A stretch of 63,899 nt of DNA, counting the filler, from Octopus bimaculoides (taxonomy: Eukaryota): NCBI RefSeq assembly GCF_001194135.2. It is 7 parts of 7 records of this genome, joined end to end, with 100 filler letters (N's around TTAATTAATTAA, not from the genome) between each part and the next. Parts side by side here need not be neighbours in the genome. Positions count along the whole stretch, not along the records: positions 19,636 to 41,779 come from NC_069008.1; 6 more parts are not named here. One strand, written 5' to 3'. Under the pieces are notes generated by a model. That model searched no databases. It was not told where the DNA came from and saw only the letters and a program-made list of their open reading frames with translations. The translations under genes and the position numbers were made by a program. Shown here piece after piece: positions 1 to 63,899 of this stretch (within the stretch, counting starts at the first letter, position 1; every line of letters begins with the position of its first letter).

Positions 1-11985: not shown

Positions 11986-12674
11986 AACAAGCAATGAAGA
12001 CTGACTGAATGAATCTGTGTTGAATTCAGTTATTTCTTATTGTGAATACTCCCCACAGCTACCAGAAGGGTACGATGATTTGTTTTCTGCATTTTCCTGT
12101 GTCTGACAAGATAAATCAATGATTTTTATCTGTGATTCACTGAAAACAATAATTTTCTTTTTTTTTAACCCAACAATACAAAATTAGTTCTTTTAATTTC
12201 TTTCTGTTTGCTTTATAGTTTGTTACAAAAATATTTTTAAAATCATATTTTCATTGTATAGTGGTATTTAGGAAAGTTTGTTTATGTCTCTTCAAGTAGA
12301 AATAAGAAAGAGTCTTATAAGTAATAACAAGCAAATAAAGAATTATTAAAATAATTCCAATTAACAAGGTATATCCAAATGTGTGGGTGTACACACTCTA
12401 AGTTGGATACATGGTCGCATTACGATAAACTATTCCAGATTTATCCAGTACTTTCAGCTTGCCAATGTAGGTTTTTTGCAAATAATTTAATTTTTATGAC
12501 AATATCTTTCATCCATTCAATCAAGAATTGTGTAGACAACAGGTTAGCATCCAATTTCATCACAAACATCTATAATGCTCACTGTTCCATGTTTCCACAG
12601 GTGAAACAGAATTTGTTGGTGTAGATTTTCTTCAACAAGATTCCCTTCTGTTACCAAACTGCACCTACATCCGA

Positions 12675-13667
12675 GGAAAGTGAATTTTTTCCCAACCAAG
12701 CTCTTCAATCTTCTGTGATGTGATTTTTGCAGTGTGGGGTTGCACATTGTCCTGATGGAACATCACTCCTTTTCAATTCACTAAAGCGGGGTCTTTTTTT
12801 CTTCAAAGCTTGGTTCAAACGCTCTAATTGCTGACATTAGACTTGAGTATTGATTGTTGTATTAGGTGGTAACAAATTAAAGTGAATTACTCTTTTGCAA
12901 TCCCACCAGATAGACAGAAGAACCTTTTACCCATGAAGTTCCCTTCTCGGTTGTAGTTGAGTTTTTTCCCTTTTACCAAACCACTGTTTACGACGTTTAA
13001 CATTTCGATAAAAGATCCATTTTTCTTCACCAGTCACAAGCCTATCCAAAAAGGGTGAAATGAGTTCGTGAGAATGAAGAGAAGAGCAGATGTCAATTCA
13101 AGATTTGCGGTTGCTTTCGGACAATTCATGAGGCACCCATTTTCCAAGTTTAGGAACCTTTCCAAGTTGTTGATGACGATGAACAGTTGTATGGTTTGAA
13201 CTAAGTTTTATTGCCAAGTCATCGACTGATAATACAAGATTTTCTTCAAGTAATGCCTCAAGGAGCTTATCATCAAACTCAACTGGATGTCCTGTTCGAT
13301 CTTCATCTTCAAAGCTGAAATCTCCACTTCTGAATTTTGTAAACCATCTTTTGCAAGTTCTTTCATTCAAGCATTCTTTCCCATAAACTGAGTGTATGTT
13401 TCGAGTTGCTTTGGCTGCAGAGTTTCCTTTTTTGTACTCATATAGCATTATGTGCCTCAAATGCTCTTTGGATACTTCCATGTTAGAAAGGGTTTTAATC
13501 AAAAAAATTTTAGTTCTATTATTCTGTAAAATAATATTTAATTAGTTTAAATGTACACAAATGCATGAAAATAATTATCAATTCCATTAGATATTCTAGA
13601 ATACTATTAAATTTCATTCAATTTTAAAAAAGGTAAAATCGGACAGAACTTATGGGATGAGCTGATA
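12675..13667 (-). mobile_element. mariner (Mos1-like) transposon, 3'-truncated pseudogene with 5' TIR
   Basis: HTH N-terminus MEVSKEHLRHIMLYEY..., WVPHEL, LDRLVTGEEKW, IWWD, HQDN..PHTA; TIR TATCAGCTCATCCCATAAGTTCTGTCCG next to TA at 13668-13669; stops after GWEKIH. Confidence 0.95.
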
Positions 13668-13895
13668 TATCAAAATTGGAATTTATAAGAAATTTCTAGA
13701 CAGTCTAAATTTTAATATTTGCTTTCTTTAAGTAAACATTACATTTTCATAACTTATTGATAAATAGTTTTCTTTATTATAGTATGCACAATAGTGTGAC
13801 ATTTTGAGCAAGTGTCTTCTACCATAGCCATGGGCTGAGCATAGCCTTGAGAGTGGGCATTGCAGACAGAAGCTGAAAAAAGCCCTTCATGCATG

Positions 13896-13935
<40 letters not shown>

Positions 13936-14216
13936 CATGCACTCATGTATGTGTATATGTGTACATATCTATATTGTTATCAATATCATCATCATTATAA
14001 CATCTCCCTTTTCATGCAGGCATAAGTTGGACAATTCCACATAGACAGATGAGTCAGAGGAATGCACCAAGCTCTAGTATCTACTTTGGCATGGTTTCTA
14101 TAACCGGATGCTCTTCTTAATGCCAACTAAATATTCTCAAAACATCTCAAAGGAAAAATTTGTAATCACCTATTTTTTCATGAAAACCATTGAATAAAGG
14201 TGGTAGAGAGCAAGAG

Positions 14217-14283
<67 letters not shown>

Positions 14284-14319
14284 GCATTGCAAGGAAACAG
14301 CAGAAGAAAAGGGATACAA

Positions 14320-14362
<43 letters not shown>

Positions 14363-14944
14363 TATTTGTGTCTCCTTGTCTTGATATGACGTGATAACGG
14401 TAAGCAAGCATCTCTGCCATGCAAGAAGTCGTATTTGTTTCCAGTCATACACGAAAGCATGTCCAGCCAAGGGAAAACATTAATTTGCTAGGAAAAAGGT
14501 GAGTGTTAGTAACAGGAAGTCTGGCAACAAGAAAATGTGCCTCACTCAAGTTCCAAATGGGTCATGTAAGCATGCAAAAATTGAGACATTGAAAATAATT
14601 TTGGTTTTGTTGTTATAGCAAATTTATAAGAGACATACTAAAGTGATGAGACATGAAAGGGGTGATATCATTCATATGTGCAGAAGTTATAGTGAATTCT
14701 CCCAAAATAGTCTTATGTCTTCTAGTTAATCTCTCAAGTCCACTACAGGAGTAAATCGGCTATTACTAACATAGTGAAAGTAAATGTAAAGAAAGAATGT
14801 CATATTCTCAGTATGTATAATAGAATAGATGTTTGTATAGATGTAACAGTTATATAGAGAGTGAGAGACAGACTGATAGAAAGAGATATATACATACATA
14901 CATATATATGTGTTATATGTATGTATATATGTGTTATATGTATG

Positions 14945-15022
<78 letters not shown>

Positions 15023-15278
15023 TGTATATATATATATATATATNNNNNNNNNNNNNNNNNNNNNNNNNNNNNNNNNNNNNNNNNNNNNNNNNNNNNNNNN
15101 NNNNNNNNNNNNNNNNNNNNNNNNNNNNNNNNNNNNNNNNNNNNNNNNNNNNNNNNNNNNNNNNNNNNNNNNNNNNNNNNNNNNNNNNNNNNNNNNNNNN
15201 NNNNNNNNNNNNNNNNNNNNNNNNNNNNNNNNNNNNNNNNNNNNNNNNNNNTATATATATATAGATAGATATATATAT

Positions 15279-15325
<47 letters not shown>

Positions 15326-16021
15326 TAGATATGCATGTATGTATGTATGTATGTATGTATGTATACATATAAATAGCAATTCCTTCTACCACATTTCACT
15401 CATAAGATCTTAGTTTTTGACTAAGGTTATAGCAGAAGAAACTTGCCTAAAGTGCTACTCATAAGGTTTCTAAGTAAGCTTTCTAATCACATGTTAATGG
15501 ATGTCTATTTTTCTCACACACACACACACACACACATATATGCATATAAATATACATACATACATATATATGTATATATACATGTGTGTGTGTGTGTATG
15601 TATGTATGTATATATAATTCAGTTAGGCATAGCAATAATAATAATTCAGTATACATATACTTCAGAATAATACATAAATTGAATATAGAGCATGATATGA
15701 AATTAAATAAATGACAAAGGATCAAGAAATTATGCGACAAATTTTATTAGCTTACAGCTGTTTCTGCTGTCAGATGCAGAGTACTCAATACTGAGCAATT
15801 GTGCATCATCTTATAGCTTCCTTGGAACTTCAAAAATGAAGTGTAAGTTTATTTGGGTAAGCATTTACAAATATGGAAAAGTTCATCATCCAAAAAGTAA
15901 AAGCATTACATAATAAATGTATGCACCAAATTATCTAAATCTACATATTTCTGAGAGTGGTTTTCATTATACAATGTAGAATGTAATTTTTTGCTTTCCC
16001 AAATAAACTTGCATTTCATTT

Positions 16022-16106
16022 TTGATGTCCTGAGGAAGCTATACTATGATGCACAAGCACTCAGCTCTGTGTATGCTGCATCTTGTAGCAGAAATGGATG
16101 TAAGCC
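16022..16106 (+). ncRNA. Possible degenerate hammerhead relic with long stem II
   Basis: CTGAGGA 16030-16036, GCTATA/TGTAGC and GATGCA/TGCATC pairings, GAAA 16091-16094, GTA 16100-16102; stem I and the 10.1-11.1 pair are mismatched. Confidence 0.3.
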
Positions 16107-17259
16107 AATGAAGTTCACTGTATAATTCCTTGTTCTTTTGTCATTTATTTAATTATACATACTCACATCCATGCAGAGATACACAGTGGCATTAAAAAGG
16201 GTGTTCAGCTGTAGAACCATGCCACAATAGACAATTTGGAGTCTGGCCAGCTCCCCGGCTAACCAGCTCCCCGGCTGACCATCTCCTGTCCCACCTATAT
16301 GTTACAATAAACTTTTCACACACCCTACACCAAGAAACAAAACAACATCCCCTCTTCTAAAACTGCATCTTTCTCTTCCTCACATTTCCTCTTCAGACAC
16401 TATGATTGTCTCCCACTCCTCTTCCCTACTACCCTCACTGCCCTGCTCACTGTATCACTGCTTTCCCCCCACCCCACCCTATCTTTATACCCATGTTTCT
16501 ACCAGTCACTGCAATCCCCATTCCCTACTCATGCCTTCCTGGCAATACCTGGCCGCATATATCATGACCTCCATACCTAGAAGGCATGTGCTGCCAATTG
16601 CCACCATCTCTCTCTCTCTCTTCCTTACTGTACCATAACATCTCTGCTCTGATTCTTGTTATTTGTGATTATACTCTGGCACTTCACCACTATCTCTCTC
16701 CTGCTCTCTCTCTTGCACCACTCTCTCTATCTTCTCCTTGCTCTTCCCTCTGGCTAGGTAGCCACATATGTCCTCTACAGCAAGCACACCTGTTTGTCCT
16801 CATTCTTGATCACTCTGTCTCTCCTCTTGATTTTCTCTCTGGCCAGGTAACCAAGTATCTGCTTCACATCAGCACACCTATTTCTGTCCTCCTTCTCGTA
16901 CCTCTCTCTTCCCTACTCTCCCTCTCCCCTCTCCTCTCACTCTCCCCTTCTTTCTTTCTCTCCTCTCTCTTCTCTGTCTGTCTCTCTCTCCTCTCTCTTC
17001 TCTGTCTGTCTCTCTCTCTCTCTGAGTAATCATGTACCTTCTCTGTAGCAAGACACCTGTTTCTGCTTCAGTTTCTCTATCACACTCTGACCTTTCATCA
17101 TCTGACATGCAATCACCTCCTTCAATGCCCCCTCCTCTACAGCAAGACACCTGTTTCTGCCTCTCTGTCACTCTCTAACCTTTCATCATTTGATACAAGA
17201 TCCCCTCCTCCAATTACCCATCACCTCTCAAAATTCCTTGTCTTGCAAATTACTTGGTG

Positions 17260-17552
17260 ACCCTACCGGTGCCGGTGCCACTATAAAGCATCCAGTCCAC
17301 GCTGTAAAGTGGTTGGCATTTGGAAGGACATACAGTTATAAAAATCATGCCAAGACTGACCTTGCCTGTGCTGGTACTACGTAAAAGTCATTCAGTCCAC
17401 TCTGTGGAGTGGTTGGTGTTAGGAAGGGCATCCACCTGTAAAAACCCTGCCAAAACAGACACAATAGCCTGAGGTAATTTTCTACCTGGTCAGCTCCTGT
17501 CAATCATCCTACCCATGCATGCAAGAAAGACGGACATTAAACGATGATGATG
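17260..17552 (+). mobile_element. RTE-type long 3' UTR/tail fragment
   Basis: GGTTGGTGTTAGGAAGGGCATCC...GGACATTAAACGATGATGATG, same tail as 58380-58545. Confidence 0.75.
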
Positions 17553-17555
17553 GTG

Positions 17556-17595
<40 letters not shown>

Positions 17596-17681
17596 CCATA
17601 TAGTGTTGACTGTCAGAAAAGAATATTCAATACCATCAATACTACAATAAAAATTTATACTCTTTCTCTCTTTTACTCTTT

Positions 17682-17715
<34 letters not shown>

Positions 17716-17744
17716 ATATATGAAAATATTTAACTATCAGTCTG

Positions 17745-17788
<44 letters not shown>

Positions 17789-17872
17789 GTATGGATATGT
17801 ATTTGCATAGCACGTGCTTTGATTTGAGATCATGTGCTTGTTCACTCTCTCAAAATCATTCTCACCATCTCA

Positions 17873-17920
<48 letters not shown>

Positions 17921-18398
17921 GTACTCTCTATTTCTGTCATGTGATCTCTTATTTTCTCTGTTTCTCTTTTGTAAATCCTTTTGCTCTCTTTTTCCCTCTT
18001 ACTCACACTCTGCATCTCCCCCCCACCACCACCACCACTGACTTTTTTTTTCCATCAATAACTTTCCCTTGTACCCATGCACACAATTGTTCTCCTTCTC
18101 TCTCTCTCTCTCCACCTTTCTCTCTCTCTCACCTTGTCCAGTCTTATATTCTTTCTCTCTCCCCCTTCTTCTCATGCACTTTTCTTCTCTCTGCTACTCT
18201 CTCAGTTTTTATGCCAGACTCTTCCCTAATATCACTCTCTCCTTCTATCGTTCAGCCTCTCTGTTTCTCTTAAGACAGATGTACATATATGTATTTATTT
18301 AGGGTGTCACTCGCTTAAGAGCTTGTACACACACACACACACGTGCACACACATACACGCGTGCACACATACACACACGTGCACACACATGTATATAT

Positions 18399-18432
<34 letters not shown>

Positions 18433-18998
18433 CTATATATNNNNNNNNNNNNNNNNNNNNNNNNNNNNNNNNNNNNNNNNNNNNNNNNNNNNNNNNNNNN
18501 NNNNNNNNNNNNNNNNNNNNNNNNNNNNNNNNNNNNNNNNNNNNNNNNNNNNNNNNNNNNNNNNNNNNNNNNNNNNNNNNNNNNNNNNNNNNNNNNNNNN
18601 NNNNNNNNNNNNNNNNNNNNNNNNNNNNNNNNNNNNNNNNNNNNNNNNNNNNNNNNNNNNNNNNNNNNNNNNNNNNNNNNNNNNNNNNNNNNNNNNNNNN
18701 NNNNNNNNNNNNNNNNNNNNNNNNNNNNNNNNNNNNNNNNNNNNNNNNNNNNNNNNNNNNNNNNNNNNNNNNNNNNNNNNNNNNNNNNNNNNNNNNNNNN
18801 NNNNNNNNNNNNNNNNNNNNNNNNNNNNNNNNNNNNNNNNNNNNNNNNNNNNNNNNNNNNNNNNNNNNNNNNNNNNNNNNNNNNNNNNNNNNNNNATATA
18901 TATATATATATAGTTGAAATTAATAGAAAAAAAGGACAAAGACAGGTGTATGAACAACAAGCAGGTGTATTAGTTTGACACTCAGGAAAATGGAAAAG

Positions 18999-19035
18999 TC
19001 TTTTACGTTTCGAGCCCACGCTCTTCAACAGAAAG
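18999..19035 (-). ncRNA. Minimal Penelope-type hammerhead-like motif with CUGUUGA core variant
   Basis: Minus strand CCTTT-CTGTTGA-A-GAGC-GTGG-GCTC-GAAA-C-GTA-AAAG: 4-bp stem II, minimal stem III, 4-bp stem I, A6 changed to U. Confidence 0.5.
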
Positions 19036-19495
19036 GAATAAGAGAAAATAAACAGAGAGAGAATGAAAAAAAAACCTTGTAGATTTAGCTGTCAAGCATG
19101 GCGAATGATTAGCAAAAAAGTTTGAAAGAGGTTGTAAAAAAAAGGAGATAATAAAATGCTGGTAATCCCAAATGAAGGTACGCGTGTGGTGTGTGTGTGT
19201 ATGCGAGAATGGTGTGTGTGAATGTGTAAGTGTGTGTGTGTGTGTGAATAGGGGTTAGTGACTCTGACGTTTGTGAATGTGTGCGTGTGTAAGTGCGTGC
19301 ATCTAACGTGTGGCTGTTCATATAGTGGTATGTGAGGTGATGCTATTGAAGATTGTGTGTGGGTATGTGGATGATGGCATGTGGTGTGGGTGCTGGGAAG
19401 TGGTCAGTGCTAGGGTGTGTGGAGTGGTGTGGGGGTGGGGATAGAGTGTGGGGAATAGTCCTTTAGAGACGTCCTGTGTTAAAAATGCATCATAT

Positions 19496-19535
<40 letters not shown>

Positions 19536-19635
19536 NNNNNNNNNNNNNNNNNNNNNNNNNNNNNNNNNNNNNNNNNNNNTTAATTAATTAANNNNNNNNN
19601 NNNNNNNNNNNNNNNNNNNNNNNNNNNNNNNNNNN
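19536..19635. other. Artificial scaffold linker N44-TTAATTAATTAA-N44
   Basis: Exactly 100 bp with a six-frame stop 12-mer at 19580-19591; the same cassette occurs six times. Confidence 0.95.
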
Positions 19636-19797
19636 TTCTTCTTCTTCTTCTCATCTTGTTGTTGTTGTTCTTCTTCTTCTGCTTCTTCTTCTTCCTCCTC
19701 CTCCTCCTCCTCTTCTTCTTCTTCTTCTTCTTCTTCTTCTTCTTCTTCTTCTTCTTCTTCTTCTTCTTCTTCTTCTTCTTCTTCTTCTTCTTCTTCC
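19636..19797. repeat. (TTC)n/(CTC)n trinucleotide array
   Basis: Long TTC run giving spurious poly-Glu/poly-Phe ORFs. Confidence 0.95.
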
Positions 19798-20409
19798 ATC
19801 ACACAACGATAAAATATAGACTTTTTTGGCAATATCGACATTTTAGTTGTCACTGCTGTTATTGTAATTATATTTATTTTATATTTACTGCCGTAAACTT
19901 TAATACTCATGAATGTGGTTGAATTGACAATACATATCGGCAAGTCATCCAGAAAAAACAAAACAAAACAAGATTACAAAGAATATGGATTTTTTGTGTA
20001 TCCATTGTTAACCTCAAACAAAAACATATCGTATTACATCCACATCATGTATTAGTGAGAGAAACAAAGAGAGAAAAAGAGAGACAAAGAGGGAGAAAGG
20101 GATGGAGAGAGTGAGAGAGATACTTGTCTGGTGAAAGAAGTATTAACCTTTTAATCAAACATATCTTGCATTGAATGAACATCGATATTATTTATGCATA
20201 TTTATATACACACAGCCTCCGCTCCATCACACAAACATACACACGCGTATCGATCGGGAAAACAAGTAGTTATTATGAACAAAACATTAACATTCTGTTT
20301 ACATCATTCCAATTAATCTGTTGGTTTTCCACAATGTGTGTCCACTTCCCGAGAAGAGTAGGTCATATGTAAAGAGCTGAATTTACATACATACATACAA
20401 AACTGTGTT

Positions 20410-21090
20410 GTCAGAGGTGCGAGAGCATCGGAAAAACCTAGTTTCAATGTGGCTAGACTACAAGAAAGCCTTTGACTCTGTTTCCCACTCTGCTAGAAGC
20501 CCTTCAACTTGCTAAAGTTCCCATGAGAAGAGTCAAAGCCATAGCTGACCTGACTTCATCGTGGACCACCATCATGAAATTAAACACAAAGTGTGAATGT
20601 ATTATCACCGACAGAATGAAATCCGGCGGAAGGATAATCCCAAGGACAAAGAAATAAGAACCCACAATATGGCAGAAGCCATAGCCACTCATAATAAAAA
20701 GGAATATTGGTGGAATGTCTCAGTGATGACCCCCTCCCCCAAAATGTAAACAAAACAGACCTAATATAATGATTTGGGATAGAGAAGAGAAACTGTGCAC
20801 AGTTGTGGAAATCAGCTGCCCAGTGGATGTTAACATAAAACTGAAGATCAGTGAAAAAGAGAACACCTATGCTGAACTATTGAGAAATCTGCAGTTATCC
20901 TATCCAGATTACAAGTTCAGATTTATACCTGTAATTATTTGGGAACTGGGATATGTAACACACTGCTTAAATACCCATCTTGAGAAATTAGGCTTCTCAA
21001 AACCAGAACGGAGAAAGCTAATTCGAAAGACAACAGATCCAATCCATCACTGGAACTGTAAAACTTTCCAGAAGTTTATCATTTAAATAG
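20410..21090 (+). mobile_element. R4/Dong-like (RLE) non-LTR retrotransposon, internally deleted
   Basis: RT motif MWLDYKKAFDSVSH joined within ~200 bp to the endonuclease region KEYWWNV...NRP(D)IMIWDREEKLCTVVEISCP.D...EKENTY. Confidence 0.85.
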
Positions 21091-21239
21091 ACATGAGCAT
21101 GTCTAGAGATGCAACTATATGCATGAGAATACATACATAAAACATACATTAGGTTAGAAAAATACAAGGGGAAAATACATCTAAAGACAATTGAAAAAGA
21201 GTTTTCAAATCCAGTACCCAACATACACTTTCCGCTTCA

Positions 21240-21400
21240 TATCTATTACTTTTGGAGCGACAGGATACCCGTCTGGAACAAAGTATGGCTGAACTTGGGG
21301 ATCTTGGGAAGAAAATGGAAATTCATATGCTACAAATGATCACGATATCTGGGACTATAAAAATCTGCAGGACCTCTGAAGATTTAAAGGATGACGGTTA
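21240..21400 (+). mobile_element. Second RLE-element C-terminal fragment
   Basis: ITFGATGY...KMEIHMLQMITISGTIKICRT, typical ending of R4/Dong-like ORFs. Confidence 0.55.
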
Positions 21401-21534
21401 AAACAAGATACTTTCCTTCACAACTCTGCTACCAAGTAGGTGGTTAGTCAAAATGTACTCTAAAATTAAAAAGAGAAAGAGAAGAACATACATACATCGA
21501 TCTTCACTATACACTCAATGGACAGCTTGTTGCT

Positions 21535-21745
21535 CCCAGTCTGTTGCTGCCAGCCGCAGTAGACAGCTGCCAAAACAGAAGCAAACAAGTTAACCATGTG
21601 GAAATATAGCTCATAGGGTAGACCATCCAATCCTGGTGATTTGCGCCCCAAACAGCGGCTTAGAACATCTACTATTTTCTCTGTTGAAATCGGTTTCTCG
21701 CAGGACTTAATCTCTCCGTCCGGTAGGCGTGAATACAGACTCAAC
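21535..21745 (-). mobile_element. L1/Tx1-clade LINE ORF2 fragment
   Basis: CEKPISTEKIVDVLSRCLGRKSPGLDGLPYELY contains the conserved pre-RT motif SPG.DGLP.EFY. Confidence 0.8.
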
Positions 21746-22239
21746 TTCTCATGACTTCAAATTCACATTACATAATCATCTTTCGTCTTTTAGGTATCGT
21801 AATTGAGCTAACGTCTCATCCCTGGCTGAAAAGATGTAGCAATTAAAGGATAGTAATACTCAGTTTGAAATTGCCTGGAGTATAATTAGCAAAGCCTCGG
21901 TTTATGCTGTACTGAACTATATGAAATATTAACATATCAGGGTAATCTACTTCATAAAATACTTGAACTTAGGCTAAATCGTTTGCAACATAGGAAAAGA
22001 AATTCGCTTACTTTAAGTCTGTTGTGTAATACCTACAGGCCCCTGTCTATATTTCTTTCGTGGTAATTGAGTATGTTTAGTCTGTAATTCTCTGGCCAGA
22101 TGGGCACCTATGTTTACTGTTATCTACTGTTGATAACATATACTAGTAACATCATCATTTAACGTCCGCTGTCCGTTCATATAATTGTTCGGCAGCTTAT
22201 GGCTAGTTGATTGTTGTTGATTCTTCATAAAAATGTCGC

Positions 22240-22520
22240 TGGCATGCATCACATCCATTACCAACAATCTTCTTTTCACCCCTGCCAGAAAACGTGAAAG
22301 CTTTCGTATCCTTTCCACGCTCCACTACAAAGCAAGGCTCTACACCAATTTCTGGACATGGTAAACTTTTACCATCGCTTCATCCCTTCTGTAGCAAGAG
22401 TATGAGACTCCTATATAAGGCACTGCCAAAAGATGGTTAATAAAATAGGTGGAGTGATGCAATGATCTCAGCTTTCAAATCCCTGGCTACAGCAACCATG
22501 CTGTCCCATCCTCATATGAT
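22240..22520 (+). mobile_element. Ty3/Gypsy pol fragment (RT/RNase H junction)
   Basis: KALHQFL(D)MVNFYHRFIPSVARV followed by an ATATMLSHP-like motif. Confidence 0.75.
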
Positions 22521-23159
22521 ATTCATATTCCTAGCCTGGTCGACATTTTTTCTTCGTTCGACGGCAAATATGAACACTTATACTGAACAAGCGCTGTTCT
22601 TATGTCCCGTCGGAATATTGTAGTTAGTTCTATTTTTTTTATGTGAATATTACTCGAATACATGAGTTTTTTTAATATTTACCATGTACCCTTTGTATGT
22701 ATGTATGTATGTATGTATGTATGTATGTATGTATGTTCTGTTTTTAATATTTGAAATCTTCCTTTGAAGAAAAGGCTGATTTCTAACAAAGATACAAAGC
22801 TCCATCGTCGGAAAGTAGATAACAGAAACAAATTCACATTTTAAACTTGAAAAAATCTTGCATAATTTTTACTGTTTCGCTTATAGATTGTATATGTAAT
22901 GTGCGAGTTAGCTGGTCGATTTCTTTTTCTGAAAACACCAGCTTATCCATATTGTCATTTAAGCATTTGCTAACAAGACCAAGTGAACTAATTATGAGTA
23001 TAAATGTGAATTTATACTCATAAATATATATAGATGCTGGAGGTTTCGAAACAGTTGTCCGTAATTTTCCTTGTCAGTCCCAAACAAGAATACTCGGCAT
23101 GTTATAAACTTGGTAGAAGTTTTGATGGGAATGCTCCGTTAGTATTCCCTTGGTTGTTT

Positions 23160-23330
23160 AAGGCGGCGTCAGCACACCGGGAAAAATGCTTAGCGGCATT
23201 TTGTCCGTCTAAACGTTCGGAGTTCAAATGCCGACGGGGTCGATTTTCATCCTTTCGGGATCGGTAAAATAAGTACCAGTTGAGCAATGGAGTCGATCTA
23301 ACCGACTTAACCCCTTCCCCAAAACATGGC
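23160..23330 (+). mobile_element. SINE family C
   Basis: AAGGCGG head, GAGTTCAAAT B-box-like motif and TTTCATCCTTTCGGG..TAAAATAAGTACCAG core. Confidence 0.85.
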
Positions 23331-23514
23331 GCCGTCAACATAAGACGTACAGGCTGAGGGAAATGTTCGAAGTGCCACTTTGAACGTTTCGTCTACGATT
23401 ATACCGATTCTTCCTGCCCAAACCAGTAAGTGACTTATTCCGTCAGTTATAAGTAAGAGGAACACCCTTTACTTATAAAGGGTGTTCAGATCGAATTGAA
23501 AAACTATACCTTAC

Positions 23515-23587
23515 ACCATGTGTTATTCCGATAGCACGATCATGGCTGATATTAATAACAACATCGATGTAAACAAAACTACGATAC
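23515..23587 (-). CDS. Candidate coding exon of an unidentified gene (73 nt; YRSFVYIDVVINISHDRAIGITHG)
   Basis: Acceptor CCTTACAG|, donor GGT|GTAAGG, one open frame; no homology recognised. Confidence 0.3.
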
Positions 23588-24171
23588 CTGTAAGGTATTT
23601 GAAACCTGCACTGGACGAAATGGCCAGAGATAAGATGTGGATATATTTTGTATGATAGTTTAAAAATCTATACATATAAATTTGACACGGGCGATTCTTT
23701 CTTGTCTTGGGATTCACGGTTGGGTGGAATTGTGCGAAAAATTACACAGATGTGTAGAATGATCCGTGGTGATGCTGGGCTTTGTATTTTCTTCATAGCT
23801 CCCATGGTTACTGAGATAATCTACTATAATAATATTCTTGTGTTTATGAATGAGAAAGGAGGGGGTGATAGATGAATAAGGAAGGAAGGGGTGATGTCAT
23901 ACTTGGTAGTGGGATGATGAAAATTGTACGCTGAAAAAAATCAAACAGTGTTTCAACTCTGTGTGAATATATGTGTGTGTATGTAAAAGGGGGGTATGNN
24001 NNNNNNNNNNNNNNNNNNNNNNNNNNNNNNNNNNNNNNNNNNNNTGTGTGTGTGTGTGTTTACGCGCGCGCAATGGAAGTGGGATTTTTTTGTGAAGTCT
24101 TTCTTTGTAGTGTTTCAGTTATTTGTTTTCTAGTTTCAGATATTTTTTTTTTCTTTTCGTTTGTAGGGGAG

Positions 24172-24460
24172 TGGTTATACACCATTAGATGTACACCGCT
24201 TCCGTACATTAAATTTCTAGAAGAAACAACGGAACGCAGCAAGTCGAAAGGTATCGTTCGTGAGTTCGTAGAATCGCAGGAAATTGTTGAGAAGTTGTTA
24301 TAGTTTGTTGAGAGTTGTTTTGGATTGGTTACCGTTGCTGGCAGAATATTTGGAAATACATCATGTAGAGATAGTTGGTGTCCACCCCATTCTGTGGTAC
24401 TATATGTTACACTGTATTAATGTACGACACTAAGGTGACATATATAGAAACCACGTTATA
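24172..24460 (+). mobile_element. Probable LTR of a Mag/K02A2.6-like Gypsy element
   Basis: Sits between a purine tract AGGGGAG (24165-24171) and the PBS; starts TG(G)TTATA and ends CGTTATA. Confidence 0.5.
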
Positions 24461-24464
24461 AAAG

Positions 24465-24473
24465 TGGCGACGA
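24465..24473 (+). promoter_or_regulatory. Primer-binding site TGGCGACGA (complementary to the tRNA-Ser(GCU) 3' end)
   Basis: TGGCGACGA lies just upstream of gag, the usual PBS of Mag-group elements. Confidence 0.7.
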
Positions 24474-24533
24474 CTGATTCGAAGCTTTCGTTGGTCATTA
24501 AAAATATTTTATGATACAAAAAATTCGTTAATT

Positions 24534-25260
24534 ATGGAAGATTATTAGCTGGCATATTACAGTTGAAAAAGCAAACGCAACAGCAGCAACAAGAGTTGCA
24601 ACAGCAACAACTACAACACAATCACTTGCTGTAACTGGTGTTGAAGTCGGGAATCACTGCAAGTTCGTTTTCGCCAGACGACGTAGCGAATGCAATAACT
24701 GAATTTAGTTATAACCCAGAAGAGGGCAAAACTTTTTCGGCGTACTTCAGAAGATACGAAGAAATCTTTAATGAAGAATGCAAGTGTTGGACAGACGATG
24801 AAAAAATAAGACTACTGTTACGGAAAATAAGTCCTTCAGTACATGAAAAATACTGCAATTTTATCTTGCCTAAAAAAAAAAAAAGTGAAATTTGTTTCGA
24901 GGAAGTAATTGAATTGCTATCCAAAATGTTCAGCGATGAGAGTACCCTGTTTAACACTCGCTTGGAATGTCTGAACCTTTTAAAAGAAGAGGACGAAGAT
25001 TTTGTTAGTTATGCTGGAATCGTAAATAAAATGTGCGAAAAATTTAAACTGAAGGAATTATCTCCAGACATGTTTAAATGCCTTATCTTTGTGCAAGGTC
25101 TGACTGCAAACAAAGGTGCAGAAATACGTGCACGGATTCTTACAAAACTAGAATAGGAGGACCAGAATTTAACCCTCCAAGCAGTTGCAGAGGATGTCAA
25201 AGAATTATCAACTTGCAACAGGACGTAAAGAAAATTGAAGAAAAAAAAATTTCTCTGAGG
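24534..25260 (+). mobile_element. Decayed gag of a Mag/K02A2.6-like Gypsy LTR retrotransposon
   Basis: FSPDDVANAITEFSYNPEEGKTFSAYFRRYEEIF...KIRLLLRK...HEKYCNFILP...FKCLIFVQGL; frameshift after the ATG and premature stops. Confidence 0.85.
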
Positions 25261-25769
25261 TACAAATATGTCGAACGGGAATAAGTATCCTGTAAATCCG
25301 AGGGTGCACCATTGAATAGAGAGTACCATTGAATAGTGAATAGTGCCGTCCAGGGACCCTCTCAGCAAGGGGCCTGGTGCCATGGCAGCTATACACTCCT
25401 CATTTGTTATAACATCGTGTTGCAAAATGCGGCCTCCTGACATGAACACAGCTCCAACAACCAAGCCAGCTGGTGGGAAACCGCAGCCCAGTCCAACAAG
25501 CCAACTTGCTTAGAGAGGAAGAAGTAGCCGTACTCGGCTGGATGTCTTATGTAATGTGGTTCTTCGTCGCTCGGGTTTACTTCGACTGGTCACATAGCAT
25601 CTTTACACCGACTGTCTTCGTTGCCAACATTACACTTCACGTTCTTTCCGTCCACCGCACAGCAAAGATGCACAAAAAAGAAAAAGAAAAAAAAAGTGCA
25701 GCATGCTTCAAATTAGTCACGTGAGCAATAACGTTATTTCTCCTTCGTAACAACAGCATTTTTGCTGAA

Positions 25770-26125
25770 ACCAGATTTGTTATAGTGAAGCATGGTTGCT
25801 TGAGCTTGTGAGATGTTATACTGTACCATAGAATTTAAACCTAGTTTAGTTGTGATATGTTACATTATAATCTTCCTATTAAAGTTACAAGACCTGAAAT
25901 TTTGCGGAGAGAGACCAATTAGATTACATCGACCCAGTGCTTGACTGCTACTTAATTTATAAATCCCAAAAGGCTGAAAGGCAAAGACGACCTCAGCGGA
26001 GGTTACGCTACAAGAACTGAAGAACTACGGTAGTTTGTCCCTACTTAGTGGCTTTAAAGTTACATCTTAGTTAGATCCTGCTTAGCTGTTGCAATGTATT
26101 CTTGCAGCTTGACACTTTTAACTGT
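25770..26125 (+). repeat. Decayed ~36-bp minisatellite units (interrupted by a SINE C)
   Basis: TTGTTATA-like cores at 25777, 25813 and 25850 (36-37 bp apart) and AGTTAGATCCTGCTTAGCTGTTGCAATGT near 26065. Confidence 0.5.
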
Positions 26126-26126
26126 A

Positions 26127-27173
26127 ACTAGCAGTATAGCCCGGCGCTGCTCGGGATTAAGCTAGGATTATTAAGTGATCAAGTGCTTTATTTCAAACCA
26201 AAATAAGTAACATGGACATCAGATTTGAGCGAAATCCGTTGAAATTGGTTTGGCTGAAAATGGTTTGCTGGCAATTTGATTGGGAAATCCCATAAGGAAT
26301 CAGTTCATTGGTTATTTCCACTCATTGACTGTTTTTTTTTAAAGTTGCATTAGAGATCTGCATAGGAGAAGGTTGATCTGAAGGTTTGCATTGGGGATCT
26401 GGATTGGAGTAACTTAGGAAAACTTACCAACAGCCTTAACCAAAAAATAAGGGGCCTGTCCCTTCTAGGTTAACTCTAACCCTAAACCCTAACCCTGACC
26501 CTAAAACCGTAACCCTAACNNNNNNNNNNNNNNNNNNNNNNNNNNNNNNNNNNNNNNNNNNNNNNNNNNNNNNNNNNNNNNNNNNNNNNNNNNNNNNNNN
26601 NNNNNNNNNNNNNNNNNNNNNNNNNNNNNNNNNNNNNNNNNNNNNNNNNNNNNNNNNNNNNNNNNNNNNNNNNNNNNNNNNNNNNNNNNNNNNNNNNNNN
26701 NNNNNNNNNNNNNNNNNNNNNNNNNNNNNNNNNNNNNNNNNNNNNNNNNNNNNNNNNNNNNNNNNNNNNNNNNNNNNNNNNNNNNNNNNNNNNNNNNNNN
26801 NNNNNNNNNNNNNNNNNNNNNNNNNNNNNNNNNNNNNNNNNNNNNNNNNNNNNNNNNNNNNNNNNNNNNNNNNNNNNNNNNNNNNNNNNNNNNNNNNNNN
26901 NNNNNNNNNNNNNNNNNNNNNNNNNNNNNNNNNNNNNNNNNNNNNNNNNNNNNNNNNNNNNNNNNNNNNNNNNNNNNNNNNNNNNNNNNNNNNNAGTTTA
27001 TCGATTTTTACAGGTATACGCGGGTACCTCTGAGAGAGAAAGTTCACTAAAATGCACATAGGGTCATTCCGAATCTTCTCCTAAAATTGGAGCGACATGC
27101 GTGCTAATTTGTGGACGTGCATAAACCACATTCACGTACACACACACACAAACATCCTCTCTTTTATAGATAT
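26127..27173 (+). mobile_element. Non-autonomous Helitron/HINE-like element containing a gap
   Basis: 5' ACTAGCAGTATAGCCCGGCGCTGCTCGGG (CTAG plus CCCG/CGGG hairpin); 3' (CA)n then CATCCTCTCTTTTATAGATAT. This resembles Lep1/DINE-like architecture. Confidence 0.55.
26468..26519 (+). repeat. Degenerate telomere-like (TAACCC)n run
   Basis: TAACTCTAACCCTAAACCCTAACCCTGACCCTAAAACCGTAACCCTAAC running into a gap. Confidence 0.75.
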
Positions 27174-27249
27174 TGATAATCTACCGTAAAACTTAACCCC
27201 CGGTTAGTCTAATTGTTATACGTTCCAAAGTAGCTAGACCCGACATAGT

Positions 27250-27620
27250 AGTGGCTGTGTGGTAAAGCGTGGATGTGTGGTAAGAAGCTTGCTTCCCAAT
27301 CACATGGTTCCGTGTTCAGTTCCACTGCGTGGCACCTTGGGCAAGAACCTTTTACTATAACCTCAGGCTGACCAAAGCTTTGTGAGTGGATTTAGTAGAC
27401 GGAAACTGAGAGAAGCCTGGCGTATATTTATGTGTGTGACGTTGTGTCTGCGCTTGTTTCACCGCCACCATCGCTTGACAACTGATGTTGGTGTATTTAT
27501 GTCCCCCTAACTTAGTGGTTAAGCAAAAGAGACTGAGAGAATTAGTATCAGGTTTTAAAAAGTACTGGGGTCGATTTGCTCGACAAAACTCCTTCAAGGC
27601 GGTGGTCCAGCAAGGCCGCA
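27250..27620 (+). mobile_element. SINE family A, near full length
   Basis: Head GTGGCTGTGTGGTAA...GTTCAGTTCCACTGCGTGGCACC and 3' body. Confidence 0.85.
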
Positions 27621-28294
27621 CACATATGACCATATATATATATATANNNNNNNNNNNNNNNNNNNNNNNNNNNNNNNNNNNNNNNNNNNNNNNNNNNNNN
27701 NNNNNNNNNNNNNNNNNNNNNNNNNNNNNNNNNNNNNNNNNNNNNNNNNNNNNNNNNNNNNNNNNNNNNNNNNNNNNNNNNNNNNNNNNNNNNNNNNNNN
27801 NNNNNNNNNNNNNNNNNNNNNNNNNNNNNNNNNNNNNNNNNNNNNNNNNNNNNNNNNNNNNNNNNNNNNNNNNNNNNNNNNNNNNNNNNNNNNNNNNNNN
27901 NNNNNNNNNNNNNNNNNNNNNNNNNNNNNNNNNNNNNNNNNNNNNNNNNNNNNNNNNNNNNNNNNNNNNNNNNNNNNNNNNNNNNNNNNNNNNNNNNNNN
28001 NNNNNNNNNNNNNNNNNNNNNNNNNNNNNNNNNNNNNNNNNNNNNNNNNNNNNNNNNNNNNNNNNNNNNNNNNNNNNNNNNNNNNNNNNNNNNNNNNNNN
28101 NNNNNNNNNNNNNNNNNNNNNNNNNNNNNNNNNNNNNNNNNNNNNNNNNNNNNNNNNNNNNNNNNNNNNNNNNNNNNNNNNNNNNNNNNNNNNNNNNNNN
28201 NNNNNNNNNNNNNNNNNNNNNNNNNNNNNNNNNNNNNNNNNNNNNNNNNNNNNNNNNNNNNNNNNNNNNNNNNNNNNNNNNNNNNNNNNNNNNN

Positions 28295-28345
<51 letters not shown>

Positions 28346-29388
28346 ATCCAAGAGAGCTAGGGGTTGAGGATTCAACCCACTAAGGGATAGTATCTATCCA
28401 ATATACTGCTGGGAGGGTACCCAATTACTGTTACACTAGTGTTATACATACGGATATTTATTCATTTATTTATTTGCATCCGCATATAGACTTCTTAATA
28501 AATCTATTCAATAACTCATTTGTATTAGCATATACACTCCATCTATATAAGTATATACAGGCATGAAGGTGTGTGTGCGTGTGTGTGTATATGTATACAT
28601 ATGCATTCACGCATAACCCTTTTGACCGGTTGGTGGCTATCCAACCGTAGCTAAGTTTAGATAGCTTAAAACAATAGTTGTCCAATTAGATGAGAGGAAT
28701 TAGCAGTAAAAATTACCCCTCCCCAAATAGCAGCAGAATTCTTAATACCCACTACTAGAAGGACTTTATCTTCTCCATAGGAAAAAATAACGGAGTACCT
28801 CATTACAAAGTTCAAAAAGTTGGCATATTATTATTATTATTGTTGCTGCTGCTGCTGTTGTTGTTGTTGTTGTCGTCGTATCGACAACTCCTCAATAAAT
28901 AATTTCCACATAGACCCCTCCACCACATACAGAACTGACACGCACGCACCCAACAAATTTTAACATATAAACAGCTTTCCAAACGCAACGAATAACGTTC
29001 ATGCCAGGGATCATGTATGTATGGGAATATTTATATATACATAGATGTATGTATGTACGTATGTGTGAGGGGATAGATATATATGTGTATGTCCCCCTCA
29101 CATGTGGTGACGGTGACTGTTGACTATTTTGGTGTGCATGTGCAGCCATCTGTGTATGTGCATCTAGGCACACATATGTACTCATCTATCTATGCTTTTG
29201 TATCCACATATATCTACATATGGTTATGTATACATGCATAGGCATGTATATTGGAGTTTTTATAACTATTTATATGGTTTTATATACTGTTTGTAGGCTT
29301 TTCTATGTGCCTTATATTTTCCTTTTTTATTTTTTTATTATTTTTAATTTTTACTTTATTTTAATTTTATATTTGTATTGAATTTTCT

Positions 29389-29496
29389 AAATCTCTGAAG
29401 AGGCCTAGCGAAGCATGCATGCACCCCCATTACATCATTTTCAACTAGAGATACAATGGGGCATGCCAACTCTAGGCCGAAACAGCTGTAAGTTTC
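29389..29496 (+). ncRNA. Type I hammerhead ribozyme with intact core and extended stem II
   Basis: CTGAAGA 29395-29401; stem II GGCCTAG (29402-08) / CTAGGCC (29472-78), extended by CATGCACCCCCATT/AATGGGGCATG; GAAA 29479-82; palindromic stem III ACAGCTGT; GUA triplet with cleavage after 29490; stem I AAATCT/AGTTT imperfect. Confidence 0.75.
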
Positions 29497-29988
29497 TGTC
29501 CCTTCTCCAATTGCTAAATGTCCTTTATATTTGAAATCGTAATTGTTAATATGACATGGTATGTCATAAGTGTCTGTAAATTGTGTTTTTTGTCAATTTA
29601 GTTATAAAATAAACAGATTAATCAACGGAATACATTGTCTGCAAGTCGATGGGTACCGCATATTCTCCTCCATTTTCTTATTGCTATATATATATATATA
29701 TATATCTTCGAATAGGAGACCTCAGCAACCCCATCTGTGCTGAGAAAGAACAATAACCCAGAAACCGGTCCACAGATGTTGCTTTGTGCTGGATGGGGTG
29801 CTGAACTTCCCTATTCGAAAATATAAGGACACAGATATTGTGCCGTATAGCCAGAAGGAACGACGTTTCCTGGGGCTGAACAACAGTAACATTCTTTTAC
29901 ACATAAGGCAAGGTCTGGCTACAATATCAAATATAGCAACTAGGTAAAATCTAAGACTACCACATTATGTCGGCAAATAGTCTTTATT

Positions 29989-30020
<32 letters not shown>

Positions 30021-30139
30021 TGTATGTATGTATACACATACATGTGTGTGTGTGTATGTGTATGTGTGTATACATATAAATATATAGATAAACTTACTTG
30101 GAAATGGATGTGTGGCGTTCTATCAAATAATAATATAAA

Positions 30140-30274
30140 TAATATATATATATTTTCGGGTTCCGGGTTCCGGGTTCATTCCCATTGCGTGGCACCTTGG
30201 GTAAGTGCCTTCTATTATAGCTTCGGGCCGACCAAAGCCTTGTGAGTGGATTTGGTAGACGGAAACCGAAGTAA

Positions 30275-30314
<40 letters not shown>

Positions 30315-30899
30315 NNNNNNNNNNNNNNNNNNNNNNNNNNNNNNNNNNNNNNNNNNNNNNNNNNNNNNNNNNNNNNNNNNNNNNNNNNNNNNNNNNNNNN
30401 NNNNNNNNNNNNNNNNNNNNNNNNNNNNNNNNNNNNNNNNNNNNNNNNNNNNNNNNNNNNNNNNNNNNNNNNNNNNNNNNNNNNNNNNNNNNNNNNNNNN
30501 NNNNNNNNNNNNNNNNNNNNNNNNNNNNNNNNNNNNNNNNNNNNNNNNNNNNNNNNNNNNNNNNNNNNNNNNNNNNNNNNNNNNNNNNNNNNNNNNNNNN
30601 NNNNNNNNNNNNNNNNNNNNNNNNNNNNNNNNNNNNNNNNNNNNNNNNNNNNNNNNNNNNNNNNNNNNNNNNNNNNNNNNNNNNNNNNNNNNNNNNNNNN
30701 NNNNNNNNNNNNNNNNNNNNNNNNNNNNNNNNNNNNNNNNNNNNNNNNNNNNNNNNNNNNNNNNNNNNNNNNNNNNNNNNNNNNNNNNNNNNNNNNNNNN
30801 NNNNNNNNNNNNNNNNNNNNNNNNNNNNNNNNNNNNNNNNNNNNNNNNNNNNNNNNNNNNNNNNNNNNNNNNNNNNNNNNNNNNNNNNNNNNNNNNNNN

Positions 30900-30943
<44 letters not shown>

Positions 30944-31150
30944 TGTGCTTCTATGTTTCTTTGTTTGCATCCCCCCAACCGGTGCTGGTGTGTTTACGTT
31001 CACGTGACCTGGCGGTTTGGCAAAAATGACCGACAGAATAAGTACCAGGCTTTAGAAAAAAATATTTACGCGGGTCGATTCATTAGACTGAAATTTCTTG
31101 AAGACGGTGCCCCAGCATGACCGCAGTCAAATGACCGAAACAAGTAAAAA
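30140..31150 (+). mobile_element. SINE family A spanning a gap in its central microsatellite
   Basis: 5' half at 30140-30290 and 3' half at 30900-31150 flank (TA)n-gap-(GT)n. Confidence 0.75.
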
Positions 31151-31185
31151 GAAATATACAAATACTCAGCACGGTTTTACATGCA

Positions 31186-31460
31186 TCACGGTAGCTAGAC
31201 CGTATCTGGTTTTTAAGATCTAACACGGCAGTTAGACAGTATTTTGTTTTTGCAATGTTCTACATAGTTAAACTCTACTAATTGTTATATGTAGCACGAT
31301 AGCCAAACCCAACCTATTTGTTATACGCTGGCGGTAAATTCTGCCTATTTATCATACGCCTCCTCGAAACGAGATCCTGATAGTTGTTATATGTAGCATT
31401 ATAACTGGACCTTGCTTATTTGTTATGTAGTACAGTAGCTAGATCCTGTATAGTTATGTA
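31186..31460 (+). repeat. Decayed ~35-bp minisatellite, about 8 units
   Basis: Approximate consensus AGCTAGATCCTGCCTAGTTGTTATATGTAGCA; further units at 31920-31985, 32130-32160, 27200-27250 and inverted at 29895-29960. Confidence 0.65.
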
Positions 31461-32003
31461 TTAAAAAAATATATGTAAGCGACAGAGGCAGTATTTATAC
31501 CGAGAAGTAATATTTATTTCCACTTAAACGTGGATGTTCTGTTAGAACAAATTATACTGCGGTAGATACTATGAGAGAAACTCTTATATTGGCTTTTGGT
31601 CCTAGATGCAATCTCATTTATATCGCTAGCGAGAGAGATAAACCCCCTACTGTCTCCACCAGATTACGTGATTTCGACCTTCTTTGGCGTTGGCAATGAT
31701 GGACGTTCGATAACTAGAAATAGCAGCGACTCATCTTCCAGACAGCGATGTATAGAATAGCAGTGCCCAATCGGGCGCTAGTGTTGCGATTATCCAGTGA
31801 GCTTGTTAAAAAGTATATACATAATAGGAACAGAGACAAAATTAATATCGGGAGATAATATTCATCCCTACTTCTCAGGCATTATGTTAGTTATACTTTA
31901 CCTAATTGCCTTGTTTAATATTGTAGCTAGATCCTGCCTAGTTGATATATGTAGCATTGCAACGAGACCTTGCCTTATGTGTAAATGGATATCACGGAAG
32001 GTA

Positions 32004-32266
32004 AACAGTGACCTTGTGTACATATATACCATGAAGTACATAATCCGTAAGTCTTAGTATAGCATTTATTACATCTAGTAATAATCCAGTAACAGAATTT
32101 ATTACATCTACGGTAATTTTTATAATGTAGTATGGTAGCTAGATCCTGTCTGTAGTTCATTGTTCTAACGTCCTGTACCCTGATATGCATCTATATACAC
32201 ATGTAGATGTAAGTATGTACATATATGTGTGTATACATGCATATATATTCTTTGTGTCATTTATTT

Positions 32267-32327
<61 letters not shown>

Positions 32328-32400
32328 ATATGGAATAAATGGCATACTAAGACTTACGGATTATGTACTCCATGGTACATATGTACACAAGGTTACTGTT
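32004..32400. repeat. ~70-bp inverted repeat pair enclosing ~255 bp
   Basis: 32004-32074 (AACAGTGACCTTGTGTACATATATACCATGAAGTACATAATCCGTAAGTCTTAGTAT...) is the near-exact reverse complement of 32330-32400. Confidence 0.9.
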
Positions 32401-32748
32401 AAGCATTTTGCCCAGCGTGCTAACGATTCTGCCAGCTCACCACCTTGAAGTGAAATTGAATAATTGCAAAATTATGTAAGCTAATACCTAAAAATGCATG
32501 TCAGAAACATTCATATGACGTGTGTTCAAAATATAATATTTTATGATACCAAATGATAAGTAAACAGTTAGTTATGCGCAAATATATATAATATTTATAA
32601 CTTTTATATCTACTGAAATACATCTTGAACTATGAATATACTTTCACATTCCGAATTATATTTTCTGACGAAACCAATCTTTGGATGAAACCAAAGATCT
32701 TACTTTAACACTGCCATTGCAAACTTAAACAGATTTTACATTTCTTTT

Positions 32749-33336
32749 TCAACAGTGGAGCCGCCAATTCTTCAAACACTCCAAGTCCTCTATCTCTTTA
32801 TTCAGTTCGGTGTCATCCATTATCTTCAGGTCTTCCAGTTCTTTCAGTTCAGGTATCTCGAGTTCTTTTAGCTCAGGTATCTCGAGTTCTTTCAGCTCAG
32901 GTATCTCGAGTTCTTCCAGTTCTTTCAGCTCAGGTATCTCCAGATCATCCAGATCTTTCAACTCATTTACCTCCAGATCTCCGAGCTCGCTTAGCTCCGG
33001 TATTTCGAGATCTAGTTCCTTCATCTCCTCTAAATCTTCAAGTTCCTTCAGCTCAGGTATCTCCATTTCTTCCAGTTCTTCCAGATCATTCAATTCAGAT
33101 ATCGTCAAATCTTCAGGTTCTTTCAGCTCATTTATCTCCAGCGTTTCCAGTTCCTTTAGCTCAGGTATGTCCAACTCTTCTATCTCGCTCATACTTACCT
33201 TTAGATCTCGATTCATCTGTTTTTCCAATTCCTTCAGTTCTTTCAACTCCTGTGATATCTGCTTTTCCTCTCTTTTTAATTCGTCTATCACCTGCACCAT
33301 AGTTTCTTCCTTCTGTGATTCATCTTCATTACTCAT
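32749..33336 (-). CDS. Intact 195-aa highly acidic repeat protein (LEIPELKE units), function unknown
   Basis: ATG at 33336 (MSNEDESQ...) to TGA at 32749 with no interruption; 73/195 residues are D/E; seven IPEL motifs; the differences among the three 24-bp units at 32837-32908 are synonymous. Confidence 0.65.
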   Translation of the reverse strand: MSNEDESQKEETMVQVIDELKREEKQISQELKELKELEKQMNRDLKVSMSEIEELDIPELKELETLEINELKEPEDLTISELNDLEELEEMEIPELKELEDLEEMKELDLEIPELSELGDLEVNELKDLDDLEIPELKELEELEIPELKELEIPELKELEIPELKELEDLKIMDDTELNKEIEDLECLKNWRLHC

Positions 33337-33406
33337 ATTCACCACCTCTGCGAAAAGTTCGTTCAAAGTGAATTGCTTGGGTAGCTTATAAAGGGATATT
33401 TCTTAC

Positions 33407-33527
33407 CAGGAAAATGTTGAATAGGTGCTTCATCTGTGAAATTGGAATGAAGTCTGACAGAATTTGGTTAAAGAAAGTGTTGCCTGGGAAATGAAGCAGG
33501 TCACACGTTCTCTCTGAACTGATGTAC
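33407..33527 (-). CDS. Candidate exon (121 nt; YISSERTCDLLHFPGNTFFNQILSDFIPISQMKHLFNIFL), coding or 5' UTR
   Basis: Acceptor TTGTTGTCAACAG|G and strong donor CTG|GTAAGA; a single open frame. Confidence 0.4.
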
Positions 33528-33668
33528 CTGTTGACAACAATGAAGACATCAATTTATTCGGTTAAAAACCCTAAAATACAAAAATCAATGGAATCAAATA
33601 AATAAATGATGAAAAGCAAAGAAAAAAAAAAGAAAAGAAAAAAGTGGAATTCTGGTTTAAGCACCTCA

Positions 33669-34187
33669 TATAACCCCACCATAACCCGTCATAACGTTTT
33701 TACTTTTTGGAATTTTCAGAAATGTTTTGCTAATTTGTGTTCTACACATGGGAATTCATACGACTATGAAAAAACAATAGAAAAAATTTGTGAGCGTGAT
33801 TTAAGGGCGGTTTAGCTGTTGCTTTTAGCACATTCTATGTTCTCTTTTTTTTGTCACTCTGACATGTATCGATGACTTTCAATATTTTTCTCTCCAGAAA
33901 TACATTTAATGGAATGAGGATGTACCCAAGACGGATCCATTGTTGGGATTTAAGCAAAAAATTCGGACTGTCCATATTTTAAACCGTGATTAAAAAAAAA
34001 AAAAATCGAAAAAGAGTGGAACTTTTAGGATTTACGATGGAAGTGTGTGTATGTGTGTGTGTGTGTGTGTGTGTGTATGGTGCGGGGGAGGCTTTTAAGT
34101 GGGTTTTTTTTTTCATTATCGTAGAACACAAATTCGCAAACGTTTCCTGAAAATTCAAAAAAATGAAAAAAACTATGAGGGGTTATA
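33669..34187. mobile_element. MITE with ~65-bp TIRs
   Basis: ATAACCCGTCATAACGTTTTT...GAATTTTCAGAAATG...AATTTGTGTTCTAC (33681-33745) mirrors GTAGAACACAAATT...GAAAATTC...ATGAGGGGTTATA (34120-34187). Confidence 0.8.
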
Positions 34188-34189
34188 CA

Positions 34190-34502
34190 ATGACGAAGAT
34201 TCCTGCTGATCCGATCAACGGAACAGCCTGCTCGGGGAATTAACGTGCAAGAGGCTGAGCACTCCACAGACACATGTACCCTTAACCCTTAACGTAGTTC
34301 TCAGAGAAATTCAGCATGACACAGAGTGTGACAAAGCTGACCTTTTGAAATACAGGTACAACTCTCATTTTTGCTAGCTGAGTGGACTGAGCAACGTGAA
34401 ATAAAGTGTCTTGCTCAAGGATACAACGCGTCGCCGGGAATTGAACCCATGACCATACGGTCGTGAGCCGAATATCCTAACCACTAGGCCATGCGCCTTC
34501 TC
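34190..34502 (-). mobile_element. SINE family B2
   Basis: Same body and head as 2476-2798. Confidence 0.9.
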
Positions 34503-34719
34503 TTGAAGGGTTATATAGAGTGCTTCAACCTGAAAAACAACGACTGACTGATAAGTTTGCGCTTAATTATCTTTTGGCCACAGAGCCTGAAATTTTGTGG
34601 GAGGGAGGTTATTCGCTGACATTGACTTATTTTATCGATTTCGAAAGAACGAAATGCAAACTCGATTTTAGCAGATATTTTGATTCAGAATATAAAGTTG
34701 GTGTGAGGATGAGGTAAAG

Positions 34720-34800
34720 GGTCAGTGACGTCAATGGCTGAGGGACTCTACCGGAAGAGCAGAAGTGAGGAGGGTCACGTGAGGAGGGTCACGTGGCTGC
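34720..34800. promoter_or_regulatory. Candidate promoter/enhancer motif cluster (CRE, ETS, two E-boxes)
   Basis: TGACGTCA 34726-33, CCGGAAG 34751-57, CACGTG 34776-81 and 34790-95, in a GC-richer patch between SINE relics. Confidence 0.35.
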
Positions 34801-35228
34801 GAAAGGGTGCGTGTGAACGTACGAGCTAGAGGGATTTTTGCCGTTAGGTTTTGGCCAGAGGTTCGCTGGGTAAATCGCCTTTCGAATGTAATCCAGCTGC
34901 AAAGTCGACGCTGCTCCTCATACTATATTTCTGGAAGAAATCACGCTGAGCATTTTTGTCCGGCATGCCCACGATTCTGCCAGCTCGCCGCTTTTACTTG
35001 TTTAATTAAAGTGAAAAGAAATAGATTGATTAAAAACAAAAAGCAAAAGCAAAAGCCCAGACAGATAATTAAACAATTAATTAAACACGTAAACTTACAA
35101 ACGAAAGGAAAGAGAAAGAAAGAATTGATTGATAATGTTATCAGTAAATTAAATAGAAATAATTCTAATTTGTTGTTTGATCAATAAGAAATCAATCAAC
35201 CAAATATATAAATGCAGAGAAAGAAAGG

Positions 35229-35282
<54 letters not shown>

Positions 35283-61424: not shown

Positions 61425-61680
61425 AACAACTACAGCTACAACATTTATACACTTCAAGTAATGTCGTGAGTTCGATTCCCGGCGGCGCGTTGTGTCCATA
61501 AGTAAGAGATTTTATTTCACGTTGCTCCATTCCACTCAGCTGGCAAAAATGAGTTCTACCTGTAATTCAAAGGGCAGTCCATGTCACATTCTATGTCATA
61601 CTGAATTTCCCTGAGATCTACGTGAAGTGTACGCATGTCTGTGGAGTGCTCAGCCACTTGCACATTAATTTCACGAGCAA
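61425..61680 (+). mobile_element. SINE family B2, 3' end cut off by a SINE A
   Basis: GAGTTCGATTCCCGGC head; body ends CACATTAATTTCACGAGCA where the SINE A begins. Confidence 0.8.
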
Positions 61681-61815
61681 AATTCTTTTGTAAGCCTAGT
61701 ACTTATTGTATCGGTCTCTTTTGCTGAACCGCTAAGTTACGGGGACGTAAACACACCACCATCGGTTGTCAAGCGATGTTGGGGGCACAAACGCAGACAC
61801 ACAAACATACACACA

Positions 61816-61908
<93 letters not shown>

Positions 61909-62080
61909 ATTTACCACGGGCTTCTTTCAGTTTCCGTCTACCAAATCCACTCACAAGGCTTTGGTCGGCCCGAACCTATAGTAGAAGACACTTGGCCAAG
62001 GTGCCACGCAGTGGGACTTGAACCCGGAACCATGTGATTCGTAAGCAAGCTCCTTACCACACAGCCACTCCTACGCCTAT
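61681..62080 (-). mobile_element. SINE family A, near full length, young
   Basis: High identity to the 42330-42815 copy. Confidence 0.9.
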
Positions 62081-62128
<48 letters not shown>

Positions 62129-62344
62129 CAAATGAGTATATATAATAGACTAACGTATATATGTATATCTATATAAATGTTTATATGTATACATATATTT
62201 GTATCTCTCCCCCTCCCCCCCTCTCTCTCTCTCTCTCTCTCTCCCTCTTTTTTCCCTGCGCCCTTTTGCTTCTTATTGTTGTTTTGTTTTGATTTATTTT
62301 GTTTGTTTTTGTTTTCTCATTTATTTCGCTTTGCTTTCTCTCTA

Positions 62345-62567
62345 CTTTTACTCTTTTACTCTTTTACTTGTTTCAGTCTTTTGACTGTGGCCATGCTGGA
62401 GCACCGCCTTTAGTCGAGCAAATCGACCCCAGGACTTATTCTTTTAGAAGCCTAGTACTTATTCTATCGGTCTCTATTGCCGAACTGCTAAGTTACGGGG
62501 ACATAAACACACCAGCATCGGTTGTCAAGCGATGTTGGGGGGGACAAACACAGACACACAAACACAT

Positions 62568-62598
<31 letters not shown>
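62345..62598 (-). mobile_element. SINE family A 3' half
   Basis: CTCTTTTACTCTTTTACTTG...GGACAAACACAGACAC. Confidence 0.9.
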
Positions 62599-62698
62599 NN
62601 NNNNNNNNNNNNNNNNNNNNNNNNNNNNNNNNNNNNNNNNNNTTAATTAATTAANNNNNNNNNNNNNNNNNNNNNNNNNNNNNNNNNNNNNNNNNNNN
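62599..62698. other. Artificial linker N44-TTAATTAATTAA-N44
   Basis: 12-mer at 62643-62654. Confidence 0.95.
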
Positions 62699-62708
62699 TA
62701 AATATATA

Positions 62709-62820
62709 TCATCATCATCATCATCATCATCATCGTTTAACGTCTGCTTTCCATGCTAGCATGGGTTGGGCGATTTGACTGAGGACTGGTGAAACCGGAT
62801 GGCAACACCAGGCTCCAATC
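62709..62820 (-). mobile_element. RTE long-UTR family 3' terminus
   Basis: CATCATCGTTTAACGTC..CTTTCCATGCTAGCATGGGTTGG..GATTTGACTGAGGACTGG, as at 3839 and 63706. Confidence 0.85.
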
Positions 62821-62833
62821 ATATATATATATT

Positions 62834-62873
<40 letters not shown>

Positions 62874-63668
62874 TCAATAGATGCTAGAAATAACAGCCAC
62901 ATCTCTCTACTGTCTTAAGTAAGAAAGTCCTATTTTAGTCAGTGTAGTCTCAGATTACTTATGAAAAGATGTGATGGTCATGCATGAAGCACTTTTGATC
63001 AGAGTTATGCTCAATCAAGGAAGGCCTAATGCTAAACAACAACAATATTTTTTGTATTATTTATTATTTTTTTCATTTTGAGTGAATATGGTAGACAGAA
63101 ACTGAAAGGAAGCCTATAAACATCTATATATAAATATAAAATACATCAAGTACAGGGCATCACCAACAAGTGAAAAATACGTAGAGACATGAGCGATAAA
63201 TACAGGAAAAATTAACAAAAAATATGCAATAAGAATGGGACATCAGCAACGAGTGAAAAATACATAAACACGTAATGGGAGACAAGTATGGGACAAAATA
63301 CCACAAGAGGTGTAACCCCTTCTCAGTTGTCGATTGTTAATTACTCCTTATTTCAAGCTTTCAACGAGAATATTGGAAAACTTCATTAAACACTAGAATC
63401 CAGAAATTTTTAAAATATATAAAATTTCTGGTGAGTTAGAACAAATGGTGACAGGGTGGTCATACAGAGTAAACAATCAAAGAAGACAAACATTAAGGGT
63501 TGTTAGGCCAAGATGTATTGTAATGGGTAACGTCTGGGAGAAATTTTGAAAGGATATAGAATAAATACAGAGGAAAAAATAGTAGAAGAGAAAAATATTG
63601 TGAGGCAAGAAGAAATGACATCCAGTTAAGTATGTGCTGCATCCAGAAAAGACAAGGGTGATAAAAAA

Positions 63669-63705
<37 letters not shown>

Positions 63706-63706
<1 letters not shown>

Positions 63707-63899
63707 TCATCATCATCGTTTAACGTCCGCTTTCCATGCTAGCATGGGTTGGACGATTTGACTGAGGACTGGTGCAACCAGATGGCTACACCAGGCTCCA
63801 ATCTAATTTGGCAGAGTTTCTACAGCTGGATGCCCTTACTAACGCCAACCACTCAGAGAGTGTAGTGGGTGCTTTTACGTGTCACCCGCACGAAAACGG
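63706..63899 (-). mobile_element. RTE long-UTR family 3' terminus (runs off the window)
   Basis: Highly similar to 3850-4035. Confidence 0.9.

What the first reader, a model, noticed from the sequence alone, without database searches (positions are those of the whole stretch)
32749..33410. Intact orphan acidic-repeat ORF in a sea of decayed repeats
Seen: the longest low-ambiguity uninterrupted ORF in the window; 195 aa, ~37% D/E, a coiled-coil-like N-terminus, and 8/11-residue LE(E)LEIPELKE units. The only two differences among the three youngest 24-bp units are synonymous (a small sample). It begins 70 nt after a strong donor (33406). A TTTTCGCAG acceptor at 33348 would make the 121-nt upstream exon a 5' UTR exon via a 59-nt intron, and a TATAAG lies ~50 nt upstream of the ATG. 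Inference: a lineage-specific intronless or nested gene, or cargo of an unrecognised mobile or viral element. Polyanionic repeats suggest DNA mimicry, chaperone or ion-binding roles.
Basis: partly seen in the sequence, partly recalled or inferred. Interest (0 to 1): 0.72.

Follow-up and report, generated by a model that had tools for sequence, protein, structure and literature searches.

The report
Truncated repeat-expanded octopus family gene
The acidic-repeat ORF is real, but it is neither an orphan nor mobile or viral cargo: it is the surviving two-thirds of a diverged duplicate of a small gene family found only in Octopus, with that family's own 8-11-residue motif amplified in frame, so it is a fairly ordinary lineage-specific gene or late-stage pseudogene.

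Summary
There is a 195-codon ORF on the minus strand (ATG 33336, stop 32749-32751), 37% D/E, with an N-terminal heptad helix and a 24/33-nt in-frame repeat array.

The window is Octopus bimaculoides chromosome CM046628.1 at about 7.79 Mb. A gene call with exactly this 195-aa product is already on record there.

The ORF is not an orphan. It is a diverged paralog (about 67% nt, 42% aa identity) of LOC106872922 (7.45 Mb) and XP_052833563.1 (7.29 Mb), both on the same chromosome and in the same orientation. Two O. vulgaris relatives also exist. An exhaustive protein search found nothing outside Octopus, and there was no Pfam, PDB or viral fold match.

DNA homology to the family runs 213 nt upstream of the ATG, to the family's own start codon. 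That stretch is broken by two out-of-frame indels and two stops.

The retained ORF shows coding-type constraint in its own lineage: unique substitutions by codon position are 12/5/21 (p=0.006), repeat-unit pN/pS is 0.31, and the 3 youngest differences are all synonymous. However, three of six frames are open here, so an open frame alone is weak evidence.

Verdict: most likely a truncated, still-coding (or recently dead) family member. Interest is low to moderate.

The parts
32749..33336 (-). ORF195: 195 codons plus stop. A gene call with exactly this product is on record in O. bimaculoides GCA_001194135.2, chromosome CM046628.1.
   Evidence: the window is 100% identical to L003.
33175..33330 (-). 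N-terminal heptad (coiled-coil-type) helix, residues 3-54. It is homologous to the central helix of P0001, P0002 and P0004.
   Evidence: AF2 helix 3-54 with pLDDT above 90. Ten of 14 a/d positions are hydrophobic. Window-lineage substitutions are biased to codon position 3.
32830..33174 (-). In-frame minisatellite, residues 55-169. It holds about 10 units of 8 or 11 codons (L-E-I-P-E-L-K-E[-L-E-x]), derived from the family's single I-E-M-P-E-L-K-E-L-E motif. It stands where the paralogs carry the L-E-R-L-x-x-L-E-W-H-x-K-Q-K segment.
   Evidence: TRF periods 24 and 33. Units are listed. AF2 pLDDT is below 50 over residues 108-165. pN/pS among units is 0.31.
32752..32829 (-). C-terminal conserved tail, residues 170-195 (…E-L-N-K-E-I-E-D-L-E-C-L-K-N-W-R-L-H-C). 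The stop is at the same homologous position as in P0001 and P0002.
   Evidence: A 73% nt match to L002 10515-10588 is.
33337..33549 (-). Broken relic of the family's N-terminal coding region, homologous to P0002 codons 1-79, and starting at the family's homologous ATG. It carries 2 out-of-frame indels whose lengths sum to a multiple of 3, and 2 stops in the ORF frame. As a leader it would carry two upstream ORFs of 39 and 15 codons.
   Evidence: tblastn places P0001 residues 21-47 in one frame and 59-181 in another. Window-unique changes by codon position are uniform at 8/12/7.
33571..33645 (-). Polypyrimidine tract ending in AG, about 20 nt upstream of the relic ATG. It is a putative 3' splice site of the coding exon. 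The paralog loci are T-rich at the same place.
   Evidence: Read directly. This is an inference only, and no transcript data are available.
32810..33391 (+). Antisense 193-aa Ser/Phe-rich ORF. It is a by-product of the GAR-rich sense strand and not a separate gene.
   Evidence: No Pfam hit.

Best explanation
The ORF is the surviving 3' two-thirds of an old duplicate of a small, Octopus-restricted, single-coding-exon gene family. The family includes O. bimaculoides LOC106872922 and XP_052833563.1, and O. vulgaris CAI9742523.1 and CAI9743666.1. All three O. bimaculoides copies lie in the same orientation within about 0.5 Mb of chromosome CM046628.1.

In this copy three things have changed:
- The family's basic, largely disordered N-terminal region is still recognisable in the DNA upstream of the ATG, but it is frame-broken.
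- Translation can only start at an internal Met.
- The family's central conserved segment has been replaced by an in-frame 24/33-nt minisatellite that grew out of the family's own IEMPELKELE motif.

What remains has evolved under protein-level constraint in this lineage. That includes the heptad helix, the repeats and the C-terminal helix with the stop in the ancestral place. It is therefore most likely still (or was until recently) translated into a 23-kDa, pI 4 protein.

Inferred mechanism, not shown here: the N-terminal heptad helix and the C-terminal helix pair with themselves or with the intact paralogs, while the polyacidic, proline-punctuated repeat tail is disordered. Lacking the basic N-terminal region, the protein would act as a modified or competing partner of its family rather than through a new fold.
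For: Identity and annotation:
- The window is 100% identical to CM046628.1 7.78-7.80 Mb, and a 195-aa gene call is on record there.

Family:
- The relatives are P0001, P0002, P0003 and P0004.
- The O. bimaculoides copies lie at 7.29, 7.45 and 7.79 Mb, all reversed.
- An exhaustive phmmer search over 1.84 billion representatives finds nothing else.
- The parent family is real. The O. vulgaris/O. bimaculoides ortholog pair has dN/dS 0.27 and dS 0.245.

Upstream relic:
- Homology continues upstream to the family ATG, but in shifted frames.

Constraint on the ORF:
- Window versus L002 differences by codon position are 0.44/0.16/0.47 in the ORF part, against 0.35/0.33/0.32 upstream.
- Window-lineage-unique substitutions are 12/5/21 by codon position (chi-square p=0.006), against 8/12/7 upstream. 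The Fisher test for position 2 gives p=0.009.
- The amino-acid rate is comparable to that of the intact paralogs, with 55 and 59 differences against 52 in 102 columns.
- All indels inside the ORF are multiples of 3, whereas both upstream indels are not.
- Repeat units give pN/pS 0.31, and the 3 youngest differences are all synonymous.

Structure:
- Residues 3-54 form a helix with pLDDT above 90, and the repeats have pLDDT below 50.
Against: - The family's N-terminal third is destroyed, and its conserved LERLxxLEWHxKQK segment is absent.
- Any transcript that enters from the family's usual exon start would carry two upstream ORFs before the ATG.
- No annotated ortholog of this copy was found in any other species. 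The duplication appears to predate the O. vulgaris/O. bimaculoides split, so one would be expected.
- Three of six frames are open across the locus, so the open frame itself is cheap.
- The two-versus-zero contrast in frame-breaking indels is only about p=0.07 by length.
- The constraint signal integrates over the whole lineage, so it cannot exclude recent death.
- No expression evidence could be obtained. No assembled public run carries this product apart from the genome.
Confidence: 0.55

Rival explanations
1. It is a pseudogene. On this reading, a duplicate of the family gene died when its N-terminal region was frame-shifted. The remaining 195-codon open frame persists because GAR/CTN-rich, repeat-homogenised sequence rarely generates stops, and because the repeat units happen to be multiples of 3 nt. 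The gene call would then be an ab initio artefact.
For: - The N-terminal region is broken, with 2 out-of-frame indels and 2 stops.
- The family's central conserved motif is lost.
- Three of six frames are open for 183-217 codons.
- No annotated ortholog exists elsewhere.
- There is no transcript-derived contig on record.
- Two upstream ORFs precede the ATG.
- The near-identical young units look like ordinary minisatellite turnover.
Against: - Window-lineage substitutions in the non-repeat parts follow a coding pattern of 12/5/21 (p=0.006), unlike the upstream relic.
- Variation among repeat units is mostly synonymous.
- The stop codon is kept at the ancestral position, and all ORF indels are in frame.
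- The evolutionary rate is not elevated relative to the intact paralogs.
- These patterns are compatible with a recent death but not with an old one.
Confidence: 0.35
2. It is a spliced gene. On this reading, the 121-nt block 33527-33407 is a 5' UTR exon joined to the ORF by a 59-nt intron (33406-33348).
For: - GTAAGA and TTTTCGCAG are present, and the intron length is 59 nt.
- The join places the relic's middle segment, in the family's homologous frame, in frame with the ORF.
Against: - Both sites lie in relic coding DNA. The same GTAAGA occurs in O. vulgaris P0001, where it is read through as R-K-K codons.
- The join adds no start codon and is preceded by a stop, so the product is unchanged.
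- The 'acceptor' that would open the 121-nt exon lies inside the family's first codons.
- The paralogs are single coding exons.
Confidence: 0.1
3. It is cargo of an unrecognised mobile or viral element, or a true orphan or de novo gene.
For: The neighbourhood is rich in transposon debris, SINE-like copies and microsatellites.
Against: - It has clear paralogs with intact ORFs and an ortholog pair under purifying selection.
- The copies share only the CDS and a short 5' flank, with no common terminal repeats.
- There are only five family members in the whole protein universe searched.
- There is no Pfam transposon or viral domain and no BFVD or PDB fold match.
Confidence: 0.02

Closest known systems
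O. bimaculoides LOC106872922 (XP_014775586.1, 197 aa) and its O. vulgaris ortholog CAI9742523.1
   Same: - They share the central heptad helix, the IEMPELKELE motif and the C-terminal ELxKEIExLExxKxW-x-x-H tail, with the stop at the same place.
- The CDS is a single exon.
- The gene lies on the same chromosome and in the same orientation, 348 kb away.
- Relic DNA of the same N-terminal region and start codon is present upstream.
   Different: - Identity is only about 42% aa and 67% nt.
- The N-terminal roughly 79 codons are broken.
- The LERLxxLEWHxKQK segment is replaced by about 10 amplified LEIPELKE units.
- The pI is 4.05, against 7.8 for P0002.
O. bimaculoides XP_052833563.1 (253 aa, auto-named 'golgin subfamily A member 6-like protein 7')
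   Same: It belongs to the same family and lies on the same chromosome at 7.29 Mb. It also shows an internal duplication of a family segment, so length variation through internal repeats is a family habit.
   Different: It duplicates a different segment, the DLDW-x-VKQK block. Its N-terminal region is intact in the DNA; the ORF is open 54 codons upstream of the annotated start. The 'golgin' name is automatic, and no golgin domain was detected.
Coding minisatellites in charged, low-complexity eukaryotic proteins (general class; from general knowledge)
   Same: - The unit length is a multiple of 3.
- The youngest units are nearly identical and adjacent.
- The protein repeat is kept while synonymous sites drift.
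   Different: Here the array can be traced to a single-copy motif in intact paralogs, and it coincides with the loss of the gene's N-terminal third.
Leucine-rich repeat (LRR) domains
   Same: There is a periodic Leu spacing. The weak Pfam hits are LRR_EndoS (23.7 bits) and LRR_Zer-1 (13.9 bits).
   Different: Both hits fall below the curated cut-offs of 27.9 and 27 bits. The units are 8 or 11 residues rather than 20-30. AF2 predicts helix or disorder and not a solenoid.

Membership tests
Octopus-restricted LOC106872922 / XP_052833563.1 family (unnamed) | Central heptad helix (…KKEMM..L.QVLKRQEK.LEQEL.DLEKQLNQDLK…) | tested here: met
   It aligns to ORF195 residues about 4-47. BLASTP E is 2e-10 to 2e-11 and tblastn E is 5e-21.
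Octopus-restricted LOC106872922 / XP_052833563.1 family (unnamed) | L-D-D-[IL]-E-[ML]-P-E-L-K-E-L-E motif | tested here: met
   The motif is present and amplified to about 10 units.
Octopus-restricted LOC106872922 / XP_052833563.1 family (unnamed) | C-terminal tail E-L-x-K-E-I-E-x-L-E-x-x-K-x-W-x-x-H-x, followed by the stop | tested here: met
   ORF195 residues 177-195 align to P0001 and P0002, with the stop at the same position.
Octopus-restricted LOC106872922 / XP_052833563.1 family (unnamed) | Basic N-terminal region (M-x-P-L-S-P…F-[IL]-S-R-x-K-R…N-S-V-G-P-x-P-N-x-T-D-E…R-F-P…L-F-I-N-E) in frame with the rest | tested here: not met
   The DNA homolog is present at 33337-33549 but is broken by 2 out-of-frame indels and 2 stops. 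It is intact in P0002, P0003 and the L004 locus.
Octopus-restricted LOC106872922 / XP_052833563.1 family (unnamed) | L-E-R-L-x-x-L-[ED]-W-H-x-K-Q-K segment | tested here: not met
   It is absent from ORF195, and the repeat array stands in its place.
Octopus-restricted LOC106872922 / XP_052833563.1 family (unnamed) | Single coding exon, clustered on O. bimaculoides chromosome CM046628.1 in one orientation | tested here: met
Leucine-rich repeat proteins (Pfam LRR clan) | Score above the Pfam gathering threshold, with 20-30-residue LxxLxLxxN units | tested here: not met
   The scores are 23.7 bits against 27.9 and 13.9 bits against 27. The units are 8 or 11 residues and have no Asn ladder.
Golgin A6-like (the name NCBI gives to paralog P0004) | A detectable golgin/GOLGA domain | tested here: not met
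   No Pfam family at E<=0.1 for P0002 or P0004, other than spurious coiled-coil-type hits. Nothing significant was found in the PDB.
Transposon or virus-borne gene | Terminal repeats or shared flanks around the copies, many dispersed copies, and neighbouring element genes | tested here: not met
   There is no bracket of direct or inverted repeats. Paralog homology ends at the CDS plus at most about 400 nt of 5' flank. Only five proteins are found in all databases. There is no BFVD hit. Genome-wide copy number in octopus DNA was not testable with these tools.
Expressed protein-coding gene | Transcript and peptide evidence | not testable with these tools
   Only a gene call of unknown evidential basis is on record. 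No transcript-derived contigs were found.

The most novel reading that the evidence does not exclude
This would be a truncated paralog that has taken on a new function. After losing the family's basic N-terminal region, the copy acquired an internal start. It expanded a polyacidic LEIPELKE array under purifying selection. It now works as a competing or decoy coiled-coil partner of its intact paralogs, or in a new role. That would make it a datable example of gene remodelling by frameshift plus coding-minisatellite growth in an octopus-specific family.
Probability: 0.3. Interest if true: 0.4.

Novelty: new member of a known kind. Interest (0 to 1): 0.25.

Why it matters
It matters mainly as a correction. 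An ORF that looked like an orphan or viral or mobile cargo is a member of a tiny, uncharacterised, Octopus-only gene family. The apparent promoter and splice signals in front of it are fossils of that family's coding sequence.

If the copy is still expressed, it gives a compact natural experiment. The same helix and tail occur with and without the basic N-terminal region, and with a variable polyacidic array. That could help to work out what this family does.

It also illustrates that in GAR-rich repeats an open frame is poor evidence. Lineage-specific substitution patterns are needed instead.

Tried and rejected
- **Pfam on ORF195 and all family members:** only sub-threshold LRR and other spurious hits.
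- **Profile search of PDB sequences:** nothing below E 0.28.
- **Foldseek:** the P0002 model against PDB and the ORF195 model against BFVD gave zero matches.
- **Word-indexed protein search with the full ORF:** With the non-repeat N-terminal 71 aa it returned nothing.
- **Synteny to the P0001/P0002 loci:** rejected. The flank matches are interspersed repeats, and the loci are 348 kb apart on the same chromosome.
- **NG86 dS between paralogs:** the value was 2.2. I judged it inflated by two-fold-degenerate codons and did not rely on it. I used codon-position counts instead.
- **PP1-binding motif lead:** P0001 and P0002 carry R-K-[VI]-N-F. I recognised this from memory as fitting the RVxF-type PP1-binding pattern. 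It is not conserved in P0003 or P0004, and the window's counterpart lies in the broken relic, so I dropped the lead.
- **Bacterial promoter/terminator scan and AATAAA search:** uninformative for a eukaryotic locus.
- **Literature:** no paper mentions the family's accessions or LOC106872922. A general search on octopus-specific genes gave nothing on this family.
- **Orthologous locus in other octopus genomes:** it could not be reached, because no eukaryotic genome collection is searchable by similarity here.

Full report
**1. What is there**

On the minus strand an ORF runs from ATG 33336 to the stop at 32751-32749. It is 195 codons, or 205 from an upstream TTG. It is the longest ORF in the piece 19636-41779 that does not run through assembly gaps.

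The product has 37.4% D+E, 20% L, net charge -51 and pI 4.05. Tandem Repeats Finder reports 24-nt and 33-nt periods over 32821-33088. At the protein level there are ten L-E-I-P-E-L-K-E-type units between residues 55 and 169.

AlphaFold2, run on the single sequence, predicts one long helix for residues 3-54, with pLDDT above 90 for residues 11-50. It gives low confidence (below 50) for the repeats at residues 108-165, and a C-terminal helix at 175-194. Ten of 14 a/d heptad positions in residues 10-58 are hydrophobic.

This covers the GT at 33406, the 59-nt GTAAGA…TTTTCGCAG stretch, the 121-nt block upstream and the TATAAG about 50 nt before the ATG.

The three youngest units differ at two sites, both synonymous. 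A fourth identical-protein unit adds a third synonymous difference.

**2. Where it comes from**

An exact look-up places the 195-aa product on Octopus bimaculoides GCA_001194135.2, chromosome CM046628.1, as a called single-exon gene. The window is 100% identical to that locus, gaps included. No other gene is called within 10 kb on either side.

**3. It is not an orphan**

- The full ORF hits O. vulgaris CAI9742523.1 (P0001, 181 aa).
- P0001 leads to O. bimaculoides LOC106872922 (P0002, 197 aa, 86% identical to P0001).
- An exhaustive phmmer run of P0002 against 1.84 billion representatives adds only two more proteins. These are O. vulgaris CAI9743666.1 (P0003, 180 aa) and O. bimaculoides XP_052833563.1 (P0004, 253 aa), the latter auto-named 'golgin A6-like 7'.
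- P0004, P0002 and ORF195 lie at 7.29, 7.45 and 7.79 Mb of the same chromosome, all in the same orientation, each as a single coding exon.
- L001 (O. vulgaris) and L002 (O. bimaculoides) are collinear orthologs at 88.6% nt, with dN/dS 0.27 and dS 0.245. The family is therefore real and constrained.
- The window copy is only about 67% nt and 42% aa identical to them. Third-position change unique to the window lineage is 21/75, at least as large as the species divergence. The duplication is therefore old.
- No Pfam, PDB-sequence, PDB-fold or viral-fold relative exists for the family.

**4. What lies in front of the ATG**

tblastn of P0001 on the window aligns residues 59-181 in the ORF frame and residues 21-47 in a different frame just upstream.

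The three-way DNA alignment shows that homology runs 213 nt upstream of the ORF's ATG, to an ATG homologous to the family start codon (33549). That ATG is in the ORF's own frame. In between, the window has two indels that are not multiples of three but together sum to one. The ORF frame meets two stops there. Stretch 33337-33549 is therefore a broken relic of the family's N-terminal region.

That region is intact in P0002 and P0003. It is also intact in the DNA of the P0004 locus, where the frame is open 54 codons above the annotated start.

The 'TATAAG' aligns with F-I-N codons. The start of the '121-nt exon' falls in the family's first codons.

Joining the proposed exons as they stand puts the relic's middle segment in frame with the ORF. 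It supplies no start codon, and a stop precedes it, so the product is unchanged.

A polypyrimidine tract ending in AG (33645-33571) lies just above the relic ATG, as in the paralog loci. A transcript entering there would carry upstream ORFs of 39 and 15 codons, both with weak start contexts.

**5. Coding or decaying?**

An open frame alone says little. Three of six frames are open for 183-217 codons across the locus, and the antisense strand has its own 193-aa ORF. Substitution patterns are more telling.

- *Codon positions, window versus L002 (DNA alignment).* The differing fractions are 0.44/0.16/0.47 in the ORF's non-repeat N-terminal part, against 0.35/0.33/0.32 in the relic.
- *Window-unique changes, polarised with P0004.* In 75 alignable ORF codons they fall 12/5/21 by position (chi-square p=0.006). 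This resembles P0002 (8/2/13). In the relic they are 8/12/7. The Fisher test for position 2 gives p=0.009.
- *Amino-acid distances.* ORF195 to P0002 and to P0004 are 55 and 59 differences in 102 columns, about the same as P0002 to P0004 at 52.
- *Indels.* Those inside the ORF are all multiples of three, and the two in the relic are not. By length this contrast reaches only about p=0.07.
- *Repeat units.* Minimum changes per codon position are 7/3/11 and pooled pN/pS is 0.31. The three differences among the four youngest units are all synonymous, with P about 0.011. These units are the most recent events at the locus.
- *Stop codon.* It sits at the family's position.

Caveats:
- The N-terminal region is weakly constrained even in the intact paralogs (7/6/11 and 9/13/12), so the relic's age is uncertain.
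- The repeat units are not independent.
- These signals integrate over the whole lineage and cannot exclude a recent death.
- No ortholog of this copy is annotated in any other species.
- No transcript-derived contig carries the product.

**6. Not mobile or viral**

No direct or inverted repeats bracket the ORF. The nearby repeats are SINE-like copies, a (TA)n-centred palindrome and microsatellites. Paralog loci share only the CDS and at most about 400 nt of 5' flank. Family size is five proteins in everything searched.

**7. Interpretation**

Most likely (0.55), this is a truncated, repeat-expanded family member whose retained ORF is, or very recently was, protein-coding. It would give an acidic protein with the family's coiled-coil helix and C-terminal helix, but without the basic N-terminal region and without the LERLxxLEWHxKQK segment.

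How it works is inference. It would pair through the heptad helix with itself or its paralogs, and carry a disordered polyanionic tail.

The main rival (0.35) is a pseudogene whose frame survives through composition and repeat homogenisation. Mobile or viral cargo and a true orphan are essentially excluded (0.02).

**8. Novelty and score**

The gene call already exists. What is new is placing it in a small, uncharacterised, Octopus-only family and showing that the upstream 'signals' are relic coding DNA. I class it as a new member of a known kind. Interest is 0.25. The deciding evidence is orthologous loci and transcript or peptide data, listed under next steps.

Noticed in passing
window 26471-26519: A (TAACCC)n telomere-type repeat of about 8 copies directly abuts an assembly gap (N run 26520-26994). 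It is either an interstitial telomeric tract or a scaffolding join.
   Followed up: no
window 24638-25156 (+): A 172-aa ORF has a strong DUF7083 match (E 6.6e-22). It is probably a retrotransposon gag-like remnant.
   Followed up: partly
window 41466-41779 (+): An ORF fragment has a DDE_1 transposase match of pogo/Tigger type (E 1.1e-5). It is cut off by the edge of the piece.
   Followed up: partly
window 32004-32074 / 32330-32400: An inverted repeat with 71-nt arms, 92% complementary, flanks a (TA)31 microsatellite about 350 nt downstream of the ORF's stop. It may be a MITE-like element or a pair of head-to-head SINE fragments.
   Followed up: no
window 32397-32446, 34945-34994, 36239-36288, 23167-23316, 36120-36290: These are SINE-like interspersed repeat copies. 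They match dozens of places in the O. vulgaris and O. bimaculoides paralog loci at 75-93% identity.
   Followed up: partly
L004 9839-10000: The annotated start of XP_052833563.1 (P0004) looks too short. The frame is open 54 codons further upstream and encodes the family's N-terminal region, beginning at an in-frame Met.
   Followed up: yes
L001 15704-15760: In O. vulgaris the homolog of the first codons of LOC106872922 carries one in-frame stop. The public model bypasses it with a roughly 5.7-kb intron that contributes only two residues from an upstream exon. The family's extreme N-terminus seems labile.
   Followed up: partly
window 32810-33391 (+): A 193-aa Ser/Phe-rich ORF lies antisense to the finding. 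It has no family match and is a compositional mirror of the GAR-rich sense strand.
   Followed up: yes
window 19636-19796: A (TTC)54 microsatellite lies at the very edge of the piece.
   Followed up: no
window 20769-21086 (+) and 37944-38285 (+): Two ORFs of 105 and 113 aa have no Pfam match. The second contains a C-x2-C…H-x4-H pattern. Both may be transposon remnants, but this was not tested further.
   Followed up: no
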